A stretch of DNA of 32,000 nt from Candidatus Micrarchaeota archaeon (lineage in GTDB: Archaea; Iainarchaeota; Iainarchaeia; JAADDC01), in NCBI GenBank assembly GCA_027011045.1, contig JALVAT010000014.1, forward strand, positions 519-32,518. The letters are read 5' to 3'. Below are positions 1-32,000 of this stretch, piece after piece. The notes beneath the pieces were generated by a model that saw only the letters and a program-made list of their open reading frames with translations, was not told the origin of the DNA and did not search any database. The stretch's first letter is position 1, and each line of letters begins with the position of its first letter. Made by a program: the position numbers and the translations under genes.

Positions 1-660
1 GACGCTCTCCGGCGTTTCCAGACATCTGTGTATTATCTCGATACGCAGCTACGCGAGTTCTTCGAAATGAAATCGCATCTCGAAGCGCTGGAATCGGCGT
101 ATAGGGATCTTCAGGATGCGCTAGCAGAAACTCCTGACCTCGAGCGGGTTGTGGAGGCGTTTATTCGGGAGAACGACATTTTGCCCGTGTACAAGGAGCT
201 TCGCGCTCGCTACGAATCTGTTCTCGCCTTGCTGCGCAAGTATGAGCCCCTTGTGGATGAGATCGACGCCAAGCTGGAGCGATATAGGAGCTACAGGTAC
301 TATCTCTTCAAGGACGACGAGCTCGTTCCCCGCTTCGTGGATCTGCTACTTTCTGACAGGGATTCCGTCATAATCCGTCCGCTCATCTTCGGCGGACATT
401 CCATCGACGATGCGCTGAAAACGGTGGGTGCGGAGCCCGTTGGGAAGCTCAGCTACCGCGTTCCCGGGGACAGAGCTGCCGACGCTGCAGACGTGTTCCT
501 TCGCCAATTCGGGGACTACGGTTTTGTCATAGAGGCTGACGACGTTAAGCTTACTTGGAAACCGGACGTAAACGTCCTTCGCGTCGATGTGCCCAGGGAC
601 AAGATACATGAAGTTGACGAGATCGCCCAGCGCATAGGCGCAACGATCCTCGCAGCGTAA
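1..660 (+). CDS. hypothetical protein with a helical/coiled-coil-like N-terminal half and a globular C-terminal half; possibly 5'-partial
   Basis: The frame of track ORF 28..660 has no stop back to base 1, so the gene may start upstream of the window. In-window start candidates are GTG 28 and ATG 67. Codon and amino-acid usage (E/L/R/D rich) resembles the neighbouring genes. I recognise no family motif. Confidence 0.5.
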   Translation, partial: DALRRFQTSVYYLDTQLREFFEMKSHLEALESAYRDLQDALAETPDLERVVEAFIRENDILPVYKELRARYESVLALLRKYEPLVDEIDAKLERYRSYRYYLFKDDELVPRFVDLLLSDRDSVIIRPLIFGGHSIDDALKTVGAEPVGKLSYRVPGDRAADAADVFLRQFGDYGFVIEADDVKLTWKPDVNVLRVDVPRDKIHEVDEIAQRIGATILAA

Positions 661-709
661 CCCACGGTGTTTGCTAGCACGATGTACGAAGCTGACTTCG
701 ACGTTTGCC

Positions 710-717
710 TTTTATAC
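710..717 (+). promoter_or_regulatory. TATA-like box (TTTTATAC) for the HTH regulator gene
   Basis: This is the only AT-rich octamer in the 661-737 spacer. It is centred about 25 nt upstream of GTG 738/741, the same spacing seen at more than 15 other genes in this window. Confidence 0.55.
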
Positions 718-737
718 ACATTTTCCCTGTATACTTT

Positions 738-1445
738 GTGGTGGACAAGCTGGAGCTGATCATTGCCGGCGAGATTGCCCTGTCCAGAGATCCTGGTTCT
801 TCCATGCGCAAGTGGCGTGAGCTCTTTGGGGTATCCCAGGCTGAGCTTGCCCAGGTCCTTGGCGTTTCCCCATCCACAATTTCGGACTACGAGAGCGGCC
901 GCCGCAAGAGTCCTGGTATTGGTGTGGTGAGGCGTTTTGTAAACGCCTTGATCGAGATCGATAAGCGGCGGGGTGGCCGCATCGTCCGCCAGCTCGAGAG
1001 GCAGGTGGTGCGCGGCTACGAACGCGCACCCTTTGAGAGCCACGACTTCTACAGCGCAGTTTCGGCGGAGGAATTCATCAAGCGCATTGATGGACGCGTG
1101 ATCACCCACGAAGAGCTTGTTGCAACGACGAAACTCTTTGGCTACACACTCATAGACTCAATACGGACGATTACAGAGGTTGGTGCCCGGGACTACATGC
1201 GGCTCTTTGGATCGACGCCCCAGCGCGCCCTCATCTTCACAGGGGTTACCACGGGACGTTCCCCGATGATTGCGTTGAAGGTTGGGCGTTTCTGCGTCGA
1301 TATGGTCCCCGCGATGGTGGTTCTTCAGGGAATAGACACTCCAGACGTTGTTGCCCAAAAAATCGCGGAGAATGAGGGTGTCCTCCTCGTTACTACCTTG
1401 AAGGAGCCCCATGAGATCGCAAAGGCGCTCCTGGAGTTCGAGTAG
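738..1445 (+). CDS. XRE/HTH_3-type transcriptional regulator with a conserved archaeal C-terminal domain (COG1709-like architecture, recalled)
   Basis: HTH signature MRKWRELFGVSQAELAQVLGVSPSTISDYESGRR, preceded by LIIAGEIALSRDPG. About 170 aa of C-terminal domain follow. The track start TTG 705 sits inside the TATA box, so I trimmed to GTG 738 (741 is equally possible). Confidence 0.8.
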   Translation: MVDKLELIIAGEIALSRDPGSSMRKWRELFGVSQAELAQVLGVSPSTISDYESGRRKSPGIGVVRRFVNALIEIDKRRGGRIVRQLERQVVRGYERAPFESHDFYSAVSAEEFIKRIDGRVITHEELVATTKLFGYTLIDSIRTITEVGARDYMRLFGSTPQRALIFTGVTTGRSPMIALKVGRFCVDMVPAMVVLQGIDTPDVVAQKIAENEGVLLVTTLKEPHEIAKALLEFE

Positions 1446-1511
1446 CGTTGCGCACGAAGCAGTGTGGTTCGGTTTTTGTATTTGAGCATCAGAGGAGAAT
1501 TTTGTTAATTG

Positions 1512-1526
1512 GAAGGAAAAAGGTAG
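1512..1526 (-). terminator. oligo-T terminator directly after tRNA-Glu
   Basis: The minus strand reads CTACCTTTTTCCTTCC immediately 3' of the tRNA discriminator base. Archaeal RNAP terminates at T-runs. Confidence 0.45.
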
Positions 1527-1601
1527 TGCTCCGGCCGGGATTTGAACCCGGGTCTCGGGCTCGAGAGGCCCGAATGCTTGGCCGGGCTACACCACCGGAG
1601 C
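1527..1601 (-). tRNA. tRNA-Glu (anticodon CUC), 75 nt, CCA not encoded
   Basis: Reverse complement is GCTCCGGTGGTGTAGCCCGGCCAAGCATTCGGGCCTCTCGAGCCCGAGACCCGGGTTCAAATCCCGGCCGGAGCA. It has a 7-bp acceptor stem (GCTCCGG/CCGGAGC), anticodon stem CGGGC/GCCCG with loop CTCTCGA, and T-arm CCGGG-TTCAAAT-CCCGG. The 5' end GCUCCGGUGGUGUAG is typical of archaeal tRNA-Glu. Confidence 0.92.
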
Positions 1602-1749
1602 GCCAGCTTCTCTGGCGGCTCGACGCCGCCTGCAGGTCTGCGACCTGCACCCACCACTGTGTGTCAAGCCCTGCTGGGCCGCAGTAGAATGGGTTGAGGA
1701 AATGGTTTTAAAAATAGGCGCCGACGGCGGTGATCCGTCATGGAGCAGG

Positions 1750-1757
1750 TATAAATT
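1750..1757 (+). promoter_or_regulatory. TATA box (TATAAATT) for the 114-aa ORF
   Basis: Centred 25-26 nt upstream of ATG 1779, with no SD in between, which implies a leaderless mRNA. Confidence 0.55.
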
Positions 1758-1778
1758 TATCCACACCCTTCTATACCC

Positions 1779-2123
1779 ATGCGAGTCCTCATCCTCGAGT
1801 CGGAGGATTCTGATTGGAGCTTTGGGGATGCCATTAGGAAGCTCGTTGAGGGCAAAATCGCACCCCTTGAGCTCGATGTACGGCGAGTGAAGCGCTTTTA
1901 TGATATCCTTCCCGCCTCAAAGGGAGAATACGATGTGAAGCTCGCGTTTTTCTTCCCGTCGAAGGAAGAATCAGCGATTGCCGCCCCGATTCTTTTGGAG
2001 CTCCTCCGATCGGGTGTTAATGTATTTTTCTACTTCAGGGAGGACGTCGGGCTTCACGAGGAAGAGATTCTGGAGCAAGCTCTGTCCGTTTTCGGCTTAC
2101 AGCCCCCTAATCCTCCCGCATGA
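1779..2123 (+). CDS. hypothetical protein, 114 aa
   Basis: ATG start with a correctly spaced TATA box. Composition looks coding (MRVLILESEDSDWSFGDAIRKLVEGK...). It overlaps the next gene convergently by 17 nt. I recognise no motif. Confidence 0.6.
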   Translation: MRVLILESEDSDWSFGDAIRKLVEGKIAPLELDVRRVKRFYDILPASKGEYDVKLAFFFPSKEESAIAAPILLELLRSGVNVFFYFREDVGLHEEEILEQALSVFGLQPPNPPA

Positions 2124-2583
2124 CGCCATCGAGCCGCTTCGCATGGGCCTGTATCTTTCCCAGGAGCGAATTCACATCCCTCTCTATTTCCATTATCACG
2201 TCTTCCAGGCGGTCTGCCCGCAGCCCGTATGTGGATCCCTTCTTCTTGACAATGATGCCCGCATCCAGGAACCTCGAGAGGTATGTAGTGTACAGCTGGG
2301 ACAGCCCGAGGCTGACGCCCTCCGCCTGAATCCAGTGGTATAGGTCGTCTACCTTTATTGCTCCGTTGCGTATTCTAATCTGCCTTCCATTGACGGTGAT
2401 TGTGTCCTCTCTACGCCCGGCGATCTTGGTAAAGATCTGCAGGAGCTTTATTGCAACGTCGGGCTTGCCCTTTTTGGGTATAAGGCCGAGTGACTGGGCG
2501 ATGAAGGCGGCGATCACGTCCGGACTCTTCATCCCCTCGGGCACTGGGGGGATGTCTTGGAGCGTGATCTTCCGGACCGCCAT
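2107..2583 (-). CDS. hypothetical protein, possibly winged-helix DNA-binding (158 aa from ATG 2583; alternative ATG 2622)
   Basis: Track ORF is 2107..2679. A minus-strand TTTTTAAT box (2603-2610) lies about 24 nt upstream of ATG 2583. ATG 2622 has no promoter at the right distance. The sequence ...LGLSQLYTTYLSRFLDAGIIVKKKGSTYGLRADRL... looks like a recognition helix plus wing. Confidence 0.6.
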   Translation of the reverse strand: MAVRKITLQDIPPVPEGMKSPDVIAAFIAQSLGLIPKKGKPDVAIKLLQIFTKIAGRREDTITVNGRQIRIRNGAIKVDDLYHWIQAEGVSLGLSQLYTTYLSRFLDAGIIVKKKGSTYGLRADRLEDVIMEIERDVNSLLGKIQAHAKRLDGVMRED

Positions 2584-2602
2584 ATTCCAAAATAGTTTTG
2601 GA

Positions 2603-2610
2603 AGATTAAA
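2603..2610 (-). promoter_or_regulatory. TATA-like box (TTTTTAAT on the minus strand) for gene 2107..2583
   Basis: Spacing to ATG 2583 is about 24 nt. It sits back to back with the plus-strand box at 2632-2639. Confidence 0.45.
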
Positions 2611-2631
2611 AATGTTTTCCATGCTACCCGC

Positions 2632-2639
2632 TTTTATAC
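2632..2639 (+). promoter_or_regulatory. TATA-like box (TTTTATAC) for the HExxH protein gene
   Basis: Centred 25 nt upstream of in-frame GTG 2660. Confidence 0.5.
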
Positions 2640-2659
2640 GTCGACGGCCCCTAACGTTT

Positions 2660-3394
2660 GTGGCACCGAGGGATTCCACCTTCTGGGAGCGGTACCGCTA
2701 CTTCAGGGGCGTCAGCCGCGCAAAGGAGCAACGGGTGAAGGAGCAACTGAAGGCACTTTTCCCGTCTTTTTCTGAAGAGATTGACCGAATGCGAATCCGA
2801 CATCACCTGGAACTGCTCCCGATCCTCGAGAGAACGGATTCCGCCTTTAGGGAGCACGCCCTCCGCGCGCTCTACGCCAACGGTGGAAGAACCCCTGGAT
2901 ACTACAAAGATCTTGAGGAGTACGTGTATCGTAGCTTCGCACGGGGTTACTACGGCCGCGGCAGGACGATCAACGTGTCTTACTTCCCCGATCGTCCAGA
3001 GCTCGGTTTCACCCAGCTCCACGGCGTTCACGTCCACGAGGCTGTCCATTACCTCACAGAGCTCCTTCTTCGGGACGCCTTTGGTCGCGCCGTGGACGTC
3101 GAGGGCAGCGGCAGGTACGTTCCCACCGACGTTCGAGAGGCCCTTGCTTTTGCGTTTCAGCACGCCTTCTGGGAGCGTATGGGCATTCCCGTGAACCACG
3201 AGGCGGCAATGGATGATGTCGTCTCCGTGTATTCCCGGGTGACCGCCTTTGACGCGGATCGTTTTAGGAGGACGTATACGCGCGCTCTTCAGGAGATTAA
3301 CGAACGGGGTTTCGATGGAGCCGCCAGAAGAATCCCCGAAATCGTTGCTGAGATTCTCGGGCTAAGACCACGAAACGTGTTTAAACGCCGTTAA
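2660..3394 (+). CDS. hypothetical protein with an HExxH motif (putative zinc metallopeptidase-like), 244 aa
   Basis: HEAVH lies within FTQLHGVHVHEAVHYLTELLL. The track ORF 2366..3394 overlaps the minus-strand gene for about 300 nt, so I trimmed it to GTG 2660 using the TATA spacing. Confidence 0.6.
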   Translation: MAPRDSTFWERYRYFRGVSRAKEQRVKEQLKALFPSFSEEIDRMRIRHHLELLPILERTDSAFREHALRALYANGGRTPGYYKDLEEYVYRSFARGYYGRGRTINVSYFPDRPELGFTQLHGVHVHEAVHYLTELLLRDAFGRAVDVEGSGRYVPTDVREALAFAFQHAFWERMGIPVNHEAAMDDVVSVYSRVTAFDADRFRRTYTRALQEINERGFDGAARRIPEIVAEILGLRPRNVFKRR

Positions 3395-3407
3395 ATGATA
3401 TTCTTCC

Positions 3408-4361
3408 GTGCTTGCATATCCGTGGGGTGCAGGGCTGGTCATAGATCTCGGCGTGCGAAAGCTGGCAGTGGACACGCCGAAACCCGTTCCTGGCGCTTTT
3501 CACATCGTTACCCACGCCCACGCGGACCACATTGGCGCTGCAAGGAAGGCACTAAGCCTGGTCACCCCTGAAACCCACGAAATGCTCAAGGTTCTTGGCA
3601 GCTATCAAACTGAGACGCTTTCCTATGGAGCCACACGAACTGTCGCCGGTGCAGAGATCTCCTTTCTATCCGCGGGCCACATCCCTGGGTCTGCTCAGAT
3701 TCTTATAGATGCAGAGCGCCGAATTATCGTCACGGGGGATTGGAAGCTTGAGAGCGATGTGCTGCAGCCGGGTGCGGAACTCCCTGAAGATGTTGACATC
3801 CTCTTCCTCGAAACGACCTTTGGCGCTCCGCAATATCAGTTCCCGCCCCGCCGCGAGGTCTACCCCGAGCTGCTCCGATGGGTCCGTGCAAACCTCGGAG
3901 TAGGTAACCATGTCGTGCTCTTTGGATACGCCGTGGGAAAATCCCAGGAACTAACGGCGCTTCTAAACTCCGCAGGGATCGTGCCTGTCGTCCCGGAGCG
4001 TACGCATCGTGTGAATGCCCTCTTTGGGTTAAAGGACGTCCTTATTGGCTCGGAGGGCTGGAGGGAATTTGTTTCCCAGCCGCGTGTGTTCATACTGCCC
4101 CCCAACTACGGCGATCTTCTTCCCGCCCTCGAGGTTGAGTTGCGCCGGCGCATCGTGGCAAAATCCTGCTCCGGTTGGGCGAGAAACGGCTTTCGGCTGT
4201 CCTCCCACGCAGACTTCTGGCAGACCATTGAGTATGTTGCTAACGTGGAGCCGAAGCTCATTATCACTTATGGTGGGAACGCGCTCCAGATGGCTGCCGT
4301 CCTAAAGCGGCAGGGTTTTAACGCACAACCGCTGTCGCTGTTGAGGTCGTCCTGGTTCTAG
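3408..4361 (+). CDS. metallo-beta-lactamase fold nuclease of the beta-CASP family (short SNM1/CPSF-like form), 317 aa
   Basis: MBL motifs are HAHADH (HxHxDH), AGHIPGSAQ and TGDWK. Beta-CASP motifs are LETTFG (A) and LSSHADF (C). GTG 3408 lies about 25 nt downstream of GTTTAAAC (3379-3386). Confidence 0.85.
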   Translation: MLAYPWGAGLVIDLGVRKLAVDTPKPVPGAFHIVTHAHADHIGAARKALSLVTPETHEMLKVLGSYQTETLSYGATRTVAGAEISFLSAGHIPGSAQILIDAERRIIVTGDWKLESDVLQPGAELPEDVDILFLETTFGAPQYQFPPRREVYPELLRWVRANLGVGNHVVLFGYAVGKSQELTALLNSAGIVPVVPERTHRVNALFGLKDVLIGSEGWREFVSQPRVFILPPNYGDLLPALEVELRRRIVAKSCSGWARNGFRLSSHADFWQTIEYVANVEPKLIITYGGNALQMAAVLKRQGFNAQPLSLLRSSWF

Positions 4362-4388
4362 AAATAGAAAAGGGAAAAGAGAAGGCCT
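4362..4388 (-). terminator. T-rich terminator region after the histone gene
   Basis: The minus strand reads ...CCTTCTCTTTTCCCTTTTCTATTTC directly after the histone stop codon. Confidence 0.4.
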
Positions 4389-4601
4389 TTACCCGAGGAT
4401 TGCACGAGCAGCGAGCTTGATGTCGTCTGCCGTGACGGTCTTCCTCTTGGCGTGGCGCGCGTACTGGACAGCAGCCTCGGTAATCTGCTTGGCAAGCTCC
4501 TCCAGGATGTTTGCGAGGACCTTGACTGCCTCGTCAGAGACGCGCTCAGCGCCTGCCTTCCTAATAAGCCTGTCCACAGGTGCCAACTGCAGTTCGCCCA
4601 T
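4389..4601 (-). CDS. archaeal histone (HMf family), 70 aa
   Basis: MGELQLAPVDRLIRKAGAERVSDEAVKVLANILEELAKQITEAAVQYARHAKRKTVTADDIKLAARAILG is a full histone fold with the canonical archaeal N-terminus. ATG 4601 lies 6 nt downstream of GGAGGTG (4608-4614). The track GTG 4610 sits inside that SD. Confidence 0.92.
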   Translation of the reverse strand: MGELQLAPVDRLIRKAGAERVSDEAVKVLANILEELAKQITEAAVQYARHAKRKTVTADDIKLAARAILG

Positions 4602-4636
4602 TTTGTCCACCTCCGCACTCTACTATGCGTTTTGGA

Positions 4637-4644
4637 CATATAAA
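4637..4644 (-). promoter_or_regulatory. TATA box (TTTATATG on the minus strand) for the histone gene
   Basis: It would place the TSS about at the SD, roughly 13 nt upstream of ATG 4601. It is the divergent partner of the hef promoter. Confidence 0.55.
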
Positions 4645-4711
4645 TACTTTTCGCTTTTTGGGCCCTCCGATTCGTGATTTGAGCTACCCCGTCAATTGTC
4701 GAGATGATCGG

Positions 4712-4719
4712 AATATTTA
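4712..4719 (+). promoter_or_regulatory. TATA-like box (AATATTTA) for hef
   Basis: Centred about 29 nt upstream of ATG 4745. Confidence 0.5.
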
Positions 4720-4744
4720 GCTCTTGCCGTATCAAATCTTATTG

Positions 4745-7084
4745 ATGCCCATATCCGCCACGGGTGAGTATGTTGACCACCCACTCATAAAACCCAAGAC
4801 TGTCGAAGCCAGGGTCTATCAGCAGCTCATAGCCACTAGCGTCCTCGAAAATGGCAATACCCTCGTTGTTTTGCCAACAGGTCTCGGTAAAACGGTTGTT
4901 GCGGCGCTCGTTGCTGCTGAGCGGCTACGGCGTTTCCCGGAATCCAAAGTACTCATTGTAGCTCCCACAAAGCCCCTGGCAGAGCAACACGCTGAGAGCA
5001 TGCGGCGAATGCTTTCCATCCCGGAAGACGAGGTTGTCGTACTTACAGGTACCATACAGCCCGAGAAACGGGCCGAGCTCTGGAAGCGCGCCCGGGTCGT
5101 TGCGGCCACGCCACAGACGGTGGAGAACGATATTCTCTCGGGCAGAATCGACCTGTCGAACGTTTCGCTTCTCGTCGTCGACGAGGCCCACAGGGCCGTG
5201 GGTAACTATCCCTACGTTCTTATCGCCAGGAAGTACATGGAACAAGCTAGGAATCCCCTCATTTTGGCGCTTACGGCTTCTCCCGGCGGTTCAGAGGAGA
5301 AAATTCAGGAGGTAATGCGAAACCTCTTCATCCACAACGTGGAGATCCGCACCCCCGACGACCCGGATGTTAAGCGCTACGTGAAGGGCCATACGATCCA
5401 ATGGGTGCGGGTGGAGCTCCCCCCTGAGTTCAAGGAGATCCTTCGGCTATTGGAACACGCCATACGGACTCGTCTTCGGGCTTTAAAGGAAATGGGCATA
5501 GTGGACAGCGTTGATGTTAGAAAATACTCGAAAAAAGACCTTTTGGCGCTACAGGAGCAAGTCCAATCGCTCCTTTCCGATCAGCCGGACCGTGAAGAGC
5601 TGTACGATGCCCTTCGACTCATCGCAGAGATCATAAAGATCCAGCATGGTCTGGAGCTTGTGGAAACGCAGGGTACCTCTGCCTTTGTAGCGTATGTCGA
5701 TCGAATGAAGCTCCGCTCAGCCCAGCCCAGCGCGCCGAAGTCCCTGAAGCGAGTCGTCTTGGATCCCAGCGTGTCCGAGGCGTATCGCATTGCTCTGAAC
5801 CTTTCGCGCCGCGGTGTTGAGCACCCCAAGATCCCCCGTCTTGTGGAGATCCTTCGCGAGTTTTTCCAGAGAAATCCCGAGGCAAGGGCCATTGTATTTG
5901 TCCAGTACCGTGACACGGCATCGAGGATCGTCGACGAGCTTCAGAAGCTGGGCATTTCGGCGGTGCGCTTCGTGGGACAGGGTTCTCGAGCGGGGGACAA
6001 GGGTCTTTCCCAGCGCGAGCAGCAGCGCATCATACAGGAATTCCGGGAGGACAAGTACAAGGTGCTCGTTGCCACATCCGTTGCAGAGGAGGGGCTCGAT
6101 ATACCCTCCGTGGATCTTGTTGTATTCTACGAGGCAATCCCCTCCGAGATACGTCAGATTCAGCGCAGGGGGCGCACGGGCCGATTTTCAAGGGGCCAGG
6201 TCTACGTGCTCGTGTCCAAGGGTACCCGGGACGAGGCGTACCTCTGGGCGGCGCGTTACCGTGAGAAGAAGATGATCGAAACGCTCAAGCGCCTCAGGCG
6301 GATCTTCGGCCGTCCCGCCAGTGCTTCCGGTCAAACTACGATTGTTCACTTTGTTCAGGCGGAGAAACCGAAGAATATTGTTGAAATAATCGTGGACCAC
6401 CGTGAACGCGCTTCCGGTGTAGTTGAGGAGCTGTCAAAATATCCGGATGTCCAGATACTCGTAAAGGAGCTGCCCGTTGCGGACTACATCCTTTCAGATA
6501 GGGTAGCTGTGGAGCGGAAGTCAGTGCAGGACTTTGTGAACTCCATAATAGATGGACGTCTCTTCGAACAGGCTGCTGCGCTTGCACAGGCGTTCTCCCG
6601 GCCAATTATCGTTGTAGAGGGCAAGGATATATACACGGCCCGTCGTGTTCACCCCAACGCCATTCGGGGGGCGATGGCGACTCTTGCTGTGGACTACGGG
6701 ATACCCATCGTGTTTACAAAGGATGCTGCTGACACCGCTGCGTTCCTGCGCGTTATTGCCCGCAGGGAGCAGCTCAAGGAGAGCAGAGCCCCAAGAATCC
6801 GAGGGGATAAGCGTATACTCTCCCTCCCAGAGATGCAGCTCTTCATAGTCGAATCTCTTCCCTACGTTGGGCCCAAGCTTGCTCGCCAGCTTTTGAAGCA
6901 CTTTGAGACTGTTGAACGCGTTTTCACCGCCAGCGAGCGGGAGCTATCCCTTGTGGAGGGTATCGGACCGAAGCGCGCCAAGGAAATCCGGAGGGTGCTC
7001 ACCACGCCCTTCTCAGAGGGCGGCGGGGAGACGGAGGGGCAGGGTGCAGATGGAGAGGATGGTGGACACAGCTCAGATTTTTAA
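4745..7084 (+). CDS. hef: Hef: SF2 helicase fused to an ERCC4/XPF nuclease and HhH2 (archaeal FANCM/XPF homologue), 779 aa
   Basis: Helicase motifs are PTGLGKT (motif I), VVDEAH (DEAH box), VATSVAEEGLDIP and QRRGRTGR. The ERCC4 nuclease core is DHRE...VAVERKSVQDF...DGR. Tandem HhH elements are LPYVGPKLARQLL and GIGPKRAKEI. The tail is acidic and Gly-rich. ATG 4745 is preferred over the track TTG 4724. Confidence 0.92.
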   Translation: MPISATGEYVDHPLIKPKTVEARVYQQLIATSVLENGNTLVVLPTGLGKTVVAALVAAERLRRFPESKVLIVAPTKPLAEQHAESMRRMLSIPEDEVVVLTGTIQPEKRAELWKRARVVAATPQTVENDILSGRIDLSNVSLLVVDEAHRAVGNYPYVLIARKYMEQARNPLILALTASPGGSEEKIQEVMRNLFIHNVEIRTPDDPDVKRYVKGHTIQWVRVELPPEFKEILRLLEHAIRTRLRALKEMGIVDSVDVRKYSKKDLLALQEQVQSLLSDQPDREELYDALRLIAEIIKIQHGLELVETQGTSAFVAYVDRMKLRSAQPSAPKSLKRVVLDPSVSEAYRIALNLSRRGVEHPKIPRLVEILREFFQRNPEARAIVFVQYRDTASRIVDELQKLGISAVRFVGQGSRAGDKGLSQREQQRIIQEFREDKYKVLVATSVAEEGLDIPSVDLVVFYEAIPSEIRQIQRRGRTGRFSRGQVYVLVSKGTRDEAYLWAARYREKKMIETLKRLRRIFGRPASASGQTTIVHFVQAEKPKNIVEIIVDHRERASGVVEELSKYPDVQILVKELPVADYILSDRVAVERKSVQDFVNSIIDGRLFEQAAALAQAFSRPIIVVEGKDIYTARRVHPNAIRGAMATLAVDYGIPIVFTKDAADTAAFLRVIARREQLKESRAPRIRGDKRILSLPEMQLFIVESLPYVGPKLARQLLKHFETVERVFTASERELSLVEGIGPKRAKEIRRVLTTPFSEGGGETEGQGADGEDGGHSSDF

Positions 7085-7135
7085 GGGTTAACCAATAATA
7101 TTTGTTTGTAGCGGAAATAATTTGGAGGTGGTATC

Positions 7136-8857
7136 ATGTTCCTTCGAAGGGAGCACATCGAAATGTTGAGGGCCGTATCCGGGGGGAGCGGCGAGGCTGC
7201 CCTTGCAACGAGGGGCATCCGTTCCCGTGAACACGTTCTCGAGCTCCTCGCCGACGGCCTCCTTCAGTTCAAGCAGGGCAAAATCGAGCTGACGGAAGCG
7301 GGCAAGATTCTGCTTGACGCCTTTGCAGGGGCCGATCTATCCAAGTATCCCGACGTCATTGCCAACTCCGCGGTGATAGAGGCCCTTGAGCTCCATGAGA
7401 AAACGGGTATGATTCCCGAGGAGTGGCAGCGGTTCCTTGAGCGCAGGAATCTCTGGTCAGACGGCCCTACTGACGTTGCAAAGGCTATTCTCCGTGCATA
7501 TGAGGCTGCGCAGCCAGCACTCATTCTCACCAATGACATTGTTTCCTTCCTATTCTCCGTTCCGCGAGTGGGCCTCTACGATGATCTCGTGGACTTTGTG
7601 GACCTCGGCGGGTATTCCAAGGAGACAGTGGCGCTTCTCCAGGCCATGCGCCTCCTCAAGATCTCCCCGCCCACGGACGGTGCGTCCACGTACGTGATAA
7701 CCCCCGCTGCAAAGATACTGCTTGCAACCATGAGCGCGTTCCCCAAGGTTTACATGCAGCTTTACGTTGGTGCCGAGGAGGCAGGGGCCCTCGAAAAGGG
7801 CATTGAGCTGGCATCCCTCGTGTCCTCCGGGCTGCAGTCCGCAGGGGGCAGCATAACTGAGTACGGCCGCCAGATCCTTGCTATCTATCGCGCCCTGCGC
7901 GAGCGCCACGCTCCAGTGCCGCCAATATTCCTCGACGAGGCGGAGCACGCTGTCCTCCGCGCCATAAAGGAGATCCTGCGCATAAACAAGGATACTCCAG
8001 CCATCGTTCCAGAGTATTCTGAGATCCGCAGGCGCCTTGAGAAGATGGGTACGCCCGTGGAGCACCTTGGTGAAGTGCTTGCTCACCTTGAGTCCAAGGG
8101 CTTCGTGGAGCGCCGCGAGGAGAAGGGGAAGATCATTTACCAGCTCACAGAGTACGGTAGCAGGGCTGTGGGCTTTGGGCCGGTGAGCGTCAACGCGATG
8201 AAGGCAATTGCGTACGCCCTTGCAGGAGAGCTGCCTCTGCCCGCGTGGGTTCGCGAGGCAAGGGAATTCGGCGTTCTCGCCACGGGGATTACCGATAAGG
8301 GTGAGTTCTACGCAGAGGTAGCTAAGCACCGCACGTTCCTGCCTTTCCTCACGGGATACGACGCTGCAGTACTCCTGGCGGTCCCGCGCAAGAAGTACGT
8401 TTCCATTGACTTCGTGTATCAGCGTGTCCTTGAGCTCACAGAGGAGCCAGGAATTGAGAACTTCGAAAACGTCCTTGGGTTCTCCGAGTCCAAGGATCTC
8501 ATTCGCGTGCTGCCCAACGGAGCGGTAACCCTGACGGAGCGCGGCGACGCCGTGAAGTCCGCTGTGGAGAGCGCCAAGACGCGCGAGCTCACCCACGTCC
8601 GCGTTGCAGTGACCCCCCTCGCGTTGAGCATCTTGCGCCGCATTGTGGAGCAGTCCGAAGAGGTTACGAAGATCTGGAAGAAGGCGTACGATAAGAAGAA
8701 GGACTTCTATGAAGAGCTCGCCAAGTGGCTTGCCAAGAGCGTCAGGGCCCCAGTTGAGGACGTCATAAAGGAGCTCAAGCTGCTGCACAAGCTCGGATTC
8801 ATAGGGGAGAAGTCCGCCACGGACGCAGGAAAGCAGTTGGTGGCAGCCTACGCCTAA
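7136..8857 (+). CDS. hypothetical 573-aa protein composed of multiple degenerate winged-helix-like modules
   Basis: ATG lies 5 nt downstream of GGAGGTG (7124-7130), with an AT-rich box at 7094-7101. A recurring module ends in (L/I)T-x-x-G-x3-(L/V). Examples are HVLELLADGLLQFKQGKIELTEAGKILLDAF, HLGEVLAHLESKGFVERREEKGKIIYQLTEYGSRAV, SKDLIRVLPNGAVTLTERGDAVKSAV and VIKELKLLHKLGFIGEKSATDAGKQLVAAY. Confidence 0.8.
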   Translation: MFLRREHIEMLRAVSGGSGEAALATRGIRSREHVLELLADGLLQFKQGKIELTEAGKILLDAFAGADLSKYPDVIANSAVIEALELHEKTGMIPEEWQRFLERRNLWSDGPTDVAKAILRAYEAAQPALILTNDIVSFLFSVPRVGLYDDLVDFVDLGGYSKETVALLQAMRLLKISPPTDGASTYVITPAAKILLATMSAFPKVYMQLYVGAEEAGALEKGIELASLVSSGLQSAGGSITEYGRQILAIYRALRERHAPVPPIFLDEAEHAVLRAIKEILRINKDTPAIVPEYSEIRRRLEKMGTPVEHLGEVLAHLESKGFVERREEKGKIIYQLTEYGSRAVGFGPVSVNAMKAIAYALAGELPLPAWVREAREFGVLATGITDKGEFYAEVAKHRTFLPFLTGYDAAVLLAVPRKKYVSIDFVYQRVLELTEEPGIENFENVLGFSESKDLIRVLPNGAVTLTERGDAVKSAVESAKTRELTHVRVAVTPLALSILRRIVEQSEEVTKIWKKAYDKKKDFYEELAKWLAKSVRAPVEDVIKELKLLHKLGFIGEKSATDAGKQLVAAYA

Positions 8858-8881
8858 AAACACCCTCCCTCATTTTTTACC

Positions 8882-9322
8882 GTGAGGGGTGTTAGCGCAG
8901 TAGTCCTAGTGAGCATTCTTTTGATCTTTCTTACCGTTAGTGCTGTCGTGATGTTCTACTACGGCTCTTCCCTTGCTCTGATGCGATCACAGCAGACGGC
9001 AAACGAGGCCCTGACAGTCCAGCAAGTTTCGGGCTATGTGCGGCTTGTGTCTGCCTGGGGCGAATACAACGCAGGTAGCGGCACATCGACCATCACGATG
9101 GTCTTTTCCGTCCCTGACGACTACAACAGCGGTGTTTCATACGTCGTCCAGAGTCTCGACGGTGTTACGCTCCTTGTGGGAACGGTTCCGCCGGGGAGTT
9201 GTTCGCACCCTGTGTGTACGGTAACCGTATCCGCGCGCATTCCGAGGGGTACATATTACCTGGAGATCCCTGTACCAGCTCCCTCGCTTCAGCCCCAGAG
9301 AGTTTTCCTTTACGTGCGGTAG
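8882..9322 (+). CDS. putative archaeal type IV pilin-like / class III signal-peptide protein, 146 aa
   Basis: The N-terminus MRG|VSAVVLVSILLIFLTVSAVVMFYY has a short basic leader ending in G, followed by a hydrophobic helix of more than 20 aa, as in archaellin/pilin N-terminal domains. The remainder is Ser/Thr/Val-rich and beta-like. The GTG start and lack of a clear RBS lower confidence. Confidence 0.6.
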   Translation: MRGVSAVVLVSILLIFLTVSAVVMFYYGSSLALMRSQQTANEALTVQQVSGYVRLVSAWGEYNAGSGTSTITMVFSVPDDYNSGVSYVVQSLDGVTLLVGTVPPGSCSHPVCTVTVSARIPRGTYYLEIPVPAPSLQPQRVFLYVR

Positions 9323-9418
9323 GAGAGGCGAGATTCGCGAAGGGACAATGCCACAACATTTATAAACCATCGTTGCGCCTTTCTTAACGTAACGCATTTT
9401 TGATCAGGAGGTGTACCT

Positions 9419-9808
9419 GTGGCAATTTGGCACGGAAAGAGCAGGAGGAAGTACACTGGAGGTCTTCGCCGTAGCCTTCGCGCTCGTGGCAAGCGTAAGT
9501 ACGAGATGGGCAGGCTCACGGTCCTCACTATCCTCGGTGATTCCGAAAAGAGGAAGGTTGTTCGTGTTCGCGGCGGAAACACGAAGGTTCGCCTCAAGAG
9601 TGCAGCCTATGCCAACGTGGCTGATCCAAAGACCGGTTCCGTCAAGAAGGTGAAGATCCTTTCCCTCGTGGGGAACAAGGCACACAGGCACTTTATCCGG
9701 GCCGGTATCATCACAAAGGGCGCAGTCATCGAGACTGAGCTCGGAAAGGCACGTGTTACCTCCAGACCAAACCAGGATGGCGTTGTAAACGCAGTTTTGA
9801 TCGAGTAG
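9419..9808 (+). CDS. rps8e: 30S ribosomal protein S8e (eS8)
   Basis: [15 protein letters not shown]...KRKYEMGR is the characteristic eS8 N-terminus. GTG 9419 lies 5 nt downstream of GGAGGTG (9407-9413), and a TATA-like ATTTATAAA sits at about 9358-9366. Confidence 0.9.
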
Positions 9809-9819
9809 GGGTGGCGCAC

Positions 9820-10065
9820 ATGGATATGATTCCAATTGCCACCCCCCTTCACCGTGTAGATAGATATATCGTTGCCAGGATGCTTTCGGTTGAAAAGGGG
9901 GTTCCTCGGATCGGGGCCAGGCTCCTTGACGCAGATGGGCGTCAGGTGGCCATCGTCACGGACGTCTTCGGCCCCGTGACGAAGCCGTACCTTGCCCTTC
10001 GGGGCCGATGGGTGGATAAGTACTTCGTGCGCCCGAGGGACCTCCTGAAAAACGTGGGGAGGTAG
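9820..10065 (+). CDS. gar1: H/ACA RNP protein Gar1
   Basis: VAIVTDVFGPVTKPYLAL matches the conserved Gar1 core (V.DVFGPV..PY). The protein is small and barrel-sized, and sits directly upstream of tfb. ATG 9820 follows GGGGTGG, and track GTG 9811 lies inside that SD. Confidence 0.8.
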   Translation: MDMIPIATPLHRVDRYIVARMLSVEKGVPRIGARLLDADGRQVAIVTDVFGPVTKPYLALRGRWVDKYFVRPRDLLKNVGR

Positions 10066-10070
10066 ATACC

Positions 10071-10982
10071 TTGGGCGAGAAGCTCGTTTGCCCTGAGTGT
10101 GGGTCCAAGAGGATCGTCTTCGACCGTGCCCGTGGTGAGTGGGTGTGTCGGGACTGCGGTTACGTTTTCGACGAGCCTGCAGTGGACTCTGGTCCCGAGT
10201 GGAGAGCCTTCGACTCTGAGCAGATGGAGGCGAGGGCACGCACCGGCGCACCCATGAAGGAAACGAAGATCGGAAAGGGCCTTACAACGATAATCGATAT
10301 GCACAACCGCGATACACGTGGCTCTCAGCTCGCGCAGTCTACAAAGGCACAGATGTTCCGCCTTCGCAAATGGCACAAGAGGACCACAGTCTCTTCGTCC
10401 ATGGAGAGAAACCTCTCGGTCGCGTTGACCGAGATTCGCCGTATCGGCAGCTACCTGAACCTTCCAGAGGGCATAATAGAGGAAGCAGCAGCTCTCTACA
10501 GGAAGGCAGTGGAGAAGGGGCTTATTCGCGGCAGACTCATTGAGGCTGTGGTCGCCGCTGTGATCTACGCGGTGTGCCGCATCTACGGCATCCCCAGGAC
10601 GCTCGACGAGATTGCAGAGGCTTCCGGCCTGTCCAAGAAGGACATCGGCAGGACGTACAGGTTCATAGTGAACGAGCTGGGCATAAAGGTGCCCCTCACG
10701 AATCCCGTCTATTACGTGCCCAAGTTTGCCAGCGCCCTCGGCCTGTCTGGAGAGGTGCAGGAGGAGGCCATCCGCATTCTCCAGAAGGCAATTGAGAAGG
10801 GGCTCCTGTCCGGTAGGGGGCCCACCGGCGTTGCCGCTGCTGCAGTCTACATTGCAGCCCTGCTCAAGGGCGAGCGCAGGACACAGAAGGAGGTTGCAGA
10901 GGTCGCCGGCGTTACAGAGGTTACCATTCGCAACCGCTACCGCGAGCTCAAGAAGGAGCTGAACATCCCGGTGAACGCATAA
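10071..10982 (+). CDS. tfb: transcription initiation factor IIB (TFB)
   Basis: The N-terminal Zn-ribbon is CPECG-x14-CRDCG. It is followed by GPEWRAF, the B-linker, and two cyclin-fold repeats (...LIRGR..EAVVAAVIYAVCR... and ...LLSGRGPTGVAAAAVYIA...), then an HTH (TQKEVAEVAGVTEVTIRNRYREL). The TTG start lies 7 nt downstream of GGAGGT (10058-10063). Confidence 0.95.
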   Translation: MGEKLVCPECGSKRIVFDRARGEWVCRDCGYVFDEPAVDSGPEWRAFDSEQMEARARTGAPMKETKIGKGLTTIIDMHNRDTRGSQLAQSTKAQMFRLRKWHKRTTVSSSMERNLSVALTEIRRIGSYLNLPEGIIEEAAALYRKAVEKGLIRGRLIEAVVAAVIYAVCRIYGIPRTLDEIAEASGLSKKDIGRTYRFIVNELGIKVPLTNPVYYVPKFASALGLSGEVQEEAIRILQKAIEKGLLSGRGPTGVAAAAVYIAALLKGERRTQKEVAEVAGVTEVTIRNRYRELKKELNIPVNA

Positions 10983-10987
10983 CTCCT

Positions 10988-11323
10988 TTATTCTTCCATT
11001 ATTACCTCTTCGAAAACAAGGCCGTTCCCCTTTCTAAGGGGCTTAAAGACAATTACGTGACCCTTTCCGACCTTTTTTATGTATAGCTTACCCTCCAGGC
11101 CTGCCGGCTCCAGCTCAACCTCATCGGCAAAGTCCAGGCTCCTTATTGTGGAAAGGCCCGTGCGAACCACGAGATTTGCAATGTCTGGCTCCACACTGCC
11201 ACGCAGCGGTGAGACAACCTCATTTCCAATTACTGCATAGACGTAAGGGGTGTTCATTGCTGTTTTGAGGCGTTCCAGGTATTCGTATATGTTTTCGCTA
11301 GGGCTCGGGTGTGGCACGGGCAC
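10988..11323 (-). CDS. hypothetical protein, 111 aa
   Basis: GTG 11323 lies about 27 nt downstream of a minus-strand TATTTATTT box (about 11345-11355). Composition looks coding. I recognise no motif confidently. A Roadblock/LC7-like fold was considered but is not supported by eye. Confidence 0.55.
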   Translation of the reverse strand: MPVPHPSPSENIYEYLERLKTAMNTPYVYAVIGNEVVSPLRGSVEPDIANLVVRTGLSTIRSLDFADEVELEPAGLEGKLYIKKVGKGHVIVFKPLRKGNGLVFEEVIMEE

Positions 11324-11360
11324 GTAAAAATAGGGGAAAGCTGAAATAAATAGGATCTTG

Positions 11361-12068
11361 TCAGGGCTTTACCGTGATGTGCACCGCCTTTCTTCCCTTT
11401 CCCTTGTTCTCCTTCTTTAGGAACACAATCTTCCCAACTTCGCCCGTTCTGGCCACGTGGACGCCGCCATCTGCCTGTATGTCCACTCCGGGGATCTCTA
11501 CGATTCTCCAGCGCTCTATGCTTGGGGGCATCTTCGCCGCAAGCTTCACGATGCCCGGTATCTTGAGCGCTTCCTCCCGGGGCAGCCAGTAGACTTTAAC
11601 GGGGAGATCCTTCTTGACAACCTCGTTTGCTCGTTGGAGAACCTCGTCAATCATTTCTGGCGTGAGTTGATCCACAGTGTACTGGATACGCGCCTTTTCG
11701 GCGTTTATGTGTCCACCGCTGACCTCTGCTCCGTAGAGCTCATACATAAAGGCGGAGAAGATGTGTACCGCGGTGTGGAGGCGCATCTGCCGGTATCTAT
11801 TCTCCCAGTCAAGAACACCATGAACCCTTTCGCCCTCTGCGGGCAGATCCCCCTCGATGATGTGAACGATCTCGCCGTCGACCACACGCACCGAGGAAAC
11901 GGGGTACTCCTCTCCGTTGGCGATCAGAACCCCTCGGTCGCCCTCAAGGCCCGACTTTCGCGGGAAAAATGCAGTCTGGTCCAGGATGACGCCGTTATCG
12001 ACCCGCCGAACCACCGTTGCGTCAAACTCCTTAAGGTACTGATCCTCTAAATACAGCTCCTTGGTCAT
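11361..12068 (-). CDS. alaX: AlaX-type alanyl-tRNA editing protein (tRNA synthetase second additional domain), 235 aa
   Basis: The N-terminus MTKELYLEDQYLKEFDATVV, the HxxxH motif (LHTAVH) and the GGVHV...TGEVG motif are as in AlaX-M / AlaRS editing domains. ATG 12068 is preceded by AGGTGGTGG. The extra 112 N-terminal codons of the track ORF are rejected. Confidence 0.85.
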   Translation of the reverse strand: MTKELYLEDQYLKEFDATVVRRVDNGVILDQTAFFPRKSGLEGDRGVLIANGEEYPVSSVRVVDGEIVHIIEGDLPAEGERVHGVLDWENRYRQMRLHTAVHIFSAFMYELYGAEVSGGHINAEKARIQYTVDQLTPEMIDEVLQRANEVVKKDLPVKVYWLPREEALKIPGIVKLAAKMPPSIERWRIVEIPGVDIQADGGVHVARTGEVGKIVFLKKENKGKGRKAVHITVKP

Positions 12069-12079
12069 TTTTCCACCAC

Positions 12080-12244
12080 CTAAATGCCCAGCAGCTTCAG
12101 GAGAACGTAGCCCGCGAAGATACCCACGATCCCCAAGATGCCAGCGAGATCCTGGGGTGCCGGGATGGGGAGCTTGAGCAACCGAAAGACTACGCCCACG
12201 ACGAAGCCCGTAAAAAACGAGAGTGCAAGCTGTTGGTAACTCAT
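12080..12244 (-). CDS. small membrane protein, XapX/DUF1427-like, 54 aa (not in the ORF track)
   Basis: My own translation is MSYQQLALSFFTGFVVGVVFRLLKLPIPAPQDLAGILGIVGIFAGYVLLKLLGI. It has two hydrophobic helices around a central P-x-P-A-P, which matches the pattern I recall for XapX-domain proteins. It fills the gap between two co-directional genes. Confidence 0.55.
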   Translation of the reverse strand: MSYQQLALSFFTGFVVGVVFRLLKLPIPAPQDLAGILGIVGIFAGYVLLKLLGI

Positions 12245-12274
12245 GGAGAAAATGATAGTAGAAGATTAGAAAAA

Positions 12275-12670
12275 TCACACGTTGACCTTGTACTTCTTCT
12301 TCTCGGGGTCGAACTCCAGAAGCCCCGTTTTCTTGAGCTGCTCCTTGAAGCTTTCCCAGTCGATGCCCATCTCCTCTGCCTCTTCCTTTAGGTGCTTTGG
12401 CCAAACGTAGACGCCCTCTGCGGTGATCTCTCCCTTCTCAGCGATCACGGCGTTGATGAGTGCGCGGGTCTTGTCTACGTTCTTGAGCTCGTTCTGAAGC
12501 TCCTGGATGATCTCTTCGAGCCCGCGGAGGATGCCGTAGATTGCCTCATACTCGTCGTGGGCGTTCCTGTCGAAGTGAATATCATACTTGTTCTTGAGCT
12601 TGAGCGCGTACTTGAGCAGGGCCCTTTTCGCGCGAACCCCCCTCTCCCCAGGAAGCACAACGGTGACCAT
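12275..12670 (-). CDS. hypothetical protein, 131 aa (first gene of the alaX unit)
   Basis: ATG 12670 is preceded by TGGTGGT, with a TATA-like GTTTAAATAC on the minus strand at about 12703-12712. The sequence is charged and helical (…EIIQELQNELKNVDKTRALINAV…). I recognise no family. Confidence 0.65.
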   Translation of the reverse strand: MVTVVLPGERGVRAKRALLKYALKLKNKYDIHFDRNAHDEYEAIYGILRGLEEIIQELQNELKNVDKTRALINAVIAEKGEITAEGVYVWPKHLKEEAEEMGIDWESFKEQLKKTGLLEFDPEKKKYKVNV

Positions 12671-12858
12671 TTTTACCACCAATTAGTAGTAAGCCATAGA
12701 ATGTATTTAAACGGGGCGGTTCACAATTCGAGCTTCGTAATATCGTGGAAAAATCTTAACGCATCATGCCGATTACGTAGCATTTTTTAACCAGCGCCTC
12801 CGCGGACATCGTCATGGGAGGGTAACCCAATATAACCCCTGCGCCACAAAGCACTACG

Positions 12859-13731
12859 ATGGGCATTCCCATAGTGCTGGACGGTGGTGCTGACGTCCCC
12901 CGTGGCGAAGAGTCCCTCATTCGAGTACCTCTTAACCTTGAAATTGCGGGGGAGCACTACGAGTACCCGGGCATCCCGAAGGAGCGGGTAATCGGCACCA
13001 TTCTGAAGAATCCCCCAGGATCCGTGAAGACGAGTCAGCCGTCTCCAAAGCAGATTATGTCGGCGATACAGGAGGTTTCCGAAGAATCGGGTTCCAGCGA
13101 GGTTCTTTACATCACCCTTTCCTCTGGTGTTTCCGGTACGTACAACGTAGCCCGTGTCGTCGCCAGGATGCTTGAAAAGAAGGGCATCACCCTCCACGTC
13201 TTTGATTCCAAGAGCGTGTCCGGTGGCATCTATCTCTTGGCGCGGCAGGCAATGGCGCTTTCAGAGTCCCGGGCGACTGCCCCAGAAATCATTTCAGCCC
13301 TGGAGCGACTGAGGGATCGCGTGCGCGTGTACTTCACCGTTCCATCTCTAAACTATCTCGTGGCCGGTGGCAGGATCGACCCCTTCCGCGCGATGGTGGC
13401 AAAGGTCTTTGGAATCCTGCCAATCATACACGTGGACGGTGACGGGAGGCTAGCCCTCTTCGCCACCGCGAAACGAAAGAAGGTCTTCTCCGAGCTGGCG
13501 GATGTGATTGCGAGGGAATCCGCCGAGGGTGAACCGGTATTCGCAGCGTACACGCCCTGCGCTGAAGGCTACGATGAACTTTTCCTCGAACAGCTTCGTT
13601 TCAGGGATATAGAGCCTGTGTGGCACGAACTTCTTTCCCCCATACTCACGGCACACGCGGGGCCCTGCGTTGCAGGTGCTGGCTTCATAGCAGGCGAAGC
13701 GGATGGCGATGCGGATGGAAGTGGACGTTGA
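12859..13731 (+). CDS. DegV family (fatty-acid-binding, FakB-like) protein, paralog 1
   Basis: DegV landmarks are VLDGGADVP, TSQPSP, ITLSSGVSGTYN, HVFDSKSVSGG and NYLVAGGRI. AATATAAC (12829-12836) is centred about 26 nt upstream of the ATG. Confidence 0.85.
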   Translation: MGIPIVLDGGADVPRGEESLIRVPLNLEIAGEHYEYPGIPKERVIGTILKNPPGSVKTSQPSPKQIMSAIQEVSEESGSSEVLYITLSSGVSGTYNVARVVARMLEKKGITLHVFDSKSVSGGIYLLARQAMALSESRATAPEIISALERLRDRVRVYFTVPSLNYLVAGGRIDPFRAMVAKVFGILPIIHVDGDGRLALFATAKRKKVFSELADVIARESAEGEPVFAAYTPCAEGYDELFLEQLRFRDIEPVWHELLSPILTAHAGPCVAGAGFIAGEADGDADGSGR

Positions 13732-14614
13732 TGCACTCTTTAAGGCTGGGAAGATCCTCGAGGACGCACTGGAGCTCGCCTGGAAGCTCCTCGACCATGG
13801 GGAGCGCAGCGGTCTGAAGATTGCCGACGCTGTGGAGGCACACATTCTAGAGCACGCTAAGCCTGCCTTTCCCTGCAACGTTGGCCCCGACCGCCTCGCG
13901 GCGCACTTTGCACCCACAGATGATCGCCCCGGCAGCCTCGAGGGTGCACACCTTGTAAAGATCGACGCCGGCGTGCACGTTGATGGCTGGATTGCCGATG
14001 CTGCCTTTACGTATCCCTTTGACGAGGAGGGCGAACGTCTGGCCCTTGCCGCGAGGGAAGCCCTCCTTGCCGCCGCAGAGGTGATCCGGCCGGGTGCTTC
14101 CGTGGCCGATGTGGGCAAGGCGGTCTCCGAGGTGGCCAAGCGCCACGGTTTGAAACCCATTGTGAATCTGGGGGGTCACGAGATCAAGCAGTATGATCTT
14201 CACGCCGGGCTTTTCGTTCCCAACGTTCCCCAGGGAAAGGGCACCCTTGAGGAGGGCATGATTGTAGCCGTTGAGCCCTTCCTCAGCACGGGGCGGGGAC
14301 GCGTGGAGGATGGCTCCATCGCGACAATATTCTCCCTGATGCGGCCCCGTGCGAGGGGTGCTGCTCGCCAGCTGCTGGATTACATCCGCAGGGAGTACAG
14401 AAGCCTTCCCTTCGCCGAGAAGTGGGTTGTTCGTAGGTTTGGTAGCTCAGCGCGGCTACACCTGTATACTCTTGTGAAATCGGGGGCTGTGTATGCCTAT
14501 CCCGAGCTCTTGGAGGTTCCTGGGAGCCTTGTGGGTCAGTTCGAGACCACCTTCTATGTTGATCGGGACGGGGGACAGCCAGTGGTAGACACATTTAAAT
14601 TCCTGGCACCATAG
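13703..14614 (+). CDS. map: methionine aminopeptidase, type 2 (archaeal)
   Basis: Motifs are AGKI...AFPCNV..D...AHF.P, KIDAGVHVDGWIADAAFT, NLGGHEI, VAVEPF, LPFAEKW and QFETTF, collinear with archaeal MetAP-2. ATGs at 13703, 13709 and 13715 are all possible. The gene overlaps the DegV 3' end. Confidence 0.9.
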   Translation: MAMRMEVDVDALFKAGKILEDALELAWKLLDHGERSGLKIADAVEAHILEHAKPAFPCNVGPDRLAAHFAPTDDRPGSLEGAHLVKIDAGVHVDGWIADAAFTYPFDEEGERLALAAREALLAAAEVIRPGASVADVGKAVSEVAKRHGLKPIVNLGGHEIKQYDLHAGLFVPNVPQGKGTLEEGMIVAVEPFLSTGRGRVEDGSIATIFSLMRPRARGAARQLLDYIRREYRSLPFAEKWVVRRFGSSARLHLYTLVKSGAVYAYPELLEVPGSLVGQFETTFYVDRDGGQPVVDTFKFLAP

Positions 14615-14621
14615 TGGTAAC

Positions 14622-15602
14622 ATGGGCCGTTTGCGAGTAAGCGAGCGAGAAATCATTCTTGCTGCCTTTGCCGTACTTCTAATGGCTGCCGCTCCCGTTC
14701 TCGCGCCGCAGGATCCTGACACGACGGACGCCTTCCTCCTGCCAGCACCTGACGAGCTTGGATCCCTGTTTTCGTACTCCTTGGCGCTTGCGGTGCCCCT
14801 TACCCTCGTCCTGATCGCCATTTATCTCGTTAGGGCTACCACGACGGACCGCGTCCGAAGGGTAATATACTACACGGTTGCCATAATCGCACTTCTCATT
14901 GCGCTCTGGTATTTCGGGCCGGGGCCCGTGGGCTCCGTCATAATATTTGCGACGGCTGTGGGCGGGTTCGCGCCCATCCTTTCCGAGCACCCTTGTAAGC
15001 TCACCACCTGGAAGGTAATATCTGGCGGAAGGGGCTGGGCAACCCTTTTGATATTCATTCTCCTACTGCGTCTGTTCTCCGCAGAGGCGCCCGTGCTTCA
15101 GAAAGCCCTGCTAAACGTTATTGCAGAGGCATCCATTAGCAGCATGGGAGAAAACCAGAGTATTCTGGACATAAATCAGCTAATACCCCTCATTGTGACC
15201 CCTGAGGAGCGCCAGCGCCTCGTGGAGACCGTTGCCCAGGAAACCCCTAACTGGAACCAGCTTTCTCCGTCAGAACAGCAGGCCATAATCCAACAGTATC
15301 TGCAGCAGTACATTGCGGTTAAAAAGGCGATAAGGAGCGCTCTCGAAGCGGGAATAAAGTTGCCGAGCGGTCCTGAGGCGAAACAGCTCATTGAAAAGGA
15401 GCTCGAGCAGGTGCCCGCCGTACAGCAGATCCTCAAGTATGCTCCAGCGCTCTGGGCAACGCTTGGCGTGTTCCTTTACTCGCTTGTCCTGTTCTTCTCC
15501 GAAATCGCTGCGTGGCTCGTGGCCATGATCCTCTCACTTGTAGGCGTGCGTCCGGCAACAAAGTGGAAGCTGGTACCCGTGGAGAACGCGAACAGCTCTT
15601 AA
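14622..15602 (+). CDS. hypothetical integral membrane protein, 326 aa
   Basis: There are several hydrophobic segments of more than 20 aa, for example LALAVPLTLVLIAIYLV, YYTVAIIALLIALWYF, WATLLIFILLLRLF and LWATLGVFLYSLVLFFSEIAAWLVAMILSLV. A Q-rich soluble loop (QQAIIQQYLQQYIAVKK) is also present. Confidence 0.7.
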   Translation: MGRLRVSEREIILAAFAVLLMAAAPVLAPQDPDTTDAFLLPAPDELGSLFSYSLALAVPLTLVLIAIYLVRATTTDRVRRVIYYTVAIIALLIALWYFGPGPVGSVIIFATAVGGFAPILSEHPCKLTTWKVISGGRGWATLLIFILLLRLFSAEAPVLQKALLNVIAEASISSMGENQSILDINQLIPLIVTPEERQRLVETVAQETPNWNQLSPSEQQAIIQQYLQQYIAVKKAIRSALEAGIKLPSGPEAKQLIEKELEQVPAVQQILKYAPALWATLGVFLYSLVLFFSEIAAWLVAMILSLVGVRPATKWKLVPVENANSS

Positions 15603-15631
15603 ACTTTTCTCTTCCTTTACAAAGGGTTGAG

Positions 15632-15705
15632 GCCCCGGTAGCTCAGCCTGGTAGAGCGCTCGCTTGGTAAGCGAGAGGTCGCGGGTTCAAATCCCGCCCG
15701 GGGCT
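15632..15705 (+). tRNA. tRNA-Thr (anticodon GGU), 74 nt, CCA not encoded
   Basis: Sequence is GCCCCGGTAGCTCAGCCTGGTAGAGCGCTCGCTTGGTAAGCGAGAGGTCGCGGGTTCAAATCCCGCCCGGGGCT. It has acceptor stem GCCCCGG/CCGGGGC, D-arm GCTC/GAGC, anticodon stem CTCGC/GCGAG with loop TTGGTAA, and T-arm GCGGG-TTCAAAT-CCCGC. Confidence 0.92.
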
Positions 15706-15748
15706 CTGGTTTTCCTTGTTCTCCTTGTGTTTGGGTTGGGTTTTTCTT
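15706..15748 (+). terminator. T-run terminator region after tRNA-Thr
   Basis: CTGGTTTTCCTTGTTCTCCTTGTGTTTGGGTTGGGTTTTTCTT contains successive T-tracts, including TTTTT at about 15741-15745. Confidence 0.5.
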
Positions 15749-15919
15749 AAATCGCTCTATACATCACCTAGATATCGCCTGAGGCCAGTTGCCATTCCCC
15801 AGAACTTCCCCTGATTTATAAACCCTTTTTAAACGTCATGGGGGTCTTTTAAACGAACGCACTTTATCGGAATGCACCCGTTCCAAAAACCCTTTATATT
15901 CGGCAACGGAGTTATCATC

Positions 15920-16174
15920 ATGATCGGTGAGATCCTTGAGAGCATAGGGTTTGAACAGGTTGTTGATCTTGAGGGCATAGAATTCGCGCGCAGAATCGTG
16001 GAGGAGCACCTCGCGGCGGGGTACCGCCTCCGAAACTACTACGAGATAAACAACTGGGGCGTGCCGAGACTCCACGCCGAGCTCGAGGGGTCCAGAGACA
16101 TACTCGTGGTGGAGGCTTCACCAGAGCTCGGCGTGGTCATATCGAGGATCGCCGGTGCCGCCGAATCCCAATAA
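15920..16174 (+). CDS. hypothetical protein, 84 aa
   Basis: TTTATATT (15893-15900) is centred about 24 nt upstream of ATG 15920, so the track start 15872 was trimmed. The competing antisense ORF 15836..16075 has no promoter or RBS. I recognise no motif. Confidence 0.5.
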
Positions 16175-16199
16175 AACTTTAACCCCTCTCTTCTTTTCG

Positions 16200-17402
16200 A
16201 TGGGCAGGAAAATCATACTCGACGAGTACAAGGGAAGGCCCGTTGAGCAGAGGCCCGTGGAGTTCGTGGAGCGTAAGGGCCTTGGACACCCCGATACCAT
16301 CGCCGATGGCATCGCAGACGCCGTGAGCCAGGCTCTCTGCGCGGAGTATATTCATCGCTTCGGAACCGTTCTTCACCACAATACGGATCAGGTTGAAGTT
16401 GTTGGCGGTAAATCGAGGCCGATGTGGGGCGGCGGTGAACTTATAGCGCCCATCCGCATCCTTATTTCCGGAAGAGCTACCTCTGAAGTAGACGGGGAGG
16501 ATATTCCAGTCCATCGCATCGCCATCGAAGCCGCTAAGGATTACCTCTGGCAGCACTTTAGACACCTCGACGTGGAGAGCCACGTGGTGGTGAACTCTCT
16601 CATCGGCGAGGGTTCCGTTGATCTGAAACACCTCTTTGAGCAGAAGAAGGACGGAATTCACCTTGCCAATGATACATCGCTTGCCGTGGGCTATGCGCCC
16701 CTGAGCGAGACCGAGGCGCTTACCCTCGAAGCGGAGCGTGTTCTGAACTCCGAATCGTTTAAGCGCGAGTACCCCGCGGTTGGGGAAGACATAAAGGTGA
16801 TGTCCGCACGCCACGGGGATGAAATTGAGATCACTGTTGCGGCGGCAATGGTGGACGCCGAGCTTCAGAACGTTCAGGAGTATCTCGAGGCAAAGGGCGC
16901 AATATTCGAGACGATCCGAGATCTGGCAGAGAGCATAACGGAGCGCAAGGTGCACGTGCACGTCAACACCGCCGACGATATTGAAACGGGCCACGTTTAC
17001 CTTACCGTCACGGGGTTGTCTGCGGAGGCGGGTGACGACGGTTCCGTCGGACGCGGCAACCGCGTTAACGGCCTGATAACCCCTTCGAGGCACATCAGCC
17101 TGGAGGCAGCAGCCGGAAAGAACCCCGTGAGCCACGTGGGCAAAATATACAACGTTCTTGCCCATCAGATCGCGAAGGACATTCACGAGCACGTTTCCGG
17201 CGTCCAGGAAGTCTACGTCTACATCATGAGTAGGATCGGCAAGCCCATCGACGAGCCGGAGCTCGTCCACGTTCAGATCCTTCCCGAGAGCGGCAGTGCC
17301 AAGGAGCTCTACGCAGAGGCGGAGGAAATCATCAACAGGCACTTCGATAACATCCAGGATCTCATTGGAAAGCTGATCGCCGGTGAAATCAGGGTGTTCT
17401 GA
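16200..17402 (+). CDS. metK: S-adenosylmethionine synthetase, archaeal type (MAT), 400 aa
   Basis: [21 protein letters not shown] at the N-terminus, together with the length and overall pattern, are typical of the archaeal MAT family. ATG 16200 lies about 26 nt downstream of AATAAAAC (16170-16177). Confidence 0.9.
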
Positions 17403-17638
17403 TGCTGAGCGTTCGCCCTGCGGCGTATCCGACAAACGTGTGGTACGTCAGCGACGGCCCTGCAGACGTGGAGGACGGGCACCTTGTGATAGCAGATCCC
17501 GAGAGCATCGAGGAGCTCGTAGTGTTCCTGAAATCCGTAAAACCCCGGCGCATTGTGGTAATTACCGACAACGATGAGTTCTACGCGGAAATCTTCGGTG
17601 CGTTCACGCCCGATAAGGTCATGCGCGCCACTCGCTAG
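17402..17638 (+). CDS. hypothetical protein, 78 aa, translationally coupled to metK
   Basis: The ATG overlaps the metK stop (TGATG at 17400-17404). The protein is acidic. I recognise no motif. Confidence 0.5.
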   Translation: MLSVRPAAYPTNVWYVSDGPADVEDGHLVIADPESIEELVVFLKSVKPRRIVVITDNDEFYAEIFGAFTPDKVMRATR

Positions 17639-17721
17639 CCCGGGTGGGACGGCTCGGGTGATGGGTGATCCCGGGTTTCACGCCCGGGCTACATTATAAA
17701 CCTTTTCACGCCGTTAACAAC

Positions 17722-18351
17722 ATGGCAGACGTACAGAGGACGTACGGACTTGTGGCACTTGGGTTCCTTGTGGCCCTGCTGACGGGGGTTCTCCTCTGGT
17801 TCCCAATAACTGTAAAGGCATATTCTGCAATGGGCGGAGCTGGCGCCTTTCTGCTTGCCGTCGTGGCGTTCATACCAATATTTGTTGTGATGGCGCGCCC
17901 CTCCCTGCTCACGTACATGCTCTTCTCGGCCGTGACGGAGGGATACGTTCTTGCCGTGATACCTGTTTACGCCTACGCTCTTGGGCCCATCGCATGGGGG
18001 ATTGTGGCGGGTGGCGCAGCTGCCTTTGCCCTCATCGGACTGGCGTTTTCGCAGGAGGATCGTAGTGTGGGGGAGGGTGTTGGCCGCGCCGCGTTTTGGA
18101 TGATCCTGCTATCCCTTGTCGGGTCCATAGCACTCATAATCGGCGGGATCTTTGGCTGGTACTCCTGGCACCTCGACCTCCTCACCACGGGCATTGCATT
18201 TGTGGGCTTTCTCCTGTTTGCCGCGTACGACGCTTCAAGGGTCCGCACGTACCCCGATGAATACCGGGCCGCAACGGCCCTGCTCATCGATCTCGTGGGC
18301 ATTATCGTGGAGCTCCTACGGCTCGTGCTTCTCCTTCAGAGGCGCGACTGA
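17722..18351 (+). CDS. Bax inhibitor-1/YccA family membrane protein, 209 aa
   Basis: About 7 hydrophobic helices are present. The N-terminus is QRTYGLVALGFLVALLTGVL, and the C-terminal signature is LLFAAYDASRV...AATALLIDLVGIIVELLRLVL (compare F..YD.Q.I...A..LYLD.INLFL.LLRI). ATTATAAA (17692-17699) is centred about 26 nt upstream of ATG 17722. Confidence 0.7.
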   Translation: MADVQRTYGLVALGFLVALLTGVLLWFPITVKAYSAMGGAGAFLLAVVAFIPIFVVMARPSLLTYMLFSAVTEGYVLAVIPVYAYALGPIAWGIVAGGAAAFALIGLAFSQEDRSVGEGVGRAAFWMILLSLVGSIALIIGGIFGWYSWHLDLLTTGIAFVGFLLFAAYDASRVRTYPDEYRAATALLIDLVGIIVELLRLVLLLQRRD

Positions 18352-19373
18352 AGGAGTTTTACAAACTCTTCCCTTCTTTCGGCTGGGAAACGCATCCCTG
18401 CTGCCACGGGATGCCCCCCGCCCCTCCCGCCGAGCGCGGACGCGACAGAATCGGCTAACTTGCCCATGTGTAGCCCGCGTTCCTCAAAGTTTCTGCACCG
18501 GAGCGATCCCCGCATTGTGCCTTCGTGGTCCTTGCCGATTACAGCAACAACCCAGTCCCTGAGCTCGGGGAGCTCCGAGAGCCGCGTTGAAACAACCGAA
18601 TTGATCTGTCGGTATGGGTGCTCCGTCTCCACAATTAGCAGCCTTTTCTCGCGGTCCATTAGGAGCGCATGGTCCTTGTAATGGTCTACGTACTGGGAGA
18701 CTGCAGATTCAAAGATGTCAAAGGCCTTGCGAAACTCTTCCCGCTCTAGAACGTCTCGGATACTGCGAATCTCGTTTAACAGAAGATAATCTAGCTCCAA
18801 GAGATCCTCTGTCACTGCTATGTATGCGGTGAGCATGTCTCCAGCCCTTTTCACATTCTCATAACCGCAGCGGTCAATGAGAAACTCGCTCCAGGGAGCA
18901 ATGCACCTGTCGGTGTACACGGAGATCGCTGCCAGCCAGTCGTAGTCCATCGCGCGCTCCCTGAAGGTGAGGTATGCAAGGAAGCCCGCATTCCACAGGG
19001 AGGCATCTTTAACCCCTGCGAGGTGTGGGTTCACGTATGCCCGCAGGTACCTGGTAATCTTTTCCTCCCACGGGTGGTGGTCGATTGCGTAGGCATTCTT
19101 TCCCTCTTCGCTCGTCCCTCGAACAATGTCCGCCGGATGTCCGTGGAGCGCCAGGTCCGTGAGGAAAAGAGCCCCCGTCTCGGGCACGAAGACCTTTCCG
19201 CGGTCCATGGGATACGGGTATGCCTCGTAGCCCATTCTGCGAAGTGCTACGGTGGTTATGATGCCCGATGCAAAGCCGTCCATATCAATATCGTGCTCCA
19301 CGTGGTAGATCTTGTCGGAAAGTGATGAAACAAGCGTCTTCATCTGGTTCTGGAGTGTTTTTGGTATTTCCAT
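18336..19373 (-). CDS. DHH/DHHA1 family phosphoesterase (NrnA/RecJ-like), 345 aa
   Basis: Motifs are HDIDMDGFASG (DHH motifs I/II), AIDHHPW (DHH motif III) and GGRGGGHPVAAG (DHHA1 GGGH). A minus-strand CATAAAAG box at about 19396-19404 lies about 27 nt upstream of ATG 19373. Confidence 0.85.
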   Translation of the reverse strand: MEIPKTLQNQMKTLVSSLSDKIYHVEHDIDMDGFASGIITTVALRRMGYEAYPYPMDRGKVFVPETGALFLTDLALHGHPADIVRGTSEEGKNAYAIDHHPWEEKITRYLRAYVNPHLAGVKDASLWNAGFLAYLTFRERAMDYDWLAAISVYTDRCIAPWSEFLIDRCGYENVKRAGDMLTAYIAVTEDLLELDYLLLNEIRSIRDVLEREEFRKAFDIFESAVSQYVDHYKDHALLMDREKRLLIVETEHPYRQINSVVSTRLSELPELRDWVVAVIGKDHEGTMRGSLRCRNFEERGLHMGKLADSVASALGGRGGGHPVAAGMRFPAERREEFVKLLQSRL

Positions 19374-19474
19374 GGGGTAAAGAAGAAGGGGGAGCTCTTT
19401 TATGGGTTGCCTCTAAGGACGGAAAGAGGTTAACGAGTACTGCTTTTTATGCCTTCCTTTTCCGTTCATACCCG

Positions 19475-20743
19475 GTGAGAAAAATGGAGCGGATCCGCGG
19501 CTGGGTCTGGAACGTTCGCGACATCGGAAAGCTTAAGTTCATCCTCATACGCAAGTTCCCCGAGAATCGCATCGAGCAGGTCGTCGTGAAGAAGGGTAAT
19601 GTGCCGGATGATGTCCTCGAAGCTGCCGGAAAGTATAATCCCGAAACGCTCCTTGAAATCGAGGGCGAATGGAAGGAGTCCCCCAAGGCACCCAACGGAA
19701 GGGAGTTCGTGGCGAAGAACATAACGATCATAGCAAACTCCCAGCCAACGCCCATAGATCTTACCGAGAAGACCCCTGCCGAGTTTCCCACCCGTCTCGA
19801 ATACAGGTACCTTGATCTGAGAAAACCGCGCATCGCGGCAATCTTCAAGGCAAAGGACGTCATCATCGACGCTGCCCGTGAGGTCATGCGCAAGAACGGG
19901 TTCGTGGAGGCAGCCTTCTATCCCATGATCATCGCCACGGCCACAGAGGGCGGTGCAGAGCTGTTCCCGCTCGTATACTTTGATAAGGAGGCATTCCTCG
20001 CCCAGTCTGCCCAGCTCTACAAGCAATCACTTGTTCCCGCCTTCGGCAGGGTTTTTGCCATAGCTCCATCTTTCCGGGCGGAGAAGAGCAGGACAAGGAA
20101 GCACCTAACGGAGTTCTGGCAGATCGACGCGGAGGCTGCCTTCGTGACGAAAAGGGATCTGATGGATATTCAGTTCCAGATTTACAGGCGCGCGGCAGAG
20201 CGGCTGAACGACGAGGCGGAAGAAGAGCTGAAGCTTTTGGGAATAGAAGAAGTACCCGTGCCTAAGAAGTACGAAACGATCAGCTACGAGGAGGCCATAG
20301 AGCTCCTGCAGTCCGACGGTATCGACATAAAGAAAGGGGATGACTTCGGCGCGCCAGAGGAGAGACAGCTGTGCAGCCACTTCGACGTGCCCTTCTTTGT
20401 GACGGAGTTCCCCGAGACGGAGTGCGCCTTCTACTACAAGCTCCGTGAGGATGATCCATTCTACGCGGAGAAGATGGACTTCCTCGCACCAGGGCCCAAT
20501 GGCCTCGAGCTGTCCTCTGGCGGACCAAGGGAGCACGACCCGGAGAAGCTCAAGCAGCGTATGATCGCCAAGGGAATGCGTCCCGAGTCCTTTGGATGGT
20601 ATCTGGATATGTTCCGCTACGGATTCCCGCCCCACGGTGGCTTTGGAATGGGCGTGGAGCGCCTGACCCTTGCGCTGCTCCAGCTGGACAAGATCACTGA
20701 GGCTATGCCATACCCGAGGACGCCGGATATACTTACCCCGTGA
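19475..20743 (+). CDS. class IIb aminoacyl-tRNA synthetase of the Asp/Asn family (AspRS or AsnRS, not resolvable by eye)
   Basis: The N-terminal OB anticodon-binding domain is RIRGWVWNVRDIGKLKFILIR. Core motifs are IIATATEGGAELFP, FLAQSAQLYKQ, SFRAEKSRTRKHLTEFWQIDAEAAF, LSSGGPREH, FRYGFPPHGGFGMGVERL and YPRTPDILTP. The track ORF start 19268 overlaps the divergent DHH gene. GTG 19475 (about 27 nt from TTTTTATG at 19444-19451) or ATG 19484 is preferred. Confidence 0.85.
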   Translation: MRKMERIRGWVWNVRDIGKLKFILIRKFPENRIEQVVVKKGNVPDDVLEAAGKYNPETLLEIEGEWKESPKAPNGREFVAKNITIIANSQPTPIDLTEKTPAEFPTRLEYRYLDLRKPRIAAIFKAKDVIIDAAREVMRKNGFVEAAFYPMIIATATEGGAELFPLVYFDKEAFLAQSAQLYKQSLVPAFGRVFAIAPSFRAEKSRTRKHLTEFWQIDAEAAFVTKRDLMDIQFQIYRRAAERLNDEAEEELKLLGIEEVPVPKKYETISYEEAIELLQSDGIDIKKGDDFGAPEERQLCSHFDVPFFVTEFPETECAFYYKLREDDPFYAEKMDFLAPGPNGLELSSGGPREHDPEKLKQRMIAKGMRPESFGWYLDMFRYGFPPHGGFGMGVERLTLALLQLDKITEAMPYPRTPDILTP

Positions 20744-20759
20744 GGGGGTTCGACGTTTG

Positions 20760-20783
20760 CCGGGTAGCTCCCGGTAGCTTTTT
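20760..20783 (+). terminator. short hairpin plus T-run after the AsxRS gene (the T-run overlaps the next promoter)
   Basis: CCGGG-TAGCT-CCCGG forms a 5-bp stem, followed by GTAGCTTTTT. GGTAGCT also occurs twice, 10 nt apart. Confidence 0.35.
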
Positions 20784-20786
20784 ATT
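20779..20786 (+). promoter_or_regulatory. TATA-like box (TTTTTATT) for the plsY-plsY-dak2-degV operon
   Basis: Centred about 28 nt upstream of ATG 20811, with no SD, which implies a leaderless first cistron. Confidence 0.5.
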
Positions 20787-20810
20787 CTTTAATTCCCTTC
20801 TGGAATCGCA

Positions 20811-21440
20811 ATGGGCGCAGAAACGGTTCTTTGGGGGCTTTTAGGATATCTTTCGGGTTCCCTGCCCTGGGGATACATCATTGCACGGCTCCGCGGTGTA
20901 AACATACGGGAACACGGTAGCGGGAACATAGGGGCAGCCAACGTAGCTAGAATCCTTGGTGCTCCATACGGCGTGCTTGTCGGCATCCATGACTTCCTGA
21001 AGGGTTTCATCCCCACGTACTTCGCCTTTGCACTCTATGGGCCCTTTACCGGCCTTGTCACGGGCGTTCTCGCTGTTGTTGGTGCAATATTCTCCGTTTT
21101 CCTCGGCTTTCGCGGTGGAAAGGGATTCTCCTGCGCATTCGGCGCATTTGTGGCAATGACGGTTCTCACCGGCCAGTATGGAGCCCTCGCAGCGCTGCTG
21201 ACAATCTGGTTCACCATAGTACTCCTTACTCAGATGACGGGCCTTGCAAACATCGTGACCATCGTTGCAGCGGTTCCCGTTACGGCACTGGCGGGCTCTC
21301 CCGTGCTCACGGCATACACGCTTGCCGTTGCGATCCTGGTGATGTACTCCCACAGGGATAACATAATCCTCATGCTCCAGGGCGATCTCGAGTCTCAGCG
21401 CTTAGATCACAGGGGTAAGCGCCGCATCCGCATGGGGTGA
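20811..21440 (+). CDS. plsY: PlsY-like acyl-phosphate:glycerol-phosphate acyltransferase family membrane protein, paralog 1 (209 aa)
   Basis: The protein is polytopic and hydrophobic. It carries YLSGSLPWGY (motif 1-like), GSGNIGAANV (motif 2), FLGFRGGKGF (motif 3 without the His) and the C-terminal YSHRDNIILMLQGDLE (compare H..NI.RL..G.E). Confidence 0.8.
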   Translation: MGAETVLWGLLGYLSGSLPWGYIIARLRGVNIREHGSGNIGAANVARILGAPYGVLVGIHDFLKGFIPTYFAFALYGPFTGLVTGVLAVVGAIFSVFLGFRGGKGFSCAFGAFVAMTVLTGQYGALAALLTIWFTIVLLTQMTGLANIVTIVAAVPVTALAGSPVLTAYTLAVAILVMYSHRDNIILMLQGDLESQRLDHRGKRRIRMG

Positions 21441-21444
21441 TGGC

Positions 21445-22038
21445 GTGGCCCTTACTGATACATTGCTCGCAGCGCTCATTGGATACGTCCTGGGGTCCAT
21501 CCCTTGGGCGTACATGCTTGTCCGCGCGTTCAGGGGAATTGACATCCGCACGGTGGGGAGCAAAAACGTTGGTACCCTAAATGCCTATCGCGCTACGGGC
21601 TCCAAGGCCCTTGCTTGGGCTGTGCTCTTACTCGACCTTGCCAAGGCCGTCGTAGCGTATCTCATAGCATCCGTGTGCTGCCCTGATTTCCTTTGGGTTC
21701 TTCCCATTGCAGTTGTTTTGGGTCATAACTACCCCGTGTGGTTGAAATTCAGGGGCGGGCGGGGTATCGCGGTGTTCCTTGTGCTTGCCTTGCTCTACAA
21801 CAAGGTGTTCTTCGCCGCGTGGGTGCTCCTTTGGCTCACAGGTTATCTGCTCAGCGGATACATTGCTGTTGGTGCGCTCTCCGCGCTGATCCTTGCTCCG
21901 ATAATAGCATACGTGCTTGGCACCCCCGTACTACCGATCCTCTTGGCGGAAATCCCCATTTTCCCTCGTTACGTGGAAAAGATCCGTCTCCTTATTAAGG
22001 GTGAGCTGCCCAAGCATTACTGGAGGAGTTCGGCATGA
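21445..22038 (+). CDS. PlsY-like membrane protein, divergent paralog 2 (197 aa)
   Basis: Motifs are YVLGSIPWAY, GSKNVGTLNA and VLGHNYPVWLKFRGGRGIA. GTG 21445 lies 4 nt after the paralog 1 stop and is preceded by GGGGTGA. Confidence 0.75.
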   Translation: MALTDTLLAALIGYVLGSIPWAYMLVRAFRGIDIRTVGSKNVGTLNAYRATGSKALAWAVLLLDLAKAVVAYLIASVCCPDFLWVLPIAVVLGHNYPVWLKFRGGRGIAVFLVLALLYNKVFFAAWVLLWLTGYLLSGYIAVGALSALILAPIIAYVLGTPVLPILLAEIPIFPRYVEKIRLLIKGELPKHYWRSSA

Positions 22039-22916
22039 TGGATGGCCTCCACTACAAAAAGGGCATACTCCTCGCCAGGGACCTATTAGAGCGGGAAATG
22101 GAGTTCATTAACGCTATAAACGTGTACCCCGTTGCAGATGCAGACACTGGAAGCAACATGTTCCTCACAATGGACGGGATAGCCGCTACCATACGCGACG
22201 TGGACACACGCCACTTCGGCGAGGTGGCAATGGCCGTTGCAGACGCAGCGCTCGAGCACGCCCGCGGAAACTCGGGCACGATCCTTTCGCAGTACTTCTG
22301 GGGCATTACAGAGGCGGTTGGCGATAAAGAGACGCTTGACAGGCACGACGTCGTGAACGCGCTCGTTACGGCAAAGGACTGGGCATACCAGGCAGTCTCC
22401 AATCCCGTTGAGGGTACGATCCTCACGGTGATGCGCGAAACGGCGGAAGCGGCGCAACGTCTCGCGAAGAGCATAGAGTCCGTGCCTGAACTTCTATACA
22501 AGGTGTATCAGGAGGCGCTCCGCGCCCTTGAACGCACGCCCGAGCTCCTAGCCAAGATGGGTAAGCCGAAGATCATTGATTCTGGCGCTTACGGATTTAC
22601 ACTTCTATTGGAGGGCTTCGTGAACGGTTTGGGCGTGGATGTGGCTGGATACCGTGTCCGCGGGATGCGTGCCGAACGGGAGCAGGGAAACGGCGATTCC
22701 GGGCTGTTCTGCACCACGTATATGCTCGAGCCAAGGGGTTCCGTGCTCACTGCGGACATAAGGAGGGCTATTGAGAAGTACGGTGACTCCATTGTGGTTG
22801 TGGGCGGAGGCAAGCGCGTAAAGGTCCACATTCACACGGAGGATCCCGAGGCGGTTCGGAAGGCCTTGGAACCCTACGGGGAAATCGTTCAGAAGCGTAT
22901 CGACAGGATTTGGTGA
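22035..22916 (+). CDS. Dak2/DhaL-domain protein, half-length FakA/YloV-like putative kinase subunit (293 aa)
   Basis: INAINVYPVADADTGSNMFLT is the Dak2 Mg-nucleotide signature (D.DTG.NM). RGNSGTILSQ is present. The C-terminal segment is GDSIVVVGGGKRVKVHIHTEDPEAV, as after the Dak2 domain of FakA-type proteins. The ATG overlaps the upstream stop (ATGA), and GGAGGAG lies 5 nt upstream. Confidence 0.85.
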   Translation: MMDGLHYKKGILLARDLLEREMEFINAINVYPVADADTGSNMFLTMDGIAATIRDVDTRHFGEVAMAVADAALEHARGNSGTILSQYFWGITEAVGDKETLDRHDVVNALVTAKDWAYQAVSNPVEGTILTVMRETAEAAQRLAKSIESVPELLYKVYQEALRALERTPELLAKMGKPKIIDSGAYGFTLLLEGFVNGLGVDVAGYRVRGMRAEREQGNGDSGLFCTTYMLEPRGSVLTADIRRAIEKYGDSIVVVGGGKRVKVHIHTEDPEAVRKALEPYGEIVQKRIDRIW

Positions 22917-22920
22917 TCCC

Positions 22921-23724
22921 ATGGGAAGCTTTAACATCGTCGTTGACTCCAGTGTTGACGCCGGCGACTGGCAGCCCCCCTTCGCGCCAATACACGTTTA
23001 CGCAGGCGCCGTTCACATGCTGGACAAGAAGGAGTTCACAATCGCCGAACTGAAGCGAGCACTGAACAGGGGTGCTCCACTGCGCACTTCGGCACCTTCC
23101 GTGAAGGACTGGATGAACGTGTATGAATCCATGGGCAAAGATAAACCCATCCTCGCGATTACGCTCTCAAAGCATATTAGCGCATCGTATAACAGCGCGG
23201 TTGCCGCTGCCAGGATCATGGCAAAGCGGGGCTACGACGTACGGGTTTTCGATTCCCTATCTGGAAGCGCAGCATCGGGTCTCCTCGCGCTGCGGGCGAG
23301 GGAGATGAGCGAAAGGGGAGTACCGATCGACGACGCCCTCAAGGAGCTCGAAGCACTACGGGCACGCACGGAGATCTGGCTTGTTTTGGCAGATCCCGAG
23401 GCGGCAGCAAGATCCGGCAGATTCCCCATGCTGGCAGGAAAGATCGCACGGTTTCTGCGCGTGAAGCTCGTCTTTGACGTGGAGAACGGCGTGTTTGTGA
23501 AGAAGGCTGTATTCATGGGGGACGATAGAGCAATCCTCTATCTCGCTCAGGTTGCAAAGGGAGCAGAGCAAGTGGTCGTTGGCGTTGCGGGTGAGAATCC
23601 GGCTGCAGATCGTCTGCGGGCCACCCTCCGCGTTGCGGGGATAGATGCACCCATCTGGCAGGTGGATCCCGCGCTTGCTGTGCATTTGGGCTACGGCGTT
23701 TACGGTGTTGCGCTAATAAGGTAG
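22921..23724 (+). CDS. DegV family (FakB-like lipid-binding) protein, paralog 2 (267 aa)
   Basis: Landmarks are IVVDSSVDAG, RTSAPSV (position of TSQPSP), ITLSKHISASYNSA and VFDSLSGSAASG. The ATG is preceded by GGTGATCC, complementary to the 16S 3' tail. Confidence 0.8.
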   Translation: MGSFNIVVDSSVDAGDWQPPFAPIHVYAGAVHMLDKKEFTIAELKRALNRGAPLRTSAPSVKDWMNVYESMGKDKPILAITLSKHISASYNSAVAAARIMAKRGYDVRVFDSLSGSAASGLLALRAREMSERGVPIDDALKELEALRARTEIWLVLADPEAAARSGRFPMLAGKIARFLRVKLVFDVENGVFVKKAVFMGDDRAILYLAQVAKGAEQVVVGVAGENPAADRLRATLRVAGIDAPIWQVDPALAVHLGYGVYGVALIR

Positions 23725-23813
23725 TACCTCAGGAGCGGACCTTTCGGGCACCGGACCCACACTGCCGATCTCATCATCGGTGTTTTAAACGAATTGCGAG
23801 GGAATTATAAGGT

Positions 23814-24095
23814 ATGGGCATTACCAGAGAGGAGCTTCTTCACGTTGCCAAGATTGCGAGAATTGAACTGAGCGAACAGGAAATCGAAGAACTTCTTCCA
23901 CAGTTTAACGAGATCCTTTCTCTTCTGGAGCGCGTCAAAAGCTTGCCACTTTCCGATGAAACAACCATAAAGACCACGGAAAACATGGATGAGTTTCGGG
24001 AGGATCGCGTGGCACCCTTTGAGGATCCGGATGCCATCGTGGAACAGTTTCCCCGCAGAGAAGGGCGGCTTGCGAAGGTTCCGCGCAACCTGTGA
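23814..24095 (+). CDS. gatC: Asp-tRNA(Asn)/Glu-tRNA(Gln) amidotransferase subunit C
   Basis: ITREELLHVAKIARIELSEQEIEELLPQFNEILSLLERV is the canonical GatC pattern. TTTTAAAC (23783-23790) is centred about 27 nt upstream of the ATG. Confidence 0.9.
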   Translation: MGITREELLHVAKIARIELSEQEIEELLPQFNEILSLLERVKSLPLSDETTIKTTENMDEFREDRVAPFEDPDAIVEQFPRREGRLAKVPRNL

Positions 24096-24104
24096 GGCGA
24101 TACT

Positions 24105-25538
24105 ATGGTAGAAACGACCTACACGGAGGAACTCATCCACAGGCTCAAGACGGGCGAGATAAGCCCTGAAGAGCACCTCGAAGAAAAGCTAGACACCATA
24201 CGGTCTAGGGACTCCGAGCTCAATGCATTTATAACGGTAACAGAGGAACTTGCTCGTAAACTCACCCAGAAAGCAGCAGAAGCGATAAAAGAGGGGCATG
24301 GTGAGCTCTTTTACGGGCTTATTTGGGGTATTAAGGACAACTTCGCCCTGAAGGGCGTCCGCATGACCTGCGGATCCAAGATGCTCGAACACTACGTACC
24401 GCCGTACACTGCCACGCCTGTGGAGCGCATACTGGAGAATAACGGCGTTATCGTGGGCAAGCTCAACATGGACGAGTTCGCCTGTGGATCCTCCGGTGAA
24501 ACGTCCTACTTTGGGCCAACTCGGAACGCCCGCGATCCCGAGCGCGTTCCAGGCGGTTCGTCCTCCGGGGCTGGTGCGGCTGTGGCAGCGGAGCTCGTGG
24601 ATCTGGCCCTTGGATCTGATACTGGCGGATCCATTAGGAATCCCGCGAGCTTCAACGGCGTCGTGGGCCTGAAGCCAACGTACTCGCTCGTCTCGCGTTA
24701 CGGTCTTGCAGACCTCGCCATGAGCCTCGACGTTCCCGGTCCCCTCGCGCAGGACGCCTTCGGCATTGCCCTAGCAATGGAGGCGATTCAGGGCTACGAT
24801 TCAAGGGATCGCGTAACGGCGCACCGTAGACTGCCATTCCTCGATAGTTTGGACAGCTTCGATCCAGATCGCACGCGTATCGGATTCACGGAAGCACTCT
24901 TGGATGGCGTGGAGCCAGCCGTTAGAAAGGCAACCCTGCACGTGCTCAAATTCTTCGAATCCAAGGGTACCGAGATCGTAGAGGTTGAACTGCCCGATAT
25001 ATGGGCTGCATTCCCCACATACTACCTTGTAATGTACCCCGAATTTGCCTCCGCCATGCAGAAGTTCGACGGTCTGAAGTACGGACACAGGGTGGACGGC
25101 CAGACGCTGTACGATACCGTTGCTCGCAGCAGGGCGGAGGGCTTCGGCAAGGAGATCAAGCGCCGCATTATCATGGGCACATACATCTCAATGGCGGAGC
25201 ACGCAGGAAAGTGGTACACCCTTGCCCTAAAGGCAAGGAGCATGATCCAGCGCAGCTTCCAGAGGGCCCTTGAGCGTGCGGACTTCCTCCTATTCCCCAC
25301 TGTACCCGTTCTACCGTTCAAGCTAGGGGAGCGCATAAATGACCCGGTTCAGATGTACATGGCGGATGCCCTGACAGTTCCCGCAAACCTCACGGGGATG
25401 CCCGCGATCTCGTTCCCTGGCGGGTGGAAGGATCACTTGCCCATTGGCGTGCAGCTCCTTGGAAATCACTTCCAGGATCATTTCATCGTATCTGCGGTGC
25501 GTTTCTTTGAGAAGGAGGGTAGGCCGTGGTCCGAATAG
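24105..25538 (+). CDS. gatA: Asp-tRNA(Asn)/Glu-tRNA(Gln) amidotransferase subunit A
   Basis: The amidase signature is GGSSSGAGAAVA...GSDTGGSIRNPASFNGVVGLKPTY. IKDNF and the 477-aa length also fit. Confidence 0.95.
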   Translation: MVETTYTEELIHRLKTGEISPEEHLEEKLDTIRSRDSELNAFITVTEELARKLTQKAAEAIKEGHGELFYGLIWGIKDNFALKGVRMTCGSKMLEHYVPPYTATPVERILENNGVIVGKLNMDEFACGSSGETSYFGPTRNARDPERVPGGSSSGAGAAVAAELVDLALGSDTGGSIRNPASFNGVVGLKPTYSLVSRYGLADLAMSLDVPGPLAQDAFGIALAMEAIQGYDSRDRVTAHRRLPFLDSLDSFDPDRTRIGFTEALLDGVEPAVRKATLHVLKFFESKGTEIVEVELPDIWAAFPTYYLVMYPEFASAMQKFDGLKYGHRVDGQTLYDTVARSRAEGFGKEIKRRIIMGTYISMAEHAGKWYTLALKARSMIQRSFQRALERADFLLFPTVPVLPFKLGERINDPVQMYMADALTVPANLTGMPAISFPGGWKDHLPIGVQLLGNHFQDHFIVSAVRFFEKEGRPWSE

Positions 25539-26866
25539 GGTTCGAGATACACGTTCAGCTGAAGACGGACTCCAAGCTCTTCTGCAGCTGTTCCACGAGG
25601 TTCCTGGACGCAGAGCCTAACACCAATGTCTGCCCCGTTTGTACTGCCCAGCCCGGTTCCAAGCCAGAGGGCATCAACGAGGAGGTCCTGCGAAAGGCTG
25701 TCCAGGTTGCGCTTGCCCTCAACTGCAAGATCAAGACGGAGCCCCTGCGCTTCCTTAGAAAGCATTACTTCTACCCAGACCTCCCAAATAACTACCAGAG
25801 AACATCGGAGCCCTTTGCCGTGGAGGGAGAGCTCAACGGCGTGCGAATACGGGAAATACACATCGAGGAGGACCCCGGGCGTTACGAGCTGCGTGACGGA
25901 ACCGTGGACTACAACAGAGCGGGTGTTCCACTCATAGAGATCGTTACCGAGCCGGATATGCACAGTGTGGAGGAGGCAAGGGAGTTCCTGAAGCACCTGC
26001 GCGCGGTTCTCGACTATCTCGACGTAATACTCTACCCCCAGATCGGGTTCCGCGTTGACGCCAACGTGAGCATTGAAGGTGGCGAGCGCGTTGAGATTAA
26101 GAACATCAACACGATACACGGCGTTGTGAAGGCACTAAGGTATGAAATATCACGGCACAAGCGCATGCTGCAGATGGGTAAGGAGATCAAGAGAGAAACG
26201 CGGCACTGGGACGAGGTTCGTGGAGTGACAGTCACCCTGAGGGAGAAGGAAACCGCGGAGGACTACAGATACATGGTGGATCCCGATATCCCGCCGTACC
26301 ACATCGATCCGGCGTTGATAGAGGAGCTTCGAGCCAAGATGCCCGAGCTACCCTTCCAGAAGAAGGAACGTCTAATGGAGCAGTACGGAATCGATGAGAG
26401 CACCGCCTGGACCCTTGTCCTGGACAAGGAGCTGGGCAACCTCTTTGAGGCGCTCGCCAAGTCAGTAGGTGCCAAAAACGCAGCCAGCTTCTGTACAAAC
26501 CTGCGCGGTGAGCTGAACTACCGCGGTATATATCTCTCTGAGGTGCCTCGCCGCGAGCGGCTCGAGAAGTTGGCGAAGCTCTACTTCAGTGGCCAGATAA
26601 CAAAGCCCGTATACATTGAGTACATGCGCAAGATCCTTGACGATCCCAGCTTCGAACCACAGGCGCAGGAGCAGCTCTCCGACGATGAAATCAGGGAAAT
26701 CGCCAGGCAGATAATTGAGGGGAACGCTGCTGCCGTTAGCGACTACAAGCGCGGCGAGAAGAAGGCGATAAACTACCTTGTCGGTCAGATCGTTGCCAGA
26801 ACGAAGGGACGTGCAGATCCGAAACGGGCTATTCAGATCCTTCGGGAGGAGCTTGAGCGGGCGTAG
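25526..26866 (+). CDS. gatB: Asp-tRNA(Asn)/Glu-tRNA(Gln) amidotransferase subunit B
   Basis: Motifs are RIGFEIHVQLKTDSKLFCSC, YPDLPNNYQ, IHIEEDPG, NRAGVPLIEIVTEPD and the C-terminal YqeY-like INYLVGQIVARTKGRADP. GTG 25526 overlaps the gatA end and follows AGGAGGGT. Confidence 0.95.
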   Translation: MVRIGFEIHVQLKTDSKLFCSCSTRFLDAEPNTNVCPVCTAQPGSKPEGINEEVLRKAVQVALALNCKIKTEPLRFLRKHYFYPDLPNNYQRTSEPFAVEGELNGVRIREIHIEEDPGRYELRDGTVDYNRAGVPLIEIVTEPDMHSVEEAREFLKHLRAVLDYLDVILYPQIGFRVDANVSIEGGERVEIKNINTIHGVVKALRYEISRHKRMLQMGKEIKRETRHWDEVRGVTVTLREKETAEDYRYMVDPDIPPYHIDPALIEELRAKMPELPFQKKERLMEQYGIDESTAWTLVLDKELGNLFEALAKSVGAKNAASFCTNLRGELNYRGIYLSEVPRRERLEKLAKLYFSGQITKPVYIEYMRKILDDPSFEPQAQEQLSDDEIREIARQIIEGNAAAVSDYKRGEKKAINYLVGQIVARTKGRADPKRAIQILREELERA

Positions 26867-27110
26867 ATCCCTCCGCCTTCTTTTCCCCATCTTCCTTGGC
26901 GGATTCCCACTCTTCCCTGGGCGGTATTCTGCCCTCGGCAATGAGCTGTTCAATTATGGTCTCCACCGTACGCCGCGAAGGCACGTAGTCTACCCTTCCA
27001 AAGCCCACAAGCAGCTGTATCTTTGTCCGCAACGCCTCCTTTTGGTCAAGACGGTGTGTGGATTTCTCCTCAGTAGTAACAGCGCGTTTTTCGCCTCTTT
27101 TGTCGCCCAT
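26829..27110 (-). CDS. hypothetical protein, 93 aa, divergent from rbcL
   Basis: ATG 27110 lies 26-27 nt from the shared TATA box. The core is plausibly coding (…LRTKIQLLVGFGRVDYVPSRRTVETIIEQLIAEGRIP…) and the tail is E/K/P-rich. Its 3' end overlaps the gatB 3' end convergently by 38 nt. The track ORF (to 27359) runs through the rbcL start and was trimmed. Confidence 0.5.
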   Translation of the reverse strand: MGDKRGEKRAVTTEEKSTHRLDQKEALRTKIQLLVGFGRVDYVPSRRTVETIIEQLIAEGRIPPREEWESAKEDGEKKAEGSTPAQAPPEGSE

Positions 27111-27131
27111 AGCAAAATTTCGCACCCCAAA

Positions 27132-27141
27132 GAATATAAAT
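27132..27141. promoter_or_regulatory. single near-palindromic TATA box (GAATATAAAT / ATTTATATTC) shared by divergent leaderless genes
   Basis: The 51-nt intergenic spacer holds only this AT-rich element. Its centre (about 27136.5) is 25.5 nt from ATG 27162 (rbcL) and 26.5 nt from ATG 27110 on the minus strand. Confidence 0.55.
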
Positions 27142-27161
27142 CGCCGAGACGTTTTACCAAC

Positions 27162-28412
27162 ATGACTGGGAAGTACGACTATATTGATCTGGGGTATGAG
27201 CCAAGGGAAAGCGATGTTGTTGTTACCTTTTACCTCGAGCCACACCCAGAGGAGACCTTTGAGAGTGCAGCTAACAAGGTTGCAGCCGAATCGTCCATAG
27301 GCACATGGACTGACGTCAAAACAATGCTCCCAGAGATCTACGAGAAGCTCAGACCACACGTCTTCGAGATGGACAAGGGATCTGGCATCATAAAGATCGC
27401 ATACCCCGCCTACGGCCTCGAAGCGGGGAACATGCCTGGAATTCTCGCAGGTATCGCGGGTAACATCTTTGGCATGAAGGCAGCCAAGAACCTCCGCCTC
27501 CTCTGGATAGACTGGCCCGAAGAGATCGTGCGCGAGTACAAGGGGCCCCTCTACGGTATTGAAGGCGTGCGCAAGTTCTTCGGCGTCTACGACAGGCCGC
27601 TTCTCGGCACCATCGTAAAGCCCAAGGTGGGTCTACCCCCTGACAAGTTTGCAGAGGTTGCATACCACGCGTGGCGCGGCGGACTCGACGTTGTGAAGGA
27701 CGACGAGAACCTGGTCAGCCAGAAGTTCTGCCCCTTTGAGGACCGTCTCTACAAGATGATGGAAAAGAAGGACCTTGCGGAGGAGGAAACGGGCGAGAAG
27801 AAGGGCTACATGGTCAACATCACTGCGCCGTGGGACGAGATGATCAGGCGCGCTGAAATGGTCGAAGACGCTGGCAACGAGTACGTGATGCTGGACGTTG
27901 TTGTTCTCGGGTTCTCCGCGGTTCAGGCGTTCCGCAACTACGGCTTCGAGTTCATCATCCACGCACACAGGGCGATGCACGGCGCCATCACGAAGAACAA
28001 GAAGCACGGAATTAAGATGTCTGTCCTTGCAAGGATATACAGAATGCTCGGCGTGGACCAACTGCACGTGGGAACTGCCGTCGGCAAGATGGCCGAGGAC
28101 AAGGAGGACGTCCTCGACAACGTACACGCTGTCAGGGATCCGTTCTACCACATCAAGCCCACGTTCCCCGTGGCGTCCGGAGGTCTGCACCCCGGCCTGG
28201 TGCCTGACATAGTGGAGATCTTCGGCAAGGACGTTATCATACAGGCTGGTGGCGGTGTGCACGGACACCCCGAGGGCACAGAGGCTGGCGCCCGCGCCAT
28301 GAGGCAGGCGGCTGAGGCGGTTCTCGAAGGCGTAACGCTCGAGGAGTATGCGAAGGATCACAGGGAGCTTGCCCTTGCCCTTGAGAAGTGGGGTAGGCGC
28401 AGAACCCGCTGA
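27162..28412 (+). CDS. rbcL: ribulose-1,5-bisphosphate carboxylase/oxygenase large subunit, archaeal type III, 416 aa
   Basis: Motifs are AAESSIGTWT, IAGNIFGMK, GTIVKPKVGL, GGLDVVKDDENL (carbamylated Lys context), IHAHRAMHGA, LHVGTAVGKM, SGGLHPG and QAGGGVHGHP. No small subunit gene is adjacent. The track ORF start 26778 was trimmed to ATG 27162. Confidence 0.95.
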   Translation: MTGKYDYIDLGYEPRESDVVVTFYLEPHPEETFESAANKVAAESSIGTWTDVKTMLPEIYEKLRPHVFEMDKGSGIIKIAYPAYGLEAGNMPGILAGIAGNIFGMKAAKNLRLLWIDWPEEIVREYKGPLYGIEGVRKFFGVYDRPLLGTIVKPKVGLPPDKFAEVAYHAWRGGLDVVKDDENLVSQKFCPFEDRLYKMMEKKDLAEEETGEKKGYMVNITAPWDEMIRRAEMVEDAGNEYVMLDVVVLGFSAVQAFRNYGFEFIIHAHRAMHGAITKNKKHGIKMSVLARIYRMLGVDQLHVGTAVGKMAEDKEDVLDNVHAVRDPFYHIKPTFPVASGGLHPGLVPDIVEIFGKDVIIQAGGGVHGHPEGTEAGARAMRQAAEAVLEGVTLEEYAKDHRELALALEKWGRRRTR

Positions 28413-28471
28413 TCCCTTCTCTTTAACTCTATTTTTGTTCAATTCAAGAGCTTGCAAAGAGATACGGACGT

Positions 28472-28672
28472 ATGATCCCGAGGCACCTGCCCCCCGAGGC
28501 AAAGATTGCCCAGATCGCGGAGATTCCGCTCTATCGAATTACGCCCACGCGCGAGATCCAAAGGGTGCCAAAGGGCGGAGACGCCCTTAAGAAGTACCTG
28601 CTCGTGCGGGACATTGAGGCGCTTACGCGCCAAGCGCGCTCCCGCGTGTTAGAAAGGGAAAGGAAATTGTGA
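28472..28672 (+). CDS. hypothetical small protein, 66 aa; weak resemblance to excisionase/MerR-type HTH
   Basis: The ATG has an AT-rich stretch (CTCTATTTTTG at about 28428-28438) upstream. The pattern AKIAQIAEIPLYRI...RVPKGG...YLLVRDIEAL resembles HTH_17. An antisense ORF of similar size exists, so coding status is uncertain. Confidence 0.35.
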   Translation: MIPRHLPPEAKIAQIAEIPLYRITPTREIQRVPKGGDALKKYLLVRDIEALTRQARSRVLERERKL

Positions 28673-28948
28673 TTACATCCCCAGAAAGCCGACACCGCTC
28701 ATGGCGGCGTCCTGCTCCTCCTCAATCTTCTTCTTGATTTCTTCCTCGTTTTCAGGGCGCTCAAAGGCACCGGATTCCTCTATAATCTTGAAAACAGCGT
28801 CGTTGGCCTTAATGTAAATGTAATCGCCCTTCCCCACACCGAGAGAAGCACCGTCCCTCTGTATATAGCCAGCTCGCTTAATCTCGTCTCGCTCAAGAAT
28901 CTCGCGGGCCTTTGCCTTGTCCACAATGCGGTAAACGCGAACCTCCAT
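28673..28948 (-). CDS. hypothetical protein, 91 aa
   Basis: ATG 28948 lies 26 nt from a minus-strand TATAAAA box (28971-28977), so the track start 28966 was trimmed. The protein is charged with an acidic C-terminal helix (EEEIKKKIEEEQD). I recognise no family. Confidence 0.6.
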   Translation of the reverse strand: MEVRVYRIVDKAKAREILERDEIKRAGYIQRDGASLGVGKGDYIYIKANDAVFKIIEESGAFERPENEEEIKKKIEEEQDAAMSGVGFLGM

Positions 28949-29063
28949 GTACCAACGGGCTGCCAAATGTTTTTATAGGCTCAGTGCTGGAAGGGTGTCC
29001 TCACCCATCAGTGGGGCAAGGCCTCATCATCGCCTTTATATCCCTTCGTGGCCAAATTCATAT

Positions 29064-30875
29064 ATGGCTTCTCCAGAAAAAATCGTTCCGGATACTTCCG
29101 CGATCATAAACGGCGTTGTCTCCCGCATGATTGAATCCGGTGAGTGGGAGGGCTCGGAAGTTCATATTCACAATGCAACCCTAACAGAGCTTGAGATTCA
29201 AGCAAATAAGAACAGGGATACGGGCTTCGTGGGTCTTGAGGAGATCCAGCGCCTCCAGGCCTTTGCAAAGGAGGGACGCATTACCCTTCGGTTTGATGGG
29301 CGTAGACCAACGCCGGAAGAGATAAAGTACGGGCGTTTCGGGCTTGTGGATGCTCTTATACGTGATCTGGCCCTGGAACTCAAGGCGACCTTCGTGACTT
29401 CGGACCACGTACAGGCAGAGGTGGCGCGGGCCTACGGCCTCGACGTCGTCTACGTTCCCCCAACGCGGGTCCACGGCGATCCCGAGTTCACGCAGTACTT
29501 TGACGGCCACACGATGTCCGTCCACCTCCGCGCTGGACTGCCCCCTCTGGCGAAGAAGGGAACCCCTGGTAAGTTTAAGCTCGTCCAAATCTCCAAGGAA
29601 ACGCTGACAGAGGATGACATCCGGCGAATGGCGAAGGAAATTGTGGAGCGCGCATCCAAGGAGCCAGATGCGTACATAGAGCGCGAATACGAGGGTGCCA
29701 CCGTGGTTCAGTACAAGAACTACCGTATAGTCATTGCGCATCCGCCATTTTCGGACGCGTGGGAGATTACGGCGGTGCGCCCACTCATAAAGGCCACCCT
29801 CGACGACTACACAGTATCTGAAAAGTTGCGCAAGCGGCTCGAGGAACGCGCGGAGGGCATACTCATCGCCGGCGCTCCAGGTGCGGGTAAGAGTACCTTT
29901 GCGCAGGCACTGGCAGAGTTCTACGCGAGTAAGGGCAAGATCGTCAAGACCATGGAGTCCCCCAGGGATCTGCAGGTGGACGAGCGGATCTCCCAGTATG
30001 CGCCCCTGGAGGGAGACATGGAGAACACCGCGGACCTGCTCCTTCTCCTCAGGCCCGACTACACGGTGTACGACGAGGTGCGAAAGACCAGGGACTTCGA
30101 GATCTTTGCGGATATGCGCATGGCGGGCGTCGGAATGATTGGAGTGGTCCACGCATCCCGCCCCATAGAGGCGATCCAGCGCTTCGTTCGCCGCCTCGAG
30201 CTTGGCATAATTCCCCAGGTCGTCGATACGGTCATCTTCATCGAGGGCGGCGATATTTCAAAGGTCTACAGGCTGGACCTTGTCGTGAAGGTACCCTCCG
30301 GAATGAAGGACGAGGATCTTGCCCGTCCAGTGGTGGAAGTGCGCGATTTTGAGACGGGGGAGCTCGAATACGAGATCTACACATACGGCGAGGAAACCTT
30401 CGTCGTCCCCGTGCAAGAAGGCGAAGAAAAGCACCCCATCGAGAAGTTCGCGGAGAAGGCAATACTTCAGGAGCTGCGGACGCTGATCGACGTCCCCTTC
30501 GAGGCAGAGGTCAAGAACGGCAGGGTAATAATCAGGGCGTATCCAGAGGACATCCCCCACATTATTGGACGCGGCGGCTCAAAGGTCAGCGCGCTCGAGG
30601 ACCACATAGGAATGCCCTTAGACGTCAAGAGCTTCGACGAGGAGGAACTCTCCAAACCGAGGGTGCTCGTAAAGGAAACGCCCAAGTACTTTCTGATACA
30701 GGTCGGCAAGGCGTTTAGAAACAAGTACGTCAAGCTCCTGGCAGACGGCAGCGAGCTAGATGTGGTCAAGGTCAACAGGCGCGGGGTAATAAAGGTCAAG
30801 AAAAACACGGCAACGGGAGAGGCGATCCGATTCGCCGTGCGTAGCGGGAAGCGCATAGAGGTGCAGCCAGCGTGA
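29064..30875 (+). CDS. PIN domain - P-loop ATPase - KH domain protein (COG1855 / PINA-like PilT-family ATPase), 603 aa
   Basis: The N-terminal PIN-like region is IVPDTSAIINGVVS...TSDHVQAEVARAYG. Walker A is GAPGAGKST and Walker B-like is TVYDEVR. The C-terminal KH GxxG motif is IIGRGGSKVSALE. TTTATATC (29035-29042) is centred about 25 nt upstream of ATG 29064, so the track start 28947 is rejected. Confidence 0.88.
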   Translation: MASPEKIVPDTSAIINGVVSRMIESGEWEGSEVHIHNATLTELEIQANKNRDTGFVGLEEIQRLQAFAKEGRITLRFDGRRPTPEEIKYGRFGLVDALIRDLALELKATFVTSDHVQAEVARAYGLDVVYVPPTRVHGDPEFTQYFDGHTMSVHLRAGLPPLAKKGTPGKFKLVQISKETLTEDDIRRMAKEIVERASKEPDAYIEREYEGATVVQYKNYRIVIAHPPFSDAWEITAVRPLIKATLDDYTVSEKLRKRLEERAEGILIAGAPGAGKSTFAQALAEFYASKGKIVKTMESPRDLQVDERISQYAPLEGDMENTADLLLLLRPDYTVYDEVRKTRDFEIFADMRMAGVGMIGVVHASRPIEAIQRFVRRLELGIIPQVVDTVIFIEGGDISKVYRLDLVVKVPSGMKDEDLARPVVEVRDFETGELEYEIYTYGEETFVVPVQEGEEKHPIEKFAEKAILQELRTLIDVPFEAEVKNGRVIIRAYPEDIPHIIGRGGSKVSALEDHIGMPLDVKSFDEEELSKPRVLVKETPKYFLIQVGKAFRNKYVKLLADGSELDVVKVNRRGVIKVKKNTATGEAIRFAVRSGKRIEVQPA

Positions 30876-31444
30876 TCATCCCAGGGATCAAGAGATGCCC
30901 AGGGGTTTACCCTCCTTCGGACGATACGTACCTGCTGGCTGACGCTGTGGAGCAGAGAGTTTCAAAGGGCGATTCATTCCTCGAGGTCGGCTGTGGCAGC
31001 GGATACGTTAGCATCGTTGCGGCGCTGCTGGGCGCAAACGTGGACGCCGTGGATATGAACCCCCGCGCCGTGGAATGCACACTCAGGAATGCCGAGCTGA
31101 ATGGCGTCAGGGTGAACGCGTGGGTATCTGATCTCTTTTCAAACGTGAAAGGGGCGTACGATTGGATTGTAATGAACCCGCCTTACCTCCCTGCCGATGA
31201 AAGGGCGCCGGACACCGCCCTGGACGGTGGGTTTAGCGGTGCTGAAATAAGCCTTCGCTTCATAAAGGATGTTGGAGAACATCTCGCAGAGGGGGGCCGA
31301 TTCCTCCTGCTAATGTCAAGCATAACTGCCGCGGAACCCCTCCGGCTTGCAAGGCGCTTGGGGTACAGGCTCAGAACTGTAGCGCGCAAGCGCTTCTTCA
31401 TGGAGGAGCTCTTCGTGGTGGAGGGCTGGAAGAATGCCGATTAA
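30872..31444 (+). CDS. HemK/Mtq2-like SAM-dependent (N5-glutamine) methyltransferase, 190 aa
   Basis: Motifs are VYPPSDDTYLL, EVGCGSGYVS (SAM motif I), DMNPRA and the catalytic NPPY in IVMNPPYLP. GTG 30872 overlaps the upstream stop (GTGA). Confidence 0.85.
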   Translation: MIIPGIKRCPGVYPPSDDTYLLADAVEQRVSKGDSFLEVGCGSGYVSIVAALLGANVDAVDMNPRAVECTLRNAELNGVRVNAWVSDLFSNVKGAYDWIVMNPPYLPADERAPDTALDGGFSGAEISLRFIKDVGEHLAEGGRFLLLMSSITAAEPLRLARRLGYRLRTVARKRFFMEELFVVEGWKNAD

Positions 31445-32000
31445 TGCGTCTCCTGAATTCGAGGCGGCATGGGAGCGATATACGGCTGCAAGAACTACAA
31501 AGGAGAAGATAGAGGCGCTTCGAGAAGCGATAAAGTACATGCCAAAACACAAAGGGGCGGAGAACCTGCGTGCATTTCTGTTCAGGCGGCTTGCAGAGCT
31601 AAAGAGGGAACTACAGAAGGAGGCTGAGAGGCGAAGCGGCGGTGGAGGGATCCAGCTCGTTCCAAAAATGGGTTTTCAGGCTGTGCTCTTCGGTATGCCA
31701 AACTCGGGAAAGACGTACATACTCTCCAAGATCACGAACGCTCCGGTGGAGCCCACCGCCTATCCCCTTGCCACCACAAAGCCCGTGCCCGGAATGATGG
31801 ACGTAAAGGGAGCGCAGGTCCAGCTGGTCGAAGTTCCATCGTACTTTGAGGGATACGAGGATTCCAAGATGGGAAGGATAGGCCTGGCCACCATGCGCGC
31901 CACGGACGCGATTATTCTCGTTGTAGACCTAACGCAGGACCCGGCAGAGCAGCTAACCACCCTTGTAAGGTTCCTGCAGTCTGAGGATATATACCTGAAC
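31434..32000 (+). CDS. DRG/Obg-family GTP-binding protein (COG1163-like), 3'-partial at window edge (not in the ORF track)
   Basis: My own translation from ATG 31434 is open to base 32000 (189 codons): MPINASPEF...KHKGAENLRAFLFRRLAELKRELQKEAERRSGGGG...AVLFGMPNSGKTYILSKIT...YPLATTKPVPG...ATDAIILVVD. It shows the DRG N-terminal helix, a P-loop and a G2 Thr. It overlaps the methylase gene by 11 nt. Confidence 0.75.
   Translation, partial: MPINASPEFEAAWERYTAARTTKEKIEALREAIKYMPKHKGAENLRAFLFRRLAELKRELQKEAERRSGGGGIQLVPKMGFQAVLFGMPNSGKTYILSKITNAPVEPTAYPLATTKPVPGMMDVKGAQVQLVEVPSYFEGYEDSKMGRIGLATMRATDAIILVVDLTQDPAEQLTTLVRFLQSEDIYLN

Follow-up and report, generated by a model that had tools for sequence, protein, structure and literature searches.

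The FakAB and PlsY pathway is established and has been reconstituted. In its Firmicute form (S. aureus, S. suis and B. subtilis) it relies on a Dak2 kinase (FakA), a DegV carrier (FakB) and the acyl-phosphate-dependent PlsY family, and bacterial PlsY takes both G1P and G3P (PMC13400652). As the initial annotation stated, the archaeal kinase described below is about half the length of bacterial FakA, which has an extra C-terminal DegV-like domain (PMC9136124, PMC10146087). An engineered S. aureus FakA reduced to its N and middle domains, FakA_NL, is catalytically active with an 11-fold higher FakB Km, from 0.09 to 0.99 uM (Subramanian et al. 2022, PMC9136124), and the C domain is therefore dispensable for the chemistry. 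In S. suis, mutating the FakB-docking interface abolishes activity. For the acyltransferase, structures and mutants are available for Aquifex aeolicus PlsY (5XJ5-5XJ9; Li et al. 2017, PMC5700162). In archaea, PlsY/PlsC homologues have been described in DPANN, Asgard and Marine Group II/III lineages and read as bacteria-to-archaea transfers (Coleman et al. 2019, PMC6431249; Villanueva et al. 2017, as cited therein), in line with the surveys mentioned in the initial annotation. These surveys, the second as far as it is reflected in the first, deal with the same family and groups as here but gene by gene, and a search of the accessible literature turned up no report of FakA/DegV linkage, of paired A/B subtypes or of an acyl-phosphate source.

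The archaeal locus analyzed here has the same three families as the Firmicute pathway and conserves the kinase Mg site, the Cys/His/His zinc site and the Thr/Ser/Arg/His network of the carrier. It differs by its archaeal host, by its organization as a single operon, by a kinase devoid of the C domain and by two PlsY paralogues with non-canonical active sites, and its products score below curated equivalog thresholds. We consider it likely that this operon is a salvage module leading from fatty acid to acyl-phosphate and acylglycerophosphate in a DPANN archaeon, with substrates, products and coupling of the proteins predicted from their sequences. The pathway itself is already known; the paired PlsY subtypes, A and B, are new.

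Operon structure, gene order and host

The window (the whole stretch of 32,000 nucleotides that was analyzed) contains the following features:

20779..20786, + strand: TATA-like box TTTTTATT, from -32 to -25 relative to the ORF1 ATG (sequence reading)
20811..21440, + strand: PlsY-A (ORF1), 209 aa, ATG start (PF02660, TIGR00023, phmmer to 5xj5)
21445..22038, + strand: PlsY-B (ORF2), 197 aa, GTG start (PF02660, phmmer to 5xj5, AF2 model)
22035..22916, + strand: short FakA (ORF3), 293 aa (PF02734 and PF21645, AF2 model)
22921..23724, + strand: DegV/FakB-like protein (ORF4), 267 aa (PF02645, TIGR00762, residue alignment)
12859..13731, + strand: second DegV-family gene, 290 aa, outside the operon (PF02645, TIGR00762)

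The four genes are co-directional and tightly packed at 20811-23724. The ORF1 stop is followed after 4 nt by the GTG of ORF2 (21445), the ORF3 ATG lies inside the ORF2 stop (ATGA, 22035-22038), and a further 4 nt separate the ORF3 stop from the ORF4 start (22921). Shine-Dalgarno-like strings occur at 21434-21440 (GGGGTGA), 22022-22028 (GGAGGAG) and 22912-22919 (GGTGATCC). This layout had been reported in the initial annotation, and all coordinates were verified on the sequence, where the motifs quoted at the time (GSGNIGAANV, FRGGKG, GHNYPVWLKFRGGRG, HRDNI and ADADTGSNM) are also all present. The start of ORF2 differs between public assemblies, being GTG 21445 in one and TTG 21463 (191 aa) in another. 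Judging from its position, the TATA-like box probably drives transcription of the operon as a leaderless or near-leaderless mRNA; a TTTTTAT(A/T) or TTTTATA box is found at a comparable distance 5' of the first PlsY gene in loci L003, L083, L087 and L089.

The order PlsY-A, PlsY-B, FakA, DegV recurs in L003, L083, L085 and L087, which belong to relatives with down to about 50% identity and have differing flanks, and in a Nanoarchaeota locus (L091) where FakA is full-length with its C domain and where the operon adjoins CarS-like and CDP-alcohol phosphatidyltransferase genes. The idea of a self-contained kinase-binder-acyltransferase module, for which recurrence in related archaea had been proposed as a check, is supported by this order being kept across several DPANN lineages amid varied flanks. 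Start/stop overlaps of the A/B and B/FakA genes occur in the window and in relatives. The linkage is not absolute, a point that speaks against the salvage reading: a relative with 65% identity (L095) lacks a DegV gene behind FakA, and in the L089 lineage a B-type PlsY alone accompanies FakA and DegV. FakA-DegV-PlsY clusters were further detected on Asgard contigs and on one CPR Saccharibacteria contig (L046), and several bacteria have FakA next to PlsY; most sampled bacterial fakA loci have no plsY within the fetched 5-6 kb flanks. L046 resembles the present locus in having adjacent fakA, degV and plsY genes in another ultra-small, presumably lipid-scavenging organism, but this organism is a bacterium, its FakA is full-length (542 aa) and its single PlsY is very divergent. 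In rough NJ trees without support values, in which long-branch attraction is likely, the L046 PlsY clusters with the B-type PlsYs, and the L046 FakA falls beside the FakA of Nanoarchaeota, adjacent to the clade of short DPANN FakAs.

The host is most likely a DPANN (Iainarchaeota) archaeon; its closest named relatives are Candidatus Iainarchaeum / "Diapherotrites" MAGs (DPANN), and the archaeal nature of the flanking genes, already recognized from the sequence, was upheld (histone, TFB, Hef-type helicase/ERCC4 nuclease, Gar1, archaeal AdoMet synthase (MAT) and RuBisCO large subunit, to which GatCAB is added). All four families of the operon are typically bacterial and their best non-DPANN homologues are bacterial, with 35-40% identity, as might be expected of bacterial DNA misjoined to an archaeal contig by an assembly or binning artefact, or of a very recent transfer with no archaeal role. 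This explanation is hardly credible and is effectively refuted. Chimeric assembly was rejected because two independent assemblies (ENA, 109 kb; Logan, 8.9 kb) share identical AspRS-operon-GatC junctions, which also occur in relatives with only 57% identity, and because GC stays flat (0.55-0.58) from one flank through the operon to the other. The promoter and Shine-Dalgarno signals are also archaeal in type, and the DPANN proteins group apart from bacterial matches, with E-values passing from ca. 1e-41 to 1e-29 for PlsY-B and from 1e-63 to 1e-48 for FakA.

The short kinase and its candidate carriers

ORF3 matches PF02734 (Dak2; 134.1 bits, E 6e-39) and PF21645 (FakA-like_M; 58.9 bits, E 4e-16), and the profile HMM search returned no match to PF13684. 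It is composed of a Dak2/DhaL ATP-Mg domain and a zinc-binding middle domain; the C-terminal FakB-docking domain is absent, which counts against the salvage reading. The Mg-binding DxD pair (D35 and D37) and residues C226, H265 and H267 do not vary in 22 homologues. The last three correspond to S. aureus C240, H282 and H284, which bind zinc (PMC11617999) and, when mutated, reduce activity about 100-fold (PMC9136124). The AF2 model (pLDDT 90.1) has S. suis FakA 7w7h as its top PDB match (E 3e-21) and gives a TMt of 0.90 with S. aureus FakA_N. With the same domain content as the engineered protein, ORF3 is a natural "FakA_NL"; the engineered FakA_NL is an artificial truncation, whereas the ORF3 architecture is natural and conserved and extends to Asgard archaea and some bacteria. 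Dihydroxyacetone kinase, DhaK/DhaL(/DhaM), likewise associates a DhaL/Dak2 nucleotide domain with an EDD-fold substrate-binding partner, and E. coli DhaL is the runner-up structural match of the ORF3 model after FakA (TMt 0.83). ORF3 differs from this system by its FakA-specific middle domain, its DegV rather than DhaK partner and its PlsY neighbours, and scores 278 bits against FakA/YloV models versus 36 bits against DhaL.

ORF4 scores 130.1 bits against PF02645 (E 1e-37) and 137 bits against TIGR00762, above the cutoff of 99.7. Its T56, S87, R167 and H255 align with T62, S95, R173 and H270 of S. aureus FakB1, and this carboxylate network is retained in ORF4 and in most orthologues; ORF4 is presumed to be the fatty-acid carrier feeding the kinase. 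The second DegV gene, 7 kb upstream of the operon, gives 161.7 bits with PF02645 and 170.3 bits with TIGR00762 and also retains the network. It is possibly a second FakB-type carrier, by analogy with bacteria having several FakBs, and may be linked with the operon. Measured against the equivalog models for FakA and FakB, ORF3 and ORF4 respectively score far under the cutoffs, an observation that does not favor salvage.

Two PlsY subtypes

Both PlsY proteins align over their full length with Aquifex PlsY (39% identity for PlsY-A, 32% for PlsY-B) and have S35, N37, N42, R45 and the GGxG loop (Aquifex numbering). PlsY-A scores 136.2 bits against PF02660 (E 1e-39) and matches 5xj5 over residues 9-191 (phmmer, E 3e-31); the values for PlsY-B are 129.3 bits (E 2e-37) and E 3.6e-20. 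The PlsY-B model (AF2, pLDDT 94.2) has PlsY 5xj5-5xj8 as its sole significant PDB matches, with a TM of about 0.79. The PlsY, Dak2 and DegV assignments first made on motifs alone are thus confirmed, as profile HMMs, alignments with solved structures and two structure models of high confidence all agree with them. Against TIGR00023, whose equivalog cutoff is 137.2, PlsY-A is just under (136.0 bits) and PlsY-B lower (110.3 bits), so that neither reaches it, which is again unfavorable to the salvage reading.

PlsY-A carries T41A, H92A and S142N. Its glycerol-phosphate (G3P) pocket is intact and both acyl-phosphate-binding side chains are replaced (T41A, H92A), changes that in Aquifex PlsY leave 4.75% and 17.5% activity, respectively (PMC5700162 Table 2). 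T41A occurs together with H92 in 17 of 120 matches, otherwise canonical PlsYs, and is therefore tolerated in nature when alone. The signature SNANRAKNHN is kept in about 27 related clusters. PlsY-B, the divergent paralogue, retains S35, R45 and H92 and carries T41L, K104R, S142A, H177Y and N180K, with a positive charge preserved at positions 104 and 180. Its signature SNLNRHR[AT]YK is present in 11/11 close clusters, and S35, N37, N42, R45, H92, R104, Y177 and K180 are strictly conserved polar or charged pocket residues. In Aquifex PlsY, K104R leaves 25% activity and H177Y, the most damaging substitution tested, 0.03% (PMC5700162 Table 2), so that several of the PlsY-A and PlsY-B changes cut Aquifex activity to 0.03-25% of wild type. 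That both proteins are altered at mutagenesis-tested positions also tells against salvage. As distinct conserved subtypes, both changed at residues important in the Aquifex enzyme, the two copies are not redundant.

Since these substitutions affect Aquifex-tested residues, they leave room for an altered substrate, the second of the two readings offered in the initial annotation, at least for PlsY-B, whose acceptor pocket is remodelled and most likely suits a different acceptor or a different pose. The same chemistry might then serve another lipid, with a non-standard carboxylate (phytanic, other isoprenoid or hydroxy acid) or a non-G3P acceptor (G1P only, an ether lysolipid such as geranylgeranylglyceryl phosphate, or lysophosphatidate), giving hybrid or unusual lipids. 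The consistency of K104R, S142A, H177Y and N180K in PlsY-B points this way, His177 and Ser142 being glycerol 2-OH contacts in Aquifex PlsY (PMC5700162), as do the loss of both acyl-phosphate-contacting side chains from PlsY-A, a host having at least one mevalonate-pathway enzyme and, in the Nanoarchaeota locus, the abutting CarS-like gene (archaeal CDP-archaeol synthase family). We nevertheless regard it as rather unlikely: the DegV network and kinase residues match those of ordinary fatty-acid kinases, T41A by itself is tolerated, the sequence gives no indication of a particular chain type, and phosphate-binding S35 and R45 in both PlsYs, together with the charges at 104 and 180 in PlsY-B, make a phosphorylated glycerol-type acceptor the simplest guess.

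The severity of H177Y raises a further alternative, in which one PlsY would be enzymatic and the other, most likely PlsY-B, a non-catalytic scaffold, regulator or membrane receptor for DegV and short FakA that replaces the lost C domain. The substitutions are complementary, A retaining the acceptor site and B the donor-site H92, and the start/stop overlaps are compatible with a co-translated complex. However, the strict conservation of the B-type pocket is the pattern of a working site rather than of decay, B alone appears sufficient in the L089 lineage, Aquifex PlsY is monomeric with a self-contained active site, and both PlsYs are found in the Nanoarchaeota operon despite its FakA C domain. 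This role is, in our opinion, quite improbable.

A candidate fatty-acid salvage route

The analysis establishes the families and folds of the proteins, the conserved residues of kinase and carrier, the conserved order of the genes and the existence of two PlsY subtypes, and the salvage reading adds the following route. In the Iainarchaeota-like host, the operon would activate free fatty acids, whether scavenged or recycled, without ACP or CoA and would esterify them in the membrane to an acceptor of the glycerol-phosphate type. The ORF4 DegV, and possibly the second DegV, would capture the fatty acid, with its carboxylate held in the Thr/Ser/Arg/His network. The short FakA, probably a zinc-stabilized dimer via its middle domain, would then move the gamma-phosphate of ATP-Mg onto the carboxylate, and the resulting acyl-phosphate would be consumed by the PlsY-family membrane enzymes. 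PlsY-A most likely yields 1-acyl-glycerol-phosphate from G3P or G1P, and PlsY-B most likely serves the different acceptor or pose mentioned above.

An isopentenyl phosphate kinase gene on the same contig suggests that the host can itself make isoprenoid precursors, so that it may not depend on this route, nor its membrane on fatty acids, a further point against the salvage reading. The operon can be cloned and offers a test of whether archaea produce ester lipids of the bacterial kind.

Operon layout and host

The four ORFs that the initial annotation had described from the DNA as one operon, encoding two PlsY-like acyltransferases, a FakA-like Dak2 kinase and a FakB-like DegV protein, were recovered at exactly the same positions, and each of these family assignments (PlsY twice, Dak2, DegV) was borne out by profile searches. 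The four genes and the signals that surround them are as follows.

Genes and signals of the operon (window positions)
20779-20786, + strand: TATA-like box TTTTTATT, at -32 to -25 relative to the ORF1 ATG
20811-21440, + strand: ORF1 (PlsY-A), 209 aa, first gene
21434-21440, + strand: Shine-Dalgarno-like string, read from the sequence
21445-22038, + strand: ORF2 (PlsY-B), 197 aa, GTG start, 4 nt past the ORF1 stop
22022-22028, + strand: Shine-Dalgarno-like string, read from the sequence
22035-22916, + strand: ORF3 (short FakA), 293 aa, ATGA overlap with ORF2 at 22035-22038
22912-22919, + strand: Shine-Dalgarno-like string, read from the sequence
22921-23724, + strand: ORF4 (DegV), 267 aa, 4 nt past the ORF3 stop
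23764-23786: small hairpin GCCGAU...AUCGGU with GUUUU 3' of it, located between the end of DegV and the beginning of GatC

Each of the internal Shine-Dalgarno-like strings corresponds to the complement of the archaeal 16S 3' end. A TTTTTAT(A/T) or TTTTATA box also occurs at a comparable distance 5' of the first PlsY gene in four relatives, which supports the TATA-like box as the putative promoter of a leaderless or near-leaderless operon transcript. The hairpin could lie at the operon's 3' limit but was set aside as a terminator because its folding energy does not stand out from that of shuffled sequence (z = 0.83), and an Rfam search of window positions 20000-24500 returned no matches. No public names are recorded for the window's own proteins; those found in the annotation of relatives include "acyl phosphate:glycerol-3-phosphate acyltransferase" and "DAK2 domain-containing protein".

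The window lies within a 109-kb ENA contig, and an independent Logan assembly contains the same proteins with the same neighbours, with AspRS on the upstream side and GatC on the downstream side. Around the operon lie archaeal genes for a histone, TFB, a Hef-type helicase/ERCC4 nuclease, Gar1, S8e, an AdoMet synthase of archaeal type, GatCAB and the large subunit of RuBisCO. The GC content stays between 0.55 and 0.58 across the operon and both flanks. A chimeric assembly was set aside. A gene (7136-8857, + strand) flanked on one side by that for the Hef-type helicase/nuclease and on the other by the S8e/Gar1/TFB genes encodes a 573-aa protein with a DUF505 match of 300.9 bits and faint winged-helix hits. 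Judging by nearest neighbours, we take the host for a DPANN archaeon from the Iainarchaeota lineage: its nearest named homologues are "Candidatus Diapherotrites archaeon" proteins, and among species-level genomes a Candidatus Iainarchaeum MAG comes closest (67% identity), with a Micrarchaeota MAG next (50%). On the same contig, ca. 9 kb before window position 1 (L094 1029-1829), an isopentenyl phosphate kinase is encoded (NF040647, 165.9 bits for a cutoff of 120), indicating that the archaeal mevalonate pathway is present at least in part; the organism may thus be able to make its own isoprenoid lipids beside any acyl lipids.

Gene order in relatives and other lineages

The order PlsY-A, PlsY-B, short FakA, DegV is kept in four related loci (L003, L083, L085 and L087; FakA identity 50-68%), of which L085 differs from the window in its flanking genes on both sides and L083 downstream. 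In L083, a 56%-identical relative, a GDSL-family lipase/esterase gene (8392-9054, - strand) is found ca. 700 bp 3' of the operon; its NCBIfam search gave no match, and the product could release fatty acids from foreign lipids. At 44% identity, locus L089 has a single B-type PlsY followed by FakA and DegV, directly 3' of a ribosomal-protein/RpoD cluster. In a 65%-identical metagenome relative (L095 205-3472), FakA is directly followed by GatC and GatA with no DegV in between, so that the operon linkage is strong but not absolute; here the carrier must be encoded elsewhere or absent. This was the one close locus among those listed from a metagenome scan for relatives, the others having FakA at 30-39% identity, and those inspected looked bacterial, bar one Asgard-like cluster (L116).

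In a Nanoarchaeota locus (L091 3878-8273), PlsY-A, PlsY-B, a full-length 505-aa FakA with its C domain and DegV are divergently adjoined by a CarS-like gene, scoring below the CDP-archaeol synthase cutoff (135.5 versus 148 bits), and by a CDP-alcohol phosphatidyltransferase gene. This arrangement hints at a complete salvage-to-phospholipid route. Farther upstream, ca. 3.6 kb from the first PlsY gene, is an alpha/beta hydrolase gene.

In Asgard contigs (Heimdallarchaeota / Promethearchaeati), a short FakA of 313-330 aa is followed by DegV and a single PlsY, and a metagenome contig displays the same arrangement.

FakA-DegV-PlsY clusters of Asgard and Asgard-like contigs
L010 5893-8642: Asgard genome contig
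L019 5893-8675: Asgard genome contig
L035 5941-8634: Asgard genome contig
L116 2194-4884: Asgard-like metagenome contig

PlsYs of the Asgard clusters have near-canonical residues (T41S) and score above the TIGR00023 cutoff (153.6 bits for that of L010). One of these Asgard or Asgard-like contigs also encodes EMG1/NEP1 and HerA, which is consistent with an archaeal origin. In a CPR Saccharibacteria locus (L046 5971-9060), FakA (542 aa) and DegV are accompanied by a highly divergent PlsY-family gene (PF02660, 74.6 bits) with most key residues altered. In rough neighbour-joining trees, which have no support values, are prone to long-branch effects and were used as hints only, this PlsY grouped with the DPANN B-type PlsYs and its FakA beside that of Nanoarchaeota, next to the DPANN short-FakA clade. 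Finally, plsY lies immediately 3' of fakA in several bacterial loci and is absent from the fetched flanks at most of the ca. 150 FakA loci sampled, these having been retrieved by short peptide patterns so that adjacency frequencies are indicative only, among the loci listed.

A domain-reduced kinase and its candidate carriers

Three domains make up bacterial FakA: a kinase domain of DhaL type at the N terminus, a middle domain for dimerisation that bears a Cys/His/His zinc site and, at the C terminus, an EDD-fold domain on which FakB docks (PMC9136124, PMC10848957, PMC11617999). The first two are present in ORF3. Its N-terminal Dak2/DhaL ATP-Mg domain (PF02734, 134.1 bits) contains the Mg-binding pair D35 and D37 (ADADTGSN), invariant in an alignment of 22 short homologues, and its middle domain (PF21645, 58.9 bits) contains C226, H265 and H267, invariant in the same homologues. 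These correspond to the zinc-site residues C240, H282 and H284 of S. aureus FakA, whose mutation results in a ca. 100-fold loss of activity (PMC9136124), and the HIH motif of ORF3 aligns with HVH in S. suis FakA. The sequence of ORF3 stops at residue 293, just past the middle domain, and no PF13684 match, the FakB-docking EDD-fold C domain, was detected by profile search; a PF13684-type domain is found in the 505-aa Nanoarchaeota orthologue. ORF3 stays below the NCBIfam cutoffs (FakA_VfrB, 181 versus 975; YloV subfamily, 278.5 versus 396.1), and only positions 7-291 of the 530 in the YloV model are matched, as expected from the missing C domain. AlphaFold gave a confident model (pLDDT 90.1), with S. 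suis FakA as best PDB match (E 3e-21, 307-315 columns), followed by the N domains of S. aureus and Thermus FakA (TMt ca. 0.9) and then by E. coli DhaL; superposition on S. aureus FakA_N gave a TMt of 0.90 and an rmsd of 1.7-2.3 Å.

ORF3 thus has naturally the same domain content as FakA_NL, an S. aureus FakA engineered to consist of the N and middle domains. FakA_NL retains catalytic activity, its Km for FakB being raised 11-fold (PMC9136124), which makes it plausible, by analogy, that ORF3 is a functional kinase. In S. suis, activity is abolished when the C-domain interface is mutated.

That the short FakA could be an archaeal invention was rejected since the same N-plus-middle build occurs beside DegV in Asgard contigs and in two bacterial contigs.

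Bacterial contigs with DegV followed by a 309-313-aa FakA of N and middle domains only
L175 4019-5942
L176 4120-5930: contig that also carries EF-P, FabF and a solute-binding protein gene

The kinase devoid of the C domain forms a wider natural class that is apparently undescribed so far. Two homologues displayed unusual architectures. In P0016 (400 aa), a PlsY-B fragment is in frame with FakA_NL; it was not retained as a real fusion because the PlsY part has no motif-1 region, and it looks like a deletion, assembly or gene-calling artefact. P0037 (449 aa), with an exact internal repeat of ca. 100 residues of the Dak2 domain, looks like an artefact of the same kinds.

ORF4 is a DegV (EDD) domain protein (PF02645, 130.1 bits for a cutoff of 27; TIGR00762, 137 bits for a cutoff of 99.7) in which T56, S87, R167 and H255 align with T62, S95, R173 and H270, the carboxylate network of S. 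aureus FakB1. The same residues occur in most DPANN, Asgard and bacterial cluster orthologues. ORF4 falls below the NCBIfam FakB1 equivalog cutoff (68 versus 350 bits), and the Arg that docks on FakA_C (R205 in S. aureus FakB1, R202 in S. suis FakB2) is replaced by Met. Loss of the docking Arg did not cleanly co-vary with that of FakA_C, several short-FakA relatives having retained the Arg. The possibility that ORF4 is itself the C domain of FakA, split off from the kinase, was discarded in view of its DegV score, the lack of a PF13684 match and the retained carboxylate network, and because the Nanoarchaeota locus L091 has both its orthologue and a full-length FakA. A second DegV-family gene was detected in the window.

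Second DegV-family gene
12859-13731, + strand: 290 aa, PF02645 161.7 bits (better than ORF4)

Its product has the full Thr/Ser/Arg/His carboxylate network and a faint FakA-like_C hit, and the 3' end of the gene runs into the start of a Peptidase_M24 gene. In bacteria, a single FakA is commonly accompanied by several FakBs that differ in chain preference (PMC10146087); the second DegV may be a second FakB-type carrier for the kinase of the operon.

Two PlsY subtypes and a putative acyl-phosphate route

The PlsY pair is the part of the operon that departs furthest from the textbook. Both proteins match PF02660 over their whole length (136.2 bits for ORF1 and 129.3 for ORF2, with a cutoff of 24.1; profile positions 1-161 of 164) and both are below the TIGR00023 equivalog cutoff of 137.2, ORF1 just under it (136.0) and ORF2 at 110.3. 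ORF1 was aligned to the Aquifex aeolicus PlsY structure 5xj5 over residues 9-191 (E 3e-31), and the ORF2 model (pLDDT 94.2) has the PlsY fold of seven membrane helices, with TM 0.76-0.80 and rmsd 2.6-3.2 Å to 5xj5-5xj8 and no significant PDB match beyond these. PlsY-A and PlsY-B share 27% identity and have 39% and 32% identity, respectively, with Aquifex PlsY; each is closer to bacterial PlsYs than to the other, indicating that they are not recent duplicates.

In Aquifex PlsY, acyl-phosphate is bound through backbone amides of the GGKG loop and just two side chains, those of T41 and H92; for G3P, the phosphate is contacted by S35, R45, K104 and N180, and the 2-OH by S142 and H177 (PMC5700162). 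The subtypes were compared at ten signature positions.

Residues at PlsY signature positions 35, 37, 41, 42, 45, 92, 104, 142, 177 and 180 (Aquifex numbering)
Canonical bacterial PlsY: SNTNRHK[SGA]HN, bacterial hits
PlsY-A (ORF1): SNANRAKNHN, ca. 27 related protein clusters
PlsY-B (ORF2): SNLNRHR[AT]YK, 11/11 close clusters

The backbone phosphate hole of the GGxG loop is retained in both subtypes, and the two donor side chains are A41 and A92 in PlsY-A and L41 and H92 in PlsY-B. On the acceptor side, the pocket is essentially retained in PlsY-A, which has S35, R45, K104, H177 and N180, with N at position 142; the PlsY-B pocket is changed, with S, R, R, K, A and Y at positions 35, 45, 104, 180, 142 and 177, respectively. 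Each pattern is conserved within its own subfamily. In the Aquifex enzyme, the remaining activity was 4.75% for T41A, 17.5% for H92A, 25% for K104R and 4.6% for N180A, and H177Y, at 0.03%, was the worst substitution tested at site 177 (PMC5700162). T41A was found by itself in some PlsYs that are otherwise canonical (17 of 120 hits) and is thus, taken alone, tolerated in nature. The strict conservation of polar residues in the B pocket, together with the B-only lineage represented by L089, argue against a dead copy: PlsY-B would be a working enzyme in which the acceptor or the binding pose has changed.

Other departures from the canonical pattern were observed in a small PlsY group among proteins P0132-P0240 (L41, E/D45, R104, P/I180) and in PlsY-like genes located near fakA in Kosmotogaceae (L008 8531-9172 and L017 2923-3543; T35, S/A45, N177). 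Several uncharacterised specificities may exist within the PlsY family.

In the route that we propose, DegV would take up a fatty acid, the short FakA would phosphorylate the bound fatty acid to acyl-phosphate, and the PlsY enzymes would use this product in the membrane, PlsY-A most likely acylating glycerol phosphate. Bacterial PlsY uses both G1P and G3P in vitro (PMC13400652), so that the backbone in the archaeon could be either stereoisomer and G3P would not even be needed. For PlsY-B, the options would be a second, PlsC-like acylation with acyl-phosphate, an archaeal lysolipid as acceptor or a strictly G1P-oriented pose. At the single locus L091, the CarS-like and CDP-alcohol transferase genes would fit an onward CDP-activated lipid and head-group attachment. 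A more complete scheme, which we consider rather unlikely as a whole, is that the lineage makes ester-linked or hybrid ether/ester glycerophospholipids from scavenged fatty acids with acyl-phosphate as the sole activated donor. The two subtypes would then share the task: PlsY-A would acylate G1P or G3P, and PlsY-B, whose 2-OH and phosphate pocket is remodelled, would make a second acyl-phosphate-dependent transfer, of a kind not described to date, onto either a lysolipid (PlsC-like, with neither ACP nor CoA) or an archaeal ether lysolipid, the product proceeding to CarS-type CDP activation and head groups.

The pathway logic of the archaeal operon is that of the well-characterised Firmicute FakAB-PlsY system, and its unfamiliar features are the host, the arrangement of the genes as an operon, the kinase with its reduced domain set and the two PlsY subtypes with their non-canonical residues. 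PlsY and PlsC homologues have been described in DPANN, Asgard and Marine Group II/III archaea and read as bacterial transfers (PMC6431249); a 2026 paper on Asgard plsY and plsC names no acyl-phosphate source, and in a study of CPR bacteria the occurrence of PlsY without PlsX left the origin of acyl-phosphate unexplained (PMC7242380). In the full-text literature, whose coverage was incomplete, no description was found of an archaeal FakA/DegV linked to PlsY, of paired PlsY subtypes or of a natural FakA_NL.

Whether any archaeon makes fatty-acid ester phospholipids is central both to the "lipid divide" and to models of how the eukaryotic membrane originated. An acyl-phosphate source has been missing for DPANN and Asgard PlsY since PlsX and ACP are not evident. 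The operon and the related Asgard FakA-DegV-PlsY clusters would supply this step in a compact, cloneable gene set, and the latter would provide the source that is lacking in discussions of Asgard plsY and plsC. PlsY is also an antibacterial target, and a substrate specificity so far uncharacterised in this family is suggested by the two subtypes, one of which carries a substitution that nearly inactivates the model enzyme. DPANN cells are thought to obtain lipids from other cells, and a fatty-acid salvage route, if true, would alter views of DPANN membranes and of their possible hosts.
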